DNA of 64,000 nucleotides from SAR86 cluster bacterium SAR86B (GTDB taxonomy: Bacteria; Pseudomonadota; Gammaproteobacteria; Magnimaribacterales; D2472). This document shows, piece by piece, positions 1 through 64,000 of this stretch (its first letter is position 1; every line of letters starts with the position of its first letter). The stretch spans positions 69 through 64,068 of the forward strand of contig CAJJAC010000008.1 of the NCBI GenBank assembly GCA_905181955.1. Reading direction: 5' to 3'. The position numbers and the translations under genes are program-made. Below the pieces are notes generated by a model. It searched no databases. It was given only the letters and a program-made list of their open reading frames with translations, and was not told the DNA's origin.

Positions 1-208
1 GATTAGGATCGTCGATGACTCCTGGCATGTACAACGTATCTCTGGGTCGTTTCGTGATAACCACATCGTTGTTTTTTGCGGTTACGAGGTGAAAGCGAAT
101 CTCATGGTCATAATGCTTGTTTGTCCGAAAACAGGTGACCATCGCCTCGTGCAAGAGAGTAGTACCGGATCGCGGCGAGCAGGCAACAATGTGAATGTGC
201 TTAAACAG
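1..208 (-). CDS. Sulfotransferase family protein, 5' part (runs off the window start)
   Basis: Hand translation gives (L/M)FKHIHIVACSPRSGTTLLHEAMVTCF..., open to position 2. PRSGTT after a hydrophobic beta-strand is the PAPS 5'-phosphosulfate-binding loop. The probable start is CTG at 208, 7 nt after AGGGAG. Not in the ORF track. Confidence 0.7.
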   Translation of the reverse strand, partial: MFKHIHIVACSPRSGTTLLHEAMVTCFRTNKHYDHEIRFHLVTAKNNDVVITKRPRDTLYMPGVIDDPN

Positions 209-420
209 ACGTCAACTCCCTAGTGCGCCGTCGAGGGCCGAATACTTCTTTTGCCAAAACATTTTTTTTACACTCTTTACACTTACCTCTATGCATAAAT
301 TTATTTTGCCATGACTCTCTATAAATGTCTTATGAATACTCATAAGAGACCGCAAGTAGTCATATCAACCCCTCATGACTTTCGCTAACACGAAAAAATA
401 GGTGAAATTTTTAGAGTAGT

Positions 421-477
421 TTTTACCGGGGTTGTTTTTTTGGAATTTTTAAAACACCCGCAGAATGCGAGGTAAAA
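421..477 (-). terminator. Stem-loop region downstream of glmS, possible terminator
   Basis: TTTTACC (421-427) and GGTAAAA (471-477) enclose an imperfect CGGGGTTGTTTT/AAAACACCCG stem and a CGCA-GAA-TGCG hairpin. There is no clean U-tract on the minus strand. Confidence 0.3.
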
Positions 478-495
478 GTTAAAACCTAGCTATGG

Positions 496-2322
496 CTACT
501 CGACGGTGACTGACTTAGCTAAGTTCCTTGGTTGGTCAATATCTGTGCCTCTTAAAAGGGCTACTTCATAAGAAAGCAGTTGAAGGGGGATGGTATAAAT
601 AATAGGTGTTAAAAGAAAGTCGCACTTAGGCATGCTTATCACAGCGCCATTATTTACATCCATAGTTACTGATGGATCTGCAAATACGTAAAGAGTTCCA
701 CCTCTAGCTTTGACTTCTTCTAAATTAGATACAAGCTTTTCTGCAATTTCACTCTCTGGGGCTAAAGCTATAACTGGCATATTTTCATCTATAAGCGCTA
801 ATGGTCCATGTTTAAGTTCGCCGGCTGGATAAGCTTCAGCATGAATATATGAAATCTCTTTTAATTTTAAGGCACCCTCTTTTGCAATCGGGTAAAAGAC
901 TCCTCTTCCCAAGAAAAGCGCATTATCTTTGCTTGCTATAGCTGGTGCTATTGCTAAAATTTGATCTTTGAGCTTTAAAGTCTCATGAATAACTTCTGGT
1001 AAAGTCCTTAGTGCAGTAACCACTCGCTTTCTTAGTATTGGATTTAATTCTCTGCTTTTTGCTAAAGATAGTGCCAGGAGCATGAGGCCGGCAAGTTGAG
1101 TGGTAAATGCTTTGGTGGAAGCAACGCCAATCTCAGGCCCTGCATTAGTAAATAAAACAAAATCTGATTCTCTGGCTAAAGAGCTTGTTGGCACATTACA
1201 AATTCCAACCGAGCCTAGATAGTCTTTTTCTTTTGCGTATCTTAATGCAGCAAGGGTATCTGCGGTTTCGCCTGATTGGGAAATAGTAATTAATAAAGAG
1301 TTCTTATCAACATGGGGGTTCCTATACCTATACTCACTTGCATAATCAACCTGACATGGAAGCTCAGAGATAGAGGAAAACCAATTGGCTGCTACTCGGC
1401 CGGCATGCAGGCTGGTTCCACAGGCTACTATTTGAATTCGCTCCACTTGTGCAAATAATTCAGCTGAACCCAGGCCAAAAATATTATCCAGCACATCATC
1501 GCCGCCTATTCTGCCATCAATGGTATTTAGAATAGCTTGGGGCTGCTCATAAATTTCCTTTTCCATATAATGCTTATACTCACCTTTTGAAGTTGCCTGA
1601 CTGGAAATATCTATCTTAGTAATCTCTCTGGTGACTTGTTTTTTGTTAGCATCAAAAATTGTATAGGCTTCTGCTGAAATTTCAGCCACATCGCCGTCTT
1701 CTAAAAAGATAAATTCATTGGTTAATTGACCAATTGCCAAAGGGTCAGATGCAGCAAGTATTTCGTCTGTGCCTAGGCCCAATAATAAAGGTGACTTGTT
1801 TCTTGCAACTACAAGGCTTTCATTGTCGTTGATATCAATAGCTGCAATGGCATAAGCCCCCTCTAGTTTGGCTTTTGCAAGATACATGGCATCAATCATG
1901 TTGTTGCTTTGTTTAAGATAAAGATCAAGCAAATGGGCTATGAGTTCTGAGTCTGTTTGGGATAAAAATTCATAACCATCTTTGATCAAAGACTCTCTGA
2001 GTTCTATGTAATTTTCAATGATGCCGTTGTGAACAATATAAACGTTATTTTTTGATTGGTGCGGATGAGCGTTTATTTCTGATGGCTCTCCATGGGTTGC
2101 CCATCTTGTATGCGCTATACCCAGCTTACTTTTTGGTTTTTCAGCAACCATTTTGTCTTCAAGTAACTGAACTTTTCCAAGCGCTCTAAGATGCGCTATT
2201 GAGTCGTTTTGATGCAGCGCTATGCCAGCAGAGTCATAGCCTCTGTACTCCATCTTATGAAGACCTTGTACTAAAAGTTTACCTACATTTCTAGTAGATG
2301 CAGCAGCTATAATTCCACACAT
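496..2322 (-). CDS. glmS: Glutamine--fructose-6-phosphate aminotransferase
   Basis: N-terminal MCGI (Ntn Cys), HTRWATHG, SQSGETADT and C-terminal PRNLAKSVTVE. Confidence 0.99.
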   Translation of the reverse strand: MCGIIAAASTRNVGKLLVQGLHKMEYRGYDSAGIALHQNDSIAHLRALGKVQLLEDKMVAEKPKSKLGIAHTRWATHGEPSEINAHPHQSKNNVYIVHNGIIENYIELRESLIKDGYEFLSQTDSELIAHLLDLYLKQSNNMIDAMYLAKAKLEGAYAIAAIDINDNESLVVARNKSPLLLGLGTDEILAASDPLAIGQLTNEFIFLEDGDVAEISAEAYTIFDANKKQVTREITKIDISSQATSKGEYKHYMEKEIYEQPQAILNTIDGRIGGDDVLDNIFGLGSAELFAQVERIQIVACGTSLHAGRVAANWFSSISELPCQVDYASEYRYRNPHVDKNSLLITISQSGETADTLAALRYAKEKDYLGSVGICNVPTSSLARESDFVLFTNAGPEIGVASTKAFTTQLAGLMLLALSLAKSRELNPILRKRVVTALRTLPEVIHETLKLKDQILAIAPAIASKDNALFLGRGVFYPIAKEGALKLKEISYIHAEAYPAGELKHGPLALIDENMPVIALAPESEIAEKLVSNLEEVKARGGTLYVFADPSVTMDVNNGAVISMPKCDFLLTPIIYTIPLQLLSYEVALLRGTDIDQPRNLAKSVTVE

Positions 2323-3677
2323 TATTTTTTATCCTTAGACCAATCTTCTTTGATTACCTGTTTGCCTCGGCCTACGGCCAAAGCATTATCTGGAACATCT
2401 TTAGTAATAACAGAGCCAGCTCCTACGTATGCATTGTTGCCAATCTCAACTGGAGCAACGAGTGATGAATTGGTACCAATAAAACTATCACTGCCTATAG
2501 TGGTCTGATGTTTGTTAGTCCCGTCATAATTACAAGTAATCGTTCCCGCGCCAATATTAGTATTCTCACCAACCTCCGCATCACCAAGGTAGGTAAAGTG
2601 ATTGGCTTTAGCGCCTTTGCCTAAAGTGGTTTTTTTAGTTTCTACAAAGTTGCCAACTTTAGCTCCATCCTCAATTACGCTGCCCTCTCTTAGTCGAGCA
2701 TAAGGGCCGATACTGCATTGTGAACCAACCTTTGCATTACACAGATGAGAAAAGGGCTCGATAGTTGTGTTATCGCCAATGACGACATCTTTTAAATAGT
2801 TGTTTGCGCCAATAGAAACTCCATTTCCAAGCTTAATATTGCCTTCCAATATCACATTGATATCAATTGAGCAGTCATTACCAGCATCTACGCTGCCTCT
2901 AACGTCTGTTCTTGATTTATCGGCTAGTGTGATGCCTTTGTCTAATAAGTCTTGTGCGTTCATATTTCTTAGTATTGATTCAAGCGCCTCGAGTTCTGAT
3001 TTACTGTTTGCTCCTCTTACCTCATCATTATTTGCGGTAACAGGTATTATATTAATACCTTTTGCAGAAATAATCTTAACTAGGTCAGTTAAATAAAACT
3101 CTTGAGCCGCATTATCATTGGTAACTTCTTGGAGTCCAGCCTCTAAAAGCTCTTGGTTTATGCATAAAATGCCTGTAAAAATTTCTTTAATAAGTTTTAT
3201 ATCAGCTGTTGCATCTTTTTCTTCAACTATAGCTTGGGCTATATTGTCAGCATTAGTAACCACTCTGCCATAACCAAAAGGATTATCTAGAGAGGTAGTA
3301 AGAATTGAGAAACCGTCCTTGGATTTTTTAATTAATTCTCTTAAGGAGTCTTCTGATACCAAAGGAACATCGCCATATAGGACTAAGACCGTTTCATCCT
3401 TGCTGGTATGAGACATAGCGCTTTTTACAGCATCAGCAGTACCAAGTTGATTGGTTTGAATGACTGTAGAAACATCACCTTCTATGTTTTGGAGATGCTT
3501 TAAAACCCCGTCTTTGTCATGTCCTAAAACAACTGTAGATTTTGAATGAAGATTTGCTGTCGTTCTTAGAACTCTTTGGAGCATAGACATGCCACCAATG
3601 GTTTGGAGAACTTTAGCTTTATTAGATTTCATTCTAGAGCCAGCTCCGGCTGCAAGAATAATAGTATGTATTTTCAC
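2322..3677 (-). CDS. glmU: Bifunctional GlcNAc-1-P uridyltransferase/acetyltransferase
   Basis: LAAGxGxRMKS, YGDVP, hexapeptide repeats, NIGAGTITCNYDG; GTG start. Confidence 0.98.
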   Translation of the reverse strand: MKIHTIILAAGAGSRMKSNKAKVLQTIGGMSMLQRVLRTTANLHSKSTVVLGHDKDGVLKHLQNIEGDVSTVIQTNQLGTADAVKSAMSHTSKDETVLVLYGDVPLVSEDSLRELIKKSKDGFSILTTSLDNPFGYGRVVTNADNIAQAIVEEKDATADIKLIKEIFTGILCINQELLEAGLQEVTNDNAAQEFYLTDLVKIISAKGINIIPVTANNDEVRGANSKSELEALESILRNMNAQDLLDKGITLADKSRTDVRGSVDAGNDCSIDINVILEGNIKLGNGVSIGANNYLKDVVIGDNTTIEPFSHLCNAKVGSQCSIGPYARLREGSVIEDGAKVGNFVETKKTTLGKGAKANHFTYLGDAEVGENTNIGAGTITCNYDGTNKHQTTIGSDSFIGTNSSLVAPVEIGNNAYVGAGSVITKDVPDNALAVGRGKQVIKEDWSKDKK

Positions 3678-3702
3678 AATAATTTAAAGTTAAAGACTAA
3701 CC

Positions 3703-4116
3703 TTAAATGTTTTTGCGCAGTTTTTGAATAGTTTTTAATCTTGCGACAGCTTCGACGAGTTGCGCTGCTGCTTTTGCGTAGTCAATTGTTGACTGCTGAT
3801 CGGCTAAACTTTGCTCTGCTGCCTCTTTAGCTTTTAAGGCTTCTGATTCATCTAGACTATCTGCTCTTTCGGCTGTATCAGACAAAATAGTAACCATGTC
3901 TGGTTGAACTTCAACAAAGCCGCCTGAGCAAAAAAAGGTTTCTTCTTCTGAGCCATTTTGAACTCTAACAGGCCCAGGTGCTAGGCCTGTTAACAAAGGT
4001 GTATGTCCGGGCGCTATACCAAGCTCGCCTAGTGATCCAGTAGCAAAAACCATAGTGGCCTCACCTGAATATATTTCCTCACTCGAGGACACTATGCTGA
4101 TCTTAATATTGCTCAT
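3703..4116 (-). CDS. atpC: ATP synthase F1 epsilon subunit
   Basis: GELGIAPGHTPL, SGGFVEVQPD; operon position. Confidence 0.97.
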   Translation of the reverse strand: MSNIKISIVSSSEEIYSGEATMVFATGSLGELGIAPGHTPLLTGLAPGPVRVQNGSEEETFFCSGGFVEVQPDMVTILSDTAERADSLDESEALKAKEAAEQSLADQQSTIDYAKAAAQLVEAVARLKTIQKLRKNI

Positions 4117-4118
4117 AC

Positions 4119-6390
<2,272 letters not shown>

Positions 6391-6408
6391 TTCTTATTTC
6401 TTATTTCG

Positions 6409-7953
6409 TTAAAAGGTTTGTGTTTTCTTGAAAGATTCAACAAGTTCCGTGAATTGCTTTTCAATACCATCATCCCAATCGCCGGTATCATTAATTTGTT
6501 TTTCAAGATCACTTTTCTCAGCTGTTAAGTAGCCATGTAGTGCTTCTTCAAAAGCTAAAATTTTGTTCACTTCCACATCTGCCAAATAACCTCTATCTGC
6601 AGCAAATAAGCTTAGCGCTTGTTGAGCTACTGACATGGGTGCAAATTGCTTTTGTTTTAAAAGCTCTGTAAATGCTCGTCCATTTGCAAGCTGTTGCTTT
6701 GTTGCGTCATCTAAATCAGATGCAAATTGGGAGAAGGCTGCTAGTTCACGATACTGAGCTAAAGCTGTTCTAACTCCACCAGCAAGTTTTTTCATAATTT
6801 TAGTTTGTGCCGCTCCACCAACTCTTGAAACAGAGAGACCTGCATTAATAGCTGGTCGTATTCCTGAATTAAATAATTCAGTCTCAAGATAAATCTGACC
6901 ATCTGTAATTGAAATTACATTAGTTGGAACAAAAGCCGAAACATCGCCTGCTTGAGTTTCAATAATAGGCAGTGCTGTTAAAGATCCTGTTTTGCCTTTA
7001 ACTTTTCCGCCGGTAGCTTTTTCAACATAGTCAGCATTAACTCTAGCTGCTCTTTCTAATAATCTTGAATGTAGATAGAAAACATCTCCTGGATATGCTT
7101 CTCTTCCTGGAGGACGTTTTAATAGCAAGGATACCTGTCTATAGGCTACCGCTTGCTTAGATAAATCATCATATACAATAAGAGCATCTTCACCCTTATC
7201 TCTGAAATATTCTCCCATTGAACACCCGGCATATGCTGAAAGATATTGCATAGGGGCTGGATCAGACGCTGAGGCTGAAACCACAGTTGTATGCTCCATA
7301 GCTCCATGTTCTTCTAATTTTTTAACAACACTAGCAACAGTCGATTGTTTTTGACCAATGGCAACATAGATACATTTAACCCCTGTGCCTTTTTGGTTAA
7401 TAATCGCATCAATAGCTACAGCAGTTTTTCCTGTTTGTCTGTCGCCAATAATAAGCTCTCTTTGACCTCTGCCAATTGGAACCATGGCATCAATGGCTTT
7501 TAGTCCAATTTGGACCGGTTGATCAACGGATTGACGAGCAATAACACCAGGGGCAACAACCTCAACAGGGGCAGTCGCTTCAGCTTTTATTTCACCCTTA
7601 CCATCGATTGGAGCACCTAAAGTATTAACTACTCTTCCTAGTAACGCTTCCCCAACAGGAACCTCTAGAATTCTTCCTGTACAAACAACTTTTTGGCCCT
7701 CAATAAGCTCCAAGTAGTCACCAAGCACAACAGCGCCAACTGAATCTTGCTCTAAGTTGAGCGCAAGACCAAAAGTCCCGTTCTCAAACTCTATTAATTC
7801 ACCATACATAACATCGCCCATGCCGTGTATTCGAACAATACCGTCAGAAATACTAACGATAATGCCCTCATTCTTTCTTTCTGCAGATAAATCTAAGCCT
7901 GCTATTTTGTCTTTTAGGACGCTTGAGATTTCAGATGGATTTAATTGACTCAT
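6409..7953 (-). CDS. atpA: ATP synthase F1 alpha subunit
   Basis: [29 protein letters not shown]. Confidence 0.99.
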
Positions 7954-7962
7954 TTTTTTACC

Positions 7963-8499
7963 TTAAAAATTTAATTGGTTTACTAGTTTTTTGACTCTTC
8001 CTCTTATGGAAAGGTCTAAAGTTTCATCACCAACCTTTAAAGACATGCCGCCCATTATAGAGGCATCTTCTTTAAAGTTGATGTTCGCACTTGCTCCATG
8101 CAAAGCTTGAAGTTTGTTAATAATAGTTTGTTTTGATTCAGCGCTTGGCTCAGAGGCAACGATGACCTCTATTGAGCTTTGATTGTTATGCTCTTGAAGT
8201 AATTCCTGATAAATATCAAAAATAGCACTTAGGAGATTTAATCTGCCATTTTCTGCTAAAACATCTATAAGGCGTTTAGTCAGGTTTGATAATTCTGCAT
8301 CAAAAACACTTATCAGTTTTGCTGCCGTTTCTGTTTTAGAAAGTTCTGGGTTTTCTATAATTTTATTTATTTGCTCTGTTTGAATAGCTTGGCCTAAAAG
8401 ATTAAGTTCGTTTTCAACAGAATTAACTTCGCCCGCCTCTAAAGCGGCAGAAAATATTGCTTTCGCATATGGTCTGGCTAATGAGGTGAGTTCAATCAT
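7963..8499 (-). CDS. atpH: ATP synthase F1 delta subunit
   Basis: ARPYAKA and the C-terminal GG..GD..D.S motif; operon position. Confidence 0.95.
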   Translation of the reverse strand: MIELTSLARPYAKAIFSAALEAGEVNSVENELNLLGQAIQTEQINKIIENPELSKTETAAKLISVFDAELSNLTKRLIDVLAENGRLNLLSAIFDIYQELLQEHNNQSSIEVIVASEPSAESKQTIINKLQALHGASANINFKEDASIMGGMSLKVGDETLDLSIRGRVKKLVNQLNF

Positions 8500-8501
8500 T
8501 T

Positions 8502-8972
8502 CTATAGTTCCGCTGCAGCTTTCTTAAGAAGATCATCGTGCTTCTCAGGAGAAATTTCTTGATCCAAGATTTTTTGAGTTGTATCAATGATAATTTCAGA
8601 CATCTGTGATTTTAATTCTTCTTTTGCATTATTTGTTTCATTCTCAATAGTTTTAGACGCTGAGGATAAAATCTTTTCAGCTTCATCTTGAGCTTTGTTT
8701 TTGGCATCGCTCACTATTTGAGAAGCTCTTTGGTTAGCTTTATCAATTAACTCTGAAGCTTCTACTTTTGCTTTATTTAGTTCTTTATCAAAAGCAAGTT
8801 GAGCTTCTTCTAATGAGTCATCTGCTTTTTTAGCAGCCTCTAACCCATCAGCTATTCTTTTTTCGCGCTCAGCCATGGCAGCAATAATTGGCGGCCATAC
8901 ATACTTCCAGCATATAGCCACAAAAATAACAAAAGCTATAGTTTGTCCGAATAAGGTGGCATTAATATTCAT
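8502..8972 (-). CDS. atpF: ATP synthase F0 subunit b
   Basis: [16 protein letters not shown], long coiled coil. Confidence 0.97.
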
Positions 8973-8978
8973 TCTAAA

Positions 8979-9212
<234 letters not shown>

Positions 9213-9229
9213 TCAAAAATGAGGATCTA

Positions 9230-10392
<1,163 letters not shown>

Positions 10393-10425
10393 GTGTATAA
10401 AAAAATATTAGGAATACAGGCGAGA

Positions 10426-10454
10426 ATTATAGAAAGATAACGCCTGAAGAACAA
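10426..10454 (-). promoter_or_regulatory. Sigma70-type promoter of the atp operon
   Basis: Minus strand TTGTTC (10454-10449)-N17-TATAAT (10431-10426), followed by a GC-richer discriminator and flanked by a CAGGCG/CGCCTG inverted repeat. Confidence 0.6.
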
Positions 10455-10472
10455 GTGATTTAAGTCTTTAAG

Positions 10473-11303
10473 TTAGACTAATTTGCTAATAATATTTTCT
10501 AACTCTTCTGCTGTTGAGTAATGTATTGAGACTTTGCCGTTTTTTTTGTTTTTTGCATCAATTTCTATCCTGTGACCAAAACCTTCTGACATCTCTTGTT
10601 CGATATTTAAAAGGTCTTTAGATTTTATTTTTGAAGGGGTTTTGTTTGGTTTTTTAGAGATTAAAGTTTGTGCCTCTCTAACCGTTAAGTTTGATTCAAT
10701 AATTTGCTTTGCAAGGTTTGATGCTTTGTCGGCATCAAGCGAAACAAGGAGTTTTGCATGGCCTTTTTCCAAGCCTCCTTGTGATAAAAGATCTAGCACT
10801 GACGCTGGTAGTGATAATAATCGAAGCGAATTCGCTATCGTGCTTCTAGCTTTTCCTGTTGTTCTAGCTACATCTTCTTGGGTTAATCCAAACTCTCTTT
10901 TTAGCCTATCGTAACCTCTAGCTTCTTCAACAGCATTAAGGTCTTCTCTTTGAAGGTTTTCGATCAGCGCAGCCTCTAGGGCGCTTTGATCTTCTTTTTG
11001 ATCAATCAAACATGGAATTGAATCAAGCCCTGCTTTTTTTGAAGCTCTTAAGCGTCTTTCTCCAGCTATAACCTCAAAAGCATTAAACCCAACCTCTCTT
11101 ACAAGAATTGGTGAAAGTACGCCGTGTTTTTGTATAGAAGAGGAAAGCTCAGAAATTTTTTCTTCATTAAAGTCTTGTCTGGGCTGAAATCTTCCTGGTG
11201 ATATTTCTGATATTTGTATTTCTTTTACCGATCTTTGGATTGGGCCCTGTGTTGATCCAAGAAGGGCATCTAATCCCCTGTTTAAAACTTTTTTATCAGA
11301 CAT
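10473..11303 (-). CDS. parB: Chromosome partitioning protein ParB
   Basis: LNRGLDALL, QPR, IAGERRLRA (CTPase motif), ENLQREDL, HTH. Confidence 0.97.
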   Translation of the reverse strand: MSDKKVLNRGLDALLGSTQGPIQRSVKEIQISEISPGRFQPRQDFNEEKISELSSSIQKHGVLSPILVREVGFNAFEVIAGERRLRASKKAGLDSIPCLIDQKEDQSALEAALIENLQREDLNAVEEARGYDRLKREFGLTQEDVARTTGKARSTIANSLRLLSLPASVLDLLSQGGLEKGHAKLLVSLDADKASNLAKQIIESNLTVREAQTLISKKPNKTPSKIKSKDLLNIEQEMSEGFGHRIEIDAKNKKNGKVSIHYSTAEELENIISKLV

Positions 11304-12057
11304 TTTCCACCCTTCTTATTAGCTCGCCAGCAAGTGCAAGATATGCTTTTGCGCCATAGGAGTTAGGCATATATTGTAATGCTGCAACCCCGTGACTTGG
11401 GGCTTCTGCAAGTTTAATGTTTCTTGGTATTATTGTATTAAACAAGATGCTAGAAAAGTGTGCTTCCAGTTCTTCTGATACCTCTTTTGCCAAATTATTT
11501 CTCATATCTACCATGGTTCTAATAATACCCAAAACTCTGTTTGATGACAGATTTTTATTTGAAAGGGATTGAATTGTGTCCATGAGCCCAGATATTCCTT
11601 CGAGCGAATAGTATTCACACTGAAGAGGGATAAGTGTTCCTGATGCAGCAAAAAGCGCCTCTATTGTTAGTTGATTTAGTGTTGGCGGGGTATCAATTAT
11701 GGTGTAATCAAAATCCGTGGTTATTGTTTTAATGGTTTTGGCTAAAAATTGTTGTTGGTTTTGATTGCGTATTCCAATCTCTAGGGCTAAAAGGTCTTGC
11801 CCGCCTGGGAGTATTTGGTAACCGCCTGAGCTTTCATAAATACTCTCATTGATAGAAATATTGTCGAAAAATATCTCATAAAGAGTGTTGGGGCTTTCTT
11901 CTTTAATCCCAGCTGCTGTTGTTGCGTTGCCCTGTGGGTCTAAGTCTATTAATAAAACTTTTCTTTTTGTAGCCGCTAGGCTTGCTGCAAGATTAACAGC
12001 TGTTGTGGTTTTGCCAACTCCGCCTTTTTGGTTTGCTATAGCTATTACTTTATTCAA
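11296..12057 (-). CDS. parA: Chromosome partitioning ATPase ParA/Soj
   Basis: NQKGGVGKTTT deviant Walker A, DLDPQGNAT, EAPSHG; TTG start. Confidence 0.97.
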   Translation of the reverse strand: MNKVIAIANQKGGVGKTTTAVNLAASLAATKRKVLLIDLDPQGNATTAAGIKEESPNTLYEIFFDNISINESIYESSGGYQILPGGQDLLALEIGIRNQNQQQFLAKTIKTITTDFDYTIIDTPPTLNQLTIEALFAASGTLIPLQCEYYSLEGISGLMDTIQSLSNKNLSSNRVLGIIRTMVDMRNNLAKEVSEELEAHFSSILFNTIIPRNIKLAEAPSHGVAALQYMPNSYGAKAYLALAGELIRRVENV

Positions 12058-12647
12058 TTTTGTTTAGTGATTACAAGAATGTGTCTTTCTTCATATTTGT
12101 TTTTAATTCTGATTATTTCATACTTGTGTTCTTTTTTGTTTATAGTTTCTATCTCTTCTAGAATTTTTTCTTCTTTACCCTTTAGCAGCAAATACCTTCC
12201 TCCTGTTTGTAAAAATGGGTTGCATATATTAATTATGTTTTGGGTTTGTGAGAACGCCCTTGCTGTCACCACATCAAAGATTCCTATATCTGATTTGTTT
12301 GTAAGGTGTTCCTCTTGAACTTTTATGTTTAGTATTTCAAGCTTCCTAATGGTCTTCTTTAAGAAATATGTTTTCTTTTTATTTGACTCTACAAGGGTTA
12401 TTTTGGTGTCTGGTCTTATGATGCCAATAAGCATTCCGGGAAAACCCGCGCCTGTGCCAACATCTAATATTTTATCGTTTTTTTCAATAAATTTTATTAG
12501 TGGCATACAGTCGTTGATGTCCTTTTGGTATATCTCTTCAATTGATTTTCTTACAAAAAGGTTATGGGCTTTGTTATATCGAAAAGCTTCCTCTACAAAG
12601 GTTTGTATTTTTTGCTCTTGGTTTTTAGGCAGGTCTAGGTTATGCAT
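12054..12647 (-). CDS. rsmG: 16S rRNA m7G527 methyltransferase
   Basis: DVGTGAGFPG, VES..KK, TARA; located between mnmG and parA. Confidence 0.93.
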   Translation of the reverse strand: MHNLDLPKNQEQKIQTFVEEAFRYNKAHNLFVRKSIEEIYQKDINDCMPLIKFIEKNDKILDVGTGAGFPGMLIGIIRPDTKITLVESNKKKTYFLKKTIRKLEILNIKVQEEHLTNKSDIGIFDVVTARAFSQTQNIINICNPFLQTGGRYLLLKGKEEKILEEIETINKKEHKYEIIRIKNKYEERHILVITKQN

Positions 12648-14502
12648 CTAAAGTTTCAAGTTCTGCTTTTTTTATATATACCAGTAGTAAATTTATAGCT
12701 GCCGGCGTTACGCCTTCTATTTTTGATGCCGCCCCAACTGTTGTTGGTTGTGTTTTGTTTAGTTTTTCCTTTACCTCGTTAGAGAGTCCTGATATTGATG
12801 TGTATGGAAAGTTCTTTGGAATGTCTTTTAGGTTAAGTTTTTTGTTTTTAAGGACTTCTCTTTTTTGCTTTTCTATATAGCCGCTATACTTTATCTCTAC
12901 CATGGCCCTATCTAAAAAAAGAAGGTTTTCTGGGCCTGTGTCTGATATCTCTATAATGTTTTCTCTGGAAATGTCTGTTCTTTTTAAAATTGTTTCTATG
13001 CTTGCCTTTTCCTTTAAGTCAATTTTTTTGCCGCTTGAGTCAATAAAGCTTTTTACTTTTCTTTTTATAATACTGTTTTCTAAGAAGGTGTTGTATGCAT
13101 TCTCTTTTTTCTCAAAGCTGTTGATTCTTTTTTCAGACACGAGGTCTGCTTTTTTTGCAATAATTAAAAGCCTTTGTTCGGCGTTATCTTGACCAAGCAT
13201 CAGCCTGTGTTCAGCTCGGCTTGTAAACATTCGGTAGGGCTCAGTTACACCATGTGTAGTAAGGTCGTTAATAAGAACGCCTATATAAGCCTCGCTTCTC
13301 TCTAATATTAGGCTCTCTTTGTTTTTAATTTTGTTTGCGGCGTTGGCTCCCGCCATAAGCCCTTGTGCAGCAGCCTCCTCATAGCCTGTTGTGCCATTTA
13401 TTTGCCCAGCTAGGTATAAATTTTTAAAAAACTTTGTTTCCATGGTTGGGTTTAAGGATCTTGGGTCTACAAAATCATATTCAACCGCGTAACCGTATTC
13501 CTCTATCTGAGAATTCTCCATTCCAGCAATTGAGTATATAAAATCTTCTTGTGCTTGTTTGGGCAGGCTGGTTGAAATGCCGTTAGGGTATACCAGGTCT
13601 TTGTTTATGCCCTCGGGCTCAATAAATATTTGATGGCTGTCTTTTCCTCCAAACTTAAAAACCTTGTCTTCAATAGAAGGGCAGTACCTGGGCCCTATGC
13701 CTGAGATGTTTCCGGAATACATCGCTGAAAGGTGAATGTTTTTCTTAATTATTTTGTGGGTGTTTTTGTTGGTTCTGGTTATATAGCAAGATAACTGCTT
13801 TTGGTGTTCTGTGGGGTGTTCTGATAAAGCCATCCAGGGTGTTGGGGTTTCTCCTTTTTGCTCCTCCATTAGGCCAAGGTCTAGGCTAGACATTTTAATT
13901 CTTGCCGGTGTGCCTGTTTTCAGCCTGCCCATTGGAAGGTTGAGGCTATATAGTTTTCTTGAAAGGGGTATTGCTGCGGACTCGCCGACTCTGCCGCCTT
14001 GAATTTTATCTTGGCCTGTATACATTATGCCGTTTAAAAATGTTCCTGTTGTTAGGATTGTTTTTTTACCCCTCACCTCTGTGTTGTCCGCCAAAAGAAC
14101 TCCAAAAACACTTTCCTTGTTTGACAATAGGTCTATTACCTCGCCTTCTATGATTTCGATGTCTGTTAGTTTGAGTGTGTCTTGAATTGCTTTTTTATAA
14201 AGCTCTCTATCGCACTGAGCTCTTAGGGCTTGAACAGAGTTACCTTTTCTTGTGTTTAGGGTTCTATATTGAATTCCTGACATGTCCGTTGCTTGAGCCA
14301 TTATTCCGCCCATGGCATCAACCTCCCTTACTAGGTGCGACTTGCCCAGCCCTCCTATCGCGGGATTACAAGACATTTGGCCAATGGTTTCGTATGAAAA
14401 AGACACAAGCGCGCAGCTTAGGCCGCTTCTGTAAACGGCGTGCGCAGCCTCCACCCCGGCATGGCCACCACCAACTACAACAACATCATATTCATTACTC
14501 AT
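12640..14502 (-). CDS. mnmG: tRNA uridine-5-carboxymethylaminomethyl modification enzyme (GidA)
   Basis: GGGHAG, MSCNPAIGG, GPRYCPSIEDK, AGQINGTTGYEEAAAQG. Confidence 0.99.
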   Translation of the reverse strand: MSNEYDVVVVGGGHAGVEAAHAVYRSGLSCALVSFSYETIGQMSCNPAIGGLGKSHLVREVDAMGGIMAQATDMSGIQYRTLNTRKGNSVQALRAQCDRELYKKAIQDTLKLTDIEIIEGEVIDLLSNKESVFGVLLADNTEVRGKKTILTTGTFLNGIMYTGQDKIQGGRVGESAAIPLSRKLYSLNLPMGRLKTGTPARIKMSSLDLGLMEEQKGETPTPWMALSEHPTEHQKQLSCYITRTNKNTHKIIKKNIHLSAMYSGNISGIGPRYCPSIEDKVFKFGGKDSHQIFIEPEGINKDLVYPNGISTSLPKQAQEDFIYSIAGMENSQIEEYGYAVEYDFVDPRSLNPTMETKFFKNLYLAGQINGTTGYEEAAAQGLMAGANAANKIKNKESLILERSEAYIGVLINDLTTHGVTEPYRMFTSRAEHRLMLGQDNAEQRLLIIAKKADLVSEKRINSFEKKENAYNTFLENSIIKRKVKSFIDSSGKKIDLKEKASIETILKRTDISRENIIEISDTGPENLLFLDRAMVEIKYSGYIEKQKREVLKNKKLNLKDIPKNFPYTSISGLSNEVKEKLNKTQPTTVGAASKIEGVTPAAINLLLVYIKKAELETLDA

Positions 14503-14739
14503 AATCTTTATTTATTAACAATAAAAAATTTATAACATAAGTATTATTATACTTATTGTTATTATTATTGGGTGTGGTTTTTTCTGTGCAAAACTCAAAC
14601 CACCCCAAACCCCAAAAGGCCTAAGGGTTGTTTACAAACAACACTAAACCCTTTGGAAAAGCTATAAACAAGCTTTACAAAAACTGTTGACTAAAAAAAC
14701 AGTATTTTTTAACAACAGCCTATACACATAAAAATAACA
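14503..14739. other. Probable chromosomal replication origin (oriC / oriCII-like)
   Basis: 237 bp AT-rich intergenic region upstream of mnmG. It holds a consensus DnaA box TTTTGCACA (minus, 14585-14593), near-boxes at 14512, 14662, 14706 and 14720, and a TAT-repeat tract at 14541-14570. Strand composition flips here. Confidence 0.7.
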
Positions 14740-16056
14740 CTATTTGCCTATACAAAAATCACTAAAAATATCTCCAAGAAGAGAGTCAGAAGTTTTAACC
14801 CCAACCACCTCATCAAAAGACGCCCTTGCAAACCGCAGATCCTCCGCAGCCAACTCAACATCACTCCCGGACCTCAATTTAAACATAGCGGCCTCAAGAA
14901 AACCCAACCCCTCATCAAACAACTTAATATGACGACTTCGAGCGAAATACTTTTGACCATCAGGCCCGGCATTCTCAGAAACTAAAGATATTTTATTCTT
15001 AAGCTCCGTTACACCATCTCCGTTTTTTGCAGAAACCAAAACATCAAACAAACCATCTTTATTAAAAACACCCAAATCAGACTTATTTAGGACAGATATA
15101 AAATTTTTACCACCAGCGAGTGCTTTTATTTTATTAAGCTCTTTATCACACAAGGAATCAAAAACACCAACAACAACATCAACATCTTTTATGTGTGCAA
15201 TTGTTAACTCTATTCCTTTGCCCTCTACAACATCCTCAGTGCTTCTTATGCCGGCGCTATCAAGAACACCAAAGGAAGAGTTGTTATAAAAAACCTCAGA
15301 CTCAATCAAATCCCTTGTTGTTCCCGGTATATCAGACACCAGGGCTCGATCAGAACCCAACAACCTGTTAAACAATGAGGATTTTCCAGAATTGGGCGGA
15401 CCAACAAACAAAACCATTTTCTTTAACTCACCCTCCCCAGCCAAGTAGCATTTATTTACAAACCCACCAAAGTCAGCACAAAGGCATGAAATATCATCTA
15501 CAACACCACCCTCTTTTATAAAATCATAATCTTCATCAGAAAAATCTATTGACCCCTCAATAAACTTTCTAAGAGTATCAACCCTTTCCGAGAAGCTATA
15601 AAGTTCTTCAGAAAACCCCCCGCTTAAGGAGTTTAAGGAAACCTCTAAAACCTCTTTACTAGAGGCGTTGATAACATCCACAACACTCTCAGCCTCACTT
15701 AAAGATAGCTTATTATTTAAAAATGCACGCTTTGTAAACTCACCAGGGCCAGCCTCGTCAAAATCCAACTCTTTAAATAAATCAACCACAGACCCCATAA
15801 CAGCAAGGCCGCCATGAGCGTATACCTCAAAAGAATCTTCGCCCGTATAACCAGAAGACCCTTTAAAAAAAACAACACCAACACTATCTATGACACCTGA
15901 TTGAGAAATTAACGAACTGTGATAAAACCTTCTCGGCTCAATTGGAGGATTGCCAAAAATAGAACCAAGAACTTTTAAACAACCATCTCCAGAAACCCTA
16001 AAAACACAAAGGGCAGACTTAGAGGCGGGTGTTGCTAAGGCAAAAACAATAGACAA
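14740..16056 (-). CDS. mnmE: tRNA modification GTPase
   Basis: GEFTKRAFLN, GPPNSGKSS, PGTTRD, DSAG, NKSD, C-terminal FCIGK; TTG start. Confidence 0.97.
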   Translation of the reverse strand: MSIVFALATPASKSALCVFRVSGDGCLKVLGSIFGNPPIEPRRFYHSSLISQSGVIDSVGVVFFKGSSGYTGEDSFEVYAHGGLAVMGSVVDLFKELDFDEAGPGEFTKRAFLNNKLSLSEAESVVDVINASSKEVLEVSLNSLSGGFSEELYSFSERVDTLRKFIEGSIDFSDEDYDFIKEGGVVDDISCLCADFGGFVNKCYLAGEGELKKMVLFVGPPNSGKSSLFNRLLGSDRALVSDIPGTTRDLIESEVFYNNSSFGVLDSAGIRSTEDVVEGKGIELTIAHIKDVDVVVGVFDSLCDKELNKIKALAGGKNFISVLNKSDLGVFNKDGLFDVLVSAKNGDGVTELKNKISLVSENAGPDGQKYFARSRHIKLFDEGLGFLEAAMFKLRSGSDVELAAEDLRFARASFDEVVGVKTSDSLLGDIFSDFCIGK

Positions 16057-16061
16057 AACAA

Positions 16062-17609
16062 TTACTCGGTTAGTTTAGCGCCAACAGTTTTGTAGATAAA
16101 TACCTGTTGCAGATAAGTAACAAGGGCATTTGTTACTGAATACAAAACCAAACCAGAGGGAAGAAACACAAAGAAAATTGAAAACATTATTGGCATAAAC
16201 TTCATAACAGCCATCTGTGTTGGGTCCGATCCAGGCATTGGCGGCGCCAGTTTCTGAGTCATAAACATAATAAAAGCCATCAGCATTGGCAGAATAAACA
16301 AAGGGTCTGGAGCTGACAAATCTTGTAACCAAAGACCAAGAGGGGCATGCCTAAGCTCAACGCTTTCACGCAGAGCAAAAAATAAAGCTATAAAAAACGG
16401 AAACTGAGGAAGCATTGGTAAGCAACCACCAAGAGGGTTTATGCCCTTTTTACCATAAAACGCCATTGTCTCAACCTGGGCCTTTTGAGGATCATTTTTA
16501 TATCTATTCTTAATCTCAACAACATCATCCTGATAGAGTCGCATTTTTGCTACAGACCTAAAGCCTTTAGCTGACAAAGGCCAAAAAATAGCTTTAATAA
16601 TAAACGTCAATAGAATGATAGAAATCCCCCAGTTACCAACCAGGTCGTTTATTTTAGCAAGCAACCAAACCATTGGTTGAGCTAAAAACCAAAACCAACC
16701 CATGTCTATTGATAACTCAAGATCACTTACACCCCTTTTGTTTGCTAAAACATCTCTCGTTTTGGGCCCTATAAAAACTCTGTGCTCAAAAGAATTAAGC
16801 ATCTCAAAGCTCTCTATGTCCGGCTCAACAAAATAACCCATTGAAAAAAGATCTGTGTCTGATTTTGGGTTAGCAAAGAAAGAGTAATCATACTTATCTG
16901 ATCCCAGAATAGAGGCCATGAAATATTTTTGAATAAAGGCAACCCAGCCACCACTTTGTCTATATACCTGAGATTCATCAAGGGATCGCAGTCTTGTGTT
17001 TTTATAAGGATCCTCTTTGGTATTAAACGCAACACCTCTATAAGATGCATTTGTAAAAAAACCTGTAGGCATGTCAATTGGAAGAGCCTGATTTCTATAT
17101 AATGCTATATAAGGCTTAAAAGAGGTACCTGATAAATTTTCATCAAATATATTTATCTCATATGGAGTTTCAGACAAAGATATTGTTTTTCTAGCACCAA
17201 CCTCTTTCGACTCAAGAATAATTTTATTAGTATCTGAGGCAACAACCGTGTAAGGAAAAGGTGTATTTTTATTTAAGCCACTAAACCCACTTTTTAAGTA
17301 GTACTTTAATGCAGCCTCACCCGACGGAGATTTCTCACCAGAACCTAAAACCCTCACACCTCTTTGTGAGCCAGGGTAAACAGGGAACTCTTTGAGCCTT
17401 GATTCAACAATTAAACCATTTTTATTATTAATACTTAGTTTTAATAAATCATTTTCTAAAATAGATATATTACCAAGGCCATCTACCTCAAACTCAGCAC
17501 GGGATTCTTCAACACCAACCTCTTTAGCTTTTTGAACCTGGCCCCATTGAAAAAACAAAACATAAGACAGCGACAGAACAATTGCCATGTAAATATATCT
17601 CGGGTTCAT
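16062..17609 (-). CDS. yidC: Membrane protein insertase
   Basis: GWVAFIQKYF, NWGISII, NPLGGCLP, DLSAPDP, PSGLVLY. Confidence 0.96.
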   Translation of the reverse strand: MNPRYIYMAIVLSLSYVLFFQWGQVQKAKEVGVEESRAEFEVDGLGNISILENDLLKLSINNKNGLIVESRLKEFPVYPGSQRGVRVLGSGEKSPSGEAALKYYLKSGFSGLNKNTPFPYTVVASDTNKIILESKEVGARKTISLSETPYEINIFDENLSGTSFKPYIALYRNQALPIDMPTGFFTNASYRGVAFNTKEDPYKNTRLRSLDESQVYRQSGGWVAFIQKYFMASILGSDKYDYSFFANPKSDTDLFSMGYFVEPDIESFEMLNSFEHRVFIGPKTRDVLANKRGVSDLELSIDMGWFWFLAQPMVWLLAKINDLVGNWGISIILLTFIIKAIFWPLSAKGFRSVAKMRLYQDDVVEIKNRYKNDPQKAQVETMAFYGKKGINPLGGCLPMLPQFPFFIALFFALRESVELRHAPLGLWLQDLSAPDPLFILPMLMAFIMFMTQKLAPPMPGSDPTQMAVMKFMPIMFSIFFVFLPSGLVLYSVTNALVTYLQQVFIYKTVGAKLTE

Positions 17610-17631
17610 ATCAGCCTTATTTTTTTTTGTA

Positions 17632-17910
17632 TCATAATTTTACAGCTTTACATATCTCAAAAGAAGCTTCTTGATAACTTAATAATAAAAAAGGTTTAAA
17701 AACCATAATTACAAAAAGCTCATCATTTTTATTTAAATCATTTAAATGAAAAATGCTTTTAATCTGTCGTTTAATTTTATTTCTAGTAACAGCAAGCTTA
17801 AAATTTTTTTTTGGTGTAGCTATTCTTAGTTCAGATTGACTAGAGGGAACTTGAAAAATTTTAAGATTTTTAGATACAAATACTGGCTTTGGAAGCCTTT
17901 GAAGAGCCAA
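17632..17910 (-). CDS. rnpA: Ribonuclease P protein component (short, divergent)
   Basis: RNR motif KK..KLAVTRNKIKRQIK; located between rpmH and yidC. Confidence 0.85.
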   Translation of the reverse strand: MALQRLPKPVFVSKNLKIFQVPSSQSELRIATPKKNFKLAVTRNKIKRQIKSIFHLNDLNKNDELFVIMVFKPFLLLSYQEASFEICKAVKL

Positions 17911-17915
17911 TTTAT

Positions 17916-18050
17916 TTAAGCAGAAAGAACCTTTCTACCCTTTTTTCTTCTATTAGAAAGTACAGCCCTGCCTGCTTTTGTAGCCATGCGAGCTCTAAAG
18001 CCATGAGTTCTGCTTCTTTTAAGTGTGCTAGGTTGAAATGTTCTTTTCAT
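17916..18050 (-). CDS. rpmH: 50S ribosomal protein L34
   Basis: Hand translation [44 protein letters not shown] (44 aa); not in the ORF track. Confidence 0.99.
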
Positions 18051-18229
18051 ATCCGTCCTGTTAAATTAGGTCGTGCATTATAGCGCAAAAATAAAAAAAA
18101 CAACCCATTATCTTAATAAAGTGTTGATATTTATTTATTAACAACTTATCCACAAGAAATACTAATACTTATCCTGTAGATATCTTGTTAATTTTTGTTA
18201 GACTATGAGGTCTATTTTAGGAGAATGAT
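18051..18229. promoter_or_regulatory. rpmH-dnaA divergent promoter region with DnaA boxes
   Basis: Perfect TTATCCACA at 18146-18154, TTATTAACA at 18135-18143, weaker minus-strand boxes at 18122 and 18175; TATAAT (minus, 18077-18082) upstream of rpmH; AGGAG SD before dnaA. Confidence 0.8.
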
Positions 18230-19525
18230 TTGGAATTTTGGTCAAAATTTACAGAAAAGCTTGAAAACAAGCTTACACAAGAAGAGTTTAACACCTGGAT
18301 TCGCCCCCTAAAAGGCAATTTAAATAAAGACACTCTTGAAATAACAGCACCAAATGACTTTGTTTTAAACTATGTGGTTCAAAACCTATCAGACGAAATT
18401 AATCAAATTATTAGCAAAGAGCTAAAAAAGGACATAAGTCTTGTTTATAAAACCATTGATAAAGAAACATTTGTTGATAAATATAGCTCCCCAAAGACAA
18501 AATCGGGCCCAAAACTAGTTAATCATTATGTTTTTGACAATTTTGTAGAGGGCAAGTCTAATCATGTTGCTTTAGCTGCAGCAAAACAAGTGGCCTCTAA
18601 CCCAAGTGGCGACTATAACCCGCTATTTATATATGGAGGGGTTGGTTTGGGTAAAACGCATTTAATGCATGCGGTTGGAAACCAAATTCTTAAAGAAAGT
18701 CCTGAAAAAAGAGTTGTTTATGTTCATTCAGAAAAATTTGTTTCTGATATGGTTAAAGCGCTCCAGCTGGGCGCAATGAACGAGTTTAAGTCATTTTATA
18801 GAAATGCAGACGCCCTTTTGATAGACGACATACAGTTTTTCGCAGGCAAAGAGCAGTCCCAAGAAGAGTTTTTTCATACATTTAATGCATTACTAGATCA
18901 AGACAATCAAATGATTCTAACTTGTGACAAATACCCCAAAGAAATTGATGGGTTGGAGGACAGGTTAAAGTCAAGACTTGGATGGGGGCTTCCAGTGGTA
19001 ATTGACCCTCCAGAGCTTGAAACAAGAGCAGCTGTGCTTCTGAAAAAAGCAAGTTTAATGGGTGTAGACCTGCCAAGTGATTGCGCTATTTATATTGCGC
19101 AAAGAATTAGATCAAACATTAGAGAGCTTGAAGGAGCCCTTAAGAGAGTTTCTGCCAATTCAAAATTCACAAATCAGCCGATAGATATTGCCTTGGTTAA
19201 AGATGCATTAAAAGATCTTTTTGTGATATCCGCTAAAATGGTAAGCATAGAAAATATTCAAAAAACCGTTTCCGAATATTACAACATCAAACTTTCTGAT
19301 CTTTTATCAAAAAGAAGGAGTAGGTCCATAACAAGACCAAGACAATTAGCCATGGCCTTAACCAAAGAATTAACAAATCACAGCCTGCCAGAAATAGGAG
19401 AAGCTTTTAACGGAAGAGACCACACCACAGTGCTCCACGCGTGTAAAAAAATTGCAGAACTTAGAAAGGAAGACCCTTCCCAGGAAGAGGATTATAGAAA
19501 TTTAAACAGAGCATTAACAAACTAA
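18230..19525 (+). CDS. dnaA: Chromosomal replication initiator
   Basis: [33 protein letters not shown]; short domain II; TTG start. Confidence 0.99.
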
Positions 19526-19527
19526 TT

Positions 19528-20631
19528 ATGGATTTTTACGTAAAAAAACAAGATATAGTAAAAGCCCTATCTTTAACGCTTGGGGTTGTTGAGAAAAGAC
19601 AAACACTTCCCATTTTATCTAATGTATTAATCGAGGTAGATGAGGGCTCTATGCAGTTAACAGCAACAGACCTTGAATCACAAATCTCCACAAGCTCTGT
19701 GGTTTCTAACTTCATTAGTGGCGGCAAAACAACAGCATCAGCAAAAAAATTAAGTGAGCTTTGCAGACTATTGCCAGATGATTCAGAAATCCATATATCT
19801 CTAGATGGAGATAAGTTAGTGATTGAATCTGGAACAGGTAAATACAACTTAAAAACTTTGCCAAGTGACGGCTTTCCTATTTTTGAAGAAGAGAGTGAGG
19901 GAGAGGCCATTCAAATAGACTCGAAGAAACTTAAATCATTAATCAATAAAACATCTTTTGCTATGGGCAATCAGGACTGGAGACATTACTTAAACGGCCT
20001 TTATATCACCGTTGAGGGCTCAAATATCCTTGCAGTAGCCTCTGATGCGCACAGACTAGCAATAGCATCAACAGATCTAGACGCAGTCTCGTCAAACAAC
20101 ACAAGTGGAATAATTCCCAGAAAATCAATTAATGAAATAGCTAAGCTTGTTGGAGATGTAGAGGGTGTTGTGGAAGTTAACCTAAGCAATAGCTCTATAA
20201 AAACTAGTACGCCAAATGCCTCATTTGTTAGTAAGTTGATTGAAGGCAAATTCCCTGACTATGAACAGGTTATACCATCTGGAGATAGCTCAGTTTTAAA
20301 GGTTTCTACAAAAAAATTCTCTGAAGCTTTAAGCAGAGTTAGCGTACTCTCTAGTGATAAATATAGAGGCGTAAGAATGGTTACATCTAGCGAAGGCGTT
20401 ATGATATCAGCCAATAATCCTGAGCAAGAAGAGGGCGAAGAGTTCTTTAATACAAATTATGAAGGCGAGAATCTAGATATAGCTTTTAACGTTAACTATT
20501 TTCAAGAAATATTATCGACGCTAGATGATGATGAGTGTGAGATTCATTTCTTTGGTGCAGACAAGAGCTGCCTAATAACTCCTCCAAACAGCCAACATCT
20601 TAAATATGTTGTTATGCCTCTGCTTATATAG
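19528..20631 (+). CDS. dnaN: DNA polymerase III beta clamp
   Basis: QTLPILSN, ATDLE, SDAHRLA, GKFPDY, VVMPL. Confidence 0.98.
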   Translation: MDFYVKKQDIVKALSLTLGVVEKRQTLPILSNVLIEVDEGSMQLTATDLESQISTSSVVSNFISGGKTTASAKKLSELCRLLPDDSEIHISLDGDKLVIESGTGKYNLKTLPSDGFPIFEEESEGEAIQIDSKKLKSLINKTSFAMGNQDWRHYLNGLYITVEGSNILAVASDAHRLAIASTDLDAVSSNNTSGIIPRKSINEIAKLVGDVEGVVEVNLSNSSIKTSTPNASFVSKLIEGKFPDYEQVIPSGDSSVLKVSTKKFSEALSRVSVLSSDKYRGVRMVTSSEGVMISANNPEQEEGEEFFNTNYEGENLDIAFNVNYFQEILSTLDDDECEIHFFGADKSCLITPPNSQHLKYVVMPLLI

Positions 20632-21707
20632 TGGCATTAAGCTCTATAACCCTTTCCAGCTTTAGATGCTTCAATTCCCTCAAGATTGACCTTTCACCTA
20701 GAGCTAATTTTTTTTACGGAAAAAATGGTTCAGGAAAGACATCAATACTAGAAGCTATATATTTAGTTTGCAGCGGCAGATCCTTTAAAAGCAGTAATAT
20801 TGAATCAGCAGTAATGCTTGATAAGGAAAGCTTTCATCTCAAAGCTTATGATAATGAATCTGGTTTTATAATAGAGGCCTATAAAGAAAGAAGTAAATCT
20901 ATCCAACTAAAACTAAATAACAAAAAAATAACAATTAGCGAAGCTGCAAAAACTTTCCCCGCCACTATTATTGATAATAAAACATTTTCCTTTACAGAGG
21001 CTGCTCCAGCCTTTAGAAGAAAAATATTAGACCGCGCAGTTTTTTTAAGTGATGAGAGTTATTCAGCTAATTGGTTTGCTTATTTCAGAGCACTGAAACA
21101 AAGAAATAAACTTTTAAAAGATAGACAGCTTGCATCGCTAGAGCCTTGGAGCGAAAAGTTAGCTTCATTAGGCGAGACTCTAACTGACAAACGTAAAATT
21201 TTTTTTGATCAAACTAAAAATGAATTTAGCAACATAATAAAAAGCCTTAACCTTAAAGCTGAAAAAATTTTTATAAACGATATTGATGTTCAATATGATC
21301 AAGGGTGGTGTAATTCACAAGACCTTATAAGCACTTTAACTTTGGAGAGAGATACAGACATAAGAAGAAAAGTAACAACGCGAGGCCCCCATAAAGCTGA
21401 TATTAAAATCTATATAAAAAATGTTGATGCCAAAGAGATATTATCAAGAGGCGAGCAAAAGCTTTTAGCAATTATCTGGCTATGCTCGCAGCATGAAGTT
21501 CTAAGATCTATTTATGGAATTAAACCAACCTTGCTTATTGATGACGTTAAATCAGAACTAGATATTGATACCTTTAATATTTATATATCCCTGTTAAAAC
21601 TTATTGAAAATCAAGTCATTTTTTCAAACATAGAAGACCAAATTAATAGTAAAATAGAGGCTGAATTAATTAATATTAAAAAGTTCCATGTGGAACAATT
21701 GAGTTAA
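20631..21707 (+). CDS. recF: DNA replication/repair protein RecF
   Basis: GKNGSGKTSILEAI, GPHKAD, LSRGEQK, LLIDD..SELD; GTG start. Confidence 0.95.
   Translation: MALSSITLSSFRCFNSLKIDLSPRANFFYGKNGSGKTSILEAIYLVCSGRSFKSSNIESAVMLDKESFHLKAYDNESGFIIEAYKERSKSIQLKLNNKKITISEAAKTFPATIIDNKTFSFTEAAPAFRRKILDRAVFLSDESYSANWFAYFRALKQRNKLLKDRQLASLEPWSEKLASLGETLTDKRKIFFDQTKNEFSNIIKSLNLKAEKIFINDIDVQYDQGWCNSQDLISTLTLERDTDIRRKVTTRGPHKADIKIYIKNVDAKEILSRGEQKLLAIIWLCSQHEVLRSIYGIKPTLLIDDVKSELDIDTFNIYISLLKLIENQVIFSNIEDQINSKIEAELINIKKFHVEQLS
21682..21697. promoter_or_regulatory. parS centromere-like site inside the recF 3' end
   Basis: AGTTCCATGTGGAACA matches TGTTCCACGTGGAACA at 14 of 16 positions. It encodes FHVEQ and lies about 7 kb from oriC, with parAB in the window. 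Confidence 0.8.
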
Positions 21708-21710
21708 TAA

Positions 21711-24331
<2,621 letters not shown>

Positions 24332-24365
24332 TTATAGTTTCCTATATTTTACCCCTAGCATATAA

Positions 24366-25739
24366 CTAAACATTTGTTCCATTTAATAACATTTCATGCA
24401 ATTGAGTTTTGATTTCATCAACAGAAACACGTTTTTGCTCCATTGTATCTCTATCTCTAACAGTAACCGTCCCATCTTCCAATGACTCAAAGTCTACTGT
24501 TATACATAAAGGCGTTCCAACTTCATCATGACGTCTGTAGCTTTTTCCAATATTTCCAGAATTTTCTATTAGTATTCTCCCTAAGCGTAGATTTTGAAGC
24601 TCTGACTTAATTTTTGACGCCATATCAACCAACCCCTCATGATTTCTTTTTAAGGGTATTACAGCTGCTTTAATTGGAGATAAATGAGGTTTTAGGCTTA
24701 AAACCGTTCTTTCCTTGCCCCCATCTAAGGTTTCAACCCTGTAAGCTTCGTTTAGTACAGCCAAAACACCCCTATCTACACCTGCTGACGGCTCGATTAC
24801 ATATGGAACACTCCATTCATTAGTTTCAATGTCTTGGATAGCAAGCTTTGCATTAGATGCATTATTTTCTTTAACTGTTGCATTAATACCCAGTTCAGAC
24901 TGATTTTTGCTGTGAGAACCCAAATCAAAATCCGTTCTATTGGCTATACCTTCGAGCTCCTCAAGACCATGAGGAAACTTATACATTATATCCACGGTTG
25001 CTTTTGAATAATGAGCTAACTCATCTGCAGGCACATGATATAGCTCTAAGACGTCTTTACTCACACCTTGATCTTCCCACCACTTTAATCTTGATTCTAT
25101 CCAAAGCTTATGCCACTCCTCATCAGTTCCAGCTGCACAGAAAAATTCTAACTCCATTTGTTCAAACTCTCTGACTCTAAATATAAAATTTCTAGGCGTT
25201 ATTTCATTTCTAAAAGCTTTACCAATTTGCGCAATACCAAAAGGCAGCCTTCTCGAAGTAGAATCAACAACATTTTTAAAATTGGTAAATATATTCTGAG
25301 CTGTTTCTGGCCTTAGGTATGCAAATGATTTCCCATCATCAATAGGGCCAACACTTGTTTTAAACATTAAGTTAAATGGCCTTGGTTCTGTTAAGTCATT
25401 TGATTTACATGACGGACATGTTGCTTCTTTTAGCTGATCTGCACGCCATCTGCTTTGACATGATTTACAGTCAACCATAGGATCTGTAAATGTATCCTCA
25501 TGACCTGAATGCTTTAACACATTAGGCGCAGTTAATATTGATGCATCCAAGCCCTCAACGTCATCACGGTCATAAACCATAGAAGTCCACCAGGAATGCT
25601 TGAGATTATTTTTTAACTCAACACCTAAAGGCCCATAGTCATAAAGACCCTGCATACCACCATATATTTCATTTGACTGAAAAATAAAACCTCTTCTTTT
25701 ACAAAGAGCAACGAGCTCTTCCATTGTTTTAGCTGCCAA
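24366..25739 (-). CDS. glyQS: Glycine--tRNA ligase, alpha2 homodimeric type
   Basis: [59 protein letters not shown], anticodon domain [14 protein letters not shown]. Confidence 0.96.
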
Positions 25740-25846
25740 AGTACTTCCTTATATTGTAATTGAATAGATCAAGATCATAGAACCCAGTATATTCCTGTAA
25801 AATAATAATTATATATTTAATAACAGTTTTTTTTAATTAAACAGCC

Positions 25847-26686
25847 ATGAGAGTATTTTTATTTTTAGCTTCCCTGCTTCCGCTTAAGCCAGCAAAAAAA
25901 ATAATAAGGGGACTTATGGTCCTCTTCCCTTTTCAAAGGTTAGAAGCATATAAAATAACTTTAATAAACATAAGCACATGTTTTCCAAACCTATCAACAG
26001 ATGAGAAAGAAAGCTTAGCTAAAAGAAGCTTTGTTGAAACGGCATGCAGTTTCTATGAAACTCTATACTCTTTATCCAGGTCACCTAAAAAAATATCTCA
26101 GAACATCTTAAGAGTGGATAATAAATATTTAATGTCGCAGCCACTTAGAGCCGGAGGCGGATTAATTATTTCTGGAATTCATAATAGAAGTGTAGACGTG
26201 CTTCTGCAGTGGATTAATTCCCAAACGCCCACAGTTGGAATATACAAACCAATTAAAAATAAGATTGCGGATGCTCATGTAAAAAAACATAGAGAGCAGC
26301 TAAAGAGTAAAGTTTATTCAACTAGTTACAAAGGTGTAAAAGAGCTATTCAAAGCAATCAATAAAAATAAAGTAATTATTATGGCATCTGACCAGGTACC
26401 TCAAGACGGGATGGGTGAATATGCAAAGTTCTTTGGTAGAGAAGCCTACACAACAACTCTGATACCCTCCCTGGCTAACAAAACAAGAAAACCTCTATTG
26501 TATATAGGGCTATTTAGCGCGTCTGAAAATTCTTTAAAAATTTCCTGCAAAGAAGCGCCAGAAGAAACGTCCATTCAGTCAATGAATAAGACTATGCAGG
26601 AAATGATATTAAATTGCCCCGAAGATTATTCATGGGAATACAAAAGATTTAAAAAGCCGCCTGAAAATTTAGATTATCCCTATTGA
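25847..26686 (+). CDS. Lipid A late acyltransferase (LpxL/HtrB family)
   Basis: H-x4-D (HNRSVD), DQVP..G...FFG, PEDYSWEYKRFK; syntenic with Pseudomonas htrB. Confidence 0.88.
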   Translation: MRVFLFLASLLPLKPAKKIIRGLMVLFPFQRLEAYKITLINISTCFPNLSTDEKESLAKRSFVETACSFYETLYSLSRSPKKISQNILRVDNKYLMSQPLRAGGGLIISGIHNRSVDVLLQWINSQTPTVGIYKPIKNKIADAHVKKHREQLKSKVYSTSYKGVKELFKAINKNKVIIMASDQVPQDGMGEYAKFFGREAYTTTLIPSLANKTRKPLLYIGLFSASENSLKISCKEAPEETSIQSMNKTMQEMILNCPEDYSWEYKRFKKPPENLDYPY

Positions 26687-26688
26687 GC

Positions 26689-28122
26689 TTAGCGTCTCCA
26701 GAATAAAGGCATAAATAAAATCAAAACTGTAAATATTTCTAGTCTTCCAAGGATCATTCCAAAAGCTAGAATACCTTTTCCAGCTGATGTAACAGAAGAG
26801 TAATTCGATGAAACTTCTCCCAAGCCAGGGCCTAGATTGTTTAAGCATGCTCCTATTGCTGAGAATGCAGATGTAAAATCAAGACCAGTTGCCAGCAATG
26901 CTAAAAGAAGCAACATAAATGAAATTACATAAATAGAAAAGAAACCCCAAACAGATTCAGCAACAGAGTTATCGACAACTTTAGTTCCAATTTTCACCGA
27001 AACCACTGCTCTGGGATGAATAATTTTAATTAATTGTTTATGAGCATGATTTAACATAATCAAAATACGCCATGACTTTATGCCGCCACCAACAGAGCCA
27101 GAACATCCGCCAATAAATGCCCCTATCAATAACAAGAAGCCAATTACTGTAGGCCAGGTTGAGTAATCTGTTGTTGTAAAGCCTGTTGTTGAAACGATTG
27201 ATACTGTTTGAAAAAGAATATTTCTTTGAGAAGCAAGATCACCAGAATTAAAGAATAAGATTAAAGAGCTTATTACCAAGATTAATAAAATAATACTAAC
27301 AAAAAATTTAAATTCTGGATCATAAAAATAGCTTAGAGCTCTGCCTTTAAATATAGCCGCATAATGAAGAGCAAAACTTGAAGCTGAGACTAACATAAAA
27401 AAGATACAAACCAACTCTATTCCAAAGTTATTGAAGTGGCCTATACTCTCATCGTAGGTAGAAAAGCCTCCTATAGAAACAGTGCTTAAGCTATGGGCAA
27501 TAGCATCGAATCCACTCATTCCAGTAATCCAGTACATAGCCGCGCAAAGGACTGTTAATCCAAAATAAATTACCCATAAAGCTTTTGCAGTCTCAGTTAT
27601 TCTGGGTGTAAGCTTTTGGTCACTCATTGCTCCTGGAATTTCTGTTTTATATATCTGCCCACCACCAATACCCAGAATAGGCATAACAGCGATAGCTAAA
27701 ACTATAAGACCCATTCCGCCCATCCACTGCAGCAGCTGCCTATAAATAAGGATAGACTTATCTAAACCTTCAATATTAGTAATAACAGTTGCACCTGTCG
27801 TAGTAATACCCGACATAGCTTCAAAAAATGAATCTATCAAACTCATGCCGCTTAAATAAAAGGGTAAAGATCCAGCTATAGCCAAGATCAACCAGAAAAG
27901 AGCTATTATTATAAAACCATCATTTGAACTTAATTCTTGGCTATGATTTCTTGAAAGAGCCCAGAAAATAAAACCGAGTGAAATAACAGCAATAAAAGTT
28001 ATTAGAAAAATTCTTATACTAGAATCATCATAGAGGAGAGAAACCCCTATGGGGACAATGAAGGATAGGCTGAACAGCATGAGCAACATGCCGAACAAAT
28101 TTGAAATAGCTTTTAGGTTCAT
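26689..28122 (-). CDS. trkH: Trk potassium uptake permease
   Basis: SGITTTGAT, QWMGGMG, STTGF, NNLGPG, GRLE. Confidence 0.96.
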   Translation of the reverse strand: MNLKAISNLFGMLLMLFSLSFIVPIGVSLLYDDSSIRIFLITFIAVISLGFIFWALSRNHSQELSSNDGFIIIALFWLILAIAGSLPFYLSGMSLIDSFFEAMSGITTTGATVITNIEGLDKSILIYRQLLQWMGGMGLIVLAIAVMPILGIGGGQIYKTEIPGAMSDQKLTPRITETAKALWVIYFGLTVLCAAMYWITGMSGFDAIAHSLSTVSIGGFSTYDESIGHFNNFGIELVCIFFMLVSASSFALHYAAIFKGRALSYFYDPEFKFFVSIILLILVISSLILFFNSGDLASQRNILFQTVSIVSTTGFTTTDYSTWPTVIGFLLLIGAFIGGCSGSVGGGIKSWRILIMLNHAHKQLIKIIHPRAVVSVKIGTKVVDNSVAESVWGFFSIYVISFMLLLLALLATGLDFTSAFSAIGACLNNLGPGLGEVSSNYSSVTSAGKGILAFGMILGRLEIFTVLILFMPLFWRR

Positions 28123-29474
28123 TAAATCTTAGTAAATAATTTTTCTACTTCTTTTACTTTTTCTTTGTTAGATAAGAAGATAATGAGATGATCTTCTATG
28201 CAAAGCTCAACTTCAGATGAGGGCATAACAACTACACCTTTTCTTAGAATAGCTGCAATAGACGCCTCGGCTGGCAAAGGAAGTTCCTTAATAGACTTAC
28301 CAAAATAATCAATAGTATGTTCATTTGCGTGAACAATTCCCTCAATCGCTTCTGCGCCTGAGTGCATTTTTAAAATAACATCTTGGGCAACATCACTCTC
28401 TCTAAGATGTTGCAGCACAGATGACACTGTAAGCCTATGAGGGGCAATGCAACTATCTACAAATCCAGGAAGTATATTTACATAGGAAGGATTATTTAAT
28501 ATAACCATTGTCTTTGTTGCTCCAAGCTTTTTAGCCAATAGTGAAGCCATGATATTTGACTCATCATCATTAGTTAAAGCACAAAAAACATCTACCCGAG
28601 CTATATTTTCACTTTTTAGAAGTTCTTGGTCTGCACCTTTGCCTCTTAGAACTATTGTTTTCTCTAAATCTCTAGAGATTTCTTCGCATCTTTCTTCATT
28701 AGATTCAATAATTTTTACTTTATATGATTTTTCAAGCTGTTTAGCTAAGTTAAAGCCAATTTTCCCACCACCAATTATCATTACTCTCGAGTATCCTTGC
28801 TCAAGCCTCATTTCGTTAACCACAGCATCTACATTTTCGCTTGCTGTAACAAAATAAACCTCATCACCCTCTTTTACTATGGTATCGCCAGAGGGAATGA
28901 AGGGTTTACCTTTTCTATAAATCGATGGGATATAGCAGTCTATGCCAGGCATATCATCTTCAATTGTTCGTAATGCCTTATCTACCAGTTTCCCTGATTT
29001 TTTTACTTTTACAGAAACCAACTTAACCTTCCCATCCGCAAACTCTTCAATTTGCTCTGCACCAGGATGAACTATAAGTTCTTTTAAATGAGAGGTAACC
29101 TCATTTTCTGGACTAATAGGTATATCAATCATGTTCTCACCAAACGAATCCAAGCAACCTAAATACGTAGTATCTTTAAATCTACAAATAGTCTTTTTGA
29201 CTGAAAATTGTGTTTTTGCAATCTGACAAGCTGCTATATTCACTTCATCATTATTTGTTACAGCGATGACTATAGTTTCCTCATCAGCTCCTGATTTTTT
29301 AAATGAATTTGGGTGTGCGGCATGCCCTTGAATTGCAGCCACGTCTAAACGATCTTGGAGATAATCAATTTTCTTTTTATCAAGATCAACTATAGAAATA
29401 TCATATCCATCTTGAGATAAATTTCTTGCTAAACTTTCACCAACCTTGCCTGCACCTAAAATTACTACTTTCAT
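28122..29474 (-). CDS. trkA: Trk potassium uptake NAD-binding subunit
   Basis: Two RCK_N domains (GAGKVG, GGGKIG), 450 aa. Confidence 0.96.
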   Translation of the reverse strand: MKVVILGAGKVGESLARNLSQDGYDISIVDLDKKKIDYLQDRLDVAAIQGHAAHPNSFKKSGADEETIVIAVTNNDEVNIAACQIAKTQFSVKKTICRFKDTTYLGCLDSFGENMIDIPISPENEVTSHLKELIVHPGAEQIEEFADGKVKLVSVKVKKSGKLVDKALRTIEDDMPGIDCYIPSIYRKGKPFIPSGDTIVKEGDEVYFVTASENVDAVVNEMRLEQGYSRVMIIGGGKIGFNLAKQLEKSYKVKIIESNEERCEEISRDLEKTIVLRGKGADQELLKSENIARVDVFCALTNDDESNIMASLLAKKLGATKTMVILNNPSYVNILPGFVDSCIAPHRLTVSSVLQHLRESDVAQDVILKMHSGAEAIEGIVHANEHTIDYFGKSIKELPLPAEASIAAILRKGVVVMPSSEVELCIEDHLIIFLSNKEKVKEVEKLFTKI

Positions 29475-29526
29475 AACCTCTTAAATTAAACCTCTTTTAA
29501 TGTAATTAAAACCCCTATCAAGTTTT

Positions 29527-30450
29527 TTACAATCTGGTAAAAAAACTTAAGTAAGAATTTATAGCGTCAGATGTGCTTATGGATTTCTTATTGGGAAACT
29601 GTAAGTAAGTGATTACTATCGCTGAATTATATGTTTTTACAAGTATTCCAAGCTTATCAAAATTTAAGATTGAGCCTGGTTCAGCATCATAGTTACTATT
29701 ATCTATATGCATTGCATGCACCTTAACCATTATTTCTTTATGTAAAAAATATGAACCAGGCCAGCCTTTATAAGCATTAAATTTCCTTAATATAACCTCA
29801 GAAGATTCCTTAAAATTAATTTCACCATCAACTTTTTTTATTTTTGAGCAGTATGTAGCCAATACTTCATCTTGAGTTTCTAGTCTGAAATTATCAGCCA
29901 GAACATCCTTCAAGATAGCATTAATATTATTTGCAGCCAGATCAGATAATCTATCTTCTAATTCATCTTTATTATCTTTTGTATGAATTTCCATTGGTAG
30001 GGTTTTGATAATATCGCCCTCATCCATTCTTTCATTCATTTTCATAAAACTTATCCCAGTTTCAAATTCGCCACTTATCAAGACTGATTGAATTGGAGAA
30101 GCTCCTCTGTATTTAGGCAGCAAAGAGAAATGAATATTAATAGGTAATTTATTAGGATGCTCAAGTAACCACTGGGGAATAATTTTTCCATATGCCGATA
30201 CAACTACAAAGTCTACATCTAATGATTGAACTAAGCTCTTAAAATCTGGATCATTAAGATCTAAGGGTTTAATTGTTCTAAGATTTAACTCTTGTGCGAC
30301 TATAGACACTTCGCTGGGATCTGTGCTTGAGCCCCTTTTACTTCTTTTATCAGGTTGTGATATAACTAAACTAATATTAATACCATCTAAATGCAGTCTT
30401 TTAAGTATCTTTGCAGACGGGGCCGGGCTTCCAGCAAATATTATATTCAT
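29527..30450 (-). CDS. fmt: Methionyl-tRNA formyltransferase
   Basis: QPDK..RG, AYGKI, NIHFSLLPKYRGASPI; follows def. Confidence 0.96.
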   Translation of the reverse strand: MNIIFAGSPAPSAKILKRLHLDGINISLVISQPDKRSKRGSSTDPSEVSIVAQELNLRTIKPLDLNDPDFKSLVQSLDVDFVVVSAYGKIIPQWLLEHPNKLPINIHFSLLPKYRGASPIQSVLISGEFETGISFMKMNERMDEGDIIKTLPMEIHTKDNKDELEDRLSDLAANNINAILKDVLADNFRLETQDEVLATYCSKIKKVDGEINFKESSEVILRKFNAYKGWPGSYFLHKEIMVKVHAMHIDNSNYDAEPGSILNFDKLGILVKTYNSAIVITYLQFPNKKSISTSDAINSYLSFFTRL

Positions 30451-30495
30451 TATCAGTAAGTTCCTCTAAAATCTTCTAAATTCTTCTAAAAGAAG

Positions 30496-30987
30496 CTATT
30501 TAGTAGCTTTGCTCTTTAAACGGGCCCTTTTTAATGGACTCAGATAGTCAACTAACAATTTTCCCTGCAAATGATCTATCTCGTGCTGTATACATACTGC
30601 CAAAAGTCCCTGAGGATTGTCTTCGTGCTCATTTCCTTTTACATCTAACCAATTTAGTTGGATTTTATCAGGACGAGTTACCTCAACGCTTGCACCAGGA
30701 ATAGAAAGACAACCTTCCTCACAAGGAACAAGACTTTTGTTGTCTAATACCTTCACAATAGGATTTACAAAGATAAGCGGCTCATCTCTTTCTTCACTAA
30801 TATCTATAACAACTAATCTAATATGAAAATCTACCTGAGTTGCCGCCAAACCAATCCCATTTTCTGCATACATAGTTTCTAGCATATCTTTTGAGAGATT
30901 ATCGAGACTTTTGTCGAATTTAGTTACAACTTCTGCCACAGTTCTTAAACGCGGATCTGGGTATTTTAATATTTTCATAATAGACAT
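30496..30987 (-). CDS. def: Peptide deformylase
   Basis: GIGLAATQ, EGCLS, QHEIDHL. Confidence 0.98.
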   Translation of the reverse strand: MSIMKILKYPDPRLRTVAEVVTKFDKSLDNLSKDMLETMYAENGIGLAATQVDFHIRLVVIDISEERDEPLIFVNPIVKVLDNKSLVPCEEGCLSIPGASVEVTRPDKIQLNWLDVKGNEHEDNPQGLLAVCIQHEIDHLQGKLLVDYLSPLKRARLKSKATK

Positions 30988-31046
30988 ATTGGCTTATTAT
31001 AATCTCTTAATTTATAATCTGCATTATTAAAGAGGTAATTGTAAAT

Positions 31047-31547
31047 ATGACAAATAATAGCATCGATGTAGCAGTAGTAATGGGATCTGATTCTGATTTG
31101 CCTGTTGTAAGTGAGGTTTTCAAGATTTTTGATCAATTTGGGGTTAAATACAGTAAAAGTGTACTTTCGGCTCATAGAAGCCCTCATCAAGTCATAGAGC
31201 TGATCAAAACATCTGAATCGAATGGGTGTAAGGTTTTCATTGCAGCAGCCGGAATGGCGGCACATTTAGCAGGCGCAGTTGCAGCACATAGTTATAAACC
31301 TGTAATAGGTATCCCAATTGAATCCGGCGGGCTTGGAGGTTTAGATGCACTATTATCGACAGCACAAATGCCCCCAGGCATTCCTGTTGCAACAGTTGCA
31401 ATTGGGAAAGCTGGCGCTAAGAATGGTGCAATTTTAGCTATACAAATGATAGCAATTTCAGACAACGATATGGCGCAAAAACTAAGTGATTACAGAACGA
31501 ATTTAACTAACGAAGTCTTGGAAAAAAACAAGAATTTAAATGCATAA
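31047..31547 (+). CDS. purE: N5-CAIR mutase / AIR carboxylase PurE
   Basis: MGSDSD, SAHR, AAHLAG, QMPPGIPVATV. Confidence 0.96.
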   Translation: MTNNSIDVAVVMGSDSDLPVVSEVFKIFDQFGVKYSKSVLSAHRSPHQVIELIKTSESNGCKVFIAAAGMAAHLAGAVAAHSYKPVIGIPIESGGLGGLDALLSTAQMPPGIPVATVAIGKAGAKNGAILAIQMIAISDNDMAQKLSDYRTNLTNEVLEKNKNLNA

Positions 31548-31550
31548 TTT

Positions 31551-32111
31551 GTGAGAGTTTTCTTATCTCAGAGTGACGCTTCTGAGTGGCTAAAAAAAGG
31601 AAAAATATTAATATATCCCACAGAGGGTGTATGGGGCATTGGTTGTGATGCATTTAATAAAGACGCTGTTGCAAGAGTCTATGAATTAAAGCAAAGACCG
31701 GCAGATAAAAGCTTAATTCTTTTATGCAAAAGCTTGGGAGCAATGAATAATTATTTAGCACCCTTAGCACAAAAAGACATTGATTTTATAAAGACTCTGG
31801 GTGTAAATCCTACAACTATATTATATGAATATGATCCAGAAAGGATGCCAAATCATCTGCAGAATAAAAGTGGTAAATTAGCTATACGAGTAAGTACTCA
31901 CTATCATATAAAATCACTAATTGATGGATTTAATAATCCAATTATTTCTACATCTGCAAATATATCAGGTACAAAAATATCAATGGATATTGATGAAATA
32001 AAAAATAATTTTGATTTTAGTGATGTTGCATTTTATAACAAACCTATTGGAATTTTAAATAGACCTACCTCTATAATAGATCTACAAACTCAAGAGGTCA
32101 TAAGGGCTTAA
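31551..32111 (+). CDS. tsaC: Threonylcarbamoyl-AMP synthase (YrdC/Sua5)
   Basis: YPTEGVWGIGC, KQRP..K, STSANISG. Confidence 0.93.
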   Translation: MRVFLSQSDASEWLKKGKILIYPTEGVWGIGCDAFNKDAVARVYELKQRPADKSLILLCKSLGAMNNYLAPLAQKDIDFIKTLGVNPTTILYEYDPERMPNHLQNKSGKLAIRVSTHYHIKSLIDGFNNPIISTSANISGTKISMDIDEIKNNFDFSDVAFYNKPIGILNRPTSIIDLQTQEVIRA

Positions 32112-33013
32112 TGATTAAACAACTAGAAGCACATTTTCAAGAAATACAAAATGAAATCATAGATCATTATTGTGACTTTGAAACTAAAAAATCTTGTACT
32201 ATTTCTGATGATAATTGGACAAGGGCAAAAGGAGGAGGAGGCAGAACTTTTGTCTTAGAAAACGGAAGATTTTTTGATAAAGCTGCAGTAAATTTTTCTT
32301 CTATTTCTGGAACAAAATTACCTGAATCAGCAAGAGAATATATAAAGAATAAAAAAGCAATTTCTTATAAAGCAATGGGTGTATCTGTTATCACCCATCC
32401 AAAGAATCCATTTATTCCAACAAGCCATATGAATATAAGATTATTCCTACTCCTAAATAATAAAAAAGAAATCATTGAGTGGTGGGTAGGAGGTGGTTAT
32501 GACCTCACTCCATATTTTGCATATGAGAAAGATTGTTTGATGTGGCATAGGGATGCAAAACTTAATTTTGATCATTTTAATAAGAAATATTACAAAAAAT
32601 TTGCAAAAAACTGTGACGACTATTTCTTTTTGCCGCATAGAAACGAAAAAAGGGGTATTGGAGGGGTATTTTTTGATAATTTCAATGATTTAGAGTTAGA
32701 TGCATCTATAAAATTGCTAAAAAATACAGCTAGAACCTACTTAAAAAGCTACTTAAAGATAATAGGCCTAAGGAAAAGTCGTAAATATTCATCTAAAGAT
32801 AAAGATTTTCAAGAGTACAGAAGAGGAAGATATGCTGAATTTAACCTTTTATTTGATAGAGGCACCTCTTTTGGACTCCAGTCTGGTGGAAGAGTCGAGT
32901 CAATCCTTGCTTCACTGCCTCCAAAAGCTTCCTGGGTCTATAAAAAAGATAAATCTTTTGAAAAAAATGAAAAAAATCTATTATTAAGCCTAAAAAAGAA
33001 ATGGAGAGGTTAA
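32111..33013 (+). CDS. hemF: Oxygen-dependent coproporphyrinogen III oxidase
   Basis: GGGYDLTP, RGIGGVFFD, RRGRYAEFNL.DRGT.FGLQSGGRVESIL.SLP. Confidence 0.97.
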   Translation: MIKQLEAHFQEIQNEIIDHYCDFETKKSCTISDDNWTRAKGGGGRTFVLENGRFFDKAAVNFSSISGTKLPESAREYIKNKKAISYKAMGVSVITHPKNPFIPTSHMNIRLFLLLNNKKEIIEWWVGGGYDLTPYFAYEKDCLMWHRDAKLNFDHFNKKYYKKFAKNCDDYFFLPHRNEKRGIGGVFFDNFNDLELDASIKLLKNTARTYLKSYLKIIGLRKSRKYSSKDKDFQEYRRGRYAEFNLLFDRGTSFGLQSGGRVESILASLPPKASWVYKKDKSFEKNEKNLLLSLKKKWRG

Positions 33014-33025
33014 AATTTATAAATA

Positions 33026-33838
33026 ATGTCTAAATTATATAAATTAGGAGTTATAGGCTCTCCTATAGATCACTCTTTATCCCCATTTATACATTCACGA
33101 TTTGGCAGGCAGGAAAATATAAATTTAGATTACAGGGCTTATAAAGTTGAAGATGAAAACCTAGAAGCCTTTGTCAAAGAATTTTTTCTCTCAAAAGACG
33201 CTAAAGGACTAAATATAACCTTGCCTCATAAAAAATCTGTAGCAAGAATAATTAAAAATCTTTCTGATGAGGCATCTTTTATAGATGCAGTAAATACAAT
33301 CAATAAAATCTCAAATAAATTACATGCTTTATCCACAGATGGTGAAGGCCTTATTAAGGACATGGATGAAAAAAATATTAAGATTAAGAATCAAAATATA
33401 TTGGTTCTTGGTGCGGGAGCAGCTGTTGAAAGTGTTCTATTTAAAATTATCCAATCCAAACCTAAATCTATAACTTTAATTAACAGGACAGAGGAAAAGT
33501 CTAAAAAGCTGCATTCTAAATATTTGCACATGATCGATATATCTCTTGGACTAGGAGCTAATAATTATGATTTGGTTATAAACGGGTCATCTGCTGGGCT
33601 CACTGGTAATTTTTTACCACCAGAAGATACTTTTTTTAACGAGAAAACAGTTTTTTATGACCTTAACTATTCATTAACAGGAACAGCATTTTGTAATTGG
33701 GCAGATAATATTTCTGATCATTCTTATGACGGCATGGGTATGTTGATATCTCAGGCTGCACTATCTTTTTATGAGTGGTTTGGTGTGTTGCCATCAACAA
33801 CAAGCATTGCTGATGAGCTTAGAGATTTAAGAAATTGA
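33026..33838 (+). CDS. aroE: Shikimate dehydrogenase
   Basis: HSLSP.IH, NITLPHK, AVNT, TDG.G, GAG, NRT. Confidence 0.95.
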   Translation: MSKLYKLGVIGSPIDHSLSPFIHSRFGRQENINLDYRAYKVEDENLEAFVKEFFLSKDAKGLNITLPHKKSVARIIKNLSDEASFIDAVNTINKISNKLHALSTDGEGLIKDMDEKNIKIKNQNILVLGAGAAVESVLFKIIQSKPKSITLINRTEEKSKKLHSKYLHMIDISLGLGANNYDLVINGSSAGLTGNFLPPEDTFFNEKTVFYDLNYSLTGTAFCNWADNISDHSYDGMGMLISQAALSFYEWFGVLPSTTSIADELRDLRN

Positions 33839-34050
33839 AAAAGTTTATACAATTCATAGCTGGGGCGATCTGCCCAAGCTGCTCAGAGCAAGACTCGATA
33901 GCAATTCATCAAGATGATGATGAGATATACTGCGCTAAATGTGGCTATAAAGAATTTAGACCTGGTTCTATAAAAGATCCAAAAAAAATGACTACAATTA
34001 AAGCAGTTAATGTTGTTGATATAACAGATTTTAATAAGACTAAAAAGTAG
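33835..34050 (+). CDS. YheV-like zinc ribbon protein
   Basis: FIAGAICPSC...C..CGY; TTG start overlapping the aroE stop. Confidence 0.75.
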   Translation: MKKFIQFIAGAICPSCSEQDSIAIHQDDDEIYCAKCGYKEFRPGSIKDPKKMTTIKAVNVVDITDFNKTKK

Positions 34051-34157
34051 TAATTTATTCCCCAAAGTTATAGAATACACGGAAATTAAGCCATAAGAAT
34101 TGAGTAACTTTTTATGGCATCAAAGGTTCTATAAAAAACTAGTTATAAGGGACATAC

Positions 34158-35312
34158 ATGACTAATGTTAGAAGTTTAATTTTTTCAATTAAAAAACAAT
34201 TTACAGTTATATTATTTGCGCTTTCCAATAAAGCTTCGGCTGAGTGGGATGACTTAAATATGACGCAGGGAGCAACTGCAATAAGTAGAGAGGTCTATGA
34301 CCTGCATATGCTTATTTTTTGGATTTGTGTTGTTATAGGCGTCTTAGTATTTGGAGTCATGTTTTACTCAATGTATGCATATACCAAAAAGAAGAATCCT
34401 GTTGCAGCTACATTTCATGAGAATACAAAGGTTGAGCTAGCATGGACAATTATTCCTTTTTTAATTCTTATTGCTATGGCTGTTCCAGCATCCAAAACTC
34501 TTCAATCTATTTATAACGATGAAGCTGGCGATATTAATATTCAAGTAATTGGTCATCAATGGAAGTGGCAGTACAGATATCTCGAAGATGATGTTAACTT
34601 TTTTGCAAACCTATCAACTGATCTCGATGAAATATATAACAAAGTTCCTAAGGGTGAAAACTATCTTCAAGAAGTTGATGAAATAGTAGTAATCCCAGTT
34701 GGCAAAAAAGTTAGATTTCTTATAACAGCAAATGATGTTATCCATTCATGGTGGGTGCCTGCATTTGCCATAAAACAAGATGCTATCCCTGGTTTTATAA
34801 ATACTGCTTGGACTATTGTTGATGAGCCCGGACTATTCAGAGGAAAATGCACAGAGCTGTGCGGAAAAAATCATGGCTTTATGCCCATTGTAGTTAAGGC
34901 TGTTGAGCAAGATGAGTACGATCTTTGGATAAAAGAAAAACAAGCAGGAGCAATAGCTTTGGCTGAATTAACAGAAAAAGACTGGACAGCTGCAGAGCTT
35001 GTAGAAAGAGGTGAATCTCTATATATAAAGAACTGTGTAGCATGTCATGGACCTAATGGTGCAGGTGTAACAGGAATTTTTCCTGCTCTGGCAGGAAGTG
35101 ACATAGTTTTAAATAATAAAACTCGCCAAATAGAAATTTTGATGGAAGGAGTTCAAGGAGCCGCAATGCAATCTTATGCAGAACAACTTGCTGAAGTTGA
35201 TATGGCAGCCGTTATTACTTACACAAGAAGGTCTTGGGGTAATGCTGAGAAAGGGGATGGAGAAATTGTTGTTCCCAAAGATATAGTTGAATATAAGAAA
35301 GCAAAAATTTAG
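34158..35312 (+). CDS. coxB: Cytochrome c oxidase subunit II with C-terminal cytochrome c domain
   Basis: GHQWKWQY, DVIHSW, CuA ligands CTELCGKNHGFM, heme motif CVACH. Confidence 0.97.
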   Translation: MTNVRSLIFSIKKQFTVILFALSNKASAEWDDLNMTQGATAISREVYDLHMLIFWICVVIGVLVFGVMFYSMYAYTKKKNPVAATFHENTKVELAWTIIPFLILIAMAVPASKTLQSIYNDEAGDINIQVIGHQWKWQYRYLEDDVNFFANLSTDLDEIYNKVPKGENYLQEVDEIVVIPVGKKVRFLITANDVIHSWWVPAFAIKQDAIPGFINTAWTIVDEPGLFRGKCTELCGKNHGFMPIVVKAVEQDEYDLWIKEKQAGAIALAELTEKDWTAAELVERGESLYIKNCVACHGPNGAGVTGIFPALAGSDIVLNNKTRQIEILMEGVQGAAMQSYAEQLAEVDMAAVITYTRRSWGNAEKGDGEIVVPKDIVEYKKAKI

Positions 35313-35330
35313 TATTAAAAGAGGAAATAT

Positions 35331-36914
35331 ATGAGCGCTGTAATAGAAAATCACCATGACGATCATCATCATGGTCCTGCAAAAGGTTTAAAAAGATGGT
35401 TTTATACAACTAACCATAAAGATATAGGAACACTATATCTGTGGTTTAGTTTTGCTATGTTCCTCATTGGTGGAGCTATGGCAATGATTATCAGAGCCGA
35501 GCTTTTCCAGCCAGGCATGCAAATTGTTGAGCCAGAATTCTATAATCAAATGATCACCTTGCACGGGTTAATTATGATTTTCGGTGGAGTTATGCCAGCC
35601 TTTGTTGGTCTTGCTAACTGGCTAGTTCCTATGATGATAGGTGCACCAGATATGGCATTGCCTAGAATGAATAATTTAAGTTTTTGGATATTACCTTTTG
35701 CATTCTTTATTCTTCTATCTTCATTATTTATGGAGGGTGGAGCTCCTAATTTTGGTTGGACGTTTTATGCGCCTCTTTCAACTACTTATGCCCCTCCAAG
35801 CACAACCTTTTTTATATTCTCTGTTCATATAATGGGTGCATCATCAATAATGGGCTCAATTAATGTCATAGTAACAATCATGAACATGAGAGCTCCAGGA
35901 ATGGGGCTTATGAAAATGCCTCTTTTCGTATGGTCCTGGTTGATTACTGCATACCTACTAATTGCAGTTATGCCAGTTCTTGCAGGCGCAGTAACTATGA
36001 TGTTAATGGATATCCATTTTGGAACTAGTTTCTTTAATGCAGCAGGTGGCGGAGACCCAGTTCTATTCCAGCATATATTTTGGTTCTTCGGACATCCAGA
36101 AGTCTATATTATGATTCTTCCAGCTTTTGGAATTGTTTCTCATATTATTGAGACCTTCTCTAGAAAACAGTTATTTGGATACTCATCTATGGTTTGGGCG
36201 ATGCTATCAATTGCTATCCTTTCTTTTGTAGTATGGGCGCATCATATGTTTACAGTTGGCATGCCTCTTGCGGCAGAATTATTTTTCATGTGGTCAACAA
36301 TGCTTATCGCCGTTCCAACTGGAGTAAAAGTATTTAATTGGATAGCAACTATGTTTAGGGGCTCAATAACATTTGAAACACCTATGTTATTTGCATGTGC
36401 ATTTGTTGTGTTATTCACCCTTGGTGGCTTTTCTGGGTTAATGCTTGCCATTACTCCAGCTGATTTTCAGTATCACGATACATACTTTGTTGTAGCTCAT
36501 TTTCATTACGTATTAGTTCCTGGAGCTATCTTCTCAATAATGGCAGCAGTCTATTACTGGATACCTAAATGGACTGGCAACATGTATGACGAAAGACTTG
36601 GAAAACTTCATTTCTGGCTTTCATTTGTTGGTGTAAATGTAACATTCTTCCCACAGCATTTTATCGGCTTGGCTGGCATGCCAAGACGTGTTCCAGATTA
36701 CGCGTTGCAATTTGCAGACTGGAATATGGTTTCAACAGCCGGAGCATTCTTATTTGGTTTTTCACAAGTATTCTTCTTATTTATTGTTATTAAGACAGTA
36801 GTGGGTGGAAAGAAAGCAACTGCTCAGGTATGGGAAGGTGCTAGAGGTTTAGAATGGACAGTTGATTCACCTGCTCCTTATCATACATTTACCACACCAC
36901 CTAAAGTAAGCTAA
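35331..36914 (+). CDS. coxA: Cytochrome c oxidase subunit I (A1 type)
   Basis: NHKDIG, WFFGHPEVY, WAHHM, AHFHY. Confidence 0.99.
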   Translation: MSAVIENHHDDHHHGPAKGLKRWFYTTNHKDIGTLYLWFSFAMFLIGGAMAMIIRAELFQPGMQIVEPEFYNQMITLHGLIMIFGGVMPAFVGLANWLVPMMIGAPDMALPRMNNLSFWILPFAFFILLSSLFMEGGAPNFGWTFYAPLSTTYAPPSTTFFIFSVHIMGASSIMGSINVIVTIMNMRAPGMGLMKMPLFVWSWLITAYLLIAVMPVLAGAVTMMLMDIHFGTSFFNAAGGGDPVLFQHIFWFFGHPEVYIMILPAFGIVSHIIETFSRKQLFGYSSMVWAMLSIAILSFVVWAHHMFTVGMPLAAELFFMWSTMLIAVPTGVKVFNWIATMFRGSITFETPMLFACAFVVLFTLGGFSGLMLAITPADFQYHDTYFVVAHFHYVLVPGAIFSIMAAVYYWIPKWTGNMYDERLGKLHFWLSFVGVNVTFFPQHFIGLAGMPRRVPDYALQFADWNMVSTAGAFLFGFSQVFFLFIVIKTVVGGKKATAQVWEGARGLEWTVDSPAPYHTFTTPPKVS

Positions 36915-36916
36915 TT

Positions 36917-37477
36917 ATGGGTAATAAGAGAAAGACTATATTAAAACTTTCAGCCGCAGTGGCGGGAATGTACTTATTCTCTTTTTTACTTGTGCCTTTA
37001 TATGATGTTTTTTGTGATATTACAGGCCTAAATGGCAAAGTTGCTCAATCAACGAATGCAGAGTCATCAATATCTGTTGAAGGAAGAGAGATAAGTCTTC
37101 AATTTATCTCACATAATAATGCAGGAATGCCTTGGGTATTTAAGCCATCAAAAAAAGTTTCAAAAATAAAAACGGGGACACTTTATGAGGCTACATTTTA
37201 TGCAAAGAATACTACTGATAAAATGATGACTGGTAGAGCTGTTAATAGCGTTGCTCCGTCAAATGCAAAAGATTATATTAAAAAAATAGAGTGTTTTTGT
37301 TTTGCTGAAGGCATAGAGCTTATGCCAGGTGAAGAGATACTCCTTCCAATCAAAATGGTTGTTGATAATGAGCTGCCTAAAAATATTAAGAATATAGTTC
37401 TTTCTTATACTATCTTCGATAGTAATATAGAACACAGTATTACAATGGATCACGATAGTGATCTCGCGGGGTCTTAA
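36917..37477 (+). CDS. ctaG: Cytochrome c oxidase assembly copper chaperone (Cox11)
   Basis: VPLYDVFCDITG, KIECFCF. Confidence 0.95.
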   Translation: MGNKRKTILKLSAAVAGMYLFSFLLVPLYDVFCDITGLNGKVAQSTNAESSISVEGREISLQFISHNNAGMPWVFKPSKKVSKIKTGTLYEATFYAKNTTDKMMTGRAVNSVAPSNAKDYIKKIECFCFAEGIELMPGEEILLPIKMVVDNELPKNIKNIVLSYTIFDSNIEHSITMDHDSDLAGS

Positions 37478-37480
37478 GAT

Positions 37481-38398
37481 ATGAGTGGTGGAAATTATTA
37501 CGTACCAGATTCAAGCAGATATCCAATTTTTGCTGCTGTCTCTTTATTTCTTCTTGTTATGGGAGCAGGTGGAACAATAAATGGAGTAGCTAACGGCTCT
37601 ACAGTTTTATATATAGGCTTTGCAACTATGGCTGTGACAATGTTTTTCTGGTTTAGAACAGTTGTTCAGGAACATCTAGCAGGTCTTGATAGTGCTCAGT
37701 TAAAAAAATCTTATGTATTTGGTATGGCATGGTTCATTTTTTCTGAGGTTATGTTCTTTGGAGCATTTTTTGGCGCTTTATTTTATGTAAGAAATTTTGC
37801 AGTGCCATGGCTAGCAGGTGAGGGAGAGAAAGGCGCACCAATTGCATTTGTTCAAGAGATGGGCGTAGACTTTTGGACTGGATTCCAAAATACGTGGCCA
37901 GTTATAGCTACTCCAGATGCTGGAGATGCATACGAGATGGCTGATAAAAGTATGGCTTTTCCTGGTTGGTCGCATGTTGCTGAGTGGTTACCTCTTTGGA
38001 ATACAATCATTCTTCTAAGCTCAAGTGTTACCGTACATTTTGCTCATCTAGGTTTAAAAAATGGAAGCAGAAAAGCTTTTAATAGATGGCTTGGTGCAAC
38101 AGTCGGCTTAGCTGTAATATTTTTAGGACTCCAAGCTGCAGAATACTATGAAGCATATGCACATTACGGACTAACCCTTAATTCTGGAATATACGGATCT
38201 ACATTCTTTATGTTAACTGGGTTTCATGGCTTCCATGTTTTTCTTGGTTGTTGCATGCTTTCAGTGATGCTTGTTAGATCAGTATTCTTTAATCATTTTG
38301 AAACACATGACCATTTTGGTTTTGAAGCAGCATCATGGTACTGGCACTTTGTAGATGTTGTTTGGGTAATGTTATTTTTCTTTGTATATATAATCTAA
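37481..38398 (+). CDS. coxC: Cytochrome c oxidase subunit III
   Basis: FIFSEVMFF, TGFHGFHV, WYWHFVDVVW. Confidence 0.98.
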   Translation: MSGGNYYVPDSSRYPIFAAVSLFLLVMGAGGTINGVANGSTVLYIGFATMAVTMFFWFRTVVQEHLAGLDSAQLKKSYVFGMAWFIFSEVMFFGAFFGALFYVRNFAVPWLAGEGEKGAPIAFVQEMGVDFWTGFQNTWPVIATPDAGDAYEMADKSMAFPGWSHVAEWLPLWNTIILLSSSVTVHFAHLGLKNGSRKAFNRWLGATVGLAVIFLGLQAAEYYEAYAHYGLTLNSGIYGSTFFMLTGFHGFHVFLGCCMLSVMLVRSVFFNHFETHDHFGFEAASWYWHFVDVVWVMLFFFVYII

Positions 38399-38619
38399 TT
38401 AACTTGGTCCCAAGGAACGCTATTACCTAGCTGCCCTGTATAAAGACCATACGTAATTAAAATTATTAATAAGATACCAAGACTAACTCTAGCTCCTAAA
38501 CCATAAACAGTTCTTTTGCTTTCGGTTAAGCCCTGATCCTTCAAGAGAAAGAATAGGCTACTACCTAAACTTAAAAGGATTAAAGCGATTACAATGAATA
38601 TTGTAGTTTTTAATAACAT
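38395..38619 (-). CDS. Twin transmembrane helix small protein (DUF2909-like)
   Basis: Two TM helices with SLGSSLFFL..D...RTV..L..RV, antisense between coxC and SURF1 as in other gammaproteobacterial cox clusters; likely start ATG 38619. Confidence 0.8.
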   Translation of the reverse strand: MLLKTTIFIVIALILLSLGSSLFFLLKDQGLTESKRTVYGLGARVSLGILLIILITYGLYTGQLGNSVPWDQVN

Positions 38620-38656
38620 CTTGCGAGTATTGTAAAACATAGTTTTTTTTTTAGAT

Positions 38657-39367
38657 ATGACTAGAAACCAATCTTTTAATCCGGGTACAAAAATCTCTGT
38701 ATTTTTTATCTTTTTTGCAACTGTATTTTTTGCACTAGGCGTATGGCAGATAGAAAGAGGTCAAAATAAACAACAAGTATTAGATGCATTTAACTCAGCC
38801 ATGAAAGCTGAACCTTCCCCACTTAGCTCAAACTCAAAAAAATGGCAGCGTGTATATGTATCTGGAACATTTGATGAATCACGTCAAATTTTAATTGACA
38901 ACACAATTTTTAGAGGTCGCGTAGGTTTTAAAGTTTTTACTCCTTTTATCTTAAAGTCATCAGAGCAATTACTGCTTGTTGATAGAGGCTGGATACAACA
39001 AGAAGACTTTAGAGTAAATTTACCAGCCATACCTATCAAAAGCCTATCTGCAGACCTTAGTGGGTTACTTGTAAAACCAGAGCTTGGCTTTGTTCTGTCT
39101 GATGAGTTAATTTCAGGCCCATGGCCAAAGATAAGCCAAACCCAATCATTGAATTATATTGTAAAAGAATATCCCGAAGAGCTTTATCCTTTTGTATTAG
39201 TCGCTGAACCAACATTTCAAGATGCCTTGAATTATATGGAAGTTATACCAACCAATATGCCTCCTGTAAAACACTATGGATATGCACTTCAGTGGTTTAC
39301 TATGTTTCTTGTTTTATGTGGGATGTATATATATTTCGGTTTCAAAAATAAAAATTATGAAAAATAA
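38657..39367 (+). CDS. SURF1 family cytochrome oxidase biogenesis protein
   Basis: LGVWQIER, LVDRGW, HYGYALQWF. Confidence 0.93.
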   Translation: MTRNQSFNPGTKISVFFIFFATVFFALGVWQIERGQNKQQVLDAFNSAMKAEPSPLSSNSKKWQRVYVSGTFDESRQILIDNTIFRGRVGFKVFTPFILKSSEQLLLVDRGWIQQEDFRVNLPAIPIKSLSADLSGLLVKPELGFVLSDELISGPWPKISQTQSLNYIVKEYPEELYPFVLVAEPTFQDALNYMEVIPTNMPPVKHYGYALQWFTMFLVLCGMYIYFGFKNKNYEK

Positions 39368-39905
39368 AATAGCATTAATCTTTATCTTATTAACTCCTAT
39401 TCTTATCGTAGCTCTATCTTCTATATATTTTAGTATGGGATATTCACCAGAAGGTACAAAAAATGAAGGCATATTCTTTAATGAATACTTTGATGTATCA
39501 GATATGGAAATTTATACAGAGGATAAAAAAATATCATTTCAAGACGGCAAATGGATTCTCGGTGTTTACATAACAGATGCAGATAAAGCAAAAAACTCTT
39601 TATATCTTATGCGTCAATTAAATGTTGCCTTAAATAGAGATATTTTTAGGGTTAAAAGAGCGGCTTTTTATAATAATAAAGAATTAGAAGCAGCTATAAA
39701 AAATACAAAGAGCGAATATCCCAGAATAGGCATCTATAAAGATCCTTCAAATATTTTCTTTAACTCTTTACAAAACAATTCTGATCTAGATCTTACTCTA
39801 GATAATCCAATTTTTGTTATAGATCCTTACGGAAGAGTTGTTATGTACTTTAATGTTGATCTTGATCCTAAGAAAATCTTAAAAGATTTGAAGGTATTAA
39901 TTTAA
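39357..39905 (+). CDS. Conserved membrane-anchored cox-cluster protein (thioredoxin-like)
   Basis: N-terminal TM, N.G motif, IDP.G.VVM, C-terminal KDLKVL; located between SURF1 and ctaA. Likely start ATG 39357. Confidence 0.7.
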   Translation: MKNKIALIFILLTPILIVALSSIYFSMGYSPEGTKNEGIFFNEYFDVSDMEIYTEDKKISFQDGKWILGVYITDADKAKNSLYLMRQLNVALNRDIFRVKRAAFYNNKELEAAIKNTKSEYPRIGIYKDPSNIFFNSLQNNSDLDLTLDNPIFVIDPYGRVVMYFNVDLDPKKILKDLKVLI

Positions 39906-40879
39906 TGACATACATAAGAAATTTATCTCTATTTGGCGTTTTATTTGGTTTTGTTGTAGTCGCACTTGGTGCTTGGACTAGATTAGTAGATGCCGGTCTA
40001 GGCTGTCCAGACTGGCCTGGGTGTTATGGGTTTGTTGTTTTTCCTACGAGTGAATTAGATGTAGCGATTGCAGAACAGCGCTTCCCTCAATTTCCATATG
40101 ACATTAATAAAGCAATACCAGAAGTAGTTCATAGATATTTTGCTGCTACATTAGGGTTAGTTGCCATAGTACTTTCTTTCTTATCTTTTAAACAAAGAAA
40201 AGACATTAATATTAGATACTGGTGTCTTGGGTTACTTGTATTTATATGTTGCCAGGGAGTATTTGGTTATCTTACTGTTAGCTTAAAACTCTTACCGATA
40301 ATAGTTACAGGCCATCTCTTTGGTGGATTTATTACTGTATCGTTATTCTTCTTTATCTTTATTAGGGCAGGAAATTTTGCTTCATTAAATACCTTTAATA
40401 TCCAAAAAGTTAAATATATTGCATTAACTTGCTTAGCCTTGCTCTTAGTTCAAATATTTTTAGGTGCCTGGACAAGTACCAATTATGCTTCACTAGCGTG
40501 CCCGGATTTTCCCACCTGCCAGGGTTCTTTTTCTCCTGATATGGATTTCAAGAATGGATTTAGTTTTAATCAAGAGGTTGGGCCCAATTACTTATATGGG
40601 TTACTAGATAATCCTTCCAGAGTTGCAATTCATTATTCTCACAGAGTGACCGCTTTAATTTTAATGCTCGCATATTTAATATTAATATCCAAACTTTGGT
40701 TTACAGCGGCAGCTCCATTAGCATCTTCAGTTGGCGTGATACTACTAACTCAAATATCATTAGGTATCATGAATGTTGTATATGTTTTACCTCTTTATAT
40801 TGCTATAGCGCATAATCTAGTAGCTGCATTACTTTTAATCATAACGCTAACAATTAATTATTTAGCCTGGAAAAGATGA
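39905..40879 (+). CDS. ctaA: Heme A synthase (COX15/CtaA)
   Basis: GLGCPDWPGC, EVVHR, ACPDFPTC, HR, AHN. Confidence 0.94.
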   Translation: MTYIRNLSLFGVLFGFVVVALGAWTRLVDAGLGCPDWPGCYGFVVFPTSELDVAIAEQRFPQFPYDINKAIPEVVHRYFAATLGLVAIVLSFLSFKQRKDINIRYWCLGLLVFICCQGVFGYLTVSLKLLPIIVTGHLFGGFITVSLFFFIFIRAGNFASLNTFNIQKVKYIALTCLALLLVQIFLGAWTSTNYASLACPDFPTCQGSFSPDMDFKNGFSFNQEVGPNYLYGLLDNPSRVAIHYSHRVTALILMLAYLILISKLWFTAAAPLASSVGVILLTQISLGIMNVVYVLPLYIAIAHNLVAALLLIITLTINYLAWKR

Positions 40880-41739
40880 CTATAGTTAGAAATTACTACG
40901 AACTCTGTAAACCCAATGTTGTATTGATGATGTTGCTCTGTGCACTTGTGGGGATAGTTCTTGCTAGCGAAACTTTAGTTCCACTGATAGATATTATTGT
41001 TCCTTTAATAGGCATCGGGTTATGTTCGGGCTCAGCGGCTGCTATTAATCAGATCATAGATAGAGAAGCTGATGCTGAAATGGATAGAACAGATAAAAGA
41101 CCAATACCGCAGGGTGAAATTTCTGTTAGAAACGCTTCCATTTTTGCTCTAACGATTGGACTGCTTGGGGCAGCAATACTTATATTTCTTGTTAACAGCT
41201 TAACAGCCATTCTTACAATCTTGGCTTTAGGCGGTTATGCCTTTATCTATACAATCTATCTCAAAAGAGCAACACCACAAAATATAGTCATTGGTGGATT
41301 AGCTGGTGCAGCTCCCCCTTTGCTTGGATGGGCATCAGTTACTAACACGATTGAACCAAATGCTCTTTTACTTGTTTTGATAATATTTATTTGGACTCCA
41401 CCACATTTTTGGGCTTTAGCAATTTATAGGAAAGATGATTACGCAAAGCAATCAATACCAATGCTCCCAGTAACTCATGGCGTAGCTTTTACCAAGCTAC
41501 AAATAGTTCTCTATACCATTATTTTATTTTTAGTTAGCCTATTCCCATACATTGTTCTTATGTCTGGAACAATTTACTTGGTATCAGCACTTATTCTTAG
41601 CTCACTTTTTCTTTTTTATTCAGTTCGATTATATTTAAGTGATGATGATAAATATGCAATGCAGACTTTCTGGTTTTCGATTTACTATATATTTCTAATC
41701 TTTATTGCCTTAATAGTAGATCATTTTATTTATATATAA
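40876..41739 (+). CDS. cyoE: Protoheme IX farnesyltransferase (heme O synthase)
   Basis: NQIIDREAD..M.RT..RP, LKRATPQNIVIGG, WTPPHFWAL. Confidence 0.96.
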   Translation: MTIVRNYYELCKPNVVLMMLLCALVGIVLASETLVPLIDIIVPLIGIGLCSGSAAAINQIIDREADAEMDRTDKRPIPQGEISVRNASIFALTIGLLGAAILIFLVNSLTAILTILALGGYAFIYTIYLKRATPQNIVIGGLAGAAPPLLGWASVTNTIEPNALLLVLIIFIWTPPHFWALAIYRKDDYAKQSIPMLPVTHGVAFTKLQIVLYTIILFLVSLFPYIVLMSGTIYLVSALILSSLFLFYSVRLYLSDDDKYAMQTFWFSIYYIFLIFIALIVDHFIYI

Positions 41740-42390
41740 ATGCAGAAAGCTATTAAAGTAAATCTCGCACTTATAATTATTTTTATCCTTACCGTACTGG
41801 TACTTTTTATTAATAATTTAACTACACCCAGAACACTTTCGAATCAGGAATTACTAGTTAACGGGTTATTTCTATTCCAAGAGCCTAAGCAGATATCTAA
41901 TTTCTCTTTTGAATCATCAAATAATAAAATCTTCACTAAAGATGATTTAATCGGAAAGTGGTCAGTCCTATATTTTGGTTTCTCAAGATGCCCGAATGAG
42001 TGCCCTGTAGCAATGTATGAATTATCAAAACTCGTAGATGTGCTAAGAGATAAAGATTTTTACTTAGATGATAAGCAGTGGGTCCTTGTAACTATTGATC
42101 CAGAAAGAGACACTCCAGCAATTATTGACACATATGCAAAGGGGTTTGATCCAGAATTTATTGGCCTAAGCTCAAGCAGACCAATGCTATTAAACCTTGC
42201 GACCCAGCTTGCTGTAAATAATAAAATGCCGCCAATGAACAATGAAGATGATAACCATGATCATCTAGATGCTCATGTAAATAATATTATTTTAATAAAT
42301 CCTGAAGGAAAGTTCGTAGGATTTTTTAGACCGCCATTTGATATTTCCAGGTTATCACTAACCTATCAATCGGTAACTCAGCCTAACTAA
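41740..42390 (+). CDS. SCO family copper chaperone
   Basis: YFGFSRCPNECP (CxxxC), DPERDT, distal His. Confidence 0.93.
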   Translation: MQKAIKVNLALIIIFILTVLVLFINNLTTPRTLSNQELLVNGLFLFQEPKQISNFSFESSNNKIFTKDDLIGKWSVLYFGFSRCPNECPVAMYELSKLVDVLRDKDFYLDDKQWVLVTIDPERDTPAIIDTYAKGFDPEFIGLSSSRPMLLNLATQLAVNNKMPPMNNEDDNHDHLDAHVNNIILINPEGKFVGFFRPPFDISRLSLTYQSVTQPN

Positions 42391-42878
42391 GGAGATTCTG
42401 GCAGATTTTCATAGCTTAGATCGTTATATGGGTTTTGAGCTCCAATAGCATCTGGATGGACAACCGATATATCAATATCACTTCCATAATCACCAGAAAT
42501 AAAACCAGCTACTGTATTTTTTGGAGCAATATAGATAGTTGCGAATCTTCCATTTTTTGCATAAACCAATGTGACTTCTTCACCAACTTTAGATGAAACA
42601 AGTACCCAGCCCGTTGTAAGAGTTTCAGTCCCATAAAAGATAAGGTTTTCTGCAGGACTAAAGCCTGATGTCAACATAATTCTTCCAGAAATAGATTCAC
42701 CAGTTCCTAATAAGACAGTTGGAGCTTTAACAATTTCAGCATCTGTAGGCAAAGGAAAGTCCTCTAAAAGATAGGCAATTACTTTTCTTTGATTGGCTTG
42801 ATATTCATCAGTGATAAGCGCACAGCCAGAAAATAAGATGGTTGAAAATAGGAGCGTTAAAAGTGTTTTATTTTTCAT
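42387..42878 (-). CDS. Hypothetical lipoprotein
   Basis: Signal peptide with lipobox FSG-C; no recognised domain. Confidence 0.7.
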   Translation of the reverse strand: MKNKTLLTLLFSTILFSGCALITDEYQANQRKVIAYLLEDFPLPTDAEIVKAPTVLLGTGESISGRIMLTSGFSPAENLIFYGTETLTTGWVLVSSKVGEEVTLVYAKNGRFATIYIAPKNTVAGFISGDYGSDIDISVVHPDAIGAQNPYNDLSYENLPESP

Positions 42879-42920
42879 ATTTAAATTATGACAGCTTCTG
42901 TAATTTTTTTCATTACTAAG

Positions 42921-43919
42921 CTACATATTAATGATAACTTTTCCTTTAGCCTTTCTATTTGCTAAATGCGAGAAAGCTTCAGCAGAGTCTTCTAATGCGT
43001 ATCTTTGCGAAACCTCAGGATTAATTTTTCCTTCAGCATGCAGTTTGAATAATTCATCAAAATTCTTTTTATTTTCATCTGGGAATAAGCCAACCCATGC
43101 TCCCCAAAAAACACCAACAATTTGGCATCCTTTTAAAAGCGTTATATTCAGTGGAATTTTTGGTATTTCGCCTGCAGCGAAGCCAATAACTAGATACCTA
43201 CCTTCCCAAGCAGTTGCTCTAAGACAAGGTTCAGCGTAACTATCACCAACTGGGTCATAAACAACATTTGCACCCATTCCGCCTGTTAATTCTTTAATCT
43301 TGTTTGATAATTGCTTTTGCTGATCTCTATCAAGATTACCACTTGGATATATAAAACCCTCATCAGCCCCATGAGCCATACACATATCAATCTTATCTTG
43401 AGTAGATGCGGCTGCAATTACTTTTGCACCCATAGCTTTCCCAAGCTCTATAGCAGCTATACCTACTCCACCCGAGGCACCAAGAACCAGCAAGGTTTCA
43501 CCTGGTTGGATATTTGCTCTTTGCTTAAGTGCATACAGACTAGTTCCATAGGTCATTGATAGAGCTGCTGCTGAATCGTAATCCATTGAGTCGGGTATTA
43601 ATGTGCAGCTACCTTCATGAGCTAATATCTTTTCTGCAAAAGCTCCCGTTCCAGTCATAGCAAAAACTTTATCACCAACTTTAAATTTAGTTACATCTTC
43701 GCCGATTTCTGAAATAATTCCGGCTGATTCACCGCCTGGAGTAAAAGGTAGAGGCGGCTGATATTGATAAAGTCCTTGAATCATCAAAACATCAGGAAAG
43801 TTTATACTGCCTGATTTAACATCTATGACAACATGCCCAGGAATAGCTGAAGGTGATTCAACCTCATTTATTTCAAGTTTATCTGGCCCACCCATTTCAA
43901 CACACTGCAAAGCTTTCAT
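42921..43919 (-). CDS. NADPH:quinone oxidoreductase (zinc-independent MDR family)
   Basis: NFPD..IQG.YQ..P, GASGGVG, GFAAGEIP, GKV. Confidence 0.93.
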   Translation of the reverse strand: MKALQCVEMGGPDKLEINEVESPSAIPGHVVIDVKSGSINFPDVLMIQGLYQYQPPLPFTPGGESAGIISEIGEDVTKFKVGDKVFAMTGTGAFAEKILAHEGSCTLIPDSMDYDSAAALSMTYGTSLYALKQRANIQPGETLLVLGASGGVGIAAIELGKAMGAKVIAAASTQDKIDMCMAHGADEGFIYPSGNLDRDQQKQLSNKIKELTGGMGANVVYDPVGDSYAEPCLRATAWEGRYLVIGFAAGEIPKIPLNITLLKGCQIVGVFWGAWVGLFPDENKKNFDELFKLHAEGKINPEVSQRYALEDSAEAFSHLANRKAKGKVIINM

Positions 43920-43929
43920 TATTTATCTC

Positions 43930-45462
43930 CTATATTTGCGAATTATATTGTTCAACATAAGCCTCAATATCTTTATGAGGGTTATGTTCAATATCTTTAA
44001 ATCTTTTCAAAGACTCTTCTTTTTCTAATTCAAGATAGCTTAAATCTAAAGAGTTATTTTGCCTCAATTCATTAGTATTTTGCATACTTTTTTCAAAGGC
44101 CACATCATGAAAACTTTTATTATCTTTAACACTTCTTAATATAGCAGCGCTTTGATTCTCCATATTAGTAATAGTTCTTAGGGCCTTAGAATAATCATCA
44201 TTATCACCATCTAAGTTTTTTGCTAATAATTCAAGTTCGTTAACAAGATCAACCATAGCACTTCCACTAGTAACCATCTTGCCTTTAAATAAAATCATGG
44301 TTGAATTATTTCGACCGGAAGCCACCATATCAGTATGATTTTTTTGTAATTGGATATTTTCTTCATCAGTTAGCTCCGGACTCTCGCTGACAAAACAATG
44401 TATTAAGAATAAATCTATTAAACGCATTTGATCTTTAGAAATGCCCCCAAGAGTATCTGGACTTATATCAACACCCCTTACTTCAACATACTCAATACCA
44501 TATTCTTTCAATGCATTAGATGGCCTAAGGCCATCTGAAGACGTTCTTTTAGGTCGAATAGTATCGTAAAGCTCATTTTCAATCTGAATAATTCCATCTG
44601 ATATCTGCTGCCTATTACCAGCATCATCATATAAGCCAAGATCTTTAAAATCTGGGTGTGGCATCTTAATACCCTTATTAACTGATTCTATAAAACCAGC
44701 CAAGGAGTTATATCTAATTCCAAGTGATGTTTGAATTGGACTTTGATAACCAATATTACTCATCCTTAAAGAGGTAGCATTAGGCAAAAAGACATCGTCA
44801 GCATTTAGCTCATCAAGATCATGGCTTCTTCCAGATACATAGGATTTATCAGCGACAGGAGATGCTGATAACTGAGCTAAGATAAACCAAAAATTTCTTT
44901 TAAAATTCCTAATAAGACTAAGATATAAATCATCAACCATGTCTTGAGTATATTCATCACCCAAAAGATTCTTATAACAAGCTGCATCAATTGAAAAATT
45001 ATAATGAATTCCTGAAACACATTGCATGATAGAACCATATCTTGCTCTTAAACCTTTTCTATATATATGCTTGAGCATTCCTGAATCATTTGTTCCGTAA
45101 TTAGCAATATTAATATCAGATTCTTTTTCTATCCTACAAGGCATCGAGTGCGCCCATAAGTACTCATCTTCATCAATATTTTGGGCTGTAAATACATGAA
45201 GGTCTTGAAGACAAGAATATAAATCATCAACATTATCAAATTTAGGCGTGACTAGTTCAATTAAAGCCTCAGCAAAGTCAGTAGTTATATACGGATTAGT
45301 TAAAGGAGAGCCAAGCGCTTCTGGATGAGGACGATTTGAAATAGAGCCATCTTTTGAAACTCTTAAAGTTTCACGTTCAATACCTCTATTAAATTTAAGA
45401 TTTTTTAATGAAGTTTTTTCATTCCAGCGCTTAAGTTGGCTAAGAAAACTTTCATCAAACAT
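43930..45462 (-). CDS. gshA: Glutamate--cysteine ligase
   Basis: GIERETLRV, ITTDFAE, SGIHYNFS, ATSLRMS.IGY, QIENE.Y..IRPK, YVEVRG.D. Confidence 0.95.
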   Translation of the reverse strand: MFDESFLSQLKRWNEKTSLKNLKFNRGIERETLRVSKDGSISNRPHPEALGSPLTNPYITTDFAEALIELVTPKFDNVDDLYSCLQDLHVFTAQNIDEDEYLWAHSMPCRIEKESDINIANYGTNDSGMLKHIYRKGLRARYGSIMQCVSGIHYNFSIDAACYKNLLGDEYTQDMVDDLYLSLIRNFKRNFWFILAQLSASPVADKSYVSGRSHDLDELNADDVFLPNATSLRMSNIGYQSPIQTSLGIRYNSLAGFIESVNKGIKMPHPDFKDLGLYDDAGNRQQISDGIIQIENELYDTIRPKRTSSDGLRPSNALKEYGIEYVEVRGVDISPDTLGGISKDQMRLIDLFLIHCFVSESPELTDEENIQLQKNHTDMVASGRNNSTMILFKGKMVTSGSAMVDLVNELELLAKNLDGDNDDYSKALRTITNMENQSAAILRSVKDNKSFHDVAFEKSMQNTNELRQNNSLDLSYLELEKEESLKRFKDIEHNPHKDIEAYVEQYNSQI

Positions 45463-47006
45463 TAAAAACCCGGGCCAGCTTTTACTATCTCATCACTTAC
45501 ATCAAAATTTTTGAAGTTTTCTTCAAACTCAGCAACAACCCGTTTTACAGTTTGCTCATATGCGTCTTGGTCAGCCCATGTTTTCACGGGATTAAGTAGA
45601 TCAGTTTTAACACCCTCAACCATCAAAGGAACTTCTAGATTTAGCCCAGGAATGCTTTGTGTTTCAACGCCTTCTAACTCACCATTTTGAATAGCATTAA
45701 CAACCCTTCTTGTTGTAGGTATATCAAAACGTTTACCAACACCATGAGAACCACCCGTCCAACCAGTATTCACAAGATAAACCTTAGAACCAAATGCTTC
45801 TACTCTTTTCATTAAAAGGTCAGCATAAACTCCAGCTGGTCTTGGAAAGAAAGGAGCGCCAAAACAAGTTGAAAAAGTAGACTCAATCGCTGAAGTAGAA
45901 CCAACCTCTGTTGAACCAACCTTGGCTGTATAGCCGCTTAGAAAATGATAGGCAGCTGCTTCTTTAGATAATATAGATACAGGAGGAATAATTCCGGTTA
46001 GATCGCAAGTAAGGAAAATAACCGAATCAGGCTCACCAGCAGCATTTTCTGGAATTGCGTCATTAATAAATGCTCGTGGGTAACAACACCTTCCATTTTG
46101 AGTAAGGGTTACGTCTGAATAGTCGGGAGTTCCTGCATCATTTAAGACAACATTCTCTAGTATGCTGCCGCTTTTAATAGCATTCCAAATAACAGGTTCA
46201 TTTGCTTGAGAGAGATCAATAGTTTTTGCATAGCAACCCCCTTCAAAATTAAAAACAGAGCCTTCTGCCCATCCATGCTCATCATCGCCAATCAAAGAGC
46301 AGGAAGGATCAGCAGAAAGGGTTGTTTTCCCTGTTCCAGAAAGCCCGAAGAAAAGAGCTACCTTGCCATCAGCATTAACATTTGCTGAACAATGCATTGG
46401 TAACACGTCTTTTTCTGGCATTAAAAAATTTTGAATACTAAACATAGATTTTTTCATTTCGCCTGCATACTTCATGCCAGCAATAAGAACTTTTCTTCTA
46501 GCAAAATTAATTATTACGCAACCTTCAGAATTAGTTCCATCTTCAGTAGGAACGCATTCATAGTTTGCAGCACTCATGATTTCCCACTCTTTTTTTGCAG
46601 ACAGATTATATTGTTCAGGCATTATAAAAATTAGTTTCGAAAACAAGCTATGCCACGCAGTCTCAGTCGTAACTTTGACTGGAAGGTAGTGATCAGAATG
46701 AGCGCCAACATGTACTTTAGTGAGGTATCTATTTTTTTCTGCTAAATAGGTTTCCACTTTGTCCCATAAAGCATCAAATTTATCAGCTTCAAAAGGCTTA
46801 TTTACTTTGCCCCAATCTATAAGATCTTCTGTTCCAGGCTCTTTTACAATAAATCTATCATTAGGGCTTCTACCAGTTCTCTCACCCGTAATAGCAGTCA
46901 ATGCTCCATTATCAGCCAAGACAGCTTCATTGTTGCCTAAAGCCTTCTCAATTAGCTCTTCATTGGTAAGCTCGAAGATTTCTGATGTATTTATTTCCAT
47001 GTTCAT
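45462..47006 (-). CDS. pckA: Phosphoenolpyruvate carboxykinase (ATP)
   Basis: [41 protein letters not shown]; probable ATG start at 47006. Confidence 0.97.
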
Positions 47007-47164
47007 ATTTTTAGTTACCAAATCATTTTATAGGACTAAGAGAGTTCAATAAATATATTAAACAATAATAATCAGCCTTATTTTGTAGTGAAGTTAATCT
47101 TAATAGGATTTAAAAGTCAATAATATAGGTTTTTGCAGTAACTTAAAGGCTTAAAAAGCTATTA

Positions 47165-47689
47165 TTATGTAGTTTTACTACCAAATTTAAGCTTTCCAAG
47201 AGTAGATATTAAATAAATAATAAAAAATACCAAACCCCATTCTGCAAAATTAAATATAAACCTCCAGCTTTCCTCAGCACATGCTGGTCCGCCCTTAAAA
47301 GCATTTGCAAGACCACCAAACAGTCCAAAATATTCAATTTGAGTTTCAAGAGGCATATCACAACCCATTGGCAACATAGCAATTTCTTCAGGTGTTAGAT
47401 TTTGTAGATATATTATTTTTAAAGAAACGATAATTCCATAAGCCGAGGCAAACGCTACTATTAACTTGTTTAGGACATAAAACCTTTTCAAGAAATACCC
47501 AATCAGCGACATGAGAGCAATTACACCAAAAATATATCTTGTTAATATACATAACGGGCAAGCTCGAAGATTTAATAGAGTGTCTAATAAAATAGCTAAT
47601 AAGATAATTAAGCTTGAACCTAAAAAAGATGCAATTTCAAAATGATTTCCATACACATTTTTTACTATATTTATAATTTTTTGAAACAT
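47165..47689 (-). CDS. dsbB: Disulfide bond formation protein B
   Basis: Four TM segments, CPLC..R, second Cys pair in the periplasmic loop. Confidence 0.9.
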   Translation of the reverse strand: MFQKIINIVKNVYGNHFEIASFLGSSLIILLAILLDTLLNLRACPLCILTRYIFGVIALMSLIGYFLKRFYVLNKLIVAFASAYGIIVSLKIIYLQNLTPEEIAMLPMGCDMPLETQIEYFGLFGGLANAFKGGPACAEESWRFIFNFAEWGLVFFIIYLISTLGKLKFGSKTT

Positions 47690-47763
47690 ATTTACTTATA
47701 TATCCTTTCTTGTATAGAGATTAAAAAATACCAATGACATAATAGATTTTAACTTAACTATAA

Positions 47764-50451
47764 ATGAAAAACAGAATATTCATCATCGACGGCTCTTCCT
47801 ATTTATATAGGGCTTATCATGCTATGCCGCCTTTAACCACATCAACAGGCAAGCCAACTGGTGCTGTAAAAGGCGTCACTAATATGTTGATGAATTTAAA
47901 GAAAGAGAGCGAAGGCTCGCCAATTATCGTGGTCTTTGATGCTAAAGGAAAAAACTTTAGACACAAAGTTTATGATGACTATAAATCAAATAGACCGCCG
48001 ATGCCTGATGATTTAAGAGAGCAACTCCAGCCAGTTAAGGATATCTGCAAGGCTATTGGGTTTCCCTTGTTAGAGGTTGAGGGGGTTGAGGCTGATGATG
48101 TAATTGCTACGCTCGTTTCAATGGCTAGAAAAAAAGATTTTTATAGTGTCGTCTCTAGCTTAGATAAAGATCTGATGCAGCTAGTTGAAGATCCTTTTAC
48201 TACATTAATGAATACTATGACTCACAAAACCTTTAATGAGACTATGGTATTTGAAAAATTTGGTGTTAAACCAAGTCAAATTAGAGACATGTTAGCTTTG
48301 GTCGGCGACTCTTCAGATAATATACCCGGGGTCCCAAAAGTTGGTCAGAAGACAGCAGCAAAATGGCTTAATGAATTTACAGATCTCCAGACTATTAAGG
48401 CTAATGCTGAATCCTTCCCTGGAGTGGTTGGAAATAATCTAAGAGAATTTCTGCCTAATCTCGATAGGAATATTGAGCTTGTATCTTTAAAGAGTGATCT
48501 AGATCTAAAAACAGATTTTGAAAGTTTATTAGTTTTAAATAATGACGATGAAGCTTTAGCTGAACTATATTTAGAATTTGAGTTTAAGCCTTTAAAAAAT
48601 AGCCCAGTTAAAAAAACTGCTGAAGAAGTTGCTGTTGTTAATAGCCAATACGAAACCCTAGATACAATAGAGCAATTAGAGGCCTGGGCGAAACAGTTAG
48701 ATAAATGCACTGCTTTTGCCATAGATTCTGAGACTTCATCTCTAGATACTATTTCAGCAAATCTGCTTGGAATTTCATTGTCTGTTGAAGAAGGCAAAGG
48801 TTGTTATATACCTATTGGCCACGATTATGAGGGCGCTCCAAAGCAACTACCTTTAGATAAAGTAGTAAGTATTTTAGGAGCCTCAATAGAATCAAATCAG
48901 AGAAAAGCTATAGGCCAAAACTTAAAATTTGATATACCTATTTTAGCTAGGCATGGAATTAAGCTTTCTGCTTTTTTAGCAGATACTATGTTGATGTCTT
49001 ATGTTTTAAATAGCACAGGAACAAGACATAGCATGGATAGGATGGCAGAGCATTATCTTCAACTATCAACAATTAAATATACAGATGTAACCGGAACGGC
49101 CTCGAAGCAAATTAATTTTTCTAAAGTAGATATTGCGACTGCAACTAACTATGCAGCAGAAGATGCTGACATAACTTTAAGGCTTTATAACCACCTAGAA
49201 GAATTACTTAGAGGCCAAAATAGCCAATTAAATTTATTAGAGGCAATTGAGTACCCCCTTGTCTTGGCATTGATAACAACTGAGACAAATGGTGCAAAAA
49301 TAGATAAAGATAAACTTGCTGCTCACTCAAAAGAGCTTGGAGAAAAAATAGAGGTTTTAACAAAAGAAGCCCACAAGCTTGGAGGCCAAGAATTTAATTT
49401 AGATTCACCCAAGCAGCTTTTAGAGATTCTTTATGAGAAACAAGGCTTGCCAGTTTTACAAAAAACTCCTAAAGGCCAACCTTCAACTAACGAGGCTACT
49501 TTGCAGAGATTAGCTGAGGAATATGATTTACCAAAAGTTATTTTAGAATACAGAACGTTGGCAAAATTAAAGTCCACCTATACAGACAGCCTTATAGCGA
49601 TGGAAAATCCAGTGACCAATAGAATTCATACTTCTTATCATCAGGCAGTTACTTCTACAGGAAGACTTTCCTCAACAGAACCAAACCTTCAAAACATCCC
49701 CATTAAGACCTCAGAAGGCAGAAGGATAAGAGAAGCTTTTGTTCCTGAAAAAGGTAATGTGCTTATTTCAGCTGACTATTCTCAGATTGAATTAAGAATA
49801 ATCGCGCATTTATCAGGTGATAAGAACTTAACCAATGCTTTTAATAATAATTTAGATGTTCATTCGGCAACTGCAGCAGAAATTTTTGGAGTTGATATTG
49901 ATAATGTGAACTCAGATCAAAGAAGAAGTGCTAAGGCAATAAACTTTGGACTTATGTATGGGATGTCAGCTTTTGGTCTTACAAGGCAGCTTGATATAAC
50001 TAGAGCAGAAGCGCAATCTTATTTAGATACCTACTTTGAACGTTATACCGGCGTAAAAGACTATATGGATAACGTAAGAGCAGAGGCTAAAAAAGATCTA
50101 TATGTTGAAACGATTATGGGCAGAAGACTTTATGTTAATGAAATTAATGCAGCAAACGGTCTAAGAAGACAAGCAGCCGAAAGAGCAGCTATTAATGCGC
50201 CCCTTCAAGGCTCTGCCGCAGATATTATTAAAAAGGCTATGCTTGATGTTGATACCTGGATAGCAAATGAAGCCCCAGATACCACTAAAATGATTATGCA
50301 GGTTCATGACGAATTAATACTTGAAGTTAAAAAATCAGACTCAGAAGAAGTCCTAAATAAAGTAAAGGAAATCATGGAAGCTGCAGTTGATCTAGATATT
50401 CCTTTAATCGTCGAAGCATCTATCGGCTCAAACTGGAACGAAGCTCACTAA
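47764..50451 (+). CDS. polA: DNA polymerase I
   Basis: 5'-3' exo (DGSSYLYRAYHA, EADD), 3'-5' exo (DSET), polymerase motifs DYSQIELR, KAINFG.MYG, QVHDE. Confidence 0.99.
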   Translation: MKNRIFIIDGSSYLYRAYHAMPPLTTSTGKPTGAVKGVTNMLMNLKKESEGSPIIVVFDAKGKNFRHKVYDDYKSNRPPMPDDLREQLQPVKDICKAIGFPLLEVEGVEADDVIATLVSMARKKDFYSVVSSLDKDLMQLVEDPFTTLMNTMTHKTFNETMVFEKFGVKPSQIRDMLALVGDSSDNIPGVPKVGQKTAAKWLNEFTDLQTIKANAESFPGVVGNNLREFLPNLDRNIELVSLKSDLDLKTDFESLLVLNNDDEALAELYLEFEFKPLKNSPVKKTAEEVAVVNSQYETLDTIEQLEAWAKQLDKCTAFAIDSETSSLDTISANLLGISLSVEEGKGCYIPIGHDYEGAPKQLPLDKVVSILGASIESNQRKAIGQNLKFDIPILARHGIKLSAFLADTMLMSYVLNSTGTRHSMDRMAEHYLQLSTIKYTDVTGTASKQINFSKVDIATATNYAAEDADITLRLYNHLEELLRGQNSQLNLLEAIEYPLVLALITTETNGAKIDKDKLAAHSKELGEKIEVLTKEAHKLGGQEFNLDSPKQLLEILYEKQGLPVLQKTPKGQPSTNEATLQRLAEEYDLPKVILEYRTLAKLKSTYTDSLIAMENPVTNRIHTSYHQAVTSTGRLSSTEPNLQNIPIKTSEGRRIREAFVPEKGNVLISADYSQIELRIIAHLSGDKNLTNAFNNNLDVHSATAAEIFGVDIDNVNSDQRRSAKAINFGLMYGMSAFGLTRQLDITRAEAQSYLDTYFERYTGVKDYMDNVRAEAKKDLYVETIMGRRLYVNEINAANGLRRQAAERAAINAPLQGSAADIIKKAMLDVDTWIANEAPDTTKMIMQVHDELILEVKKSDSEEVLNKVKEIMEAAVDLDIPLIVEASIGSNWNEAH

Positions 50452-50545
50452 GAAACTATTTATAGGTATGTGTATAATATTTACATATAAATAATTCTAT
50501 AAATATCCAATTAACAAAGTAATAATAAATTTCAAGAACTGCCTA

Positions 50546-51616
50546 TTGATATTCCTTTTGTATTCTTTAACTGCTAACTCAAACCAAGACCTATCCCCAT
50601 CATTAAATACTAAGCTATTAGAAATATATTCTAATTTGTTGCTAGATCTGGAGGCTTGTATAAATGACGAAGGTCTCGAAGACAAAGATAGACTTAAAAC
50701 TGCATGTAATGCGGACAATCTTCATCCATTTCAAAATATCTTATTCCAAACTCAGTATAAGCATATATCTTTTTATTTAGATGGATTTGAATATCCTGAG
50801 CCGGCAATAACGGTTAAACAACACAATTATCCAACATCAATGCACGCTAAAAGCCGAAATGGGGTTGTTGTAATAGTTTTTTCAATAGATAAAGAAGGCA
50901 AGACATTCAACCATAAAGTCTTTAGCTCAACTTTTACTTATACAAAAAGAGAGCGTGGAAGTGAATGTCAAGATGAGTTTTGCCAAGAGGCTCTGAGAGC
51001 TGCATTAGCACTACGATATAAGCCGGCAACATACCTCGGAAGTCCAATTGTTTTAGATGGAATTAAAGTTATATATAGATTTGTTTTAGATGAAAATAAA
51101 GTATTTACTTCAAGAGGGGGAGCTGTTGAATTAAATAAGGTCAATAAGCTTATAGATAAAGGCAAGTTACAGAAAGCTAAAGAGAAGAGCTTAGAAAAAA
51201 TAGACGATTATCATTATATGAATCTTCAGCTAGCTAAGATATTTTTTCTAGAAAAAGATTATCTACAAGCTCAAAAGTATGCATATGATTTCTTATATGA
51301 CAACTGGAGTTTTATTGAGGGAGGGCAGAATAAGTTTCGGCTTCTTGGGCTTTCAATACTTACCGAGAGTTGCTTCAAACAGAATAAATATAAAGAAATT
51401 ATAGACAACTATGAATTAATTCAAGATTTTAATTTACAGAAGGAATATAAAAATGATCTTGCTCAGGTAAATATGTTTCTTGGGCTTTCTTATTTATTTG
51501 AGGGAGATCTAATCAAAGGCATAGAGCACTTATTGATAGCTAAAAGAAGTACTGAAAATATTAAAGTTATTGAGATAATAGATTTATATCTAAGTGAGGC
51601 TGATAAAGCTATTTAG
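50546..51616 (+). CDS. TonB C-terminal domain protein with TPR-like C-terminus
   Basis: YP..M......G.VVIVFSIDKEG...V..S...F..EAL.A....RYKPA...G.P (TonB_C pattern) followed by helical repeats; start uncertain. Confidence 0.7.
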   Translation: MIFLLYSLTANSNQDLSPSLNTKLLEIYSNLLLDLEACINDEGLEDKDRLKTACNADNLHPFQNILFQTQYKHISFYLDGFEYPEPAITVKQHNYPTSMHAKSRNGVVVIVFSIDKEGKTFNHKVFSSTFTYTKRERGSECQDEFCQEALRAALALRYKPATYLGSPIVLDGIKVIYRFVLDENKVFTSRGGAVELNKVNKLIDKGKLQKAKEKSLEKIDDYHYMNLQLAKIFFLEKDYLQAQKYAYDFLYDNWSFIEGGQNKFRLLGLSILTESCFKQNKYKEIIDNYELIQDFNLQKEYKNDLAQVNMFLGLSYLFEGDLIKGIEHLLIAKRSTENIKVIEIIDLYLSEADKAI

Positions 51617-52188
51617 TAGGAAAGAAGTAGCTTACTTAGCTTTATAAAACCAACAATATCCTTAGAAGACACTGCATAAGTATCCATACCACCCAAGTCC
51701 CTTGATGCCTTAGCTACCGCTTGAGCTACTTTATTTTTTGATAATTTATCGCTCTTAGTTAGTACAGGTATGCAGTCAACGTCTGATTCTCTGCACAGAT
51801 TTATTAGCTCAAGATCGCTATCTTTTAAAGGATGACGAATATCCATAAAGATCAGAACCGCTTTAAATGATTGTCTTTCCTTGAAGTATTGTCCTAATAA
51901 AGGCCCCCAGTCTTTTCTTCTAGAATATCCTGATTTTGCGTAGCCATAACCAGGCAAATCAACCAGCTTCAAATCCTCATTAACTCTGAAGTAATTAACC
52001 TCAGTAGTTCTTCCAGGAGTCTTACTTATACGAGCTAATTTTCTATTCTCAGTTAAAGCATTCAGCGCACTAGATTTCCCAGCATTAGATCTACCAGCTA
52101 AAAGTATTTCAACACCAGTATCCTCAGGTAGTTTTTTATACTGAGTAGCGCCCATCATGAATTCAGTATTTTTAAAAAGGTTTTGCAT
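51613..52188 (-). CDS. engB: Ribosome biogenesis GTPase YihA/YsxC
   Basis: GRSNAGKSS, SKTPGRT, DLPGYGYA, TKSD. Confidence 0.97.
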   Translation of the reverse strand: MQNLFKNTEFMMGATQYKKLPEDTGVEILLAGRSNAGKSSALNALTENRKLARISKTPGRTTEVNYFRVNEDLKLVDLPGYGYAKSGYSRRKDWGPLLGQYFKERQSFKAVLIFMDIRHPLKDSDLELINLCRESDVDCIPVLTKSDKLSKNKVAQAVAKASRDLGGMDTYAVSSKDIVGFIKLSKLLLSY

Positions 52189-52249
52189 TTAATCGTTTAT
52201 CTAAGTCTCAGCTATGTTTATAATACCCACTCTAAGGAATCTCAAACAA

Positions 52250-52900
52250 ATGTCTATAAGAATATTATTTGCGACGGTATTTATTTTTAGTATAAGTACC
52301 ATTGCAGCTGAAAAAAAGATGCCCAATGTCTTCGAAGACGGTGATGCATCTAAAGGCGCCAGCATGGTTGCAGCTTGTGCTGCATGTCATGGATCTGATG
52401 GTAATAGTATTAGCTCTGCTTGGCCTTCACTGGCTGGACAGAATCAAAAATATTTATTGGATCAATTAAACTATTTTAAGAACGGTGAGCGTGAAAATGT
52501 TCTTATGGGTTCGGTTGTACCGCTTTTAAGAGCCTACTCAGATCAAGATTTACTTAATATTGCAGCCTATTATTCATCGCAAACAAAGACTAATGGTCAA
52601 GCAGAAGATGATGAAGAGCTTTTAGCTCTTGGAGAAGCTTTATACCGAAGCGGCAATATGAAAAAAGCTATCCCAGCTTGCACAGCATGTCATTCAGTTA
52701 ATGGTGCTGGTAATGCGTTAGCAGGATTTCCTTCCGTTGCCGGGCAACAAAAAGCTTACCTAGTCTCAACATTAAAAGCATATAGGACTATGGAAAGAAA
52801 TGCTGGTGACTATGCCTTGGTAATGCAGGCAATTTCTAATAATTTAAGTGACGATGAAATCGACGCTTTAGCAAACTATATGCACGGACTATATGAATAA
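52250..52900 (+). CDS. Diheme cytochrome c4
   Basis: Signal peptide, CAACH and CTACH, P.LAGQ; divergent from engB; start likely ATG 52250. Confidence 0.93.
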   Translation: MSIRILFATVFIFSISTIAAEKKMPNVFEDGDASKGASMVAACAACHGSDGNSISSAWPSLAGQNQKYLLDQLNYFKNGERENVLMGSVVPLLRAYSDQDLLNIAAYYSSQTKTNGQAEDDEELLALGEALYRSGNMKKAIPACTACHSVNGAGNALAGFPSVAGQQKAYLVSTLKAYRTMERNAGDYALVMQAISNNLSDDEIDALANYMHGLYE

Positions 52901-53525
52901 AAATTATAAAAACTTATTGTTATGTATCTTTGGATTTACGTTAATAGCTTTTAATGTCAATCTTCAAGCTGAGTACAAACTAGGCAAAGACTTCAAATTA
53001 ATAGATAACCCACTTCCTGTAAGACAGGATGGAATAGTTGAGGTAACCGAAGCCTTTTGGTATGGATGTAATCATTGTTACTCCTTTGAATCTACCATTA
53101 ATAACTGGGAAGCAGGCAAGCCGGACTATGTGAAGTTCTCAAAAATGCCTATTACTTGGAGTCAAATCCATCAATTACATGCTTCTTTATACTATACGAT
53201 AGAAGCGCTTAAGCTTGATAAGGGAGCGCATACAGCAGTCTTTACAACTGTTCATAAAGAAAATAACTTTCTTGCTAGCCAGAAATCAGTTGTAAAATTT
53301 TTATCTAAACTGGGTGTCAGTGAAGATAAGGCAAAACAATATTTGAACTCCTTTGCAGTAAAGCAGAAAGTTAGTAGAGGCATTCAAGTTTCAAAACAAT
53401 TAAGAATCACAAGCGTTCCAATGATCATTGTAGATGGAAAGTATATTATTGAATCCAAGCCAAGTAGACAAGAAATGCTAGAAGTTTTGGATTACGTTAT
53501 CGAACTTCAAAAAAGTAACTCGTAA
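52893..53525 (+). CDS. dsbA: Thiol:disulfide interchange protein DsbA
   Basis: Signal peptide, FWYGCNHCY, cis-Pro loop SVP..IVDGKY; follows cc4. Confidence 0.92.
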   Translation: MNKNYKNLLLCIFGFTLIAFNVNLQAEYKLGKDFKLIDNPLPVRQDGIVEVTEAFWYGCNHCYSFESTINNWEAGKPDYVKFSKMPITWSQIHQLHASLYYTIEALKLDKGAHTAVFTTVHKENNFLASQKSVVKFLSKLGVSEDKAKQYLNSFAVKQKVSRGIQVSKQLRITSVPMIIVDGKYIIESKPSRQEMLEVLDYVIELQKSNS

Positions 53526-53537
53526 ACGGAGACATCA

Positions 53538-54137
53538 ATGACTTTAGGTACTAAAAAAAATATTTACTTAGTAATTTTACCTATCTGTTTTTTATTTTTA
53601 TTTAATGGAAAAAAATACGATGACTCTGTCATAGCAAGAATTGCTGTGCCCGTTAAAATTTGTTTAGAGGGTCAGCCTTGTGGGAAACCAGCTCCAGCTA
53701 GCTCTATGGCATCTGCAAGCAATGTAGAAGTTAAGAAGATAGAACTATCTGAAGGTTCTGAGCATGTTGTAAAGATGTTAAATATGGGTGATGGCGGCGC
53801 AATGATATTTGAACCTGCAGTCATCAAAGTATCTAAAGGCGATACAATTCACTTTAAAGCAACTAATATTTCTCACAATTCAGAAACTCTTCCCGGCATG
53901 ATTCCAGCAGGAGCAGAAGGATGGATGGGAGCACTAAATCAAGATATCTCAGTTACGATTGATAGTGAGGGTGTTTATGTCTATCAATGCAATCCTCATG
54001 CAATGTTAGCAATGGTAGGAGTTATTCAAGTTGGAGAGGCAGTGAACCTAGATGATGTTAAGGCAGCAGCCCAAAGTATGAAATCAACTTTTGTAAGTAA
54101 TTCTGACAGATTAGATGGCTATCTAGCCCAGCTCTAA
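53538..54137 (+). CDS. Pseudoazurin-type blue copper protein with a cytochrome c5-like N-terminal leader
   Basis: HVVKMLN...M.FEP.....GD, SHN, YQCNPHAMLAM (type-1 Cu ligands H, C, H, M). N-terminal hydrophobic helix then DDSVIARIAVPVKICLEGQPCG; no CxxCH. Confidence 0.9.
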   Translation: MTLGTKKNIYLVILPICFLFLFNGKKYDDSVIARIAVPVKICLEGQPCGKPAPASSMASASNVEVKKIELSEGSEHVVKMLNMGDGGAMIFEPAVIKVSKGDTIHFKATNISHNSETLPGMIPAGAEGWMGALNQDISVTIDSEGVYVYQCNPHAMLAMVGVIQVGEAVNLDDVKAAAQSMKSTFVSNSDRLDGYLAQL

Positions 54138-54361
54138 TTCCCTTCTAACTTATTTAATCTTTCTTCAAGCTTCTCAGCGCGAGTTTTTAGTGAGTTATAT
54201 TTAGACTCAGATACAAACCCAGCAGAGCTAAGAACTTTTTCAATTCCTGGTTTTAGTTTTTCTAGAGCATTAATTTCAGGAGCTGCCAGCTTCGACTCTA
54301 TCCCCTTAAGCTCTTTGCCAACTATTGAAATTATTGCATCTAAGACTTTATCTTCTTTCAT
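54134..54361 (-). CDS. Probable UbiK/YqiC-family coiled-coil protein
   Basis: 75 aa with FVS..Y..L..R..KLEERL.KLE C-terminal coiled coil; neighbourhood is consistent. Confidence 0.55.
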   Translation of the reverse strand: MKEDKVLDAIISIVGKELKGIESKLAAPEINALEKLKPGIEKVLSSAGFVSESKYNSLKTRAEKLEERLNKLEGN

Positions 54362-55057
54362 TTAAGCTATCTCATCTATTATTTTATAATTATACCAATC
54401 TAAAATTTCTGCTGGCTTCGATACTTCTTGTTCCCAATTAACCTTTTCTTTATTAAACCATATAGCTTTCATGCCAATATTTAATGCACCAATGACATCA
54501 TTAACTTGATGGTCACCTATATGAATAACTTCATTAGAATTAAAACCGCTTAAATCTAAGGCTTTCTGAAAATGTTCTTTATCTGGTTTATTGCTTTGAA
54601 CATCCAAAGAGCTCACTGAAAATTTAAAATACTCACCAATATTTAATCTATAAATATCCGCATTCCCATTTGTTAAAACCCCTAATTCATATCGAGTAGA
54701 TAGATCTTTCAGCGCATCAATTACCCCATCATAAAAAATAACCTCATGTCTTTTATCTAAAAAATAATTAAAGGAATCTTCCACCAGCTCATTTAGTTCA
54801 GCTTCATCAGAGGCAATAGGAGCAAGCTTAAATCTAAATATTTCCCTTCTTAATTTTCCCAAATCCCAATATAAGGATGGGTCTTCTTTAGCGAGGTCTT
54901 TGCGTAATGCTAGAAAGGATTCCATGTCACCCCAATCAATAGCACCCACCTTTTCTTCTAACCATTTTCTTGTTGTTAATTCAGCATTAATGATTACAGG
55001 GCCTATGTCCCAAAATGTATCATCAAGATCAAATGTTATTAGTTTAATGTTACTCAT
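54362..55057 (-). CDS. HAD-IA hydrolase (YigB-like)
   Basis: FDLDDT, TNGN, KPD, HIGD...D; follows xerC. Confidence 0.9.
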
Positions 55058-55956
55058 TGTTTTCTTGCCTTAGGATGTGCCTCATCATAGATTTTTACCA
55101 GGTGTTGGTAGTCTAATTTTGTATATATTTGTGTAGTTGATAAAGAGCTGTGGCCCAGAAGCTCCTGAATAGTTCTCAGATCTCCACCAGATTCAAGTAT
55201 ATGTGTAGCAAAGCTATGCCTCAGCATATGCGGGTAAACAGGAGGTAAACCTTGCTTTAATGCCAATCTCTTCAATCTTAATTGAATACTTCTTGTAGTG
55301 ATCCTTCCGCCTTTTAAATTAATAAAAACAGCATCTGATTCAACTTCAATTTTCTCCCTCTCGAGCAGCCACTTAGCAATTGCTTCTTGAGCAAACCTAC
55401 CAACCGGAACTAATCTGGTTTTAGAACCTTTTCCAAAGACTCTTAAAAATTGCATATCTTCTTCAAAATCTTTTATATCAACACCAGCTGTCTCAGAAAC
55501 TCTAAGACCAGATGAATACATAAGCTCAACAATAGCCAGATCACGAATTTCTAGATTATTTGAAGGCTTAAAATTCATTAGCATTTCCACTTCTTCAGGA
55601 GATAGAACATTTGGAAGATGCTTGGCAGCCTTTGGTCCAGAAATTAAATCAAATGGTGATAGTTCTATGAGTTTATTTTTAAGTAAGAACTTAAAAAAGC
55701 CTTTAGCTGAAGACAGATGTCTTTGAATGCTTTTTGGATTATTGTTTGATGCAAAGAGATTACCTATCCAGCTTGTACATACCGATTCAGTCGCAGCAGA
55801 ATAAGACTTTATATTGAGGCTCTTTAAATAGATTAATAATTTTTTAAGGTCTCTTTCGTAAGATGAAACTGTATTTAAAGAGAGATTCCTTACTGAGCCT
55901 ATATAAAGCAAGTATGCTTCAAGATCTTTTTCTATAAAGTAACTAGATTTACCCAT
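55054..55956 (-). CDS. xerC: Tyrosine recombinase XerC
   Basis: [35 protein letters not shown]; dapF-DUF484-xerC-yigB synteny. Confidence 0.95.
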
Positions 55957-56584
55957 TGGATGCTAAGGAAGATAGTCTTTTCTCAAGAACATCCCTGACA
56001 TACTCAATAAATGTAGTATCTTCATCACCAAGATACTTAGCTCTATTATGACTTCCAAGCTGGAGCAGACCAATCTTCTTTCCATGAACTAATACAGCTA
56101 TCACAGCTGACTGAACCAAAGTATTCTCGAACAATATAGATAATTTTTCTGAGGAGAAGCTACCACAATGAATTGAGCCTTTATGTAAAGATAGTTCAGT
56201 CTGCTCTTCAAGTTTAGATATATCAGAGTTATCAAAGAATCGTAACGAGCATTCATCAACTCCAAAATTCTTAGTAAATTCTTTTTCAATTTGTTGCGTA
56301 ATCTCTTCATCATTACTAGCTTCTAAAATAGATAAAGTTAAATTTTTTGATTTAATAAATAAATCTTCATTCACCTTAGCCTCATCAACAAATGATGTAA
56401 GTAGGTCTATAAGTGTATTTTGCTCTTCTCTAAGTCTTTTGATTTGCCTCTCAAGAAGCGATGACGCATTGCCAGAGTTGTGCTTAAAGTCTAGCTCACT
56501 CAGAATTGCTTCTCTTGAAACAAAGAAATCAGGATTATCTAATAAGAATATTTCAACATCTTTAGGGTCTATAGATTTACTCAT
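55949..56584 (-). CDS. DUF484 (YigA) family protein
   Basis: FL.DNPDFF, SLLERQI..LR; located between dapF and xerC. Confidence 0.88.
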
Positions 56585-57356
56585 TTATAACTCCATTAAA
56601 ACTAAATTCAGTAGGGCCTTGCATGATTAGTTTATCATTTGCTTTCAAGAAATTCAGGGTTCCACCATCTGAGCAAATATTTAATGCCTGCCCATCTTTA
56701 ATGCTTAAAAATGCTACAGATGCTGAAGCAGAGCCGCAAGATAAAGTTCTTCCAACTCCATTTTCATATGTTGAGATATTAATCTCAGACTCATTTTTTT
56801 TGTATATTGAAAGATTTATTTGATGAGGCTTGGCAATAGACTCTATTTTTGTATAAAGCTCATCTATATTAATATCAGAGAGATTATCTGTTTCAATACA
56901 CAGATGAAGGTTGCCAGTATTTACCAATGAAAACGGCATTTTGATAAGATCTTTTAAGGATGATTCAAGCTCAGAGCTTTCTTGGCGGTGAGGAATATCG
57001 ATAGTAGCAATAACCTCATTTTCACCCTTAGGCTCAACTAAAGTAACTCTATTTTTAGTTTTCAGAGTCATCTTGCTCAAAGGAGCAAAATTATTCATCC
57101 ATATATATCTACTCGCACATCTAATCCCATTGAGACACATCAGCGCTTCCCCGCCGTCAACATTATAAAATTGTATTAAAAAATCATGCTCATGACTTTC
57201 AGGAGGAGATACTAAAATTAGTTGATCAAAACTAACCCCATCAGCCCCGGAAGCAATACTTTGAATAAAATCTTTAGTCAAAAATACATTAGTATCAATT
57301 GAATTGATTATTACAAAGTTATTCCCATTTCCATGCATTTTTGAAAAGTTAATCAT
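56577..57356 (-). CDS. dapF: Diaminopimelate epimerase
   Basis: FSKMHG.GN.F, MCLNG.RC, GN.H, E.GVG.TLSCGS, GG.L. Confidence 0.92.
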   Translation of the reverse strand: MINFSKMHGNGNNFVIINSIDTNVFLTKDFIQSIASGADGVSFDQLILVSPPESHEHDFLIQFYNVDGGEALMCLNGIRCASRYIWMNNFAPLSKMTLKTKNRVTLVEPKGENEVIATIDIPHRQESSELESSLKDLIKMPFSLVNTGNLHLCIETDNLSDINIDELYTKIESIAKPHQINLSIYKKNESEINISTYENGVGRTLSCGSASASVAFLSIKDGQALNICSDGGTLNFLKANDKLIMQGPTEFSFNGVINE

Positions 57357-57384
57357 TAGATATTTTTCAAAACAATAAAGCTCA

Positions 57385-57489
57385 CTAGAGCAAGCCTATT
57401 CCTGCAATGAGATTGATTGGACCTTTAACACCACAGCTGTTCAAAACCAGCAGGGCAATAATAGGTAATAAGGATTTAAAGTTAGTCAT
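57385..57489 (-). CDS. lptM: Small lipoprotein LptM/LppL (YifL) family
   Basis: Hand translation MTNFKSLLPIIALLVLNS-CGVKGPINLIAGIGLL* has a lipobox and CGxKGP motif, directly upstream of dapF; not in the ORF track. Confidence 0.8.
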   Translation of the reverse strand: MTNFKSLLPIIALLVLNSCGVKGPINLIAGIGLL

Positions 57490-57519
57490 AGAGCTTATTA
57501 TGATTAATAAACTCTATGA
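57486..57519 (-). terminator. 15-bp stem-loop between ahcY and lptM
   Basis: TCATAGAGCTTATTA-TGAT-TAATAAACTCTATGA. The single mismatch becomes a U-G pair on the minus-strand RNA. Confidence 0.5.
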
Positions 57520-57534
57520 TTGTATATAGAACTT

Positions 57535-58929
57535 CTAATATTTGTATGTTTCTTCTTTAAAAGGACCTTCTAGGGGCACGTTAATATAGTCAGCTTGATC
57601 TTGAGTAAGTTTAGTAATAACTCCTCCAAAACCAGCGACCATTAAGGCAGCCACTTCTTCATCAAGCTTTTTAGGAAGCACTTCAACAGAAATCATTTCT
57701 GCCTTTGTATCTTCATCATTAATATTTGCAAAACCTTGCTTATATAAATGTATTTGCGCTAAAACTTGGTTAGCAAATGAACCGTCCATAATTCTACTTG
57801 GATGTCCTGTTGCATTTCCTAGATTTACCAATCGACCTTCAGCTAAAAGAATCAGATAGTTTTTACTAGTTTGATCAGGTGTTCCATCAGGTTTTGTATC
57901 TCTAAATATTCTATGAACTTGAGGTTTAATTTCATCCCAATAATAGTTATCTCTCATAAATGCAGTATCAATCTCATTATCAAAGTGACCAATATTACAA
58001 ACGACAGCTGTATTTTTTAATGTAGCTAACATTGCAGAGTCACAAACATTAACATTACCTGTTGTTGTAACAATTAAATCCGTGTTACCCATTACTTGCA
58101 TATTGATATCTGCTTCATTTCTTGAAACAGCACCATCTTTATAACAGGACACAACTGCAAAACCATCCATACAAGCCTGCATGGCACATATAGGGTCTGC
58201 TTCGACAACACTTACTATCATTCCTTCTTGAGCAAGACTGGCCGCTGATCCTTTCCCAACATCACCGTAACCAATAACTAGGCCTCTTTTGCCCATAAGT
58301 AGCATATCAGTTCCTCTTTTTAGAGCATCATTAAGACTATGTCTACAACCATATTTATTATCATTTTTTGCCTTGGTAACTGAGTCATTGACATTAATAG
58401 CAGGAATTTTTAACTCACCTTTTTCTAACATTTCTTTAAGTCTATGAACTCCAGTAGTAGTCTCTTCTGAAACACCATGAATAGTTTCCAGCATGTCAGG
58501 AAATCTTTCATGCACCATGGCTGTTAGATCACTACCATCATCTAGAATCATATTAGCATCCCAAGGCACGCCATCTTTGCAGATAGTTTGCTCAATACAC
58601 CACTCAAATTCTTCGTCTGTTTCGCCCTTCCAAGCAAAAGTTGGTATACCTCTGGCAGCCATAGCTGCAGCAGCATGATCTTGAGTAGAGAAAATATTAC
58701 ATGATGACCATCTGAGTTCTGCACCTAAATCTATCAATGTTTCCATTAGAACTGCAGTTTGAATTGTCATATGAATACAACCCATAATTTTTGCATTAGC
58801 TAAAGGTTGTTCAGCTCTGTACTTGTCTCTAAGAGCCATTAAGGCTGGCATTTCATTTTCAGCTAGAGATATCTCTTTTCTTCCAAATTCTGCTAGATTA
58901 ATATCAGCTACTTTATAGTCGTTTTCCAT
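57535..58929 (-). CDS. ahcY: S-adenosylhomocysteine hydrolase
   Basis: [47 protein letters not shown]. Confidence 0.98.
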
Positions 58930-58950
58930 TTTATTTCCTTAATTAAATTT

Positions 58951-60105
58951 TTATTGTGATATGTCTGAAGCTCTATCAGTTTTTTCCCAAGAAAGATCAA
59001 TGTCAGATCTTCCAAAGTGACCATAAGCTGCAGTTTGCAAGTATATAGGTCTTTTTAGATCAAGCATATTAATAAGACTTTTGGGTCTTAGATCAAATTC
59101 TTCTTCAACTATCTTTACAATAGTTTCTTTTGATACTTTTTCACTATTAAAAGTTTCAATGTGAATAGATGTAGGTTCCGCAACTCCAATAGCATATGAA
59201 ACTTGGATTTCACAATAATCAGCAAGTCCAGCAGCAACAATATTTTTTGCTACATACCTAGACGCATAAGCTGCTGATCTATCTACTTTTGATGGGTCCT
59301 TGCCTGAAAATGCTCCGCCACCATGTCTTGCCATACCGCCATAAGTATCTACAATTATTTTTCTTCCAGTAAGCCCGCAATCGCCAACTGGGCCACCAAT
59401 AACAAATTTTCCTGTTGGGTTAATGTAAATGTTTGTAGAGTCTAGTATCCATTCATCAGGGACAACGGGTTTGATAATTTTATCCATCACCTCAGCCTTT
59501 ATTTCTTCTTGCGATACATTCTCATCATGCTGAGTTGAAAGCACAATCGCAGATAAGCCTTCAATAGTTTTTCCATCATCAGAGTAAATAACACTCACCT
59601 GACTTTTTGCATCAGGTCTTAGCCATTTAATTTCTCCACTTTTCATAACATCAGCTTGCTTTTTAACTAGTCTGTGGGAAAGATCTATTGGAAGAGGCAT
59701 TAGTGAGTCAGTCTCTCTGCATGCATATCCAAACATAAGACCCTGATCGCCGGCTCCCTGTTCTAGATTTTCACCTTCACCCTCAGTAACACCTTGAGAG
59801 ATATCTGGAGATTGCTCAAAAACAAGATTAGTAAACTCACACGTATCGCCGTTAAAGCCGTATTCGTCTGTGTTGTAGCCTATGTCATTAATTGTTTTTC
59901 TAACAACAGGCTCAAGGTCTGGGCTACCTAAAGAGGTAATTTCTCCAGCGATGAAGACCATATTGTTTTTAATCATGGTTTCGCAAGCAACCCTACTATT
60001 AGGATCTTCAGCTAGGTATGCATCAAGAACGGCATCAGATATTTGATCGCAAACTTTGTCAGGATGTCCACCAGATACTGATTCGGATGTGAATATGTAA
60101 CTCAT
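58951..60105 (-). CDS. metK: S-adenosylmethionine synthetase
   Basis: [26 protein letters not shown]. Confidence 0.99.
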
Positions 60106-60146
60106 CTATTTCTCCAAAAAAAATTTATAAATTGTGTGAAATAAAG

Positions 60147-60193
60147 AATTTTTTTAGCAGCTAATGTGTGCAAAAAATTAAAAAATCACAGAT
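60147..60193 (-). ncRNA. Putative SAM-II-like riboswitch aptamer
   Basis: Minus strand AUCUGUGAUUUUUUAAUUUUUUGCACACAUUAGCUGCUAAAAAAAUU has GAUUU and GCUAAA motifs with H-type pseudoknot pairing, upstream of metK-ahcY. Confidence 0.55.
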
Positions 60194-60281
60194 GGAGTAT
60201 TTTATATTAAAAAGTCTAGATTTAGCTATGATTTTTTGTCTTAAAATATTACTATTCATAAAACCCTTACGGAAATAAAAA

Positions 60282-62270
60282 TTGCAGCAATCTGAATCAA
60301 TTAACGCATTAAGATTTTTATCAATAGACGCTGTTCAAAAAGCTAACTCTGGTCATCCAGGAATGCCCATGGGTATGGCTGAGATTGCAACAGCTTTGTG
60401 GGGTAATCATCTCAATCATAATCCATCAAATCCACATTGGTTCAATAGAGATAGATTCGTTTTATCAAATGGCCATGGCTCTATGCTTCTTTATAGCCTT
60501 CTTCATCTAACAGGTTACAAAATTTCAATAGAAGACCTGAAAAAATTCAGGCAACTTAAGTCCAAGACGCCTGGACATCCAGAATATGATTTAGATTATG
60601 GTATAGAGACTACTACAGGACCACTAGGGCAAGGCATAGCAAATGCAGTAGGAATGGCTATTTCAGAAAAAATGCTTGCAGGTGAGTTTAATACAACTGA
60701 ACTCAGTCCAGTAGATCATTTCACCTATACCTTTTTAGGAGATGGCTGCCTAATGGAAGGTATATCTCATGAAGCATGTTCATTTGCAGGAACGCACGAA
60801 CTTGGAAAATTAATTTGTTTTTATGACCAGAACGGAATTTCTATTGATGGAGAAATTGAAAATTGGTTTACAGATGACACAGTAAAAAGATTTGATAGTT
60901 ATGGCTGGCAAACTATTTGTGTAGATGGCCATAATGTTGATGCTATTAATGAAGCAATTCAAACAGCTAAAGAAGAAACAAAAATGCCTTCTATGATTTT
61001 TTGTAGAACAACTATTGGGTTTGGATCACCTAATAAATCAGGGACAAGTGGCGTTCATGGATCTCCGCTTGGCGATGAAGAGATTGCAAAAACAAGAGCA
61101 GCTCTAGGATGGCAGCATGAGCCATTTGAGGTTCCAGAATCAGTATATGAATTTTGGGATGCCAAATCTCAGGGCGAAGCTAGTAATAATGACTGGAACC
61201 AGGTCATGCAATCGTTAAATGAAACAGATCCAGATAAATATAAAGAGTTATCTAGAAGAATCTCTGGAGAAATGCCTGAGAATTTTACAGAAAAGTATGA
61301 AGACTTTGTTAAACATTGCAATGATGAAAATACGTCAATGGCAACCCGAAAAGCCTCCCAGGTTTGCTTAGATTTTTTTGTTAAAGAAATGCCAGAATTA
61401 GTTGGTGGCTCTGCCGACTTAACCCCCTCCAATAATACTTTTTCGAAATCTAGTTCTACTTTTTCTAATGAAAACCCTACAGGGAATCATATTAATTATG
61501 GAGTAAGAGAATTTGGAATGTCAGCAATTATGAATGGCATGGTCCTTCATGGGGGTATTAAGCCTTATGGAGCAACCTTCCTTGTATTTACTGACTATGC
61601 AAGAAATGCAGTCAGGTTATCAGCACTCATGGGACTGCCTAATATATTTGTATATACCCATGACTCTGTAGCGCTTGGTGAAGATGGCCCAACCCATCAA
61701 CCTATTGAACACTTGGTTACTTTAAGATCAACGCCTAATTTAAACAATTGGAGGCCAGCTGATCTAGTTGAGACAGCAATTGCATGGAAAGATGCAGTTA
61801 GCTCAAAGGACTCTCCAACATGTTTAATTTTTAGTAGACAAAACACCTCTCCCATAACAAGAAACAATGTAATGATTGAAGCTATTAAGAATGGCGGATA
61901 TCTTCTTCAAGAAAATGCTGATGCACATATAACCCTGATTGCCTCCGGAAGTGAATTACAGATGATGCTGGATGCTTCTAATGTTTTAAAGGAATCTGGG
62001 ATCATCGCTAATGTTGTTTCTATGCCTTGTTTAGATATCTTCTTAGATACCTCTAAAGAGTATCAAGCTTCAGTCATAAAAGATGATCTGCCAATATTAG
62101 TTGCTGAGTTAGCTCATCCAAATTCTTGGTTCAGGCTTTTAAATAAAAAAGATAAGGTCCTAGGAATAGAAACTTTTGGAGAGTCTGCACCCGCAGATGT
62201 CTTGCTTGATCATTTTGGTTTTAATGTGCCAAATGTGGTTGATATGGCCAAATCATTAGTGAATGAATAA
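60282..62270 (+). CDS. tkt: Transketolase
   Basis: SGHPG, DRFVLSNGH, TTGPLGQG, GDGCLMEG, THDS..GEDGPTHQP; TTG start. Confidence 0.98.
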   Translation: MQQSESINALRFLSIDAVQKANSGHPGMPMGMAEIATALWGNHLNHNPSNPHWFNRDRFVLSNGHGSMLLYSLLHLTGYKISIEDLKKFRQLKSKTPGHPEYDLDYGIETTTGPLGQGIANAVGMAISEKMLAGEFNTTELSPVDHFTYTFLGDGCLMEGISHEACSFAGTHELGKLICFYDQNGISIDGEIENWFTDDTVKRFDSYGWQTICVDGHNVDAINEAIQTAKEETKMPSMIFCRTTIGFGSPNKSGTSGVHGSPLGDEEIAKTRAALGWQHEPFEVPESVYEFWDAKSQGEASNNDWNQVMQSLNETDPDKYKELSRRISGEMPENFTEKYEDFVKHCNDENTSMATRKASQVCLDFFVKEMPELVGGSADLTPSNNTFSKSSSTFSNENPTGNHINYGVREFGMSAIMNGMVLHGGIKPYGATFLVFTDYARNAVRLSALMGLPNIFVYTHDSVALGEDGPTHQPIEHLVTLRSTPNLNNWRPADLVETAIAWKDAVSSKDSPTCLIFSRQNTSPITRNNVMIEAIKNGGYLLQENADAHITLIASGSELQMMLDASNVLKESGIIANVVSMPCLDIFLDTSKEYQASVIKDDLPILVAELAHPNSWFRLLNKKDKVLGIETFGESAPADVLLDHFGFNVPNVVDMAKSLVNE

Positions 62271-63408
62271 TCTATCTGAATTAACTTTAGAAAATAAAAA
62301 ACTTATTATTAGGGTTGATATGAATGTACCAATACATAATGGTGCTGTATACGATCAGACAAGAATATTGGCCTCCATTCCAACCATTAAATACTGTTTA
62401 GGCAAGGGAGCAAAAATTTTACTGGTATCACATTTAGGACGACCTATAGAAGGAGAACCAGATAGTATATTTTCCTTAAAACCCATTGCAGAATGCCTGA
62501 TAAAAATTTTAGGCGAAGAGGTGGATTTAGTCTCAGAGCTGAATGACACTTCAATATTTAACTCTTCATCAAGAGTTCAAGTATTAGAAAATATTAGATT
62601 TTTTGAAGGAGAAAAAGCTAACAGTAACATTCTGGGAAAATTACTTGCTGACTGTTGTGATATTTATGTTTTTGATGCTTTTGGGACTTCACACAGAGAA
62701 CAAGCCTCTACTCACTCAGCAATAGTTCAGTCAAATCAAGCTTGTGCAGGTTTATTATTAGTCAAAGAGATTACCGCACTAACCAAAGTTCTTAATGAAT
62801 ATGAGAATCCATATACAGCAGTTATTGGTGGGTCTAAGGTATCCACAAAATTAGAGTTAATAAAAAATATTAATACAAAAGCTGACTTTGTTATAGTCGG
62901 CGGCGGTATTGCCAATACTTTTATTAAGGCTGCTGGTCACGAAGTAGGAATATCTTTGTATGAAGAGTCAATGCTGGATATAGCCAAAGATCTTTTAGAT
63001 GGAGGCAAAATTATTTTGCCAGATACAGTAATTACTTCTTTAACATTTGAAGGAGAGGAAGTTAGCGAAAAGAATATTAGCGACGTAAATAGTAATGAAA
63101 TGATCTTAGATCAACTACTAACAACCAAAATGATTGAAGCAATAAATGCCTCTAAAACTATTTTATGGAATGGCCCATTAGGTGTGTTTGAAAATCAATT
63201 ATTTGAAATTGGCACTCGTGATCTTGCACAAGCTATAGCTGCCTCTAGTGCGTTTTCAATAGCTGGAGGCGGAGAAACAATCTCGGCTGTTAATAAATTT
63301 ATTAAAGCAGATGATGTATCATATTGTTCAACTGGTGGAGGAGCTTTTTTAGAGTTTATGGAAGGAAAAGATTTACCATCGATACAAGCTTTAAAATCAA
63401 AGAGTTAA
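62263..63408 (+). CDS. pgk: Phosphoglycerate kinase
   Basis: RVDMNVP, SHLGRP, DAFGTSHR, WNGPLGVFE, STGGGAFLE. Confidence 0.98.
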   Translation: MNNLSELTLENKKLIIRVDMNVPIHNGAVYDQTRILASIPTIKYCLGKGAKILLVSHLGRPIEGEPDSIFSLKPIAECLIKILGEEVDLVSELNDTSIFNSSSRVQVLENIRFFEGEKANSNILGKLLADCCDIYVFDAFGTSHREQASTHSAIVQSNQACAGLLLVKEITALTKVLNEYENPYTAVIGGSKVSTKLELIKNINTKADFVIVGGGIANTFIKAAGHEVGISLYEESMLDIAKDLLDGGKIILPDTVITSLTFEGEEVSEKNISDVNSNEMILDQLLTTKMIEAINASKTILWNGPLGVFENQLFEIGTRDLAQAIAASSAFSIAGGGETISAVNKFIKADDVSYCSTGGGAFLEFMEGKDLPSIQALKSKS

Positions 63409-63423
63409 AAAGGAGATAAGCAT

Positions 63424-64000
63424 ATGTCATTAAATAGTTTAGAAGAAATAGCGACTTATATAGTTTCAGAAGGTAAAGGAATCCTTGCTGCAGATGAAAG
63501 CAATCCAACTTGTGGAAAGAGATTTGATTCAATAGGCGTAGAGTCAACAGAAGCTAATAGAAGAGATTATCGTGAGATGTTATTTAGAGCATCAGGGATG
63601 CAAGATAATATTGGTGGTGTTATTTTATTTGATGAGACAATCAGACAAAGCTCAAAAGATGGCACTTCTTTGGTTGATATTATTAAAGACCAAGGCGCCC
63701 TACCTGGAATTAAAGTTGATAAAGGTCTTCAGCCTCTTAATGAGTCCTCAGAAGAAGTAGTGACTCAGGGTTTAGAGGGTCTTAATGAAAGATGTAAAGA
63801 GTATGTTGCTCTTGGAGCAAGGTTTACTAAATGGAGAGCAGTTATAAGAATAGGAGAAGGGATGCCTTCTGATGAATGTATAGATGCAAACATGAAAGCA
63901 CTAGCAGACTATGCAAAAGTCGTTCAGGACAATGGCATGGTTCCTATGGTTGAGCCTGAAGTTTTAATGGAAGGAAGTCATTCTATTGAAGATTGTTTTA
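63424..64000 (+). CDS. Fructose-bisphosphate aldolase class I, partial (runs off the window end)
   Basis: Hand translation MSLNSLEEIATYIVSEGKGILAADES...GVILFDET...GIKVDKG...KWRAV...VPMVEPEV; AGGAG SD upstream; not in the ORF track. Confidence 0.95.
   Translation, partial: MSLNSLEEIATYIVSEGKGILAADESNPTCGKRFDSIGVESTEANRRDYREMLFRASGMQDNIGGVILFDETIRQSSKDGTSLVDIIKDQGALPGIKVDKGLQPLNESSEEVVTQGLEGLNERCKEYVALGARFTKWRAVIRIGEGMPSDECIDANMKALADYAKVVQDNGMVPMVEPEVLMEGSHSIEDCF

Follow-up and report, generated by a model that had tools for sequence, protein, structure and literature searches.

Within a window of 64,000 nucleotides, by which we mean the whole stretch of SAR86B DNA analysed here, we identified a gene whose product is, by sequence comparison, a chimera of a cytochrome c5 leader and a pseudoazurin, lying in the slot occupied by cytochrome c5 in relatives of the same order. 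It is probable that this protein is a respiratory electron carrier in which the N-terminal module of c5 bears a copper head, docks on cytochromes c1 and c4 and shuttles electrons to a caa3-type oxidase; the docking and the shuttling would follow from homology, from the content of the genome and from a complex prediction. The c5 module would run from an export or anchor segment through a docking tail, some 16 residues long, and a C-x5-C loop to a flexible linker, with a pseudoazurin replacing the haem head. Held by its tail, the protein would be clamped between cytochromes c1 and c4, as in the bc1-c4-c5 assembly of Pseudomonas aeruginosa; on its linker the copper head would be free to swing from haem 2 of c4 to the terminal oxidase and back, this oxidase being a caa3-type enzyme whose subunit II bears its own cytochrome c. 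One copper carrier would take the place of one haem carrier.

The features of the locus and of the protein are collected in Table 1. The gene order in the window is polA, engB, c4, dsbA, the pseudoazurin gene, HAD, xerC and dapF, and dsbA stands directly upstream of the gene that encodes the C42/C48 loop. By direct reading of the translation, residues 28-49 are DDSVIARIAVPVKICLEGQPCG (nt 53619-53684) and residues 25-49 are KKYDDSVIARIAVPVKICLEGQPCG. The Ala/Ser/Pro linker that follows, KPAPASSMASASNVEVKK, closes with KKIELSEGSEH, and this junction between linker and head is conserved across relatives as KK-x-ELSEGSEH, also written KV-x-LSEGSEH. S112-H113-N114 and C151-x2-H154-x4-M159 are both present in the 199-aa protein; the same 199 residues contain no CxxCH, have no match to the cytochrome c families of Pfam even at E<=0.1 and lack a c5 head with its MPxxGxCxxC disulfide region. 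A sequence-only reading of this DNA had described a hydrophobic helix, a leader, a linker, the SHN and C-x2-H-x4-M motifs and the lack of CxxCH, in a gene placed after c4 and dsbA behind a 12-bp gap with a GGAG Shine-Dalgarno sequence, and all of this agrees with the coordinates found here. A canonical small-x-small cleavage site was not seen by eye in the form carried by the window's family; sites of the ...LSA/SE type are present in relatives of families f2 and f3. C42 and C48 likely form a disulfide in the leader loop.

Table 1. Coordinates in the window of the chimeric gene, its parts, its neighbours and the oxidase genes
Feature	Position	Strand	Remark
coxB with C-terminal cytochrome c domain, putative electron acceptor	34158..35312	+	
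coxA, ctaG, coxC (A-type oxidase operon)	35331..38398	+	
engB GTPase, synteny anchor	51613..52188	-	ORF and family match
Di-haem cytochrome c4, predicted docking partner	52214..52900	+	likely true start M13 at 52250
dsbA	52893..53525	+	ORF and family matches; stop at 53523-53525
Spacer between dsbA and pseudoazurin gene, 12 nt, acggagacatca	53526..53537	+	GGAG at 53528-53531
Leader-pseudoazurin chimera, whole gene	53538..54137	+	ORF, 199 aa plus stop
Hydrophobic segment, residues 8-23	53559..53606	+	signal-anchor or signal peptide; direct reading
Tail, residues 25-40, KKYDDSVIARIAVPVK	53610..53657	+	probable counterpart of the 16-residue N-terminal tail of P. aeruginosa c5
C-x5-C loop, residues 41-49 (ICLEGQPCG)	53658..53684	+	C42 and C48 invariant
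Variable Ala/Ser/Pro linker, residues 50-74	53685..53759	+	ends in conserved junction
Pseudoazurin head, residues 75-199	53760..54134	+	H113, C151, H154, M159 and C-terminal helices
HAD-type hydrolase, downstream synteny anchor	54362..55057	-	then xerC at 55054-55956

Family and structure matches identify the head as a type-1 copper pseudoazurin domain. TIGR02375 (NCBIfam) scores 129.1 bits against a cut-off of 109.85 over residues 80-199, and PF00127 (Pfam) matches the 199-aa protein at E 8.4e-16. The closest PDB match is the pseudoazurin 1BQK (E 7e-28; residues 77-196 against chain residues 4-119), and since this alignment is gap-free across the metal site, H113, C151, H154 and M159 correspond to chain positions 40, 78, 81 and 86, which we take to be the type-1 copper ligands. 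All four are invariant in 13/13 aligned sequences. The alignment also takes in the C-terminal extension, ending at chain residue 119 of the 124 in 1BQK and at residue 121 of the 123 in 1ADW; helices 171-180 and 189-198 appear in a low-confidence AlphaFold2 monomer model, which with a 13-row alignment had a mean pLDDT of 38, too poor for use. The full-length domain, the ligand positions and the C-terminal helical extension are shared with the pseudoazurins of Achromobacter cycloclastes (1BQK) and Paracoccus (1ADW), whereas ordinary pseudoazurins are soluble proteins with a signal peptide only and the window protein has the leader.

That the leader resembles the N-termini of c5, as the sequence-only reading had proposed, was borne out by a profile search of the PDB, by a scan of 401 genomes and by the occupant of the same slot in a relative. 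Profile A5 (28 positions, built from 10 leaders, all pseudoazurin-headed and drawn from three families of the order) had a sole significant match among the 177,635 sequences of the PDB, cytochrome c5 (8smr_L, residues 22-42, E 1.1e-4). The mature chain of this c5 starts at T19 by our own count from the alignment, and its tail, TTTDDAIAKRLEPVGK, aligns with window residues 25-40. The narrow leader profile of the window's own family, A2, was run over 401 genomes of the class, where its best matches outside the order were five frames, 144-185 aa long and with E values of 0.004-0.1 per genome; once translated, all five proved to be mono-haem c5-type cytochromes with the match lying between the signal peptide and an Ala-rich linker, and one of these cytochromes (L041, 141 aa) matches 8SMR chain L, 'Cytochrome C5', at E 3.8e-57. 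The sequence-only reading had proposed searching the leader alone, with c5 N-termini expected at the top: the broad profile A5 does lead to the c5 tail, but neither the window's own 50-aa leader nor A2 retrieved c5 from the PDB at E<=10 (best chance matches at E 1.6 and E 0.24, respectively), and the link between leader and c5 needs the broader profile or intermediates. In the same vein, BLASTP of a leader-bearing c5 from the order (G004) against the window protein gave only E 6e-4 over 41 residues. An hhalign comparison of A2 with A4 (97.9% probability, E 6e-13) is discounted: the A2 search itself had supplied the c5 leaders in A4, which makes the comparison circular.

An independent sample was selected by the c5 head alone, making no use of the leader, across 251 genomes of the class. 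The head was present in 176 of them, SAR86B being an exception without one. The best 30 c5 loci contained 36 head instances, 19 in frames longer than 350 aa and 17 in stand-alone frames; the tail motif ..[DEQKA]R[ILMV]xP[VIML]G was found by the strict pattern in 10 of the 17 stand-alone c5, with an Asn variant recognised by eye in 5 more, and in several stand-alone c5 a transmembrane anchor is present as well, together with an Ala/Pro linker. The A2 HMM scored weakly against the ORFs of these 30 loci, the profile being too narrow, except for a Pseudomonas-like c5 (E 0.0014). Taken from these alignments and profiles, the tail is homologous to the tails of c5.

The gene is encoded in a c4-dsbA-X operon in a genome with a bc1 complex (petABC on contig 7, G000:C7). 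The assembly (1.29 Mb, 13 contigs) is 88.8% complete, so absences from it are provisional. A single haem-copper oxidase subunit I (COX1), the one encoded by coxA, was found in this genome, and a search of the 88.8% complete genome found no cbb3. Since ccoN is almost absent from the order (1/201 genomes), the acceptor could not be cbb3, whichever head is on the tail, and the caa3-type oxidase is the candidate by elimination, as the only haem-copper oxidase found. No c5 head was detected in the 88.8% complete genome with the c5 heads of L041 and G004 as queries, nor was any monohaem cytochrome c found there beyond c4 and coxB; PF00034 gave a weak match at G000:C4:18667-18840 (E 0.2). The usual partners of pseudoazurins are NirK, NosZ, cd1 NiR and peroxidase. 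The sequence-only reading had pointed out that denitrification genes are missing from the window, and the same was found genome-wide for nirK, nirS and nosZ (two models), as well as for the di-haem peroxidase CCP, again at 88.8% completeness; the separate c5 or denitrification partner that it had suggested looking for was thus not found in the assembled part. Contig 9 encodes a further pseudoazurin of the ordinary kind (162 aa, with just a signal peptide), whose neighbours are uninformative, and as this protein has no tail, copper carriers would also be used without the tail in this genome.

The same locus in relatives reveals what else the leader can carry. In G004, a member of the same order, the arrangement is polA-engB-c4-dsbA-c5-HAD-xerC-dapF, and the c5, a protein of 147 aa with the leader DPYEDEVRKRLGLEGLICKQDESCG, occupies the exact slot of the window's pseudoazurin gene. 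At 15 further loci, species pairs of the same genus have nearly identical leaders and different heads: G038, G042, G013 and G095 have a c5 head, and G050, G102, G009 and G007 a pseudoazurin head, in genera g6, g8, g16 and g15, respectively. Judged from these sequences, leaders follow the lineage, species of one genus sharing leaders with different heads. In G078, G026, G090, G006 and G197 the slot holds a protein of 132-154 aa (longest ORF call) with an FNGKKYD leader and another haem head, closest to cytochrome c554/c552/c553 (2ZZS, E 3.3e-13). The slot c4-dsbA-X-HAD therefore holds a leader-c5, a leader with a c553-type cytochrome or a leader-pseudoazurin, depending on the relative. Tabulating heads at this locus, as the sequence-only reading had advised, thus returned c5, c553-type and pseudoazurin heads on a shared leader, and the head swap is polymorphic among relatives, with the c553-type as a third head.

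Leader-pseudoazurins were counted from matches starting at or before query residue 28, among the matches listed (150 of 208). On this basis the form is present in at least 98 of the 200 genomes of the order among the matches listed, and a c5 head in 101/200. Among the matches listed, at least 24/200 genomes have both, 74/200 the leader-pseudoazurin only, 77/200 the c5 only and 25/200 neither head; a c553-type form was found in 5/5 of the 'neither' genomes examined. The leader in c5 was confirmed by translation in 7 of the c5-only genomes, and in the others its presence is suggested by frames of 135-165 aa. Pseudoazurin and c5 sets are disjoint, among the matches listed, in g8 (7 and 7 of 14 genomes), g16 (14 and 8 of 25), g20 (2 and 4 of 6) and g21 (2 and 1 of 3). 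In the window's own genus all 5 genomes have the copper form and 0/5 a c5 head. A tree of the heads places the leader-type heads of families f1 and f2 in one clade (support 94/84) that follows taxonomy; it supports little beyond this clade, the base, the placement of f3 and the long g12 branch being without resolution.

Several relatives have two carriers side by side. In G050, G030, G007, G015 and G001 a short c5 (103-117 aa) with its own signal peptide and no tail comes next after the leader-pseudoazurin gene, no more than about 100 nt away, so both carriers can coexist, and the relatives with a tail-less c5 beside the copper form, at least 24 in number, imply that copper does not invariably displace the haem carrier. 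Iron sparing would be a plausible motive for the exchange, suggested by analogy with plastocyanin and cytochrome c6 and by the marine, small-genome setting. It is tentatively conceivable that the c5 tail acts as a plug-and-play docking handle of a respiratory supercomplex on which heads have been swapped repeatedly in this order of abundant marine bacteria with small genomes, the copper allele being comparable to plastocyanin in place of c6 and its frequency in the ocean tracking iron supply. An explanation with a slightly better chance, though still short of even, is that the exchange of heads is real and reflects something other than iron economy, namely copper supply, redox potential, oxygen, the cost of cytochrome c maturation or neutral turnover by deletion and recombination at a modular locus. 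It would fit with the tandem of tailed pseudoazurin and tail-less c5 kept by at least 24/200 relatives among the matches listed, with the haem-containing c553-type head that also fills the slot, and with the continued production of c1, of di-haem c4 and of the cytochrome c of coxB, which would limit the saving to one haem per carrier; nothing in the analysis counts against it.

For the tail, a docking role is already published in c5 and is not hypothetical there. The structural account by Di Trani et al. 2023 (PMC10556555) describes the bc1-c4-c5-cbb3 supercomplex of P. aeruginosa (PDB 8SMR/8SNH, c5 as chain L), in which cryo-EM places a 16-residue N-terminal tail of c5 in contact with both c4 and c1. 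The remaining 102 residues form the linker and a mobile haem head, which the authors propose to move between the second haem of c4 and CcoP of cbb3 (PMC10556555).

For the window protein, a complex of mature c1, mature c4 and residues 22-75, each with an alignment, was predicted with ipSAE values of 0.79, 0.78 and 0.79. Controls in which a partner was replaced gave 0.00 and 0.01, and replacement of c1 gave 0.51, the best control. The mark applied is reached by 58/80 solved complexes and 2/110 mismatched pairs; our own alignments were used, which lies outside the tool's calibration. The runs agree in at least 87% of contacts, with a pLDDT of 61-66 for the partner. The tail is put between c1 and c4, with a predicted interface of tail residues 28-53 against c1 54-96 and c4 66-68, 126-132 and 222-228; within residues 28-46 it comprises 28, 31-32, 34-37 and 39-46. 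As a like complex (8SMR) has been solved, the pass points to likeness and may reflect the predictor's memory of that structure. The proposal of the sequence-only reading that the c5 docking module was kept and its haem head swapped stands for architecture, homology and slot, and the docking itself is here a predicted one.

An alternative, which we regard as unlikely, is that the leader is an inherited export or anchor signal with no docking role and that the pseudoazurin is a generic carrier, periplasmic or held at the membrane, that serves a different donor or acceptor and is not bound to bc1-c4. The direct similarity of the window's own leader to the Pseudomonas tail is weak, elsewhere in the Gammaproteobacteria cupredoxins are tethered by no more than a lipobox with a long linker, and the genome uses a tail-less pseudoazurin too, all of which would suit a mere anchor. 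However, in 13 aligned members F22-Y27, V31, R34, P38, C42, E44, G45 and C48 are invariant, the tail positions from V31 to C48 among them, and the linker varies; the leader persists under three different heads; c4 is the upstream neighbour at every locus whose upstream flank was inspected; the complex prediction stood up to its controls; and the classic pseudoazurin partners were not found in the 88.8% complete genome. These observations speak against a leader with no docking role.

Outside the order the combination was not encountered in the cupredoxins sampled. The pseudoazurin head was matched in 30 of 301 genomes sampled from the class, and the leader was present in 0/26 cupredoxin ORFs from other orders in this sample (one ORF cut at its N-terminus and two from G340 and G239, genomes flagged unpublished), so the statement of the sequence-only reading that ordinary pseudoazurins lack the leader holds for this sample outside the order. 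A broad leader profile (25 rows) searched against 1.84 billion representatives at E<=1e-3 matched 125 proteins. By our own count of Pfam families, 49 of these have cytochrome c, 3 Copper-bind, 5 odd or weak families and 68 none, the latter mostly fragments; by motifs, c5 heads are seen in 26, other or truncated haem c in 27 and pseudoazurin in 9, and 63 could not be classified, the haem c group including c553-type heads, c551-type heads and two-domain forms.

The chimeric protein itself is matched by 2186 database proteins at E<=1e-3; the best 120 of these 2186, named 'pseudoazurin' by their sources, are all 186-208 aa long with PF00127, and the 13 that were aligned share the architecture. Many studies of seawater have metagenomes that contain the stretch with the gene, as do 6 metatranscriptome runs. 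In 4 metatranscriptome runs from seawater, contigs span c4-dsbA-pseudoazurin at 95-100% identity; 3 contigs from RNA libraries begin at 52240/52241, just 5' of the probable c4 start at 52250, and 2 bridge the junction of dsbA and the pseudoazurin gene. These contigs are a hint of expression; the libraries may contain DNA, and the contigs indicate presence, not level or strand. A view in which two separate genes were merged into the fusion by mistake, through a frameshift or a fault of assembly or gene calling, has some footing in the many leader-bearing library representatives that are truncated or frameshifted metagenome calls, but it is refuted, and its chance negligible, by the 2186 database matches and by recurrence across the order as an intact frame of 194-220 aa in at least 98/200 genomes among the matches listed, several of these genomes being single-contig, together with independent seawater DNA and RNA runs that contain the fusion and the conserved junction KV-x-LSEGSEH.

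The chimera has partial likenesses to several known systems. With the c5 of P. aeruginosa (8SMR chain L) it shares a tail of the D-x-x-[IV]-x-x-R-[IL]-x-P-V-G type, the C-x5-C loop, the Ala-rich linker, a gene beside c4 and, presumably, a small mobile redox head; it differs in that this head is a copper pseudoazurin and not a CxxCH haem domain, in the hydrophobic segment, which in the window's family is without an obvious cleavage site, and in the acceptor, which is cbb3 in P. aeruginosa, whereas in the 88.8% complete SAR86B genome no cbb3 and only a caa3-type oxidase was found. Plastocyanin and cytochrome c6 of cyanobacteria and algae are a copper protein and a c-type cytochrome that serve as alternative carriers for one step. 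The present case is similar in its alternative copper and haem carriers, with some relatives encoding both side by side, but here the exchange would occur within a single gene whose docking tail is common to both forms, and in a respiratory and not a photosynthetic setting. Membrane-tethered cupredoxins are represented by the lipid-modified azurin Laz, auracyanin, sulfocyanin and halocyanin. They likewise have a small blue-copper domain, an N-terminal anchor and a flexible linker; their anchor is a lipid or transmembrane one, in contrast to the peptide tail found here, which is homologous to one that binds c4 and c1. Literature searches found no paper on SAR86 and pseudoazurin and none linking pseudoazurin with the c5 tail; for membrane-anchored pseudoazurin no relevant paper was found, as judged by title or the start of the abstract, and for pseudoazurin with c5, c4 and iron limitation there was none among the matches listed.

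The database name 'pseudoazurin' suggests denitrification, none of which was found encoded in this genome at 88.8% completeness. It was not until 2023 that a bc1-c4-c5 complex with a tethered c5 was demonstrated, in a pathogen with a cbb3 oxidase. The locus described here suggests that the c5 docking tail has come to serve a copper head and further haem heads too, and would extend the tailed carrier to organisms with only an A-type oxidase. As the head differs among close relatives at one locus, the order provides a natural experiment that may show what fits a mobile carrier to its partners, and a case in which copper-for-iron substitution could be tested in the respiration of heterotrophs that are very abundant in the ocean. 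If the tail is indeed such an exchangeable handle, sister species of the same genus would differ in the metal of the tethered subunit of their bc1-c4-carrier-caa3 chain.

The variety of heads found on the c5-type leader exceeds c5 itself, since within the set P0240, P0176, P0223 and P0231, drawn from the proteins retrieved with the leader profile from 1.84 billion representatives, the same leader is followed by a c551-type head (P0240) and is also borne by two-domain cytochromes of 276-301 aa. Other Gammaproteobacteria (loci L157, L158, L163, L169 and L173) harbor cupredoxins whose N-terminus is lipobox-like and whose long linker is rich in Ala, Pro and Glu; here the copper carrier is tethered differently from the leader-pseudoazurin. 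The genome also encodes a second, ordinary pseudoazurin (see table below), whose N-terminus consists of a signal peptide only and whose domain is 60% identical to that of the leader-bearing protein. It is surrounded by an exonuclease-like gene, an esterase-like lipoprotein and transporters, and a paralogue of this type is present in many relatives.

Additional features inside and outside the window
Feature	Length	Position	Strand	Location
ORF with TPR-like repeats	356 aa	50546-51616	+	between polA and engB
Coiled-coil-like ORF	75 aa	54134-54361	-	between the genes for pseudoazurin and HAD hydrolase
Ordinary pseudoazurin	162 aa	G000:C9:173773-174153 (locus L084 3271-3759)	-	outside the window

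Some features of the surrounding gene order can also be described. The TPR-like ORF separates polA from engB in the window, whereas these two genes directly adjoin in G004, a relative of the same order with a leader-bearing c5 in the same slot. The coiled-coil-like ORF overlaps the stop codon of the pseudoazurin gene and gives only sub-threshold Pfam matches; a gap of similar size lies at this place in relatives. Upstream, metatranscriptome contigs from three runs have their first base at position 52240 or 52241. This points to a transcript start shortly 5' of Met13 of the c4 ORF, so that the c4 start would be 52250, not 52214. The c4 ORF calls start close to this position in relatives from other genera, and the longer version is retained in those of the same genus.

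Across 201 genomes of the order, the cbb3 marker ccoN gave a single match (G145:C3:3451-4845), which may represent a true exception or contamination; the genome concerned has a completeness of 70%. In families f3 and f4 of the order, the cytochrome c1 match is split into two parts, covering about 10-180 and 215-276 of the query, in shorter frames of 220-248 aa (G003, G004, G007, G008, G011 and G012). An internal stretch of roughly 35 residues that family f1 has thus seems to be missing from the f3 and f4 proteins, a difference that could be relevant to carrier docking.
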